A DNA stretch of 42,240 bases from Eubacteriales bacterium (GTDB lineage: Bacteria > Bacillota > Clostridia > Oscillospirales > CAG-272): NCBI GenBank assembly GCA_045586345.1, contig JAZNAD010000024.1, forward strand, positions 1 through 42,240, read 5' to 3'. The notes beneath the pieces are model-generated. The model was not told the DNA's origin and made no database searches. It worked only from the letters and a program-made list of their open reading frames with translations. This document shows positions 1-42,240 of the stretch, piece by piece (position 1 is the stretch's first letter; each line of letters opens with the position of its first letter). The translations under genes and the position numbers were made by a program.

Positions 1-401
1 CCGCAGTCGGGCTGGGAAACTAAGAGGTTATTGATGTCGACGCCGAGCTTCTTGGCGTAGACCGGGTCAAGGGCGTGCTCGGCATCAATGAAGGCGGCTT
101 CACCGCCCGCCTTCTGTACCTCGGCGATCACGTGGAGCGCCACCGTCGTTTTACCCGAGGACTCGGGACCGTAGATCTCGACCACGCGGCCGCGCGGAAC
201 ACCGCCGATGCCGAGGGCGAGGTCGAGTGTCATTGAGCCGGTCGATACAGCGCTGACGTTCATGGCGGCGTTCTCGCCGAGACGCATGATCGTCCCCTTA
301 CCGCAGTCGCGCTCGATGCGGGCAAGCGCGGTCTCAAGTGCCGCGCGCTTATCGCTCCCCGAGGCCGAGGCTTCGGGCTTTGTCGTCTTTTTCGTAGCCA
401 T
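1..401 (-). CDS. recA: Recombinase A, 5' part (runs off the window start)
   Basis: Manual translation from ATG at 401 (RBS AAGGAG): [10 protein letters not shown]...[14 protein letters not shown]...[34 protein letters not shown]...[20 protein letters not shown], the RecA signature. Confidence 0.98.
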
Positions 402-422
402 GTATTTACTCCTTTTCGGTGT

Positions 423-480
423 TGTACTTTTGGTTTTACACTTACAGTATACCAGCATCCATGTACCGTTTTTGGTACAT
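423..480. promoter_or_regulatory. recA promoter region: extended -10 (TGGTATACT, minus strand, 446-454) between two TGTAC-N8-GTACA-like palindromes
   Basis: ATGTACC-GTTTTT-GGTACAT at 461-480 (perfect 7-6-7 palindrome) and TGTAC-TTTTGGTT-TTACA at 423-440. Confidence 0.55.
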
Positions 481-590
481 AGAAGAGATCCTTGGGCGCA
501 GGGGGCGCAGACTAAGGGAAAGGGGCACGCGGCGCGAGCGCAAAAGCGCCGGCGTAGGGGAGGAAAATGCGGGCGTGGGGGAATGGGACG

Positions 591-1868
591 TCAGGGACGG
601 ATGCGGGTGGCGCCGCCTTCGCGGATCGAGAGGATCATACAGGCGTCTTTGCCAAAAATCGAATCCATAAGGGCGGCATAGGAGGCGGCGAGGTCCCGGC
701 GGACGAAGGTCTGAATCGTGCCCGCAAAGCCGCCGCCGTGGACGCGCCAGGCACAGTCGCGGCCGCCGAGCGCCCCCTCGGTCACGGAGAGGGCCAGCGA
801 GAGCCCCTGCTCGGCAACGTTCTTGGTGGTATAGACGTTCTGGAGATATTGGAAGCTCGAGCGCCCCGAGGCCAGCTCCCCCTCAAGGAAGGCAGAAAGA
901 TCACCGCGGCGGAGGGCCGCCGCCTGAGCGAAGACGCGATCGTTTTCACGGACAAAGTGCAGAGCGCGCAGAAGGGCGCGGTCGCCAACGGCACGGCGGA
1001 GGACGGCGGCATTCGCAAGCAGCTCCTCCTCGGTGGTGCCGCGGAGCACCTCACGGCCGAAGTAGGAGGCCACGGCGCGCATCTCGGCGGTGACCGAGGC
1101 GTAGTCATCGTTAAGGCCAGAATGGCTACCGCCGGTATTGACGATGGCGAGGGCGTAGCCCGCCTCGGTGAGTGAGAAGCCGAGCGGCTCAATGGCGGGA
1201 TGCTCGGGTTCCTTGAAGTCGATGAAAATGAAGCCGCCGACGGCGCAGGCCATCTGGTCCATAAGGCCACTGGGCTTTCCGAAGTAGACGTTCTCGGAAT
1301 ACTGGGCGACCCTGGCGATCTCGGGAGCTTCGACCGTGCCGCTGTTATAGAGATGGTTCAGGATGGTACCGACCATCACCTCGAAGGCGGCCGAGGAGGA
1401 GAGCCCCGAGCCCTTCAGGACACGGGTGGTGGTGTAGGCATCGAAGCCCCCGACCGCAAAGCCGCGGTCAAGGAAGCCGCCCACAACACCGGCCACGAGC
1501 GCCTCGGAGCAGAAGCGGTCAAAGCTCGCGGGGTCACCGGCCATCGAGATGGCTACGCGGTTCTCGCGGTAGCCCTCGCTCCGGACGCGCACCACCCCGT
1601 CGGTATTCCTGGCGGCGACGGCAATAATGTCACGGTCGATGGCACCGGCGATCACGGCGCCGCGGTTGTGGTCGGTATGGTTGCCAACGATCTCGCTGCG
1701 CCCGGGCACCGAGAAAATACCGACGTCACGGTCGGCACCGTAGTGCCTCTCAAAGGCTCGGATAGCGCTCGCAAAGCGCTCCTTGGCGGTGGGGTCGTTG
1801 GCATAGAGGCGGTTGAAGTCCGCCGAGGTCCCGTTCTCGAGCACATTCAGCCATTCGGTAGTTTTCAT
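591..1868 (-). CDS. galK: Galactokinase (GHMP kinase family)
   Basis: PGRSEIVGNHTDHN, GSGLSSSAAFE, SGLMDQ and RVHGGGFAG motifs; start moved to MKTTEW (ATG 1868) behind the RBS AAGGGAG. Confidence 0.9.
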   Translation of the reverse strand: MKTTEWLNVLENGTSADFNRLYANDPTAKERFASAIRAFERHYGADRDVGIFSVPGRSEIVGNHTDHNRGAVIAGAIDRDIIAVAARNTDGVVRVRSEGYRENRVAISMAGDPASFDRFCSEALVAGVVGGFLDRGFAVGGFDAYTTTRVLKGSGLSSSAAFEVMVGTILNHLYNSGTVEAPEIARVAQYSENVYFGKPSGLMDQMACAVGGFIFIDFKEPEHPAIEPLGFSLTEAGYALAIVNTGGSHSGLNDDYASVTAEMRAVASYFGREVLRGTTEEELLANAAVLRRAVGDRALLRALHFVRENDRVFAQAAALRRGDLSAFLEGELASGRSSFQYLQNVYTTKNVAEQGLSLALSVTEGALGGRDCAWRVHGGGFAGTIQTFVRRDLAASYAALMDSIFGKDACMILSIREGGATRIRP

Positions 1869-1893
1869 AGCATCTCCCTTTTCTTCCCTAGGG

Positions 1894-2871
1894 TTACCGT
1901 TTCGCAAGAAATGCAGAGATATCGGCAATCGCCGCGTCGCACGACGAGGGGGTCACTCCGCCCTCATCGGTTTCAAGAGGAATGATCCCCTCGGTGGCGC
2001 GAAACCAGGTGAGCTGGCGGCGCGCGTAGTGGCGGCTGGCCGCCTTGATCTCGTCAATCGCCTCGTCCAAGCTGCACTCACCCCGAAAGGCGGCGCCGAG
2101 CTCCTTGTAGCCGATGCCTTGGGCGGCCGTTGTGCCTTCGGCGAGGGCGCCGCTCTCGTAAAGCGCCCTTGCCTCGTCGATAAGACCCTCGGCGACCATG
2201 GCGTCAACACGGCGGTCGATACGGGCGTAGAGGGCCTCGCGATCGGTCGGAAACAGGCCGAAGACGAGGAGCGAGAGGGCGCGGGGACGCTTGCGGCTTT
2301 CCTCGTCGAGATCGCTTTTGCGCCGTCCCGTGGCACGATAGATCTCCAGGGCACGAAGGGTGCGGCGCAGGTTGTTCGGGTGGATGGCCGCGGCCGCAGT
2401 CGGATCGACCGCGGCAAGAGCCGCGTGCATCGCAAGCGGACCGCGCTCCTCAGCCTCGGCAAGGAGAGTTTGGCGGATGTCCGGAGCGATGGGGGGGAGA
2501 GCCCCATGTCGGTCACAGCGGGCGGCCTCAAGGTATAGCCCTGTGCCACCGCAAAGGATGGGAAGGCGGCCGCGTGCGGCGATAGCACGGACGGCCGCGC
2601 GCGCATCGCGCGCGTATTCGGCGGCACTGTACGGTGCGTTCGGCGGCAGAAGGTCGATAAGATGATGGGGGGCCGCCGCCTGCTCAGCAGGGGTCGCCTT
2701 GGCAGTGCCAATATCCATACCGCGGTAGATCTGCATCGAGTCGCAGCTGACGATTTCACCGTGAAAGCGCTCGGCAAGCCGAAGTGAAAAGGCAGTCTTT
2801 CCCGAGGCCGTCGGCCCTACCACAGCAACACCGCGCGGTGCGCCGTCTTCTTCGTACAGTTTTGTTATCAT
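1894..2871 (-). CDS. miaA: tRNA dimethylallyltransferase
   Basis: VVGPTASGKT, DSMQIYRGMDIGTAK, GGTGLY, RHYARRQLTWF; start at MITKLYEED. Confidence 0.96.
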   Translation of the reverse strand: MITKLYEEDGAPRGVAVVGPTASGKTAFSLRLAERFHGEIVSCDSMQIYRGMDIGTAKATPAEQAAAPHHLIDLLPPNAPYSAAEYARDARAAVRAIAARGRLPILCGGTGLYLEAARCDRHGALPPIAPDIRQTLLAEAEERGPLAMHAALAAVDPTAAAAIHPNNLRRTLRALEIYRATGRRKSDLDEESRKRPRALSLLVFGLFPTDREALYARIDRRVDAMVAEGLIDEARALYESGALAEGTTAAQGIGYKELGAAFRGECSLDEAIDEIKAASRHYARRQLTWFRATEGIIPLETDEGGVTPSSCDAAIADISAFLAKR

Positions 2872-2881
2872 CAAGCTTTGA

Positions 2882-3793
2882 TCAGTTGCGCTCGAGGAAG
2901 GCAAAGACCTCCTCAGCGGTGGGAGGCGAGATGGCTTCACCGCGGCGCGTGGTGGTGAGCGCCGAGGCGGCGGCCGCGAAGGTGAGGGCAGGGAGGATCT
3001 CGCGCTCGGGGCGCATATACTCAGCAATGAGGGCGGCAAAGAAGACCTCATCAGCGCCGCGGCTATCGGCCTCGCGCACGATGTAGGAGTTCACCATATG
3101 GCAGTAGATGCCGTCGTAGAGGAACGCGCCGCGCTCGCCGAGGCGGATGATAAAGTAGCGGGTCTTGATCCGCTTCTGTAGCTCGATCGCCACCTGGAGA
3201 CAGGTATCGGCGTTGCCGGGGCGAATTCCCGTCATGGTCTCGGCCGTCGGCTCGTCGGTCACGAAGGCCTCAAGGGGGGGCAGGGTGGGTGGCTCGACCT
3301 CGCCCGAGGTATGGAGCAAGAAGAGGGGGATTCCACGCTCCGCGGCCAGGGCAGCAATGCGGAAAAGGGCGGCGGCCGGTACCTCGGTGGTAACGGCGAC
3401 CCCGTCGGGCGAGGTCAGGAAGGCATTGCTCACCTCGTCCTCGGAGAGGCGGCTGTCCGCCCCCGGAAACAGGATGCGCCGCGTAACGCTGCCACCGACC
3501 GTCTCGGAAACGAGATGCCCGGTCTGTGCCGCGCGATCCACGTGAAAGGCCGAAAGATCCACCCCGGCGCTGTCGAGAAGACGCGCAAGACGCTTCCCGC
3601 CCGAATCGTCACCGACGCGTCCGCAAAAGACGCTCCGCGTGCCGAGGCGTGAAAGAGCAACAGCGACCGTCTCCCCGTGACCGCCGAGGACGGTCTCGTA
3701 AGAAAGCCCCTCTATGCCCGTTGCCGGTGCGACGGTGGGAAGGGTCAGCGTCTCGACCGTGCGGGCCGGGCCGAACACCAATATTTTACTCAC
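2882..3793 (-). CDS. PfkB/ribokinase-family carbohydrate kinase (atypical catalytic motif)
   Basis: GGHGETVAVALSRLG, GRVGDDSGG, IIRLGERGA, DSRGADEVF; GTG start at 3793 behind AAAGGAG. Confidence 0.8.
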   Translation of the reverse strand: MSKILVFGPARTVETLTLPTVAPATGIEGLSYETVLGGHGETVAVALSRLGTRSVFCGRVGDDSGGKRLARLLDSAGVDLSAFHVDRAAQTGHLVSETVGGSVTRRILFPGADSRLSEDEVSNAFLTSPDGVAVTTEVPAAALFRIAALAAERGIPLFLLHTSGEVEPPTLPPLEAFVTDEPTAETMTGIRPGNADTCLQVAIELQKRIKTRYFIIRLGERGAFLYDGIYCHMVNSYIVREADSRGADEVFFAALIAEYMRPEREILPALTFAAAASALTTTRRGEAISPPTAEEVFAFLERN

Positions 3794-6116
3794 TGTTATG
3801 TCTCCTTTCAAGAGGGATGCGCCTCGTCTCGTCACTCACGCGGACGGCGATCGTGGCCTCGCGATCGTGGCAGGTAAAGAGGATGCTCTGCATTCCCTCG
3901 GTCTCAGCGATGGTATCAAGAAGCACAAAAATATTCTCGGTGCGCCCGTCGTCCTGGTGCGCCATGCTTTCATCGAAGCAGAGCGGAGGCTTTTCCTTAT
4001 AAAGCATGTCAATAAGGGCCAGGCGAAGCGTGATGTACGCGATCTCACGCGTGCCGCCGCTCATGCCGGGCAGGGGACGGCGTATCTCTCCGTCAAGATA
4101 GGACATCGAGAGACGGTTGGTAACCTCAAGCGAGGAATAACGGCCGTCGGTCGCCAGCGACAGAAGGTTGGCGGCGTAGCCCGAAAGACGGGGCGAGATC
4201 TCGGCGCGGAGGCTATCCTGGGCCGAGGCGATCGCATCGGTCGCAATACCGTACGCGCGGAAGCGCTCCTGGAGAGCGCGGATGCGCTCGGTGGTAGCGG
4301 CGAGCTCAGCCCGCAGCTCGGCCGGGTTCTCGGCGTGCTTGCGGTATTCGTCCAGCTCATCGAGCAGAACGCGGTACTGCTTATGGAAGTTGTCACAGGT
4401 CGTGCGGTAATAGGAAAGCCCCTCCTGCACGGTCTTGTGATTGATGCGCTTCATCTTCTCGCGGTTGTGGGGTGAGAGCTGACCGCGGATGGTGATCTCG
4501 CTGACGCCCTCAAGCTCGGCGCGTAGGGCATCGACCCTGCCGCGCGCCTCAGCCACCGCCTCGGCAAGACGCCTTTCCTCGACGAGGTAAGCGCGCACCT
4601 CGGCGCTGACTGATTCAACCGCTTCCTCGGGCGAGCCGAGCAGGCGGCGCTCCCGCCAACGCGAGATCAGCGCTGAAAGCTCCGAGCGAATCTCCTCAAA
4701 GTTCCTAAGCGAGATGGCCACGTTCTCCTCCGCGCGCAGAATGCTCTCGCGGCGCTCCGCGAGCATCCGCCGCGTGGTCTCCACATTATTGAGCTTACAC
4801 AGGAGGTCGGCTCCTGTAGCCGCATCGTAACGGCGGCAGAGCTCTCCGATCCTTGCCTCGGTGCGCGCCCGTGTGCGGAAAAGAAGAACCGAAAGCACCG
4901 AAGAGGCAATCATGAAAAGAAGCAGGATCGCGAGGACGGGCGAAAAGGCGAAGGGGCGGACGGTGACGGCACCGATCCCGAGGAGAGCCGCACCGAGGAT
5001 GGCAAAGAGCCACGCCGTAATACGAAGGGTCAGGGCATTCTTATAAAGGCCGGTGTAGGTATCGGCGATCGCCTCGGCGCCGCCCCCCTCGTCGGTCTCG
5101 CGGAGAAAGTCCTCGGCCTCGGGCGTGATGGCCGTCTCCTCCTTAACGCTCTCAAGCTTTTCGGCACTGCGGAGATAGTTCTTGCGTGAGATCTCGAGGA
5201 TACGCTCGGTGCTGACGAGCGAAGCAAGGTACTCCTCGTCGGGGAAAAAGCCGTTCTTCCCGCCCTCGCGGCGGAGCGCCTCGTGCTCGGCAACGAGGGA
5301 GGCATGGGTATTCTCGACCTCGTGGAGCTTATCAAAGGTGCAGATGGCTATGTAGTTGCCGTAGTCGCGGTCGATCTCAGAAAGACGGTCGCGCTCGCGC
5401 TCGGCGGAGGCGATCTTCTCCCGAAGCTTATGAAGCTCGGTCTCGGTCCTGTGGATCTGCGTATTCAGACGGAGAGCCTGCGAAAGGCGGAGGCTGGTGG
5501 CCTCGGCCTGGGCCTTGAGCTCGTAGATCGCGCCACCAACGCCACTCGGGTGCGAGAGCGAATTCCGCGCCTGCCGGAGGGTACGCAGGGCACGGAGCGA
5601 GCTAACGCGCTCATCCCCCGAAAAGAGGATGTTTTCCATGGCCTGGGTCATCTCGCCCTCGCTGACCTTAGCATCCGAGAACTGACCGAAGAAGGCGGTA
5701 TTGACGTAGACCTGCTCGGGCACCGAGAAGAATTCCTCACCCGGCAGGGTGCGGAAGCGGGCAACGCTCCCATCCGAAAGGTCGATAAGGCGGCTATCCT
5801 CAAGATAGCCGATGCGCCCCGTTCCCTCGGTAGCCTTCGTGCTCCGCTCAATGCGGAAGCGGCGGCCGTCGGCAAGGCGGACGTCCATCGTTCCCTCGGC
5901 GACCGCGGCCGTCCAGCTGACGCGCTTCTCGCGCTCGGGCAGATCATCCGGGCTATGGGAGGTACCGAAGCCGTATAGCATATAGCGAATAAAGGCAGCT
6001 ACTGTGCTCTTGCCGGTCTCATTGTCACCGACGATGACATTCAGCCGGGGGCCGAGGTCCACCGTGACACCGTCAAGATTACCGAAGTGCCCTATCGCCA
6101 GGCGTTCAATAATCAT
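3786..6116 (-). CDS. YhaN-like / Rad50-SbcC-type coiled-coil ATPase with central hydrophobic segments
   Basis: N-terminal Walker A GDNETGKST, long coiled coil, two TM-like segments, C-terminal signature MSGGT, Walker B LCFDES, H-loop FTCH. Confidence 0.85.
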   Translation of the reverse strand: MIIERLAIGHFGNLDGVTVDLGPRLNVIVGDNETGKSTVAAFIRYMLYGFGTSHSPDDLPEREKRVSWTAAVAEGTMDVRLADGRRFRIERSTKATEGTGRIGYLEDSRLIDLSDGSVARFRTLPGEEFFSVPEQVYVNTAFFGQFSDAKVSEGEMTQAMENILFSGDERVSSLRALRTLRQARNSLSHPSGVGGAIYELKAQAEATSLRLSQALRLNTQIHRTETELHKLREKIASAERERDRLSEIDRDYGNYIAICTFDKLHEVENTHASLVAEHEALRREGGKNGFFPDEEYLASLVSTERILEISRKNYLRSAEKLESVKEETAITPEAEDFLRETDEGGGAEAIADTYTGLYKNALTLRITAWLFAILGAALLGIGAVTVRPFAFSPVLAILLLFMIASSVLSVLLFRTRARTEARIGELCRRYDAATGADLLCKLNNVETTRRMLAERRESILRAEENVAISLRNFEEIRSELSALISRWRERRLLGSPEEAVESVSAEVRAYLVEERRLAEAVAEARGRVDALRAELEGVSEITIRGQLSPHNREKMKRINHKTVQEGLSYYRTTCDNFHKQYRVLLDELDEYRKHAENPAELRAELAATTERIRALQERFRAYGIATDAIASAQDSLRAEISPRLSGYAANLLSLATDGRYSSLEVTNRLSMSYLDGEIRRPLPGMSGGTREIAYITLRLALIDMLYKEKPPLCFDESMAHQDDGRTENIFVLLDTIAETEGMQSILFTCHDREATIAVRVSDETRRIPLERRHNSE

Positions 6117-6119
6117 AGC

Positions 6120-6815
6120 TCACCTTTCCGCACTGCTGAGGAAGGCAATGGCCCTCTCGACCGAATCCTTGGCGTTGTACCAGGGCTCTTCCCCATAGCG
6201 ATAATCGAATTTTTTACAGAACCAGCTGACGTCCCCCTCGAGCGCCTCAAGATAACGGTCGACAGGAGCCATCACGCTGCGGGCAAAATCGGCGTATAGC
6301 TTTTTGGGGAGATTGGCACGGCCGCATTCGAGAAGGCGGCGAAGGTGCGGCAGGCAAAAATACGGCTGCCCCTCCACCTTCTTGCGGAAGGCGGTATCCT
6401 CCTCATAGAGGACGGCCACGGTGGCCGTCATCCCTGAAAAATTCTTTTCAATACGCTCGCAGATATAGCAAGAATCGGAGAGGCGCTTCGCGGCCTCGGT
6501 CACCTTCTGCGCGCGGTTACCGAAGAGGGCGGCGGGGGCGAGGCCCTCACGCACCGAGGCCAGGTGGCTCTCAAGGATCAGCGCAAGGCCAAGGCGGTTC
6601 TTGCGGGCAAACAGGGCATCAAAATGCGTGCCGCAGAAGCCAAGCTCGTTCGTTCGGATACGGATATCGGGCTCCATCATGGCACCGCCAAGGATCAGGT
6701 CGAGCTCATCCTCCTCGAGCTTGCGGTACAGGGCGCACATCGGGCATCCGCAGGCAGGGTCAGCAAAAGAGGCGTCAAAGGCCTCATTGACGGGGATGGT
6801 GTAGATGCGCTCCAT
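6120..6815 (-). CDS. Conserved Cys-rich clostridial protein (DUF6062-like)
   Basis: MERIYTIPVNEAF...CPMC...MMEPDIRIRTNELGFC..H...CYIC...FCLPH...KFDYR; RBS AAGGAG. Confidence 0.75.
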   Translation of the reverse strand: MERIYTIPVNEAFDASFADPACGCPMCALYRKLEEDELDLILGGAMMEPDIRIRTNELGFCGTHFDALFARKNRLGLALILESHLASVREGLAPAALFGNRAQKVTEAAKRLSDSCYICERIEKNFSGMTATVAVLYEEDTAFRKKVEGQPYFCLPHLRRLLECGRANLPKKLYADFARSVMAPVDRYLEALEGDVSWFCKKFDYRYGEEPWYNAKDSVERAIAFLSSAER

Positions 6816-6843
6816 GTGCTTGCTCCTTTTTGATCAGCCACCC

Positions 6844-6872
6844 TTGACATCCGGGGGCGTCGGTTGTATAAT
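6844..6872 (+). promoter_or_regulatory. Consensus sigmaA promoter firing rightward
   Basis: TTGACA-17 nt-TATAAT, perfect match. Confidence 0.75.
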
Positions 6873-6960
6873 GTGGGTACGCGGATCGCGGCGCTCCACC
6901 AATGGGCGCGTGCCGGGGCGCGCACCACGTGCGCACGCGAGCAGGCACGTATACATAATC

Positions 6961-6988
6961 ATTATAGCACAAAAAAGAGTTTTTTCAA
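6961..6988 (-). promoter_or_regulatory. sigmaA promoter for the DUF6062-galK gene run
   Basis: Minus strand TTGAAA-16 nt-TATAAT with TGn extended -10. Confidence 0.65.
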
Positions 6989-7059
6989 GGCTTTCTTTTG
7001 CCTTATGCAAAAAAATCCCGGCGGCACCCGTCGCCGCCTGCTTTTCGAGGAGGTCTCTT

Positions 7060-7791
7060 ATGTATTCTTCACACAAAAAAATCGCCTTGGCGGCCATCGC
7101 CTGCCTTTTCCTCCGTCTTCTTGCCCCGGCGGCATCGGCAGCCTCCCCGCTTCCTCTGGGCGGCGAGGGGGAGGCATCCTCACTTTCACCCCTTTTCGGT
7201 CAGCTTTCGCTCTTTTTCTCAGCCGATAATCTCGGGCCGAGCGTCACGCCCCTCGTGCTTGCGGTCGCCCTCATCGGTATTCTTCTCGCCTTTTTCGGCT
7301 ACCCGCTCCTTCGCATGACTATCTTCCTCGGCGGCTTTGGAACGGGGATCGCCGTGGCCTCCCTCCTCCTTGCGGGAGGGCGACTCGCCGCAGCCCTCAC
7401 CTCTCCCTGGATGCCTCTCGTCGTGATGCTCCTCTGCGGTGCGCTGTTCGCCTGGCTCTTTTGCAAGCTCTTCTCCCTGGCGCTCTTCTTCACCGTGGCC
7501 GGTGCCGTGCTTCTGATGGGAATGGGACCGATCAAGGCACTGTTTCCGAATCCCCTCGCGGGTATCCTTGCGATCATCGCTGCCGCTCTCGTCCTCGGTC
7601 TCCTTGCGACGCGCTTCGTCCGCCCGATCATCGTGCTGACGACTGCCGCTCTCGGCGGCTTTCTCGTCTCCTTTGCGCTCTCGGGCATCATCCCCGTTCC
7701 CTACATTAAGCTTGTCCTGTTCGGCCTCGTGCTGATCCTCGGGCTTTCGATCCAACTCCGCACGAGAGGACGTCTTCCGAGAATAGACTGA
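7060..7791 (+). CDS. Multi-pass membrane protein (DUF4203/TMEM198-like) with signal peptide
   Basis: RBS GAGGAGG, ATG 7060; 'LLAFFGYPLLRMTIFLGGF' and 'IVLTTAALGG' patterns; about 7 hydrophobic helices. Confidence 0.7.
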   Translation: MYSSHKKIALAAIACLFLRLLAPAASAASPLPLGGEGEASSLSPLFGQLSLFFSADNLGPSVTPLVLAVALIGILLAFFGYPLLRMTIFLGGFGTGIAVASLLLAGGRLAAALTSPWMPLVVMLLCGALFAWLFCKLFSLALFFTVAGAVLLMGMGPIKALFPNPLAGILAIIAAALVLGLLATRFVRPIIVLTTAALGGFLVSFALSGIIPVPYIKLVLFGLVLILGLSIQLRTRGRLPRID

Positions 7792-7805
7792 ACGCAGCAA
7801 TATAA

Positions 7806-7841
7806 TAAAAAAGAGCAGACCCACAGGTCTGCTCTTTTTTG
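7806..7841. terminator. Bidirectional intrinsic terminator
   Basis: AAAAAAGAGCAGACC-loop-GGTCTGCTCTTTTTT between convergent genes. Confidence 0.85.
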
Positions 7842-7842
7842 A

Positions 7843-10212
7843 TTAATGCTTTGCGGTGAGGCCGAAGGATGCCAGCGCTTTTGCGATTTCTTCGGTGGCG
7901 GTGCTGACCTCGGGCTTTGAGAGGGTCTTCTCCGCCGACACGAAGGAGAAGCGGAGGGTGATCGTCTCTTCCCCGTCACGGGCGAAGTTTCCGACGAAGC
8001 CGACCCCGGCAAGGAGGTCACTGCCGGCGGCCATGGCGGCCCGGGAGACGGCGACGTAGTCGACCTCGGAGAGAGTGGCGGCGAAGGTCATATCAATGTC
8101 GATCCCAGGGAAACGCGAGGCCTCACGGTAGCGGATCGGCGAGGGCTCGACCGAGGAGAAGAGATCCATGTCAAGCTCGGCGAAGGCGATGGCCGCCTTC
8201 TTGTCGATGGCCGTAGCCACCGTGGGATGAGGCACCGAGAGGGTGCCGCACTCGACGCCGCCGACCGTCACCGCAAAGGTGTTGACGGGGTGCTCAAAGG
8301 CGTGGTCGGGGGTTTTGGCGGAAAAGATCGGGGCCACGTGCTTCTGCATCGAGACAAGCGAGGTGAGCATATCGCGCACACGGAGGAAGACGGTCTCCTC
8401 GCTCTCCTCGCGGCTGTAAACGGCAATGCCGAGGATGCGGCGCTCGTTGCAGTCGCCATCCGCACGCTTGCCCTTGACGACGCGGCCGACCTCAAAGAGA
8501 CCGTAGCTGTCCGAAATGCCGCGGTTCTCGGCGAGGAAGGAGAGCAGGGTGGGGGTCATCGAGTTGCGGAGCACGGCGTGATCGGGCGTGCCGGGATTAA
8601 GGATGCGGACGTTCTCCTCGATCTCAATACCGATCTCGCGGTACTTCGGAGCGTCACACCAGATATAGGAGTGCACCTCGTGGAGCGAGAAGCGCTCCAC
8701 GAGCAGGGTCTTGACGGCAGCCTCGTCTGAGGCGGGAAGCTCGGGAAGGACGGGAGCCAGCTTGCTTTTGGCCGTAAAGATCTCGAAGTTATCGTAGCCG
8801 TAGATGCGGGTGATCTCCTCAATGAGGTCCGCAGGAATAGTCACGTCCTTGGTGGCACGCCAGGAGGGGACAGTCACGCGGAACGCATCGCCCGTGCGGT
8901 CGACACCGAAGCCGAGAGAGACAAGGGTGTTCTCAATGCGGTCGGAGGAGATGTCAATGCCGGTATAGCGGTCAACGTAGGCCTTGTCGATCGTCATCTC
9001 GATCGCGGGGTAGCGCGTTTTGTAGCAATCGGTGACGGCGCTCGTAACGCGAGCCACGGGGCAGATGGAGAGGAGTAGGTCGAGGAAGCGCGCGGTGGCG
9101 GTGAGGCAAAGCTCGGGGTCGAGCATCTTTTCATAGCGCATGCTGGCGTCGGTACGGAGGCCGAGGCGCGCCGAGGAGCGGCGGATCGAAATACCGTCAA
9201 AGCAGGCGCTCTCGAGGAGGAGCGAGGTGGTATCGTCCTCGATCTCGGAGGCGAGGCCGCCCATGATGCCCGCGACGGCGACAGGAGTGCCGCCCGATGT
9301 GATCATCAGGGTATTCTCGTCGATCGGGCGGCTTTGGCCGTCCAGGGTATCAAAGCTGAAGGAAGCATCGAAGCGGCGCACCTCGACACGGTCAACGCGG
9401 CGCAGGTCAAAGGCGTGCATCGGCTGACCGAGCTCGAGCATTACGTAGTTCGTAAGGTCGGCGAGAAGGTTGATGGCGCGGCTGCCGCAGTAATAGAGGC
9501 GGATGCGCATATTGACGGGGCTCGTGTGGACACCGATGTTCTCGACCTTGACGCCGACGTAGCGGTAGGCGTGCTCGGTGTCGAGGATCTCGATGGCGAC
9601 GGGAGGCAGGGCGTCATAGGCACTCGTATCCACGCCGGGAACCGCGCGGAGCGGACGGCCGGCGAGAGCGGAAAACTCCCGTGCGACGCCAAAGTGGCCC
9701 CAGAGATCGGGGCGGTTGGTGAGCGACTTGTTGTCGACCTCAAAGAGGATGTCCTCGATGTCGTAGACCGACTTGAGGTCGGTGCCGAGCGGAATATCGT
9801 CAAGAATCTCAAAAAGCCCGGAATTATCAGCGCTGATGCCGAGCTCGGCCTCCGAGCAGCACATACCGAAAGAGGGGTAGCCGGCGACGGTGGCCTCACC
9901 GATCGGATGGCCGGCCACAGCACCGCCCGCCTGCGCGAAGGCAACCTTCATCCCCTCGCGGACGTTCGGCGCGCCGCAGACGCAATCGACAAGCCTCGCG
10001 CCCGTGTCGATCTTCAGAAGATGGAGCTTTTTGGAATTCGGATGGTTTTCGACCGAGGCGATCTTGGCTACGATGACACCGTAGGTATCGGTGCCCTTCT
10101 CTATTATGTCCTCGACCTCGGCGGTCGAGAGGGTGAAGCGGTGGATAAGTGCCTTCTTGTCAAGGCCCGAGAGATCAACGAAATCGCCGATCCAATTCAT
10201 AGAAAGTAACAT
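7843..10212 (-). CDS. pheT: Phenylalanine--tRNA ligase beta subunit
   Basis: tRNA-binding OB domain (VCGAPNV, GMCCSEAELG), NRPDL, B3/B4 (LGQPMHAFD), B5 (VPSWR...DLIEEITRIYGY); directly follows pheS. Confidence 0.97.
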   Translation of the reverse strand: MLLSMNWIGDFVDLSGLDKKALIHRFTLSTAEVEDIIEKGTDTYGVIVAKIASVENHPNSKKLHLLKIDTGARLVDCVCGAPNVREGMKVAFAQAGGAVAGHPIGEATVAGYPSFGMCCSEAELGISADNSGLFEILDDIPLGTDLKSVYDIEDILFEVDNKSLTNRPDLWGHFGVAREFSALAGRPLRAVPGVDTSAYDALPPVAIEILDTEHAYRYVGVKVENIGVHTSPVNMRIRLYYCGSRAINLLADLTNYVMLELGQPMHAFDLRRVDRVEVRRFDASFSFDTLDGQSRPIDENTLMITSGGTPVAVAGIMGGLASEIEDDTTSLLLESACFDGISIRRSSARLGLRTDASMRYEKMLDPELCLTATARFLDLLLSICPVARVTSAVTDCYKTRYPAIEMTIDKAYVDRYTGIDISSDRIENTLVSLGFGVDRTGDAFRVTVPSWRATKDVTIPADLIEEITRIYGYDNFEIFTAKSKLAPVLPELPASDEAAVKTLLVERFSLHEVHSYIWCDAPKYREIGIEIEENVRILNPGTPDHAVLRNSMTPTLLSFLAENRGISDSYGLFEVGRVVKGKRADGDCNERRILGIAVYSREESEETVFLRVRDMLTSLVSMQKHVAPIFSAKTPDHAFEHPVNTFAVTVGGVECGTLSVPHPTVATAIDKKAAIAFAELDMDLFSSVEPSPIRYREASRFPGIDIDMTFAATLSEVDYVAVSRAAMAAGSDLLAGVGFVGNFARDGEETITLRFSFVSAEKTLSKPEVSTATEEIAKALASFGLTAKH

Positions 10213-10223
10213 CGCCGTCCTCC

Positions 10224-11252
10224 TTACTCACTCACAAACTGGGAAAGCGCCGCAAGGCTCCCCGAGTTGAAATCACGGATATCCTTGATGCCGTACTTCA
10301 TCATGGCAAGGCGGGTAAGGCCAAGGCCGAAGGCAAAGCCGGTGTACTCGTCGGGATCAATGCCGCCCTCGCGGAGAACATTCGGGTGGATCATGCCGCA
10401 GGGGCAAAGCTCGAGCCATCCGCTGTTCTTGCAGGAGGGGCAGCCCTCACCGCCGCAGATGAGACAGCTGATGTCAAGCTCAAAGCCGGGCTCGGTGAAC
10501 GGGAAGAAGCCCGGGCGCAGACGGACGTTGATCGGACGGGCGAAGACCTCCGAGAGCATCGTCTTCATAAAGTAGATGAGGTTTGAGATCGAGATATCCT
10601 TGTCGATCATCATGCCCTCCATCTGAAAGAAGGTATTCTCGTGGCAGGCGTCGGTCGCCTCGTTGCGGGAGCAACGGCCGGGGAAGATCGCACGGAGAGG
10701 CGCGCCGTACTTCTTCATAATGGCGTTCTGCGCCGCCGAGGTCTGGGTCTTCAAAAGCTGGCCGTTCTCAAGATAGAAGGTGTCCTGCATGTCGCGGGCG
10801 GGATGGTGCTTCGGAATATTGAGCGACTCGAAGCACTGGTAATCGTTGACGATCTCCTGGTAATCCTCAACAGTAAAGCCCATCCCCGCGAAGATGCGCT
10901 CAAGCGAACGACGGACAAGGGTGATGGGGTGATAGGAGCCGATAGCGCCGGACGAAGGCAGAGTGGGGTTGTAGCGCTTGGCGGCAGCAAGCGATGCTTC
11001 CAGTGCCTTGGCGGCCAGTGCCTCGCCATGGGCGGTGATGGCCTCCTCGGCCTCGGTCTTAAATCGGTTGATCAGCCCTCCTGCCGTTTTCTTCTCCTCC
11101 ACAGAGAGATCACGGAGCCCCTTCAGGAGCTCGGTCACAAGGCCGCGCTTGCCGAGAAAGGCAACGCGCACCTCATTGAGCGAGGCGGCATCGGTCGAGG
11201 TCGCAAGGCGGGCCGATAGCTCCTCGCGCAGGGCAGAGATCTTGCTTTCCAT
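10224..11252 (-). CDS. pheS: Phenylalanine--tRNA ligase alpha subunit
   Basis: HHPARDMQDTFY, FFPFTEP, GFAFGLGLTRLAM; ATG 11252 behind GGAAAGGAAG. Confidence 0.98.
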   Translation of the reverse strand: MESKISALREELSARLATSTDAASLNEVRVAFLGKRGLVTELLKGLRDLSVEEKKTAGGLINRFKTEAEEAITAHGEALAAKALEASLAAAKRYNPTLPSSGAIGSYHPITLVRRSLERIFAGMGFTVEDYQEIVNDYQCFESLNIPKHHPARDMQDTFYLENGQLLKTQTSAAQNAIMKKYGAPLRAIFPGRCSRNEATDACHENTFFQMEGMMIDKDISISNLIYFMKTMLSEVFARPINVRLRPGFFPFTEPGFELDISCLICGGEGCPSCKNSGWLELCPCGMIHPNVLREGGIDPDEYTGFAFGLGLTRLAMMKYGIKDIRDFNSGSLAALSQFVSE

Positions 11253-11320
11253 AGCTGTGACTTCCTTTCCGCAGGCGCACACCGGTGGGCGCCCGTAAGA
11301 TTAATAAACAAGCATATAAG

Positions 11321-11349
11321 AGTATAGCAAAAAAAGACGCGCATTGCAA
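11321..11349 (-). promoter_or_regulatory. sigmaA promoter of pheST
   Basis: TTGCAA-17 nt-TATACT with TGn extension, about 70 nt upstream of the start codon. Confidence 0.7.
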
Positions 11350-11471
11350 GAGGCTGCCGCAATTTTTCCTTAAAAAGCATGGGAGCCGAGGATTTCGGTG
11401 GCACAAGGGGGCGAAAAAGCGCGAGAAGGCAGCGTCCTTTGGGAAAGAGAAAAAAAGAATTGTGCGGCAAT

Positions 11472-11625
11472 GTCGCGAATTCCGTGTGTTCCTGTTGCCT
11501 TTGAGATATTCCGGAGAACAGCCAGGAGAGGCCGCGCTATGACGGTGGGAAGCAGCCAGGGACTTGAAATGCGGGCCGCCGGATACGCTGTACGCGGAGA
11601 CAGACCGGGGCGGCATCCTTCGACT
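11472..11625 (+). ncRNA. ssrS: Probable 6S RNA
   Basis: Long irregular hairpin: 5' GTGTGTTCC pairs with 3' GGGGCGGCAT with one bulged G (the 6S closing-stem pattern), and GGAGAGGCCGC...GCGGGCCGCC resembles the Firmicute 6S inner stem; G-U pairs favour the + strand. Ends approximate. Confidence 0.6.
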
Positions 11626-11677
11626 GAGCGCTTACCGAATGCGACCTCCGGCCGCCTCTCGCATTGCAACGTATTGT

Positions 11678-12967
11678 TTACTTCAAGACGAAATAGTCGT
11701 TGTCCGCGACGATATAATGGCGCAAAAGCTTAACGCCGACGCCACCGAGCGTCTCCTCGATCGCCACGGTAGCCTCGCGATCCTCACGGGAGGGCTCAGC
11801 TACACCGCCGTGGTGGTTATGGGCGAGGATGGCAAAGGACGCATCGGCGTATACCGCGCATTCGGCGATTTGACGGCGCGAGAAGGGAGCCTCCGCAATG
11901 CCGCCCACCCCTACGGTGCGCTCGGCGACGGGGTTTCCTTTTCCATTGAAGAGAAAAAGGAGTAGCTCCTCGGAGGAGCGATAGCGGTAAAGGTCAACAA
12001 GGTAGGCGCCAAAGCCACCGACATCATCAAAGCGGGGCAGGCCGCGCTCACGGACGCCGTAGGTATATAGAGAGAACGGCAGGGCAAGGAGAGCCGCCAT
12101 ACGGTCATTCTCGGTAGGAGCCAAACGGCGATCGGCCGCGAGGGAAAGCAGTCGGTAAAGGCCGCCGTACCGCGCAAGGAGAGCTGCAGCATCCTCAGAG
12201 ACACCGCCCGCCGCAAGAAGGGATGTAAGAGCGATCTGCCCGGCCTCCTCGGTGGGGGCGAAGGGAGCGGACTCTTCCTGCGAGCATCCGGAGGTACGAT
12301 AGAGTAGCGTGCTGTACCGCCGACCGCTAACGATATACACCTCAAGCAGATGCACACCGGCACCGTCAAGGGCGTGGCGCGCGGCGCGCGCCATATCGAG
12401 ATCGGCGCTCACGGGGAGGGCCAGACCATCGCCGTGAATATGGGCGATGGCGCAATGGGCGGCACAGAGACGGATGGTTTCCTCGCTGACGGCCGCAAAG
12501 GAGAAGCTGGGCGCGTGCGGCGAGACACCGGGAAGCACACGGTGCCCGATGACGCGGAGGGAGTTATCAAGAAAGACCGCGGCAGTGGCTTCGTCCTCAT
12601 AGGGAGAAAGCAGGCGGCAAAAGAGACTGCCCAGCGCCCCGGCGTTTGACGCGCGCTGCCTTTGCGTGCTCCCTTCGTCCGCCGTGGTGAGGATCTCGCG
12701 GAGTGCCGTGAGGAGACGGACGGTGCCGTCGCCTATGCCGGGCACCACGAGAAGGCGGCTCCTCTCGGCAGCAAGGGCAGCGGACACCGATCCGAAAGCG
12801 TCAAGGAGCGCGTGGGCAATGGGATTGGTATCACGGCGCGGAATCGAGTAAAAGAGGACAAGCTCGAGGACATTATGCGGGGCAAAATCCGAGAGCCCCG
12901 AAGCGAGGAAGCGGCCGCGAAGACGCGAGCGGTGATCCTTATGCGGATGGTCGGCGGCAACGGCCAT
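11678..12967 (-). CDS. radC: RadC/JAB(MPN)-domain protein with tandemly duplicated module
   Basis: N-terminal HRSRLRGRF...LELVLFYSIPRRDTNPIAHALL; two JAB-like motifs HIHGDGLALPVSAD and HNHHGGVAEPSRED; 429 aa. Confidence 0.85.
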   Translation of the reverse strand: MAVAADHPHKDHRSRLRGRFLASGLSDFAPHNVLELVLFYSIPRRDTNPIAHALLDAFGSVSAALAAERSRLLVVPGIGDGTVRLLTALREILTTADEGSTQRQRASNAGALGSLFCRLLSPYEDEATAAVFLDNSLRVIGHRVLPGVSPHAPSFSFAAVSEETIRLCAAHCAIAHIHGDGLALPVSADLDMARAARHALDGAGVHLLEVYIVSGRRYSTLLYRTSGCSQEESAPFAPTEEAGQIALTSLLAAGGVSEDAAALLARYGGLYRLLSLAADRRLAPTENDRMAALLALPFSLYTYGVRERGLPRFDDVGGFGAYLVDLYRYRSSEELLLFLFNGKGNPVAERTVGVGGIAEAPFSRRQIAECAVYADASFAILAHNHHGGVAEPSREDREATVAIEETLGGVGVKLLRHYIVADNDYFVLK

Positions 12968-13002
12968 GACTCTTTCCTCCTTTCATTCGTTCTTTTCTTC
13001 TC

Positions 13003-13031
13003 ATTATACCCGAGCAACGGTGAAAGGTCAA
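13003..13031 (-). promoter_or_regulatory. sigmaA promoter of radC
   Basis: TTGACC-17 nt-TATAAT on the minus strand. Confidence 0.65.
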
Positions 13032-13167
13032 GAGAAAACGCACCGGGCTGCAGGCGTGCGCCGAACGCGCGCGAGGTTTTTGGGAATTTTGACGGAAATG
13101 TCTTTACTTTTTTATTAAGCTATGCTATAATTTTTTGGTATGGGATGACACGAGGGAGGGAGAGCGA

Positions 13168-14511
13168 ATGACCAAGCAGCAGAAGGCGGCCGCACACCGT
13201 ACCGTTCTCCTTGTGACCCTCGGCTGTAAGGTCGCGCAGTACGAGACCGAGGCCATCCGCGAGTCCTTCCTTGCGGCGGGCTACCGCGAGGCCGAGAGCG
13301 ACGCCGATGTTGTCATCGCCAACACCTGCACCGTCACGGCCGAGAGCGACCGCAAGTGCCGCCAGGCCATCCGCCGCCTCGCCCGTGAGAATCCGCGGGC
13401 AAGGATCCTTATTTTCGGTTGCTACGCGCAGTCGCATCCCGCCGAGGCGGCCGCCATCTCCGGCGTCTCCTTTGTGGGAGGCACAGCCGGGAAGATGCGT
13501 GCCCTCGCTGTTGCCGAGCGCCTGCTCATAGAGCCGCCCCATCCCGCCGAGATCGCGGTGCGTCCACTGGACGGTGAGGTCTATGAGGCGATGTGCGTGT
13601 CGGGTGCGCCGCGCACCCGCGCTTACGTCAAGATTGCCGACGGCTGTGACTGCCGTTGCACCTACTGTGCCATCCCCGAGGCACGCGGCCCTGTGCGCTC
13701 GCGGCTGCGGGAGGAAATCCTTGAGGAAACCCTGCGGCTTGCGGAGGGCGGGGTACGCGAGGTGGTGCTGACCGGCATCGAGACCGCGTCCTACGGGCGC
13801 GACCGTCACGACGGTTACCGGCTCATTGATCTTTTGGAGGAGGTCGACCGCCTCCCCATCGACCGCATCCGCTTAGGCTCGCTGACGCCCGAGATCCTGC
13901 ACGGCGACTTCGCATCGCGCGCCGCACAGCTCCGGCATTTAGCGCCGCACTTCCATCTTTCGGTGCAAAGCGGCTCCGACCGCGTGCTCGCCGCGATGAA
14001 GCGGCGCTACAACCGCAGGATGATGCTCGAGGGGATCGAGGCGCTCCGCGCGGCCTTCCCCGACCTTCAGCTCACGGCCGATGTGATCGTCGGCTTCCCG
14101 GGAGAAAGCAAAGAAGACTTTGCGCTCAGCATGGATCTTGCCGAGAAAGCGCGTTTCCTTTCGATGCATGTGTTTGCCTTTTCCCCACGGAAGGGCACAG
14201 TGGCTTACAGCCTCCCGGGGGCGATCCCCGAGGATGAGAAGGCCGAGAGAAGCCGCGAGCTCATTGCTCTTTCTGAACGCCTGACGCGGGAGAATCTGGC
14301 CGCCGTCCTTGCCGAGGGAAAGCCGCTCACCGTCCTTTTTGAAACCGAGCGTGACGGTGTTTTCACAGGGCACACCCCCTCCTTCCTTGAGGTGAGTGCG
14401 CCGGCCGCGCGCGATTTGCGTGGGGGGATCCACCGCGTCATACCGACCGCGATATTCGGCGCCCGGCTTATGGGAACCGTCATAGAAGAAATAAAAAATA
14501 CAGACATATAA
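13168..14511 (+). CDS. mtaB: tRNA t6A methylthiotransferase (radical SAM)
   Basis: [17 protein letters not shown]...[30 protein letters not shown]; upstream TGCTATAAT promoter and GGAGG RBS. Confidence 0.92.
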
Positions 14512-14522
14512 GAGAGGTAGTT

Positions 14523-15920
14523 ATGGAAAACACGCAGAAGACCATGGAAAAGATTGTCGGCCTTTGCAAGTCGCGCGGTTTTATCTTCGCCGGCTCCGAG
14601 ATCTACGGCGGTCTTGCCAACTCGTGGGACTTCGGCCCGCTTGGCGTCGAATTCAAGAACAACATCAAGAAGGCTTGGTGGCGCAAGTTCGTCCAGGAAT
14701 CGCGCTACAACGTCGGCCTTGACAGCGCCATCATCGTCAATCCTCAGGTGTGGGTGGCCTCGGGCCACGTCGGCGGCTTCTCCGACCCCCTGATGGACTG
14801 CAAATCCTGTAAGACCCGTCACCGTGCCGATAAGCTGATCGAGGAATACGTGGCCGCCGAGGGGCTTTCGGATAACCCCGCCGGTATGTCGAACGATGAG
14901 ATGGCCACCTACATCCGTGAGCACGGCATCGCCTGCCCCGACTGCGGTAGCCACGACTTCACCGATATCCGCAAGTTCAACCTGATGTTCAAGACCTTCC
15001 AGGGTGTGACCGAGGACGCGACGAGCGAGCTCTACCTCCGCCCCGAGACGGCGCAGGGCCTCTTCGTCAACTTTAAGAACCTCGCCCGTACCACGCGCAA
15101 GAAGCTCCCCTTCGGTATCGGTCAGATCGGCAAGTCCTTCCGCAACGAGATTACGCCCTGAAACTTCATCTTCCGCACCCGCGAGTTCGAGCAGATGGAG
15201 CTTGAGTTCTTCTGCAAGCCCGGCACCGATCTTGAGTGGTTCGCCTACTGGAAGCAGTTCTGCAAGGATTTCCTCCTGAACCTCGGCATGACCGAAGAAA
15301 ACCTGCGTCTGCGTGACCACGACCCTGAGGAGCTTTGCTTCTATTCGAAGGCGACGACCGACTTTGAGTATCTCTTCCCCTTCGGCTGGGGCGAGCTGTG
15401 GGGCATTGCCGACCGTACCGACTACGACCTCGGCCAGCATGCCAAGCATTCGGGCGAAGCGATGGATTACTTTGATCCCGAGACCAACGAGCACTACACC
15501 CCTTACGTCATCGAGCCCTCGCTCGGTGCTGACCGCGTGACGCTCGCCTTCCTTTGCGACGCCTACGACGAGGAGGTCATTGACGCCGAGAAGAACGACG
15601 TCCGTACCGTCCTGCATCTGCATCCCGCGCTCGCGCCGATGAAGGCCGCGGTTCTTCCCCTCTCGAAGAAGCTCACCGAGGACGCTCTGCCGCTGTACGA
15701 CGAGCTCTCGAAGTACTTCGCCGTCGACTTCGACGATGCCGGCTCGATCGGTAAGCGCTACCGCCGCGAGGACGAGATCGGTACGCCCTTCTGCATTACC
15801 TACGACTTCGACTCCAAGGAGGACGGCTGCGTGACCGTGCGCGACCGTGACACGATGGAGCAGGTCCGCATCCCAATCAGCGAGGTGCGCGCCTACATTG
15901 AGGCTCGCATGAACTTCTAA
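14523..15920 (+). CDS. glyQS: Glycine--tRNA ligase, alpha2 type; one 465-codon frame interrupted by an in-frame TGA at 15159-15161
   Basis: ORFs 14523-15161 and 15195-15920 are in the same frame: ...YLRPETAQG...[27 protein letters not shown]...[13 protein letters not shown]...IEPSLGADR...[21 protein letters not shown]. Confidence 0.95.
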
Positions 15921-15949
15921 AGTGGGGCGGCAGATTTCCACATAACCGC

Positions 15950-16030
15950 AAAAGAAAAGAGGTATTTGGTTCTACCAAGTACCTCTTTTTTGTGAACAAA
16001 AAGAGTAGACCGCTGTCTGCTCTTTTACTT
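15950..16030. terminator. Two back-to-back intrinsic terminators (glyQS and the convergent lipoprotein gene)
   Basis: AAAAGAGGTATTTGG-TTCTA-CCAAGTACCTCTTTTTT and AAAAAGAGTAGAC-CGCT-GTCTGCTCTTTT. Confidence 0.8.
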
Positions 16031-16047
16031 TTTCAGTTATGCCCGGA

Positions 16048-16509
16048 TCAAGGATCCAAACCGGGGATAAGGGAGGTTGCCGACTCGATCTTCACAGCCC
16101 ACAGGCGGAGGGTGCCGTCCTCCTTCATGGTGACCGAGAAATCAAAGCGGAGCTCGACCTCGCCCACCGTACCGAAGCCGCCAAGGGCGTAGAGGGGGCC
16201 GTCGGCCGCCTCGTCATGCCAGGAGCTGTACGAGCTCATAAAGGCGTCGATCACAACACCGTCGGCAAAATCGGCACCCGAGGTGTTCTCAAGGGCACGG
16301 ATGTACATTTCAAGATACTCAGCCGAGATCTCGGCCTTTTCGTCAAAGAGGGCGACCGCCTCGGTGTAGCGGCTGTTCACCACATGGGTCAGGAATTCGC
16401 GGAAGATCTCCTTCGCATCGTCATGCTCGATCGAGGAGCAGGAGGTAAGAAGGAAGGATGCCAGAAGGAGCACAAGGAGTGCTAAGGCTGCAAGCCGTGT
16501 TTTTTTCAT
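16048..16509 (-). CDS. Hypothetical lipoprotein
   Basis: MKKTRLAALALLVLLLASFLLTSC lipobox; RBS GGAGG; own TGCTATACT promoter. Confidence 0.75.
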   Translation of the reverse strand: MKKTRLAALALLVLLLASFLLTSCSSIEHDDAKEIFREFLTHVVNSRYTEAVALFDEKAEISAEYLEMYIRALENTSGADFADGVVIDAFMSSYSSWHDEAADGPLYALGGFGTVGEVELRFDFSVTMKEDGTLRLWAVKIESATSLIPGLDP

Positions 16510-16811
16510 AGAAGCCTCCGTCGGTATGTTCGTATTCAGTATAGCACAGGGGCGAGCAAATTGCAAGAGAGCGAGCGGAAATAGAAGAAAGGAGGACTTG
16601 CGTGCCCCTTTCTTGTTTGATAACGACGAACATTACAAGGCTTTAAGAGGGGAGGCGAGCATGGGTATGCTCGCAGCGGCGGAAGCTATTTTTTATCGAG
16701 GCAACCGGCGGTTGACAAATTGAAAGCTCGTCACGGTGGATTTTTTTCTTTTCTTATGCTATACTGGCATTGTTATGGGGGCACCCCCAAAACCAAGGGA
16801 GGACACGATCT

Positions 16812-17798
16812 ATGACCTTAGCCGATAAAATTATAAAGCTCAGAAAACAGGCGGGGTGGTCGCAGGAGGAGCTCGCCGAGCGACTGGGAGTCTCTCGCCA
16901 GGCAGTTTCCAAATGGGAGAGCGCGCAGGCCACACCCGACCTCGACAAGATCCTTTCGCTCAGTACACTCTTCGGTGTAACGACCGACTATCTTCTGAAG
17001 GACGGTGCCGAAGAGGGGGAGATTTCCGCAGCGCTGGAGGGAGTGGCCACCAAGCGCATTTCGCTCGCGGAGGCGACCGCCTACCTTGACGAACGGCGCC
17101 GAGCGGCATGGCACATAGCGATCGCTACCTTCTTATGTATTTTGTCACCGATCACGCTGATCCTCCTCGATGCCCTGGCAAATCCCCCGCACGCCTTAGT
17201 TTCGGAAACCGTGGCGGGGGTCGTGGGGCTCTGTGTCCTGTTCGCCCTTGTACTGTGCGCCGTTCCGCTGTATCTTATCTGCGGCTTCAAAAACGAGCCG
17301 TACGCTTTTCTCGACAAAAGCATACCGTTTGTAGCGGAGCACGGCGTTAGCGAGGCCGTCGCCGCGCGCAAAGAAGAGTTCCGAGGTGCCTATGTCCGAT
17401 GGAATATTATCGCCACCTGTCTTTGCATCCTGTCACCGATCCCTCTGATCGCCACGGCCTTTGCCGACAAGGATCTGCTTTCCGTGCTGATGCTGGCGGT
17501 CATGCTTGTTCTTGCGGGACTTGGAGTCATGGCCTTTATTGTCGTTGGCGTGCAAAACGCCGCTATGCAAAAGCTTCTCCGGGTGGGCGATTATACCGAT
17601 GCCGAAAAGGCGCGGCGGGCTCTGCGCGAGGCAGTCGGCTCTGCCTATTGGGGGATCCTGACCGCGATCTTTCTCGTATGGAGCTTCATGGCGGCGCAGT
17701 GGCATATTTCGTGGACGGTGTTTGCCGTCGGCGGAGTTCTCTTTCCTATCGTGATGCGGATATGCGATGCGATCGCCGATCGGCGCCGCGACCGTTAA
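16812..17798 (+). CDS. XRE-family HTH regulator fused to a multi-pass membrane domain
   Basis: LRKQAGWSQEELAERLGVSRQAVSKWES...PDLDKIL...FGVTTDYLL followed by about 6 TM helices; RBS GGAGG. Confidence 0.9.
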   Translation: MTLADKIIKLRKQAGWSQEELAERLGVSRQAVSKWESAQATPDLDKILSLSTLFGVTTDYLLKDGAEEGEISAALEGVATKRISLAEATAYLDERRRAAWHIAIATFLCILSPITLILLDALANPPHALVSETVAGVVGLCVLFALVLCAVPLYLICGFKNEPYAFLDKSIPFVAEHGVSEAVAARKEEFRGAYVRWNIIATCLCILSPIPLIATAFADKDLLSVLMLAVMLVLAGLGVMAFIVVGVQNAAMQKLLRVGDYTDAEKARRALREAVGSAYWGILTAIFLVWSFMAAQWHISWTVFAVGGVLFPIVMRICDAIADRRRDR

Positions 17799-17802
17799 AA
17801 GG

Positions 17803-17833
17803 TGAAAAAGGAGCACCTGCGTGCTCCTTTTTC
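17803..17833. terminator. Bidirectional intrinsic terminator
   Basis: GAAAAAGGAGCAC-CTGC-GTGCTCCTTTTTC. Confidence 0.8.
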
Positions 17834-17846
17834 GCTTTCCGACTAT

Positions 17847-18527
17847 TCAGCTTTCGTATTCCGTATCGACCGTCAGGGAGGCATTTTTGCTCTCCTCGCT
17901 GATATAGTCGAGGGGATCGACGGCGACGCCCTTGACCGTCATTTCAAAATGGAGGTGGGGCTCGTCGGCGCTTTCAATGAGGGCGGTATCTCCCACCTCA
18001 CCGATCACCTGACCCGCGATGACGGTAGCCCCCTCCTTGATCCCGTCGGGCAGGACGGCGGCAAGATTCTTATAGATTGTGACACCCTCGCCGTTGTGCA
18101 AGATCTTGACCGTAGTGCCCATCATAGGATCGCTGGCGACCGAGAGGATCTTCCCGTCGGCGGCGGCATAGACAGCATCCCCGAGGCCACAAGCAATATC
18201 AATGCCGTTGTGGGTACGCCAGTCACCCGTGGTCATCGAAAAGACGGGCAGATCTGTGGTATGCTCCTTGGAGACACTGCCAACGGTAGGGGCAACAAAG
18301 GCGGGGAGCCTCGAGGTATCGGCAGCGGGAGGCACAGTGGTCACGGGCGGGGCGGTAGTCACGGGGGCTGCTGTCGTTACCGGGGCAGTCGTTGTGGCAA
18401 CGGGGGTCTTGGAGCCGCGGTTCGCGGCGGCGGTGATCCCAATCACGACGGCCGTCACGCAGAGGACGGCAACGATCACGATATAGAGGATCCGGCTGAA
18501 TTTTTCTTGCTTCTGGTTCTTTTCCAT
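17847..18527 (-). CDS. Membrane-anchored M23/LytM peptidase, SpoIIQ-like
   Basis: N-terminal TM, Thr/Pro linker, WRTHNGID (HxxxD), PHLHFE (HxH), VDPLDY. Confidence 0.85.
   Translation of the reverse strand: MEKNQKQEKFSRILYIVIVAVLCVTAVVIGITAAANRGSKTPVATTTAPVTTAAPVTTAPPVTTVPPAADTSRLPAFVAPTVGSVSKEHTTDLPVFSMTTGDWRTHNGIDIACGLGDAVYAAADGKILSVASDPMMGTTVKILHNGEGVTIYKNLAAVLPDGIKEGATVIAGQVIGEVGDTALIESADEPHLHFEMTVKGVAVDPLDYISEESKNASLTVDTEYES
18329..18405 (-). repeat. Degenerate 18-bp coding tandem repeat (PVTTAA/PVTTAP linker)
   Basis: Protein PVATTTAPVTTAAPVTTAPPVTTVPP. Confidence 0.7.
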
Positions 18528-18562
18528 TTGGGCTTTGCTTCCTTTCTCGGTTTCTCTACCCC

Positions 18563-18591
18563 TATTCTTGCCACCCGCCCAAGTTTTATAC
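18563..18591 (-). promoter_or_regulatory. sigmaF-like forespore promoter
   Basis: GTATA-14 nt-GGCAAGAATA matches the sigmaF consensus GYWTA / GgnrAnAnTw, upstream of the M23 gene. Confidence 0.55.
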
Positions 18592-18690
18592 AGTAGCGGG
18601 TAATTTTTTCGTTTTTGGGGTAAAAACCGAAAGAAATCCCCCCCGTGACCGTATCTTTTGGAAAAAAACAAGAAAATTTCAAAAACCCTC

Positions 18691-18719
18691 TTGACTTTTC
18701 CGCCCGGTGTGGTTATAAT
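18691..18719 (+). promoter_or_regulatory. sigmaA promoter of tRNA-Lys
   Basis: TTGACT-17 nt-TATAAT with an upstream A-rich UP element. Confidence 0.8.
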
Positions 18720-18740
18720 ATAACCCGTCAGCCAAATCAT

Positions 18741-18816
18741 GCACCTCTAGCTCAGTTGGTAGAGCAACTGACTCTTAATCAGTGGGTCCAGGGTTCGAGT
18801 CCCTGGAGGTGCACCA
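18741..18816 (+). tRNA. tRNA-Lys (anticodon CTT)
   Basis: Cloverleaf GCACCTC...GAGGTGC-A-CCA; anticodon arm ACTGA-CTCTTAA-TCAGT; GGTTCGAGTCC T arm. Confidence 0.97.
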
Positions 18817-19008
18817 AACAAAGAAGCAACCCTTGCGGTTGCTTTTTTGTTTTTTAACGGTCACCGGAAGGGGCTCGAAGGGGAGCGGGAGTGAATGGAC
18901 GCAGAGCGTCCAGAGCCGCGACTGACCGAGGAACGGGAAAAAGCCGAAATCTAATCGGCTTTTTCGACACCGTTCCGAGACCTAGTCCCTGGAGGTGCAC
19001 CAAACAAA
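18798..19008 (+). repeat. 25-bp direct repeat of the tRNA-Lys 3' end flanking a ~160-bp hairpin cassette
   Basis: AGTCCCTGGAGGTGCACCAAACAAA at 18798-18822 and 18984-19008; each copy is followed by a terminator hairpin. Confidence 0.9.
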
Positions 19009-19043
19009 ATCCGCTTTCATGAGAAGGCGGATTTTTATTTGTA

Positions 19044-19139
19044 TTATTCACTTTTCATCATTCATTATTCATTTCCCTCAAGCGGATTTTAAATAAATTA
19101 GTGAAGAATGAAGTCGCTTCGCTAATGAATAATGAATAA
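19044..19139. repeat. Inverted heptamer tandem repeats (TTATTCA)n ... (TGAATAA)n
   Basis: TTATTCA CTTTTCA TCATTCA TTATTCA (19044-19071) versus TGAAGAA TGAAG...TGAATAA TGAATAA (19102-19139). Confidence 0.75.
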
Positions 19140-19237
19140 TTGCACTAGCTTTTCGCCCACGGATCCAAAAGCCGGCTGTTTTATGATATAAAATGAGTTG
19201 TTCTGTGAGTTGTCATTTTCACCTCCAAACACAAACA

Positions 19238-19277
19238 AAAAGAAAACCGCACTTCCCTGAAGTGCGGTTTTCTTTTA
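19238..19277. terminator. Intrinsic terminator
   Basis: AAAAGAAAACCGCACTTC-CCT-GAAGTGCGGTTTTCTTTT. Confidence 0.85.
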
Positions 19278-19279
19278 CC

Positions 19280-19708
19280 TTAGTTCCCGGCGAAGATGGC
19301 GTCGGCATTGCCGAGGCCGTAGACGAGGAGGCAATTGCCGTTGATGCGATTCTCCTCCTTAGCCTTCTTATAGGCGCTGTCATCCTTCACGCCGTCCTCC
19401 TCCTCAATGAGGAAGTCCTTCAGCTCAAACATATGGGGGAATTTAATGATAAGGGCCGACGGGACGACGCTCTTCCAGCAAAGGATCAGCTCGTAATCGT
19501 CAAGCTCGTCGATCTCCTCCTCCGTCATGCCGATGGTGCTGCAAAAGACCTCAGCCTCTTTGCTTTTCCCCTGAACGACCTGAACCGTGTATCCGGCTTC
19601 CATATATGCTTCCTTCAGCCCCTTCGACTTATCACAGCTGACGAGCGAGGCAAGCAACAGAACGGCCACAAGGGTAAGAGCCGTCAATTTCAAAAGCTTT
19701 TTCATCAC
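19280..19708 (-). CDS. Hypothetical lipoprotein
   Basis: MKKLLKLTALTLVAVLLLASLVSC lipobox; acidic mature domain. Confidence 0.75.
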   Translation of the reverse strand: MMKKLLKLTALTLVAVLLLASLVSCDKSKGLKEAYMEAGYTVQVVQGKSKEAEVFCSTIGMTEEEIDELDDYELILCWKSVVPSALIIKFPHMFELKDFLIEEEDGVKDDSAYKKAKEENRINGNCLLVYGLGNADAIFAGN

Positions 19709-19855
19709 AATATCCTTCTTCCTTTCGTATTCCGCTGTGCGGTTTCTACTTTCATTATAGAGAACAATTCTCGATTTGTCAAGAAGAAATTAAGAAAAAA
19801 CGGTGAAAGGCTGAGGGAAGGACGCACCGATGACACAGAACAGGAGGCGTTGATC

Positions 19856-21418
19856 CTATTCGACGATAAGATAGGAGATCCCGTCAAGAAGGGCGGGGTC
19901 GTCGGCAAAGGCTCCCTCACCGAGGGGGAGAGAGTTGATCTCGGCAAGCGCTCCCGGCGTCGTGTGATAGCGCTCAGCGATCGAGAACAGGTCATCGCCC
20001 GCCTCGGGGTAAACGACGGTGACGGTGCCGCACCTTGCGGGGTAGCGCTCCTCGGGGTAGGCGGTGACCGACGATACCATCGTAAGCGGAGAGGCGGAGT
20101 ACGCAGTCAGCAGGAGACGGAGCTCGGTATCGGCGGCATAGCCTCCCTCCTCGAGCCGTGCACGGGCACCCACGGCATCCACGCGACATTCGTATGTGAC
20201 ATCGCAGCCTGCCGGGATAGCAAGCTCGCTGACAAGTCGGAAGGGATAGGTAAATTCCACCGAGAAGCAGGGTGTGACGGCCCCCTCCTCGGCAGGGAGC
20301 CCCGCAAGAAGGAGACCCACCTTGACGTCGCCAAGCACCACAGCGCGGCCGCCGTCCTCGGTGACCTTACGCACAGCAGCGACGACTGAGGTATCGAGGA
20401 TCGAGGCAGCGGTCTCTTCCCCGAGGCTCCCACTGCTCCCCGAGACGGTATATGAGGTGCTGACCGAGCCGAGCACATGCTCACAGGGCAGGCGCTCCCG
20501 CGTTACCTCGGTGCGATGGGTGGGGGAATAGCAGGCGAGGATGGGGGAGATTTCGCCGTTTTTTGCAATACGCACGCGACATTCGGCTGCACCGTCCACC
20601 TCAAGGCGGCACCCACCCTCACCGTCACCGAGGGCACGGACATTGAGAGCCGTAATATGGCCGCAAACGAGAGGAAGATCCGTGGGCTCGGCGCCCGGGA
20701 GCGCTACCTCACGCTCAAGCGGGATGTGCGACGAGAAGGACATCGGACGGCCGTCCCCATCCTTCGCAACAATACGGAGATCGGCAAAGCCCACGACTGT
20801 GACGCCGTCGGCGGTGGCGCGACATTCGGTGGGCCGGAAGCTACCGTCCGTAAAGAGAGGGTGCAGGGCATCGGGCAGGAGCCCGGGAACCGAGATCGCG
20901 TCGTAAAACGGGATCTCACCGCTTTCAGCAAGAAGGGTGCGACGTGCCGGCCGCGGACGGTGCACCACCTCGCATCCCTCCAACTGGGGTGTGGGAACTG
21001 GAGTCGCGCCTACGGCGTGAGCGCGCGCCCTGAGGGTCGAGCGGAGCGTAAGGCTCCGCGGGCCGCCGAGACGGCAGACAGTACTGTCCACCTCAACGTC
21101 GGCATAGGCGCCGACAGGCGTAGCGGCGGCATCCCCGTGGGCTGTAAACGTATAATCGCCGTTGACCGTTACCGCACTGAGCGCCCCCTCACCGTCGGTA
21201 TAGATCACGGTGTAGGCAACGATCCCTGAAAATTCGGTGCCGCGGTCACCCACGTATTTTCCCGAGGGGATCGGGCGGGCATCGATCCTTCGGAGCTTGC
21301 GGATCTCAGGCATATAGTCGGGGAGGGTATGATCCACGGCGCACTCTGCCGTGATCGCCTCACGGCAGACGTCACGCTCGATGCTGCCGAATTCCATAGC
21401 GTTCTCTCTCGTTTCCAT
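19856..21418 (-). CDS. SPOCS (DUF3794) repeat + LysM spore-coat morphogenetic protein, SipL/SpoVID-like
   Basis: DHTLPDYMPEIRKL N-terminus, three beta-rich repeats, C-terminal LysM (GDDLFSIAERYHTT...LAEINSL). Confidence 0.8.
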   Translation of the reverse strand: METRENAMEFGSIERDVCREAITAECAVDHTLPDYMPEIRKLRRIDARPIPSGKYVGDRGTEFSGIVAYTVIYTDGEGALSAVTVNGDYTFTAHGDAAATPVGAYADVEVDSTVCRLGGPRSLTLRSTLRARAHAVGATPVPTPQLEGCEVVHRPRPARRTLLAESGEIPFYDAISVPGLLPDALHPLFTDGSFRPTECRATADGVTVVGFADLRIVAKDGDGRPMSFSSHIPLEREVALPGAEPTDLPLVCGHITALNVRALGDGEGGCRLEVDGAAECRVRIAKNGEISPILACYSPTHRTEVTRERLPCEHVLGSVSTSYTVSGSSGSLGEETAASILDTSVVAAVRKVTEDGGRAVVLGDVKVGLLLAGLPAEEGAVTPCFSVEFTYPFRLVSELAIPAGCDVTYECRVDAVGARARLEEGGYAADTELRLLLTAYSASPLTMVSSVTAYPEERYPARCGTVTVVYPEAGDDLFSIAERYHTTPGALAEINSLPLGEGAFADDPALLDGISYLIVE

Positions 21419-21466
21419 ACTTCTTTTCTCCTTTGTACTCGGCGGTTGCCGACGGTTCTTGCTACC

Positions 21467-21495
21467 ACTCTATGCACACGGAAATAAATTTATGA
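21467..21495 (-). promoter_or_regulatory. sigmaE-like mother-cell promoter
   Basis: TCATAA-15 nt-CATAGAGT upstream of the SPOCS/LysM gene. Confidence 0.55.
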
Positions 21496-21601
21496 AGCGA
21501 GAGCAGGAAGCGAAGAGAAAAAACATCTTGCATGAGGCAAGGGAGTATGGTATAATGGCCTTGTCTACTATTAGATAAAAGCATCAGAAAAGGAGCACTT
21601 C

Positions 21602-24415
21602 ATGAAGAAAAGGCTTTTATCCCTCGCGCTCTCGGCACTCCTCGTGCTTGGCTGCCTGTCTCCCCTTGCGGTGCCGGCTACGGGTTCCGCGCCCGCTTAT
21701 CCCGAGATCGGCGAGGAGGCATATAACGCCCTGTACGTGCAAGACGGCCTCATCGACGCCTACGACTTCTTCCGTCTGAACGAGTTCTGGTCCGATACGT
21801 GGGCAGACGGTGAGGCTCCCACGCTGCCTCCGGCCCCCGGCCTTGACTCACAATACGATGACAACCGCCTTGATTCGACCGCTCCCTTCATCATCGTTCG
21901 GTACGCGAAGTCAAGTCCGAATACGATCAATAGCTCCTGGGGTCTCGACGCCAACGGAAACAAGGCATGGTACGACGGAAGCTCCGGGCTCGCATACTCC
22001 GAATCGGCTACAGGGACGAAGAAGATCTTCACCTTTACCGATGAGGCGACCGCCCGGGATGTGCTCACCGGCATCGAGGGCAAGAACGAGATTGCTTATA
22101 CTTATGCTGTCATTCGCCAGCCGAAGGTGTCGAGCACCTACAAAACGGCGCGAACGAACTACGCCACCACCGTTGAAAATGACCTCAAGCTTTTCGCACA
22201 CCGCGGTACGGTCGGGATGCAAGTTTATTTGCCCGAGATCTCCCCAATCAGCTATCATGACCAAACCGGTCTGAAGCAGGGCGCCAACGTTTACTACGTT
22301 TCCGCCGATGCGGAGGGCACCGAGCGCGGCGGCTATCTCCAGATGACCAACGCCTTCTCGAGCCAGTCCTACCTGCAGTTTACCGGTCTCCCGACGGCGG
22401 GTACGATCGTCGGCGAGTACGTGATGACGGGTGGCCCTGCGACAACCTCGAGCGGAGCTGACAAAAAGTGTAACTTCCTCACCCTTTCCGAGGTGGTCCT
22501 CTATAAGGAGGGCGATGCGCTCACGCGCTTCGACGGCTACAACGGAGTTAAGTTTACCGGCAAGGGGGATAACGAGGGCTGCACGATCTCGTCGAGCCGC
22601 CTTTACTTAAAGACGAAGGCGATCACCCTGGCCGATCCCAATGCCGTCAATGTCTACGGCATTCACGTCAAACGTGACGGCGGCGATCTTACGGCCGGCC
22701 TGTGGTTCAACGGCAAGGAGATCATTTCGCCCGCTACCGCTACCGATAGCTCAACTACGGGCATCAGAAGCCAGCTTGGCTTCTCCTCTACGACCGAGGC
22801 GCGCGTATACGCGGTGCGCTTCTACGAGCAGGAGCTGGATGCCAACGGCTATGCACAGAATCACTTCGCCGATCTTTGCAAATATTTCCGTCTTGACATC
22901 ACAAGGATGTCCGCTCTGCATGCCAGCGACATCGCGTATCTTGCCGTACGGATGGCCGACTTCAGCTTCACCGATGACCGCGATGCCGTCGCCTCGGCGC
23001 TTGACTCGCACCTTGACTATCTCCTTGAGGACTCGCTCACAGGCAGCGGTGCCTCCCTTGAGATCTTCCTTACCGCCGTCCGAAACGGCGATGTGGACGC
23101 CTCCGCCGTCCGTGCTCTCCCCTCTGCCTATCAGGCCGAGGTCATCACGGCATATGCCGACCTTCTCGAAAAGACCCCTGAGGCCGATACCGCCGAGCGT
23201 CAGAACGCCGTCGACAATGCGGTAGCAACGGTCCTCAGCAGAGAATTTGGCGACTACTATAACAAAACGCCTCTCCTTTTGGCCGAGGATTTCTTTGCCG
23301 AAAAAACACTGTCGGCGGCGGCCGCGCACTTCTTTGAGGTGGCCAAGGCCAACAATATGGATATGAAGCCGCTCGAGGACGTGGATGACACCATCCTTGA
23401 ATACCTTTACCTCGACTTTGCCGACGTCATTCCGTCCCTCCCCTCGCTGACCGCGGTCCTTCAGAAGCGGATGATCGATGCGCTGGTTCTGTACCGCGAG
23501 CTTTATTACGGTGTGTCGGTCGTTGAAGGACTTCTCTCCTTCTACGGCTACCAGCTGACAATGCACGGTGATACCGGCGTGCGCGCCGTCTACACCGTCA
23601 ACCCCGACGTTCTTGCCGACCTTGAGTCTCACGGCTTCACCGTCCACTTCGGTGCGATCTTCACCACCGAGTCGGAGGAGCCCACCGTGAAGCGCGAGGG
23701 GAATGCCTACGTTCCCGCGACGAGTGATGTCAAGCAGGAGGCCGTCTACAAGACTGGCGTCGGCTACTCCGGCAACCACTTCACGCTCGGCGGCAAGACC
23801 GCCTTTGCCTACGAGCATATGTCGGAAAACGTACAGGAATCGCTTCGGTTCGTGGCCTACGCCGTCCTTGAGCGTACCGGTCAGGAGCCCTCCATTCACT
23901 ATTTCACCCCCAAGGGTGAGACCATCAAGACCGCATCGGTCACGCTGAATACCCTTGCAAGAGCCTGCCGCGATACCGTCGGTACCGTGTACCCGAACGT
24001 ACAGAAGATCCTCGTCCGCCGCGGCGCTACCGAGGCCAGCCCCTCGGTCTATCTCGGCTCCCTGAACCTGACCGAGCAGCGCCCTGTGATGGATAACGAG
24101 CACAGAACGATGGTCAAGAGCTTCCAGGCATCGATCCGGGCGTACACTCAAGCTCCCTCTGCAATGCCCGAGATCTCGATTGCCGATGCCACCGGGACAA
24201 AGCTCATCCGCTTTGAGACCGGAGATGCCGTCTCCTTCAAGCAGGCCGATGACGGCTCGCTGGTCTTTACCTACGTGAAGGATAAGGAGGACGCGGCCAT
24301 CGCACTCCTTGAGGCCGAGCTTGAAAGAACGAAGGAAAACCTCTATGCGACCGGTACCCCCGCGCTTCCCACTGCATTCCTTGTCCTCGGCGAAATCAAA
24401 GAACCCAAGAAATAA
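21602..24415 (+). CDS. Large secreted/surface protein of unknown function (possible LamG/concanavalin-like module)
   Basis: Signal peptide MKKRLLSLAL...; RBS AAGGAG; promoter TTGCAT-17-TATAAT at 21528-21556; VYAVRFYEQEL...QNH resembles the end of a LamG-like domain. Confidence 0.8.
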   Translation: MKKRLLSLALSALLVLGCLSPLAVPATGSAPAYPEIGEEAYNALYVQDGLIDAYDFFRLNEFWSDTWADGEAPTLPPAPGLDSQYDDNRLDSTAPFIIVRYAKSSPNTINSSWGLDANGNKAWYDGSSGLAYSESATGTKKIFTFTDEATARDVLTGIEGKNEIAYTYAVIRQPKVSSTYKTARTNYATTVENDLKLFAHRGTVGMQVYLPEISPISYHDQTGLKQGANVYYVSADAEGTERGGYLQMTNAFSSQSYLQFTGLPTAGTIVGEYVMTGGPATTSSGADKKCNFLTLSEVVLYKEGDALTRFDGYNGVKFTGKGDNEGCTISSSRLYLKTKAITLADPNAVNVYGIHVKRDGGDLTAGLWFNGKEIISPATATDSSTTGIRSQLGFSSTTEARVYAVRFYEQELDANGYAQNHFADLCKYFRLDITRMSALHASDIAYLAVRMADFSFTDDRDAVASALDSHLDYLLEDSLTGSGASLEIFLTAVRNGDVDASAVRALPSAYQAEVITAYADLLEKTPEADTAERQNAVDNAVATVLSREFGDYYNKTPLLLAEDFFAEKTLSAAAAHFFEVAKANNMDMKPLEDVDDTILEYLYLDFADVIPSLPSLTAVLQKRMIDALVLYRELYYGVSVVEGLLSFYGYQLTMHGDTGVRAVYTVNPDVLADLESHGFTVHFGAIFTTESEEPTVKREGNAYVPATSDVKQEAVYKTGVGYSGNHFTLGGKTAFAYEHMSENVQESLRFVAYAVLERTGQEPSIHYFTPKGETIKTASVTLNTLARACRDTVGTVYPNVQKILVRRGATEASPSVYLGSLNLTEQRPVMDNEHRTMVKSFQASIRAYTQAPSAMPEISIADATGTKLIRFETGDAVSFKQADDGSLVFTYVKDKEDAAIALLEAELERTKENLYATGTPALPTAFLVLGEIKEPKK

Positions 24416-24436
24416 TATCAAAAGGAAGTTACAACA

Positions 24437-25882
24437 ATGGAAAAGCTGACTCGAAAGTATGGGCTGATCACGGCGATCTGCATGGTCGTCGGTACCGTTA
24501 TCGGCTCGGGCGTCTTCTTCAAGGCACAGAACGTCCTCACCGCCACGGGCGGTAACATGCCCCTCGGCATCGCCGCATGGGCGATCACCGGTCTTATCAT
24601 GATCCTTTGCTCGGCACAGTTCGCCATTATGGCCACCAAGTACGAGAAGGTCAGCGGCGTCGTTGACTACGCCGAGGCCACCTGCGGCAAGGGCTACGCC
24701 TACTACCTTGCCTGGTTCATGGTCAATGTTTACTACCCTGCCATGACCTCGGTACTTGCCTGGGTCTCGGCCCGTTACTTCGGCGTGATCCTCGGCTGGG
24801 ATATCGTCGGCCCTCGCGTTATGGCACTCTCGGGCTTCTTCCTCGTAATGTCCTATACCATCAATGCCCTCTCGCCGAAGCTCGCGGGCAAGTTTCAGGT
24901 CAGCGCAACCGTCATCAAGCTGATCCCCATTACCCTGATGGCGATCGTCGGCTCGCTCGTCGGTCTCTTCAACGGTACCCTCGGTGACAACTTCACGACG
25001 GTGGTCTCGGAGGCGGTCGGCGGTGTCGGCGGCGGTCTGTTTGCGGCCGTCGTGGCAACGGTCTTCGCCTATGAGGGCTGGATCGTGGCGACCTCGATCA
25101 ACGCCGAGCTAAAGAACCCGAAGAGGAACCTGCCCCTGGCACTCATCATCGGCGCGGCGATCGTGGTCGGTGCCTATATCCTTTACTACATCGGCGTTGC
25201 CGGCGGTGCCTCGAACAAGGTGCTGATCGAGGAGGGCGCCACCACCGCCTTCTCGAACGTGTTCGGCAAGGTGGGCGGTACCTTCCTTAACATCTGCATC
25301 GTCATTTCCTGCCTTGGCACGCTGAACGGCCTGATGGTCGCCTCGACGCGCGGTATGTATGCCATCGCTGTGCGCGGTGAGGGTCCGAAGCCCGAAACCT
25401 TCCGTCAGATCGACAAGACGAGCAATATGGCGACCAACTCCTCGGTCTGGGGGCTTTTCGTCTGTGCCGCCTGGCTCCTCTACTTCTACGGTGCCAACCT
25501 CGCTCCCGAGGGAGGCTGGTTCGGTCTTTTCAACTTTGACTCCTCGGAGCTCCCGATCGTCACGATCTACGCGCTCTACATCCCGATGTTCATTATGTGG
25601 ATGATCAAGGAGAAGGAGCTTAAGCCCCTTCAGCGCTTCGTTCTCCCCTCGTTCGCGATCGTGGCCTGCGCCTTCATGGTGTTCGCCGCCGTCTGGGCGC
25701 ACGGTGTCACCCCGCTGAAGGCCGCACAGGAGGCCGGCAGGTTCTCCTTCCCCGTGCTCTTCTACCTCATCATCTTTGCGGTCGTGATGATCGCCGGCTT
25801 CTTCTTCTCTGACTTCTTCCGCACACGGTGCCTCAAAAAGGCACCCGCGACCAAGGCGGTCGACGGAGAGGACGCCGAGTAA
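24437..25882 (+). CDS. APC-family amino acid permease
   Basis: VVGTVIGSGVFF, FAYEGW, ELKNPKRNLP, 12+ TM helices. Confidence 0.93.
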   Translation: MEKLTRKYGLITAICMVVGTVIGSGVFFKAQNVLTATGGNMPLGIAAWAITGLIMILCSAQFAIMATKYEKVSGVVDYAEATCGKGYAYYLAWFMVNVYYPAMTSVLAWVSARYFGVILGWDIVGPRVMALSGFFLVMSYTINALSPKLAGKFQVSATVIKLIPITLMAIVGSLVGLFNGTLGDNFTTVVSEAVGGVGGGLFAAVVATVFAYEGWIVATSINAELKNPKRNLPLALIIGAAIVVGAYILYYIGVAGGASNKVLIEEGATTAFSNVFGKVGGTFLNICIVISCLGTLNGLMVASTRGMYAIAVRGEGPKPETFRQIDKTSNMATNSSVWGLFVCAAWLLYFYGANLAPEGGWFGLFNFDSSELPIVTIYALYIPMFIMWMIKEKELKPLQRFVLPSFAIVACAFMVFAAVWAHGVTPLKAAQEAGRFSFPVLFYLIIFAVVMIAGFFFSDFFRTRCLKKAPATKAVDGEDAE

Positions 25883-25885
25883 CAA

Positions 25886-25921
25886 TAAAAGAAGAACCCG
25901 CAGAGCGGGTTCTTCTTTTAT
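25886..25921. terminator. Bidirectional intrinsic terminator
   Basis: AAAAGAAGAACCCGC-AGA-GCGGGTTCTTCTTTT. Confidence 0.85.
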
Positions 25922-26871
25922 TTTTCGGGGATGCCGATCGAATCCATGATCCGTTTATTGAATTCCTCAGCGGTGTTGTAGCCCATCTTCTTCTGACGGT
26001 TGTTCATGGCGGCGACCTCAATGATGATCGAGAGATTACGGCCGGGGCGAACGGGGATGGTGATCGAAGGGATCGAGATCCCAAGGATCTCGGTGCGCTC
26101 CTCGTCAATACCGAGACGGTCGTACATCTTTCCCTGTACCCAGGGCTCGAGGTTGATGACGAGGTCGATCTTCTCGGAATTTTTGACAGCCCCCATACCA
26201 AACAGGCGTCGCACGTCGACAACGCCGACGCCACGCAGCTCTACGTAGTGACGGATGATCTCGGGCGCCTGACCGACGAGAGTCTTGGCCGACACGCGCT
26301 TGATCTCAACGGCATCGTCCGCGATCAGACGGTGGCCGCGCTTGACGAGCTCGATGGCCGTCTGACTCTTACCGACACCGCTGTCGCCAAGCAGCAGGAT
26401 GCCCTCGCCGTAGACCTCGACAAGCACGCCGTGGCGCGTTATACGCGGGGCAAGACGAAGATTCAGAAAGGCGATGAGGGCGGCCATAAACTCACTCGTA
26501 CGCACCTCGGTCGAGAGGACGGGAACCCCGTAACGCTCGGCAAGGGCGAGGTCACACTCACGGAAGGAAAGGCCCGAGGTGATAACAACGACGACCGGCC
26601 GGGTAGCAAAAAAGGCATCGAGGCATTTCTTGCGGAGGGCTTCCTCCATTCCATCGAGATAGTGGATCTCGGATTTACCGAAGATCTGCACGCGCCCCGC
26701 CTCGTAATAATCGTAGAAGAAGGCCAACTGAAGCCCCGGGCGATTGATGCGCGGCACCGAAAGCCAGATGTCTTCGGGCGACTTCGGCAAAAGGACAGGC
26801 AAAAGCCCAAGCTCCTTAACCGTCTCGGCCAGCGATACGGTATAGATCTCTTCACTGCGGAAATCTTCCAT
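25918..26871 (-). CDS. hprK: HPr(Ser) kinase/phosphorylase
   Basis: INRPGLQL, HGVLVEVYGEGILLLGDSGVGKS, RGHRLIADD, ELRGVGVVDV, PVRPGRN; promoter TTGCAA-17-TATACT upstream. Confidence 0.96.
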   Translation of the reverse strand: MEDFRSEEIYTVSLAETVKELGLLPVLLPKSPEDIWLSVPRINRPGLQLAFFYDYYEAGRVQIFGKSEIHYLDGMEEALRKKCLDAFFATRPVVVVITSGLSFRECDLALAERYGVPVLSTEVRTSEFMAALIAFLNLRLAPRITRHGVLVEVYGEGILLLGDSGVGKSQTAIELVKRGHRLIADDAVEIKRVSAKTLVGQAPEIIRHYVELRGVGVVDVRRLFGMGAVKNSEKIDLVINLEPWVQGKMYDRLGIDEERTEILGISIPSITIPVRPGRNLSIIIEVAAMNNRQKKMGYNTAEEFNKRIMDSIGIPEK

Positions 26872-27054
26872 CCCTGTCTCTCCATTTCCTTTATTTTTCT
26901 CCAGTATAGCACATTCACCCGCGCTTTGCAAGAAAAAGTCGCACAGGCAGGCATGACTTTCCTTTTATTCATATAAAATTAACAAACGTATGCTACAATA
27001 TAGCTTGGATATTTATGTGCGTGCGCGCGAATACTTTAATCAAGGATACTTTTT

Positions 27055-28107
27055 ATGAAAAAGATGTTTCGGGGCCTTTTGGCACTTACACTGGCGGTGC
27101 TCCTTCCCATCTCTCTCCTTGCGGGGTGTGGCAACGGCTACTATAAGCAGGTCGAATCCACCAAGAGGGAGGCGACGCCCGTCCTCCGCCTTGGGGAGTA
27201 CACCGTCAATTTTGAGGTGCTGCGCGCCTTCTTTTACAGCGAATGCGTGAATGCGCCCGGCTTCTCGGACGCCTACTTCACGGGGGCGGAGGGTGAGGCA
27301 CGCTTCGCCGCTGTCAAGGAGGCGGCCGTCCGCGACATTGCCGAGATCTACGCGCTCCTCGCCCTGTGCGAGGAAAAGGAAATCGACACCGAGAGTGAGG
27401 AGATCTTGACGGCGGTGGACGAAAACATCAAAACCAGTGTTGACGGCGGCACCTTTGGCGGGTATGAGATCCGTGGCTTTGACTCCTATAAGGACTATCT
27501 TGCATATCTTGAGCGCGAATTCCATATGAACGACGCCGTCAATCGCCTGATGGTGCGCTACGCCGTTTGCGAGGATGCGCTCTCTGACTATTACAAGCTG
27601 GGGCATCCCTACACCGAGAACGATGTGCGCACCTTCTTCGAGAGCGAGGACTGCGTGCGGCTCTTGTGGGTCAGCCGCTTTGAAAACTCGGGCGGCCTCG
27701 ACCGTGCCGCCAACCTTTCACTGATGGCCTCGGCACGGCAGAAGCTGATGGGCGCGGATCCCAACAAGGCTCTCCAGTATTCGCTCGAGCCGACCACCGA
27801 CTTCTATATGGGTCGCTACACGCTGGATGAGGCCTATTATGCCCCCCTCATCGAGGCGGTCTACGCTCTGCCTTTGGGCGGCGTCACCGAGGTGCTTGAC
27901 CTCGGCTCGGAGGGGCTGTTCGTGGCACGTCGCATGGAGCCGAGTGCCTCGCATTTTGAGGGACGCTACGAGGAGCTCACACGCGTCTATCTCGGCGATG
28001 TGATGTATGGCGAGGTCGATCGGATCACAGCAGAGCTTTTGCAAAGTATTGTTTACGAAGATTTGTACAGCACACTGACAGCAGAGGATATTTTAGCAGG
28101 ATCATGA
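27055..28107 (+). CDS. Lipoprotein, PrsA/SurA-like foldase with degenerate parvulin domain
   Basis: Lipobox LAGC; C-terminal 'LIEAVYALPLGGVTEVLDLGSEGLFVARR' resembles the parvulin C-terminus. Confidence 0.6.
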   Translation: MKKMFRGLLALTLAVLLPISLLAGCGNGYYKQVESTKREATPVLRLGEYTVNFEVLRAFFYSECVNAPGFSDAYFTGAEGEARFAAVKEAAVRDIAEIYALLALCEEKEIDTESEEILTAVDENIKTSVDGGTFGGYEIRGFDSYKDYLAYLEREFHMNDAVNRLMVRYAVCEDALSDYYKLGHPYTENDVRTFFESEDCVRLLWVSRFENSGGLDRAANLSLMASARQKLMGADPNKALQYSLEPTTDFYMGRYTLDEAYYAPLIEAVYALPLGGVTEVLDLGSEGLFVARRMEPSASHFEGRYEELTRVYLGDVMYGEVDRITAELLQSIVYEDLYSTLTAEDILAGS

Positions 28108-28790
28108 CAAAGGTTCCCTATTTTTACAGTCAAGAGGCCGAGAGCAAGAGGACGCACGGAAGGGCGCTGCCCGGCGGCGACTTTACAGGCAGCCCACGCT
28201 TTGTGGCGGCCGGCAATGCCTTCACACCCGAGATGCGTGACTATCTCGCAACGCTACCGATCGAGGATATCCTCACCGACGTATGCCCACCCGCCGAGCG
28301 AATAAGACTCCGGCGGACAGCGCAATACTTCCCGGGGCTTTACCGTCTGCTTTGCGAATACGCACGCGAGTATCCGCGCGTTACGGTCCTCGAGCCAAGC
28401 CTGCCTTTCAGCGGTAGGACGATCGCCATTGTGGCGCATGCCCTGTTCTTCTCGGTCGGCGCCGTTCTCCGTGCCGCCGATGCCGTGCTTGTGGACTGCA
28501 CGCTTTCGGCCGAGGAGGGGGACGATGAGATCTCGCTCTGCATACGCTCATCACGTCCGGCCGTGACCTGCGAGGAGGTCAAGGACGCCTTTCATCTTTC
28601 GGCGCGCGAGATCCTGGTAATGCAGGCTCTTTCCGATACGGCCGGATTTTCAATCGTTTTCCGTGCGGGGGATAACGCGGAGATCGCCTTCCGTATCCCG
28701 CTGAGGGTCGCGGATCTCGGGAGCATGGCCGCCCACACGGATCGGCTCCTCTACCGCGCCTTCTTCCTCCCACGTCTTTATTTTTCCTGA
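28104..28790 (+). CDS. Hypothetical protein
   Basis: ATGA overlap with the upstream gene; followed by the hairpin GTGGCAGAATTG...CAATTCTGCCAC. Confidence 0.65.
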   Translation: MTKVPYFYSQEAESKRTHGRALPGGDFTGSPRFVAAGNAFTPEMRDYLATLPIEDILTDVCPPAERIRLRRTAQYFPGLYRLLCEYAREYPRVTVLEPSLPFSGRTIAIVAHALFFSVGAVLRAADAVLVDCTLSAEEGDDEISLCIRSSRPAVTCEEVKDAFHLSAREILVMQALSDTAGFSIVFRAGDNAEIAFRIPLRVADLGSMAAHTDRLLYRAFFLPRLYFS

Positions 28791-28908
28791 TTTTTTGTGG
28801 CAGAATTGTCTTTGGCAATTCTGCCACTTTATTTTGGGGGATGCCTGCACATAAACGCCCTTTGCCGCGTACAAATTAAAGGGGAAAGCATGAAAGGCGG
28901 CACAAGGC

Positions 28909-30120
28909 ATGAAACAATTGAAACAACTTATTTCCGACGTCTCCTTCCTTCTTCTCCTCGCGTTGGTACTTATCGCGGGAGTGATGGGGATCGCCGATTT
29001 TACTATCCCCGACTCACTCTCGGTCTTGCGCGGCGAGGATCCGTCGGTCTCGGGGCTCGTCTCGTTTTCGAAGGAGCAGGAGGTCACTCTCGGTGAACAC
29101 GCCACGCGGGCCAATGCTACGGCGCGGCTTTTTGGGATCCTCCCCTTAAAGGAGGTCGAAATCACGACCTTCGATACGCTGGCACTCTGCCCTGGCGGCG
29201 ATGTATTCGGCATCCGCGTTTTCCTCGGTGGGGCGATGGTTACGTCGCTCACCAAGGTTACCGACGCCGACGGCAACGAACGGTGCCCGGCTCGCGAGGC
29301 GGGGCTGACACCCGGCGATCTCATTACGGCAGTGGACGGCAAAGCGATCCGCGATGCCGCCTCCCTCTCGTCAAGCATCGCGGCCTCGCAGGGGCACGCG
29401 CTAACACTCACCGTCCTGCGCGGCGAGCGCACGCTCACCCTTCGTCTTACACCGCGCTATTCGGCCTCTGCGGGGGCATATCGCGCAGGGATCTTAGTCA
29501 AGGATCAGGCAGCAGGGATCGGGACGATGACCTTCATTGACCCGAGGACCGGAGCTTTTGGAGGGCTCGGGCACGGCATCTACGACACCGAGAGCGCGGC
29601 AATTTTACCCGTCGAGCGTGGCGTGGTAAGCGACGTCAGGCTCTCGGGGGTGATCGCGGGGGCCCCGGGGGACCCCGGAGAGCTGCGCGGACAGCTTGGC
29701 GAGAAGCGACGCGGCACCCTGCTCTCAAATACCGAATGCGGCGTCTTCGGTGTGCTCGGCGACACGGCGGGGCTCCATGAGGCCATTCCGATCGGGCTTG
29801 CCTCCTCAGTGCACGTCGGGAGGGCCGAGATCCTTTGCACGCTAAAGGACGGTGAATGCCGCCCGTATGATATTGAGATCACCGAGCTCCGTGACCGACG
29901 CACGACCACGAAATGCTTCACCATCCGGGTGACCGACCCCGACCTCATCGAGGTGACAGGTGGCATCGTGCAGGGAATGAGCGGCTCGCCCATCATCCAG
30001 GACGGCAGACTTATCGGTGCTGTGACGCACGTGATGATCAACGATCCGACCTGCGGCTATGGCATATTTATCGAGAATATGTTAGCGGCGGCCGAGGACA
30101 GTGTCCAAAAGGCGGCGTGA
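28909..30120 (+). CDS. spoIVB: Stage IV sporulation protein B peptidase (S55, PDZ)
   Basis: LFGILPLK, PDZ domain, DQAAGIGTMTF, GLGHGI, TGGIVQGMSGSPIIQDGRLIGAVTHV. Confidence 0.96.
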   Translation: MKQLKQLISDVSFLLLLALVLIAGVMGIADFTIPDSLSVLRGEDPSVSGLVSFSKEQEVTLGEHATRANATARLFGILPLKEVEITTFDTLALCPGGDVFGIRVFLGGAMVTSLTKVTDADGNERCPAREAGLTPGDLITAVDGKAIRDAASLSSSIAASQGHALTLTVLRGERTLTLRLTPRYSASAGAYRAGILVKDQAAGIGTMTFIDPRTGAFGGLGHGIYDTESAAILPVERGVVSDVRLSGVIAGAPGDPGELRGQLGEKRRGTLLSNTECGVFGVLGDTAGLHEAIPIGLASSVHVGRAEILCTLKDGECRPYDIEITELRDRRTTTKCFTIRVTDPDLIEVTGGIVQGMSGSPIIQDGRLIGAVTHVMINDPTCGYGIFIENMLAAAEDSVQKAA

Positions 30121-30197
30121 AGCAAATTGACAGTTGTAAAATTAAAAGAAAAAAAGAAAAGGCAATATCATTCCCGTTTGGGTTTGATATTGCTTTT

Positions 30198-30664
30198 TTA
30201 CGGAAAATCTATTTTATAGTTTTTTCCGATGCAGGTTTTCGTGAGGCGCTTATGTATTTTATAAAAAGCTATGGGTAGAAAATGTTTTTTAACACGGAAA
30301 TCGCATATTCCGAACAGGTAGGCATACAAAGGCAGGCGCGGCGGATATCAATGCGCGCATAATGCTGATAGCACTCTACGAGCTTGATACATAAAAGGTT
30401 GGAAAAAAAGAAGAATACGCAAAAAAAGCACGCGATGTATAGCGGCAATGAAGGCAACGTGTATATTATAATATCCAATATGAATGCAAGCAAAAAAGAA
30501 AAGACTATGTGCAACAAAAGGATCAATGCAAGAGTTGAATAATTAGTTTTTGGCTTATGAAGGGAACGCCGGATAACATAGCTTCTAATGTCCTGCTCCG
30601 TGTATTTTTTTGCGCACTTCACTTCGTTTTGGCTTTTCTTTTCATTGAGCATCTTTTTGAACAT
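30198..30664 (-). pseudogene. YidD/haemolytic-domain membrane protein with a frameshift at an A6 run
   Basis: YQHYA...RRACLCMPTCSEYA..VLK, then the -1 frame continues KHFLPIAFYKIHKRLTKTCIGKNYKIDFP* (YidD-like C-terminus). Confidence 0.7.
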
Positions 30665-30705
30665 ACTGATTCTCCTGTGATAATGTTTTGAAAAAAGCAA
30701 CGCTA

Positions 30706-30731
30706 TACCTTACATATAGCGTTGCTTTTTG
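30706..30731. terminator. Terminator-like hairpin between islet genes (left arm starts near 30691)
   Basis: AAAAAAGCAACGCTATA-CCTTACA-TATAGCGTTGCTTTTT. Confidence 0.7.
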
Positions 30732-30746
30732 ATTGGACCGACGTTG

Positions 30747-31085
30747 TCAGCTAATAAGCGTCAAAACCTTGTTTGCGGTGCTGGCAATCAAGCGAAGTGT
30801 TCCCTCTTCGCCATTCTTCATTACTATACGGTAGATATTGACGATATAGGTCTTTCCTCCGCCACTTCCAAGGTCGGTAATAGTAACGCCCGGCACGCTA
30901 AGCTCCACCGATGCTACGTTTTCCTTCCAAAGAACGATATCGCCCGCGTTCATTATCCAAGCAATTACTTTGCCGTCCTCGATGGCAATGGTAAGCTTTC
31001 CGCTTTTAAGCTTAGTCATCGCCCCTTCCAGATCCCCGTAATTTGCCATATTCGCTCTTTTCAAGCTTTGAAGACATCCTCCCAT
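30747..31085 (-). CDS. Hypothetical protein (112 aa)
   Basis: RBS AAGGA; co-oriented with the other islet genes; followed by a terminator. Confidence 0.7.
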   Translation of the reverse strand: MGGCLQSLKRANMANYGDLEGAMTKLKSGKLTIAIEDGKVIAWIMNAGDIVLWKENVASVELSVPGVTITDLGSGGGKTYIVNIYRIVMKNGEEGTLRLIASTANKVLTLIS

Positions 31086-31106
31086 TGTTGTTTTTCCTTT
31101 CGTTTT

Positions 31107-32156
31107 TCATTTTATTGGTTTAACCACCAAGTAATCATCATCGTTTGGAAAATCTATAAATTTATCACCACTATAATGAATTTCCGAAATTTCCATTACA
31201 ATTTCGATATCGTCGATATCACAGTTCCACATTCTCTCCGCACCGATATCATTTGAGCTTGTGGGAACCGAAAATTCCACTTCCCATGTTTCGCCTTTCT
31301 CAAGATAATCGTCAGTCGCCGAGGGAATAGAAAAAGGAACATTTATTACAAATCTTTCGTCCTCAAAGAGAACGTTTCCCTCTCTGTCCTTAAAATACAC
31401 ACGCCCTTCGATTTATTCGATCTTTCCACTACCGTTATTGGTAACAGTTCCGTAAAACAGGATGTGCACGCGCATATTATTATTTTCGGAATTGTATTTT
31501 TTGGTAATTTCAAATTCTATGTGCTTGGGATTATATTTTTCTGTAAACGCAGCTCCAGTGGGCAAAGAAATTACCCAAGAAACAATAAAAACACCGGCGA
31601 TAACAATAGGTAATTTAAAGAAATGAAGCTTCCCTTCCTCATCCATCTTGTCTGTCAAATACTTTCTGCACCCTTCCCACTCTGCCTGTCTGTCATCGGA
31701 ATGATAAATTCTTACACCTTCGATAATAAATTTAAAAATTCCGGTAATACCTATTATTATTGACATTAAGGCCGTTACAAGAAGATGTCCGCCAGACGGA
31801 ACCTCACGTTCACGAACGTAAATGCTTCTTTTGCCCGTAAAAAGATTTTTAGGCCCATAAGAATAATCGATCTTCTTTATCGGCTCTCCGTGATACTGAT
31901 TTACATCAAAATCCCAGCGTGTCGGCGAAAAAAGAGAAAGTCCGTAATTTTTTGTAAAAAGTGCAACGCAAAGGAAACCAAAAAGTATCGCAATAAAAGC
32001 CACAACACCTACAAAAGCATGAACTGTACTGTTATGCGCTCCAAACCAATACGCAAAATAAGCAACCGATCCTAAGAGTGACAAAACAACGAATTGCGGT
32101 ACTGCCGTCAAAAGAAAAACATATAACAATGTTTCCAATTTGCTTTTTTCAACCAT
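31107..32156 (-). pseudogene. Membrane protein with C-terminal Ig-like domain, split by an in-frame TAA at 31413-31415
   Basis: ORFs 31413-32156 and 31107-31400 share a frame: ...TVTNNGSGKIE*IEGRVYFKDREGNVLF...YLEKGETWEVEF. Confidence 0.75.
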
Positions 32157-32227
32157 ATTAAATTGTCCCCTATTCGTCTAAAGCTCAAATTGCTGCGAAA
32201 TTTGTTAAAATTGCCATTTAGACTATT

Positions 32228-32283
32228 TATAGCCCATATTGTATCATATATATAGCCCACCTTATCAAGAGGTTTGGGCTATA
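32228..32283. promoter_or_regulatory. Putative operator repeats in the divergent islet promoter
   Basis: TATAGCCCA at 32228-32236 and 32251-32259, inverted TGGGCTATA at 32275-32283. Confidence 0.6.
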
Positions 32284-32326
32284 GTTAGTCCAGAAATGTC
32301 AAAATATATTTTTGGAGGATTGAAAA

Positions 32327-32569
32327 ATGAACGCTTATACGGCTACGAAAAACCGAATCTTAGAGCTTCTTGGGGAACACAAGATGTCTATTCACAAATT
32401 GGCTATGGAGTCAGCGGTCGCCCCGTCTTCTATAAAAAATATTTTATATGGAAAAAGCAAAAACCCCGGAATTGTGACAGTAAAAATGCTCTGCGATGGA
32501 TTCGGAATTTCTCTTATAGATTTCTTTAGCACAGAGGATTTTAAAAAACTTGAGCAGGAGATAAAATAA
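32327..32569 (+). CDS. Small XRE/Cro-C1 HTH regulator
   Basis: RILELLGEHKMSIHKLAMESAVAPSSIKNILYGKSKNPGIVTVKMLCDGFGISLIDFF; RBS GGAGG. Confidence 0.9.
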   Translation: MNAYTATKNRILELLGEHKMSIHKLAMESAVAPSSIKNILYGKSKNPGIVTVKMLCDGFGISLIDFFSTEDFKKLEQEIK

Positions 32570-32660
32570 TATTCCGCGCCTTCCCAAGCAATCAAATATA
32601 TCATGATCAACACCGTCGAAAGCAACCATAACAAATTGCCTCGGCGTGTTTTTGACAAAA

Positions 32661-32901
32661 AGAAAAAAGCCGCCCGAAGGCGGCTTTTTCGGTTATGCCG
32701 ATCCGGCGCGGTCTCACGGTGCAGAGAGCGATGCGAGGGTTTGGAAACGGGCACTGCGAAGGCATCGAAGAGCGATTTCACGAGGCATAAATCGAGCAGA
32801 AATCGGCGATCGTGCCACGACGGCGTACGAAGGTACGTCAAGGGGCACGAGCGACGATAGAAAAAAGCCGCCCGAGGGCGGCTTTTTCCGGTTATGCCGA
32901 T
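32661..32901. repeat. ~42-bp direct repeat of the gap terminator flanking a ~155-bp structured insert
   Basis: AGAAAAAAGCCGCCCGA(A/G)GGCGGCTTTTTC(C)GGTTATGCCGAT at 32661-32702 and 32859-32901. Confidence 0.9.
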
Positions 32902-32916
32902 TTATGCCCGTGAAAA

Positions 32917-33930
32917 TTAGAGCTCGGCGAAGTACTTGATGGTACGAACCATCTGGCTGGTGTAGGAGTTCTCGTTGTCGTACCACGAAACGACCTGGAC
33001 CTGGTAGGTGTCGTCGTCGATCTTGGCGACCATGGTCTGGGTGGCATCGAAGAGCGAGCCGTAGGTCATGCCGATAACGTCGGACGAGACGATCTCATCG
33101 GTGTTGTAGCCGAAGGAAGCCGAGGCCTGAGCCTTCATGGCGGCGTTGATGGCGTCAACGGTGACGTCCTTACCCTTAACAACGGCAACGAGGATGGTGG
33201 TCGAGCCGGTGCAGGTGGGAACGCGCTGAGCCGAGCCGATGAGCTTGCCGTTCAGCTCGGGGATAACGAGGCCGATCGCCTTGGCGGCACCGGTGGAGTT
33301 CGGAACGATGTTCTGAGCGCCGGCGCGGGCACGGCGGAGGTCACCCTTGCGGTGCGGGCCGTCAAGGATCATCTGGTCGCCGGTGTAGGCGTGAACGGTG
33401 GTCATGATACCGCTCTGGATCGGGAAGGTATCGTTGAGGGCCTTGGCCATGGGAGCCAGGCAGTTGGTGGTGCAGGAGGCAGCCGAGATGATCTTGTCAT
33501 CGGCGGTCAGGGTCTTCTCATTGACGCTGTAAACGATGGTCTTGAGGTCCTTGCCGGCAGGAGCCGAGATAACGACCTTCTTCGCACCGGCGTTGATGTG
33601 AGCCATCGACTTCTCGGTCGAGCAGTAGAAGCCGGTGCACTCGAGCACAACGTCAACACCAAGCTCGCCCCAGGGGCAATCGTTGGCATCCTTGCAGGCG
33701 TAGATCTTGATGGTCTTGCCATCGACAGTGATGCTGTCCTCACCCGCGACAACGGTATCGGCGAGAGCGTATCTGCCCTGAGCGGTGTCATACTTCAGAA
33801 GGTGGGCGAGCATCTTGGGATCGGTGAGGTCGTTGATGGCGACAACCTCGTAGCCCTCAGCGCCGAACATCTGACGGAAGGCGAGACGACCGATACGGCC
33901 AAAGCCGTTAATAGCAACTTTTACGGACAT
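32917..33930 (-). CDS. gap: Glyceraldehyde-3-phosphate dehydrogenase, type I
   Basis: [26 protein letters not shown]. Confidence 0.99.
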
Positions 33931-34135
33931 TTTTGTTTCTCCTCCAAAAAATTAATTATTTATTGAATTTCACCAACTTATTGTAGCACAGACTATCAGA
34001 TTTTACAAGGGGATTTTTCATTTTTTCAAAATTTCGTCAAACTTATCATATTTCGGGAGCACCGCGGGCGCTTTCTTCCTTATTTTGTCGCACACGCGTG
34101 CGTTTGAAAAAAAGAAGGCATTTTCAAAAAAGGAC

Positions 34136-34164
34136 TTGCTTTTTCGGGAAAGCTATGATATAAT
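34136..34164 (+). promoter_or_regulatory. sigmaA promoter of tRNA-Glu
   Basis: TTGCTT-17 nt-TATAAT with TGn extension. Confidence 0.7.
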
Positions 34165-34179
34165 ACCTCTGTTAACGAC

Positions 34180-34254
34180 GGCCCGTTGGTCAAGCGGCTA
34201 AGACATCGCCCTTTCACGGCGAAAACATGGGTTCGATTCCCGTACGGGTCACCA
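34180..34254 (+). tRNA. tRNA-Glu (anticodon TTC)
   Basis: GGCCCGT...ACGGGTC-A-CCA; anticodon arm TCGCC-CTTTCAC-GGCGA; GGTTCGATTCC T arm. Confidence 0.97.
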
Positions 34255-34256
34255 CA

Positions 34257-34292
34257 CAAAAAACAGGAGTGCTTCGGCACTCCTGTTTTTTG
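34257..34292 (+). terminator. tRNA-Glu terminator
   Basis: AAAAAACAGGAGTGC-TTCG-GCACTCCTGTTTTTT. Confidence 0.9.
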
Positions 34293-34551
34293 TGCTAACC
34301 CGACGCGAACCCACTCGGGGCGGAGAGTGTGCGGATATTCGTGCGGAGCACGAAATTCCTCTACGTCCATCGAGCACAGCGGTCGGTGCGGGAAGGGATA
34401 TTGAGAGAAGAAAGAGGAACCGCCTGGCGGTTTTCCTGTGTTTCCTAAGTAAATAAATGGTGAAAGGTGTTGACAAAAGCTGCGCGCGTAGTATATAATA
34501 TCTCCATATTATATAATAATTCGCGTGCGCAGATACACACGAAAAAACGAA

Positions 34552-35871
34552 ATGAGTAACAGTGCAGCTATGATTTTTTCCAAAGAAGAAACCCTTGAAA
34601 GAGCCGATATCCGAGCCATCCAGCTCGAGCGTCTTAAGGAGACGGTCGGGCGCGTGTACGAGCGCGTCTCTCCCTACCGCCGCAAGATGGACGAGGCCGG
34701 CATCCGCCCCGAGGACATTGGGACGCTCGACGACCTCAGGAAGCTCCCCTTTATCACGAAGCAGGATCTCCGTGATAACTATCCCTTTGGCTTTTGTGCC
34801 CTGCCGCGTGAGCAGTTCGCGAGGATCCACTCGAGCAGCGGTACGACCGGCAAGCCCACCCCCACGGTCTTTGCCAAGAGCGACCTCGAGGTATGGAGCG
34901 AATGCACCGCGCGCATTGCGTGCGCGGGCGGTGCCACCCCCGAGGATATGGCGCAGATCTGCTTCGGCTTTGGTATGTTCACAGGGGCCGAGGGGCTTCA
35001 GCGCGGCCTCGAGAAGGTAGGGGCGGCGATCGTTCCCTCGTCGTCCGGCAACTCGGAAAAGCAGATCCTCTACATGCACGATTTCAAAACGACCCTCCTC
35101 GTGGCCACCCCCTCCTATGCGATGCGCCTTGCCGAGGTGGCACACGAGGTGGGCTACGAGCCCTCGCGCGACCTCAAGGTCAAGACCCTGCTCGTCGGGA
35201 GTGAACTCCTGACCGATGCGATGCGCGAGGAGATGAAGCGCGCCTGGGGCGAGGACGTCAAGATCACGACCAACTACGGCATGAGCGAGCTCCAGGGCCC
35301 CGGCATCTCGGGCGAATGCCTCGAGGGCAGCGGCTTACATATCAACGAGGACTTCTTTATCCCCGAGATCATCGACCCGAAGACGGGAGAGATCCTCCCC
35401 GAGGGCGAGCTTGGTGAGCTGGTCATCACCTGCATCAAGCGCGAGGCCATGCCGCTCATCCGCTATCGGACGGGCGACCTGACCCGCCTCTTCTACGAGC
35501 GCTGCGTGTGCGGACGCACCACCTGCCGGATGGAGAACCTCCAGGGGCGGAGCGACGATATGCTGAAGGTCAACGGCGTCCGTCTCTTCCCGAGCCAGAT
35601 CGAGGAGATCGTGCTGTCGATCCCCGAGTTTGGACCGCATTACGAGATCGTGATCGAGCGCGAGGGCTACAGCGACCGCATGACCGTGCGCGTCGAGCTC
35701 GCGACCGTGACCGACTCCTTCCGTGTGCTTGAGGAGATCGAGCGCACCGTCAAGGCCAAGCTCAAGACCGTGCTCGGGCTCACCGTGAGAGTCAAGCTCG
35801 AGTCGCCCAACACCCTTCAGCGCTTTGAGGGTAAGGCCAAGCGCGTGAAGGACCTGCGAAAGATGCAATAA
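34552..35871 (+). CDS. paaK: Phenylacetate--CoA ligase
   Basis: LRDNYPFG, RIHSSSGTTGKP, YGMSELQGPG, PLIRYRTGD, GRSDDMLKVNGV, FEGKAKRV; start uncertain (34552 or 34570); TTGACA...TATAAT promoter at 34470-34499. Confidence 0.92.
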   Translation: MSNSAAMIFSKEETLERADIRAIQLERLKETVGRVYERVSPYRRKMDEAGIRPEDIGTLDDLRKLPFITKQDLRDNYPFGFCALPREQFARIHSSSGTTGKPTPTVFAKSDLEVWSECTARIACAGGATPEDMAQICFGFGMFTGAEGLQRGLEKVGAAIVPSSSGNSEKQILYMHDFKTTLLVATPSYAMRLAEVAHEVGYEPSRDLKVKTLLVGSELLTDAMREEMKRAWGEDVKITTNYGMSELQGPGISGECLEGSGLHINEDFFIPEIIDPKTGEILPEGELGELVITCIKREAMPLIRYRTGDLTRLFYERCVCGRTTCRMENLQGRSDDMLKVNGVRLFPSQIEEIVLSIPEFGPHYEIVIEREGYSDRMTVRVELATVTDSFRVLEEIERTVKAKLKTVLGLTVRVKLESPNTLQRFEGKAKRVKDLRKMQ

Positions 35872-35883
35872 AGGAGACATACG

Positions 35884-37626
35884 ATGAACGAAAAGAGAAT
35901 TATGCTCGGCAACGACGCCATCGCGCGCGGTGCCTACGAGGCGGGAGTCAAGCTCTCGAGTGCCTACCCCGGCACCCCCAGCACCGAGATCAGCGAGGCG
36001 CTCGCGGGATATGCCGAGGTCTATACCGAATGGGCCCCCAACGAAAAGGTCGCGCTCGAGGTAGCCGCCGGCGCCTCGATCTCGGGGGTGCGCGCGCTTG
36101 CCTGCATGAAGCACGTCGGCCTGAATGTGGCGAGCGACCCGCTCTACACCCTCTCCTACACGGGGGTGGGCGGCGGCCTTGTCATTGTGGTAGCGGACGA
36201 CCCCGGCCTCGCCAGCTCGCAGAACGAGCAGGACACGCGCATGATCGGCCGCAGCTCGCACATCCCGGTCATTGAACCCTCCGACAGCCAGGAGGCCAAG
36301 GACTACCTGAAGCTCGCCTACGAGATCAGCGAGGAATACGATACCCCCGTCATCCTCAGGACCACGACAAAGCTCGCGCACTCGCAGAGCGTTGTCGAGC
36401 TCGAGGAGCGGAGTGTCCCCGAGGATAAGGTCTACGAGAGAAACGTGGCGAAGTACGTCATGATGCCCGGCTCGGCCATCGGTCGCCACCGCGTGGTGGA
36501 GGCGCGCGAGGATCGCCTCGCCGAGGATGCCTCCTCCCTCGCCATCAACCGCGCCGAATACGGCGACCGCCGCCTGGGCTTTATCACCTCGGGCATTGCC
36601 TATCAGTACGTCAAGGAGGCCGCCCCGACGGCGAGCGTCCTGAAGCTCGGCATGGTGCATCCCCTGCCCCGCCGCCTCATTGAGGAATTTGTCGCCGCTT
36701 GTGACGAGGTCTACATCTTCGAGGAGCTTGAGCCCGTCATCGAGGAGCAGGTCAAGAGCTGGGGGCTTTCGGTCAATGGTAAAGAATACTTTACGAAGCA
36801 GGGCGAGTACAGCGCGAACATGCTGAAGGCTGTGCTTACGGGGAAGGCGCCCGAGATCGCGGCCAAGGCCGACGTGCCCGCGCGCCCGCCGATCCTCTGC
36901 CCCGGCTGCCCGCACCGCAGCGTCTTCTCGGTGCTGAACAAGCTGAAGATCCACGCGGCCGGCGACATCGGGTGCTACACCCTCGGCGCCGTGGCCCCCC
37001 TCAGCGTCATCGACACGACCGTGTGCATGGGCTCGAGCATCTCGATCCTGCACGGCATGGAGAAGGCCAAGGGCAAGGATTACGTCAAGAACTGGGTGGC
37101 GACCATCGGTGACTCCACCTTCCTGCATACAGGCATCAACTCGCTGATCGGTATGGTCTACAACAAATCGACGGCGACCGTGATGATCCTTGACAACCGC
37201 ACGACGGGTATGACGGGGCATCAGGAGCATGCTGCCACGGGCAAGACCCTAAAGGGCGAGGACACCTATGCGATCGACCTTGCCGAGCTTTGCCGCGCTG
37301 TCGGTGTGCCGAACGTCATTACGGTCAACGCCTTTGACGTTGCCGCGCTTGAGACCACCATCCGCGAGAGCGTGGCGAGCGACGTCCTGACCGTTATCAT
37401 CGCGAAGGCACCCTGCGCGCTCCTGAAGGGACAGAAATTCCCGAACGTGTGCGTTGTGGATAGCGAAAAGTGCAAGAAGTGCGGTGCCTGCCTGAAGATC
37501 GGCTGCCCCGCCCTCACCAAGACCGAGGACGGCACGGTCAGGATCGACGATGCGATGTGCAACGGCTGCGGCCTTTGCATGAGCCGCTGTAAGTTCGGTG
37601 CCATCACCTCGGTACCGAAGGCCTGA
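35884..37626 (+). CDS. iorA: Indolepyruvate:ferredoxin oxidoreductase alpha subunit
   Basis: AYPGTPSTEI, MKHVGLNVA, SSQNEQD, LCPGCPHR, GDIGCY, IGDSTFLH, two C-terminal 4Fe-4S motifs. Confidence 0.96.
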   Translation: MNEKRIMLGNDAIARGAYEAGVKLSSAYPGTPSTEISEALAGYAEVYTEWAPNEKVALEVAAGASISGVRALACMKHVGLNVASDPLYTLSYTGVGGGLVIVVADDPGLASSQNEQDTRMIGRSSHIPVIEPSDSQEAKDYLKLAYEISEEYDTPVILRTTTKLAHSQSVVELEERSVPEDKVYERNVAKYVMMPGSAIGRHRVVEAREDRLAEDASSLAINRAEYGDRRLGFITSGIAYQYVKEAAPTASVLKLGMVHPLPRRLIEEFVAACDEVYIFEELEPVIEEQVKSWGLSVNGKEYFTKQGEYSANMLKAVLTGKAPEIAAKADVPARPPILCPGCPHRSVFSVLNKLKIHAAGDIGCYTLGAVAPLSVIDTTVCMGSSISILHGMEKAKGKDYVKNWVATIGDSTFLHTGINSLIGMVYNKSTATVMILDNRTTGMTGHQEHAATGKTLKGEDTYAIDLAELCRAVGVPNVITVNAFDVAALETTIRESVASDVLTVIIAKAPCALLKGQKFPNVCVVDSEKCKKCGACLKIGCPALTKTEDGTVRIDDAMCNGCGLCMSRCKFGAITSVPKA

Positions 37627-37640
37627 AGGGAGAGAGTGCA

Positions 37641-38201
37641 ATGAATATTATGATCGTCGGTGTCGGCGGCCAGGGGACCCTCCTGACCAGCCGTATCATT
37701 GGAAAGACCGCACTGGCCGCAGGGCTTGACGTGAAGCTCTCGGAGGTGCACGGCATGGCCCAGCGCGGTGGCAGCGTTGTCACCTTTGTCCGTTACGGCG
37801 AGCGCGTTTTTGAGCCCGTCTGCGAGGAGGGCGAGGTTGACGTCCTCATCTCCTTCGAGCGCCTGGAGGCGCTCCGCTACGCCCACTTCCTGAAGAAGGA
37901 CGGCGTGCTCATCGTCAACGATTGCCGCATCGACCCGATGACGGTAGTTATCGGTGCGAGGACCTATCCCGAGGGGATTCTCGAGGAGCTGTCCGCCTCG
38001 CACACCCTCTACACGATCGACGGCGGTGCCATCGCCCGTGAGCTCGGCAACAGCCGTGTCCTCAACTCGGTCGTTCTCGGCCTTGCGGCCCGTCACATCG
38101 GCTTTGCGAAGGAGGCCTGGCTCGAGGTCCTACGCGCCACAGTCCCTCAAAAGACGGTCGAGATCAACACAGCCGCCTTCGAGGCCGGGTACGGCGCTTA
38201 A
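37641..38201 (+). CDS. iorB: Indolepyruvate:ferredoxin oxidoreductase beta subunit
   Basis: GVGGQG, SEVHGMAQRGGSV. Confidence 0.95.
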   Translation: MNIMIVGVGGQGTLLTSRIIGKTALAAGLDVKLSEVHGMAQRGGSVVTFVRYGERVFEPVCEEGEVDVLISFERLEALRYAHFLKKDGVLIVNDCRIDPMTVVIGARTYPEGILEELSASHTLYTIDGGAIARELGNSRVLNSVVLGLAARHIGFAKEAWLEVLRATVPQKTVEINTAAFEAGYGA

Positions 38202-38228
38202 AGGCAAAATGTAAAGGAGACTTCGCAT

Positions 38229-38657
38229 ATGACAGTCAAACAGTTGTCGGTGTTTATCGAAAACCGCAAGGGCAGACTCAGCGAGGTGCTAGCAGTTCTC
38301 CGTGAGCACCACGTCAACATCCTCTCGATGAGCCTGGCCGATACCACCGAATACGGGCTCCTCCGCCTGATCGTCAATCACCCCGAGGAGGGCTGTCGCG
38401 TTCTGCTCGACGCCGGCTTTTCCAGCATGCTGACCGACGTCCTCATCATCAAGATCCCGCACGTGGCGGGGAGCCTGCAGGAGACGGTCACGCGCATTGC
38501 GGCGGGAGACGTCAATATCGAATATTTGTACGGGCTCTCGGTCGAGGCAGAGGATGCCTCGATCGTCATGAAAACGAGCGAGCCGGAGGCCGCCTGCCGC
38601 GTTCTTCGCGAGGCGGGCATCTCCACAATGACGCCTGAGGAGATCAGCGCACTGTAA
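38229..38657 (+). CDS. Tandem ACT-domain protein
   Basis: VKQLSVFIENRKGRL...NILSMSLADTTEYGLLRLIV...NIEYLY. Confidence 0.9.
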   Translation: MTVKQLSVFIENRKGRLSEVLAVLREHHVNILSMSLADTTEYGLLRLIVNHPEEGCRVLLDAGFSSMLTDVLIIKIPHVAGSLQETVTRIAAGDVNIEYLYGLSVEAEDASIVMKTSEPEAACRVLREAGISTMTPEEISAL

Positions 38658-38665
38658 TTACTACC

Positions 38666-39484
38666 ATGATCATCGATTTTCATACCCATATTTTTCCCGA
38701 TAAGATCGCCGAGACGACCGTATCCGCCATCGAGAAGGGGGCAAAGACGCCCCGTCACTCGGACGGCACTGTCGCGGGGCTGATCGCGGCAATGGATCGG
38801 GCGGGCGTTGACCTCGCGGTCAACCTGCCTGTCCTGACGCGCCCCCGCCAGTTTGCCCACATTGCCGACTTTGCCGAGGAGGTCAATGCGAGGGACTATC
38901 CCACCTCGCGCATCCTCTCCTTCGGCGGTGTGCATCCCGACGACCCCGAGGCCCCCGACCGCGTGGACGAGCTGGCCGACCGTGGCTTCCTTGGGATCAA
39001 GATCCATCCCGACTATCAGAACACCTTTATCGACGACGGGGCGTATCTGCGCATCATGGCACGTGCCAAGGCGCGCGGTCTCATCACTGTCACCCATGCG
39101 GGCGTAGACGCCGCCTACGTGCGTGGCGAGCTCCATTGCACGCCAGAGCGCGTTCTGCGCGTTCTGGATGCTCTCGGCGGCTACGACCGCCTCGTGCTCG
39201 CGCACATCGGCGGTGAACAGCTGTCCACCGAGGTGCTGGCGCTTCTCTGCGGCGAGGAGATCTACCTCGATACGGCGTACAGCCTGCACGAGATGAAGCG
39301 CGAGCGCTTCCTTGAGATCCTCGCAAAGCACGGCGATGAGAGGATCCTCTTTGCGACCGACAGCCCCTGGCGCGATGCCGCCGAGGAGCTGGCTATCCTC
39401 AGGAGCCACGGGATCCCCGAGCCCTCGCTGACGCGGATCCTTGGTGCCAATGCCGAAAAACTTTTAGGACTGGTGACGATATGA
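38666..39484 (+). CDS. Amidohydrolase_2 family metallohydrolase/decarboxylase
   Basis: IIDFHTH, GIKIHPDYQ, HAG, LAHIGG, ILFATDSPW. Confidence 0.9.
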   Translation: MIIDFHTHIFPDKIAETTVSAIEKGAKTPRHSDGTVAGLIAAMDRAGVDLAVNLPVLTRPRQFAHIADFAEEVNARDYPTSRILSFGGVHPDDPEAPDRVDELADRGFLGIKIHPDYQNTFIDDGAYLRIMARAKARGLITVTHAGVDAAYVRGELHCTPERVLRVLDALGGYDRLVLAHIGGEQLSTEVLALLCGEEIYLDTAYSLHEMKRERFLEILAKHGDERILFATDSPWRDAAEELAILRSHGIPEPSLTRILGANAEKLLGLVTI

Positions 39485-40674
39485 TCAACGAATCCATGCT
39501 CGCGCTCGGCAGTAAGCGCTCAATCATCCGCGAGATCTTTGAGTACTGCAAGACTCGCGCTGCCGAGATCGGCCCCGACAAGGTCTTTGACTTCTCGATC
39601 GGCAACCCGAGTGTGCCGCCGCCCCACGAGGTGCAGGAAACGCTAACATCGCTCCTTGCGAACGAAAATCCCCTGGCTCTGCACGGCTACACCTCGGCGC
39701 AGGGGGATGCCGGCACGCGCGCCGCCATCGCCGATCACATCAACCGGCACTTCTCTGTCGGGCTCACGGCCGACCACATCTACATGACCTGTGGTGCCGC
39801 CGCCTCGCTCACGGTCTCCTTGAAGGCGGTGCTGAACCCGGGCGAGGAGTGCATTCTCTTTGCGCCCTTCTTCACCGAGTACCGCGTGTTCGTTCAGAAC
39901 GCTGGGGGTGTGCCCGTCATTTCGATGCCCGAGCCCGGCTCCTTCCAGATCGACGTTACCGATCTCGAGAAGCGCCTGACGCCTGCGACCCGTGCCATCA
40001 TCCTCAATTCGCCGAACAACCCGAGCGGCGTGGTGTACAGCGAGGAGACGGTCCGCGCGGTCTGCGACCTTCTCCGCCGCAAGGAGGAGGAATTCGGCAC
40101 CGTTATCTATCTTATTGCCGACGAGCCCTACCGCGAGCTGGTCTTTGGCGACGTCACGGTGCCCTATCTCATGAAATACTACGACGATACCCTCGTCTGC
40201 TACTCCTACTCGAAGGCGCTGTCCCTGCCCGGCGAGCGTATCGGCTATATTGCCGTCAGCCCCCGGATGCGGGACGGGCGCAGCGTTTACCTCGCTGTAT
40301 GCGGTGCCGGGCGCTCGCTCGGCTTCGTGTGTGCACCGAGCCTTTTCCAGCAGGTCATCAAGCACGCGGTAAACGCCAAGGTCGATATCGGCATCTACAA
40401 GAAAAACCGCGACCTCCTATACGGGAGCCTGACCGACTACGGCTACGAGTGCGTAAGGCCGGACGGCGCCTTCTACCTCTTTGTTAAGGCGCTCGAGCCC
40501 GATGCCTACGCCTTCTATGAGCGTGCCAAGGCCAAAGAGCTGCTTGTCGTGCCCTGCGACGACTTCGGCGTTCCCGGCTATGTGCGCATCGCCTACTGCG
40601 TTGATCACGACCGCATCGTGCGTGCGCTCCCCGCCTTCCGCGCACTGGCCGAGGAATATAAATCCGGAAAGTAA
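39481..40674 (+). CDS. Class I/II PLP-dependent (aspartate/aromatic) aminotransferase
   Basis: NSPNNPSG, ADEPYREL, SYSKALSLPGERIGY, GAFYLF. Confidence 0.93.
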   Translation: MINESMLALGSKRSIIREIFEYCKTRAAEIGPDKVFDFSIGNPSVPPPHEVQETLTSLLANENPLALHGYTSAQGDAGTRAAIADHINRHFSVGLTADHIYMTCGAAASLTVSLKAVLNPGEECILFAPFFTEYRVFVQNAGGVPVISMPEPGSFQIDVTDLEKRLTPATRAIILNSPNNPSGVVYSEETVRAVCDLLRRKEEEFGTVIYLIADEPYRELVFGDVTVPYLMKYYDDTLVCYSYSKALSLPGERIGYIAVSPRMRDGRSVYLAVCGAGRSLGFVCAPSLFQQVIKHAVNAKVDIGIYKKNRDLLYGSLTDYGYECVRPDGAFYLFVKALEPDAYAFYERAKAKELLVVPCDDFGVPGYVRIAYCVDHDRIVRALPAFRALAEEYKSGK

Positions 40675-40745
40675 GGTTTACAGATATCAAAAAGGCGAGC
40701 AAGCGGTGCGGCATCCTTTGCCATGCGAGCCGCGACCGAGCCGCA

Positions 40746-40783
40746 AGAAGAGCCTTCCCCTATGGGGAGGCTCTTCTCTTTTT
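40746..40783 (+). terminator. Operon terminator
   Basis: AGAAGAGCCTTCCCC-TAT-GGGGAGGCTCTTCT followed by a T run. Confidence 0.8.
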
Positions 40784-40811
40784 CGACAGAAAACTATTTT
40801 TCAAAAACCCC

Positions 40812-40840
40812 TTGACAAGACGCGTGCCGTGTGCTATACT
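40812..40840 (+). promoter_or_regulatory. sigmaA promoter of the riboswitch-symporter transcript
   Basis: TTGACA-17 nt-TATACT with TGn extension. Confidence 0.8.
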
Positions 40841-40851
40841 TTGAGAGTATT

Positions 40852-41040
40852 TCCGATGAAGCTCCCGGAATCCCGCAAGGAGACCGGTTGTTGAGGACGC
40901 TCCCGAGAAGCTCTGCCGAGCGCAGAGTGCCGAAGGTGAAAGGCCGCCATGGCCGAATCTCTCAGGCAAAAGGAAGGAGTAGCAAAAGCACCCCGTAGGG
41001 TGCCGCCTTGTGAGCTGTCGGTGACGGCTCTTTTTTGTTT
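40852..41040 (+). ncRNA. Glycine riboswitch (single aptamer preceded by a ghost hairpin) with expression-platform terminator
   Basis: GAGA...GCCGAAGGTGAAA...GAATCTCTCAGGCAAAAGGA core; terminator GAGCTGTC-GGT-GACGGCTC-TTTTTT; lies upstream of an AGCS symporter. Confidence 0.85.
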
Positions 41041-41072
41041 TTCATTATTACTCATTATATGGAGGAAGCATC

Positions 41073-42240
41073 GTGGAAACCCTTTTGAAGATCGTACAAA
41101 CGATTTTGAAAATCGTACAAACGGTCAATCTCTATCTCTCGGACTACATTCTCCTGATCCTGCTCATCGGCGTCGGCGTTTACTTCACCGTCCGCACGCG
41201 CTTCGTGCAGGTGCGTTGCTTTGCGGAAGGATGGCGCCGTATGTTTGCCCGCAACCAAAAGAGCGGGAGCGGCAGCCTTTCGTCCTTCCAGGCGCTGACG
41301 ACCGCGATCGCCGCGCAGGTCGGTACCGGCAACATCGTCGGTGCGTGCGGTGCGATCCTCGTCGGTGGCCCGGGTGCTATCTTCTGGATGTGGATCATCG
41401 CCTTCTTCGGTATGGCGACCATCTACGCCGAGGCGGTCTTGGCGCAGAAGACGCGCCTTGTGGATGAGAAAGGCAACGTCAGCGGCGGCCCTGTCTACTA
41501 CATCCGCACGGCCTTTAAGGGGAACTTCGGTCACTTCCTCGCCGGCTTCTTCTCGGTAGCGGCTATCCTCGCCCTTGGCTTTATGGGTGCTATGGTGCAG
41601 TCGAACTCGATCGGCTCGACCTCGGAGACCGCGTTTGGCATCCCCTCGTGGGTGATGGGTCTTGTCGTTGCCGCAATCGTCGCCCTCATTCTCCTTGGCG
41701 GCGTCAAGCGCATCGGTACCGTCAGTGAGTACCTGGTTCCCGTCATGGCGATCCTTTACCTGCTTGGCGGCCTTGTGCTTCTCTGCTTCCGCGTCGTCTA
41801 CATCCCCGAGGCCTTCGGCATGATCTTCAAGTACGCCTTCGTACCGAACGCGTTGCTCGGCGGCGGCATCGGCTACGCGCTGAAGACGGCGATCTCGCAG
41901 GGTGCGAAGCGAGGCCTCTTCTCAAATGAGGCCGGCATGGGCTCGACCCCCCACGCGCACGCGCTGGCCGAGGTCGAGGATCCCCACGACCAGGGCGTCA
42001 CGGCGATGATCGGCGTCTTCATCGACACCTTCATCGTTCTGACGATGACCGCCCTGACCGTCATCGCCACCCTCTACGCCGGTGACGGCCCCCTGGCTGC
42101 GGCGACCGGTGCCGCTGAGGGCATCAGCAAGGCCAACATGTCGCAACTTGCCTTCGGCTCGGTCTTCGGCGAGACCTTCGGTAACATCTTCGTGGCCGTT
42201 TGCCTCTTCTTCTTCGCCTTCTCGACCATCCTCGGTTGGA
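41073..42240 (+). CDS. Alanine/glycine:cation symporter (AGCS/AlsT family), runs off the window end
   Basis: GTG 41073 behind GGAGG; SSFQALTTAIAAQVGTGNI, GGPGAIFWMW, GGPVYYI, KRGLFSNEAGMGS. Absent from the ORF track because it is incomplete. Confidence 0.95.
   Translation, partial: METLLKIVQTILKIVQTVNLYLSDYILLILLIGVGVYFTVRTRFVQVRCFAEGWRRMFARNQKSGSGSLSSFQALTTAIAAQVGTGNIVGACGAILVGGPGAIFWMWIIAFFGMATIYAEAVLAQKTRLVDEKGNVSGGPVYYIRTAFKGNFGHFLAGFFSVAAILALGFMGAMVQSNSIGSTSETAFGIPSWVMGLVVAAIVALILLGGVKRIGTVSEYLVPVMAILYLLGGLVLLCFRVVYIPEAFGMIFKYAFVPNALLGGGIGYALKTAISQGAKRGLFSNEAGMGSTPHAHALAEVEDPHDQGVTAMIGVFIDTFIVLTMTALTVIATLYAGDGPLAAATGAAEGISKANMSQLAFGSVFGETFGNIFVAVCLFFFAFSTILGW
41083..41124 (+). repeat. 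21-bp in-frame tandem duplication at the symporter N-terminus
   Basis: TTTTGAAGATCGTACAAACGA / TTTTGAAAATCGTACAAACGG, encoding LKIVQTI-LKIVQTV. Confidence 0.85.

Follow-up and report, generated by a model that had tools for sequence, protein, structure and literature searches.

Dimeric (alpha2, 'glyQS'-type) glycine--tRNA ligases (GlyRS) are well covered by protein profiles, and a reading of UGA as glycine has also been described. According to the available part of a 2026 paper, UGA means Gly in genetic code 25, which is found in the Absconditabacteria/Gracilibacteria, class JAEDAM01 (PMC13092985). The same part of this source deals with suppressor tRNAs of standard-code bacteria, which decode stops that arose as nonsense mutations, and with tRNA-Trp variants that read UGA by means of a 4-bp anticodon stem or the change G24A. 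On that description, nonsense suppression by tRNA-Trp or by a suppressor tRNA is a known way to tolerate a real in-frame UGA (PMC13092985). A full-text literature search listed no report of a bacterial GlyRS interrupted by an in-frame stop, which does not prove that none has been printed. The gene described here carries such a stop. It is like the dimeric GlyRS in its full-length profile match, its class II core and its anticodon-binding domain, and unlike it in that the motif-2 loop has a TGA in place of its Gly. It is like code 25 in that this UGA stands at an expected Gly; unlike the code-25 organisms, its host is a Clostridia member of 58% G+C which, set against the available description, has RF2, ends 43% of its long ORFs in TGA, contains one such case in the genome and yielded no tRNA-Gly(UCA). 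This TGA is probably not a biological feature, the favoured explanation being an ordinary GlyRS whose consensus contains an error or records a rare variant that is not viable.

The window, i.e., the whole stretch of DNA analysed (42,240 nucleotides), is the entire 42-kb contig C24 of a metagenome-assembled genome (MAG), here called G000, which comprises 1,509,030 bases in 147 contigs, with 58.3% G+C, a completeness of 86.67% and a contamination of 3.18%. The GlyRS gene occupies positions 14523..15920 of the forward strand and consists of 465 codons and a TAA. As the sequence-only reading had reported, codon 213 of this frame (15159..15161, forward strand) is a TGA, in the context ACG CCC TGA AAC, at a residue of the motif-2 loop that is Gly in every relative examined. 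Under table 11 the frame is translated as two ORFs, 14523-15161 (212 residues) and 15195-15920 (241 residues), while read-through gives 465 residues with X at 213. The read-through protein scores 683.8 bits against the glycine--tRNA ligase equivalog NF003211 (cut-off 312), covering profile positions 1-454 of 454, and 541 bits against TIGR00389 (cut-off 243.3). Pfam recognizes the class II core tRNA-synt_2b (PF00587) and HGTP_anticodon (PF03129), and the closest solved chain is 8sld_A (508.8 bits), to which the motif-2 stretch is identical apart from the stop. The TGA is the point at which the gene departs from the uninterrupted frame of a dimeric GlyRS. The glycine codons of the gene are GGC (21), GGT (10) and GGG (1), with no GGA, in agreement with what had been noticed before. 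That the two fragments form a functional split enzyme is rejected, as M225 is the only start open to the second one, and residues 213-224 of motif 2 would be lost. Long antisense frames are typical of G+C-rich coding DNA, and one of 578 codons (window 14205-15941, reverse strand) spans the whole of GlyRS; its codon bias says that it is not a gene.

Upstream of GlyRS lies a radical-SAM methylthiotransferase gene of the mtaB type (13135..14511, forward strand; Pfam Radical_SAM and UPF0004). Because GlyRS begins only 11 nt behind it, the two genes probably form one operon. A promoter-like site at 13103-13131, before the mtaB-like gene, and a terminator-like site at 15999-16026, after GlyRS, are consensus matches only. 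No Rfam family, T-box included, matched positions 13000-17000 at E <= 1; both the short spacing and the missing T-box leader of the sequence-only reading hold, and the locus is in this respect unlike T-box-regulated glyQS genes, having no leader matched in the scanned region and an 11-nt gap only. Elsewhere in the window, a 946-residue ORF (21575-24412, forward strand) shows good codon bias and has no Pfam match at E <= 1e-5.

The stop is not shared. GlyRS was found in 40 of 41 genomes (G000 and 40 relatives), with an internal stop in G000 alone. Codon 213 is a Gly codon in all 29 relatives' loci compared (GGC in 13, GGT in 12, GGA in 4) and, once six more loci are added, in 35 of 35 at the DNA level, these relatives being other species and G000 the sole genome of its own species in the comparison. 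The six closest relatives, with nucleotide identities over the gene of 93.1, 91.2, 89.3, 88.3, 87.6, and 83.6%, all have GGC, so the TGA needs both a G>T and a C>A change, unless the species itself has GGA. The first base of the TGA, T, is private to this contig, since all 35 relatives have G. At the protein level, G213 is present in all ten proteins of a large collection that share 94-98% identity, and a single contig, the window's own, is recorded with exactly the 212-residue fragment. A genus-wide search gave a GlyRS match in 203 of 213 genomes, and no stop at codon 213 of another genome was seen among the 150 matches listed, 83 further matches existing. The recurrence that the sequence-only reading had proposed to look for is absent (0/35 loci, 0/10 near-identical proteins), and its suggestion that gene-specific UGA read-through controls GlyRS is refuted, by the criterion which that reading had itself set, because all close relatives have a sense codon.

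The history of the gene can be followed by comparison with a sister species, G024 (687,703 bases), whose 536 non-overlapping ORFs were aligned to G000; 460 of them had a hit, and these hits cover 153,007 aligned residues with a median identity of 77.8%. Between the two GlyRS genes there are 128 synonymous and 19 non-synonymous codon differences. Both halves behave alike, with synonymous to non-synonymous ratios of 49:8 before the stop and 79:11 after it, and the G000 branch carries seven derived residues, the G024 branch 12. Judging from these substitutions, the gene has been under purifying selection until very recently, and the stop is either very young or not real. The sequence-only reading had also envisaged a second GlyRS rescuing a nonsense allele; neither glyQ, glyS nor a second dimeric GlyRS was found in the 86.67%-complete G000, and the gene shows no relaxed selection. 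Elsewhere in the alignment, at most three frameshift candidates were noted in the 460 ORFs. One of them is at C67:6079-6820 of G000, where a 244-residue ORF of G024 aligns as two neighbouring segments that differ in frame (residues 1-68 and 67-244).

The way in which UGA is read in this genome was examined at several levels. RF2 is encoded by a prfB gene (C52:21832-22887, reverse strand, locus L031) of 376 codons, matching positions 3-353 of the RF2 model with 490.9 bits vs a cut-off of 370. A programmed +1 frameshift site is common in bacterial RF2 genes; the one of G000 seems to lack it, because prfB is a single open frame without internal stop. Among 1064 model-chosen ORFs of at least 150 codons, 455 end in TGA (43%), 539 in TAA and 70 in TAG. 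Within the window, TGA ends 10 of the 28 model-chosen ORFs, including galK (591-1952), SpoIVB (28894-30120) and an IorA-like gene (35872-37626), which confirms the earlier remark that TGA is a normal terminator in these three genes. A coding-like continuation in frame is no commoner after TGA (46/455) than after TAA (91/539), although a scan of this kind, based on codon bias, is confounded by same-frame neighbour genes and by the antisense frames of a G+C-rich genome. Inspection by eye of the 56 TGAs that have coding-like flanks left only that of GlyRS inside a real gene; the rest had the look of antisense frames or were followed closely by a ribosome-binding site and an ATG. The alignment to G024 gives the same picture. 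Its best alignments contain 89 stop characters, and the GlyRS TGA is the only one with fully conserved flanks (20/20 on each side) in a convincing gene among the 460 ORFs; the other 88, by eye, precede starts, stand at alignment ends or belong to short doubtful ORFs, such as L069_-0_5239 (130 residues, flanks 18/20 and 14/20) and L038_+2_1082 (157 residues). The intact RF2, the 455 of 1064 ORFs that end in TGA and the single internal TGA in 460 ORFs bear out the view, already taken in the sequence-only reading, that there is no genome-wide reassignment.

Decoding factors for UGA were sought as well. In the MAG, 86.67% complete, ARAGORN reported 41 tRNAs, and a UCA anticodon occurs in none of them. 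In the tRNA-Trp(CCA), at C39:2349-2424, the anticodon stem is 5 bp long (GCGGU/ACCGC) and C11 pairs with G24; owing to this 5-bp stem and G24, this tRNA carries neither of the UGA-reading changes known from the available part of the source cited above. With this tRNA-Trp, and with no suppressor tRNA found, G000 is unlike the nonsense-suppressing bacteria described there. The marks of a bacterial selenoprotein are likewise missing: the best selB hit reaches 96.8 bits vs a cut-off of 242.25, the best tRNA-Sec hits (40.2 vs a gathering score of 47 bits) fall on ordinary tRNAs, and the hairpin that would have to serve as SECIS element has a folding z of 0.06 and no Rfam match. The supports for recoding that had been proposed as checks, i.e., a tRNA with UCA anticodon, selB or an altered prfB, were therefore not found, prfB being intact. 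Another candidate, +1 frameshifting at CCC_UGA, was discarded, as the downstream sequence is conserved in the zero frame. ARAGORN also called a 97-nt 'tRNA-Asn(att)' at C47:26278-26374 of G000, whose length and anticodon are odd; it is perhaps a false call or a tRNA-like element.

The codon is not the only private position of this gene. Two first-position transversions, 15060 A>C (I180L) and 15081 G>C (V187L), lie on the forward strand 78-99 nt upstream of the TGA; neither state is present in any of the 35 relatives, and I180 and V187 are the residues of the proteins that share 94-98% identity. Over the compared region these two and 15159 G>T are the only nucleotide states private to G000; all three are first-position transversions within 100 nt, which is a hint of an artefact. 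Three of the four residues private to G000 fall within 34 codons (a rough scan statistic gives p of about 0.06), and a non-random clustering is suggestive only. Stops were also encountered in the GlyRS of two congeners. The gene of G059 (L109, G059:C33:218-2606) has a TAG at codon 228 in G000 numbering (E228; EQMEL*FFCKPV) and a private G234V six codons after it, and that of G073 (L108, G073:C29:28008-30396) has a TAG at codon 258 (LGMK*ENL). In G000, G059 and G073 alike, the stop is a G>T at codon position 1. That these stops occupy different codons in different MAGs suggests noise rather than a conserved signal, and within the genus they look like sporadic consensus errors or transient variants. 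In all, three internal stops of GlyRS were verified among the 150 matches listed. As a control, PheT was searched in the same 213 genomes and gave 12 flagged stops among 150 matches listed, none truly internal: six are at query positions 2-3, before the true Met (the query began four residues early), and the other six fall outside the tblastn alignment. For EF-Tu, at most one flagged stop (a TAG in G105) was seen among the matches listed from 133 genomes, many of which are cut at contig ends. The excess in GlyRS (3/150 vs no more than one in about 290) does not reach significance; as far as it goes, it counts against an error. In these MAGs, single in-frame stops in essential genes thus amount to roughly 1 per 100 gene copies, at non-recurrent positions. 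EF-Tu itself has no match in G000 at E <= 1e-100 and is cut at contig ends in many congeners, and such breaks illustrate how highly conserved genes break these assemblies.

Several explanations in which the stop is real have to be weighed against an error. The one that deserves most attention, unlikely as it is, holds that the TGA is a recent nonsense allele of a viable strain, kept alive without any programming by leaky read-through by the near-cognate tRNA-Trp(CCA) at Pro-UGA-A, by a suppressor tRNA or by a second GlyRS in the ~13% of the genome that was not assembled. Of the three stops, UGA leaks most, and termination is slower after a C-terminal Pro. The contig is long and the MAG otherwise clean against its sister species, the three linked private changes may belong to one true haplotype, and a genome 86.67% complete that lacks several expected genes, such as EF-Tu at E <= 1e-100, could also lack the rescuing one. 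Against it, no UCA anticodon is present among the 41 tRNAs, the tRNA-Trp has neither the 4-bp anticodon stem nor A24, and glyQ, glyS and a second dimeric GlyRS were not found in G000; besides, the allele is known on one contig only, and a Trp in place of the motif-2 Gly, which is found in 35 of 35 relatives and in 8sld_A, may leave the enzyme inactive. In its favour, suppressor tRNAs are reported in 0.3% of standard-code bacterial genomes in the available part of the source (PMC13092985). A stronger version, that the TGA is real and fixed in the species, that full-length GlyRS arises only by read-through at Pro-UGA-A and that, with G059 and G073, the genus tolerates or exploits nonsense codons in the region of codons 213-258, is very improbable; if it were true, the amount of this sole GlyRS would depend on termination efficiency. 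A stop that is both real and read through would, in any case, make this a rare example of an essential aminoacyl-tRNA synthetase dependent on stop suppression in a standard-code bacterium.

Even less credit can be given to a programmed, gene-specific read-through that inserts Gly or Trp and tunes GlyRS synthesis with the help of a 3' stem. What invites it is that the enzyme concerned is the one that charges tRNA-Gly and the stop coincides exactly with one of its own Gly codons, that both halves of the gene are under purifying selection, and that without a T-box leader another mode of control is conceivable. The 8-bp stem invoked by the sequence-only reading exists as letters (CTTCATCT / AGATGGAG, 15164..15200, forward strand, 8/8 pairs) and fails as a signal. 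The 66-nt region that contains it has a minimum free energy of -13.4 kcal/mol vs a shuffle mean of -13.57 (z = 0.06), 93 of 200 shuffles folding as well or better, and arms with 8/8 pairs occur in 16 of the 35 relatives that have a Gly codon (at least seven pairs in 27/35); the stem simply follows from the conserved codons for NFIF...QME and carries no signal. Furthermore, none of the 35 relatives has the stop, including the one that is 93% identical in nucleotides, no recoding factor was found (UCA tRNA, tRNA-Trp changes, selB, tRNA-Sec), and selection measured over the divergence of species is silent on the time since a very recent change. As for UGA being reassigned throughout the genome, to Gly (code 25) or Trp (code 4), or read as selenocysteine, the first is suggested by the existence of a code in which UGA is Gly and by the Gly expected at this position. 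All of these are excluded: G000 has an intact RF2, TGA ends 455 of 1064 long ORFs, coding continuation after it (46/455) is not commoner than after TAA (91/539), a single internal TGA occurs in 153,007 aligned residues, and no UCA-anticodon tRNA was found, nor a selB or tRNA-Sec above threshold.

An error of the consensus, or else a rare variant that is not viable, in an ordinary GlyRS therefore remains the favoured explanation, and the stop of G000 resembles other sporadic stops of MAG consensus sequences in being private and non-recurrent (codons 213, 228, and 258 in three genomes, all G>T), these being presumed errors. Either an error of sequencing or assembly, G>T alone or together with C>A, would have been fixed into the contig, or the assembler would have happened to follow such a rare variant. 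The stretch around the stop is among the most conserved of the gene at the nucleotide level, and co-occurring congeners would pile up coverage there. Common assemblers apply abundance filters that usually drop single-read errors, a point against an error; in such a stretch, error k-mers may pass these filters and then be threaded into a genome of low coverage. No read-through device would be in play. A consensus error had been one of the options of the sequence-only reading, and it stands as the best fit to a private, non-recurrent stop, not as a proven cause. Some observations count against an error: the contig is long, and G000 is otherwise clean against G024, with one internal stop and at most three frameshift candidates. 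Two base changes from GGC are also less likely as one random error. The private changes, three of them linked over 100 nt, might just as well mark a real haplotype. The practical lesson is that such stops should be compared with relatives and with reads before recoding is called.

Public sequencing runs give a further view of position 15159. This organism was not found in them, the best share of sampled words being 0.12. Contigs of its relatives that cover the position read G in four runs, with 226.7 of 226.7, 269.2 of 269.2, 1111 of 1114.2 and 786.5 of 786.5 depth units, respectively. In one of these runs, X6, about 3 of the 1114 depth units are not G, and a piece of 151 nt in the same run matches window positions 15817-15967 without a difference; together, these two observations are a weak hint that a T-bearing molecule may exist outside the source sample. 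Along the relatives' contigs, the bins at 15155-15268 are the deepest of all in runs X1 and X3 and belong to the deepest in X6 and X7, and the three GlyRS stops (codons 213, 228, and 258) lie in, or adjoin, this stretch of peak pile-up.
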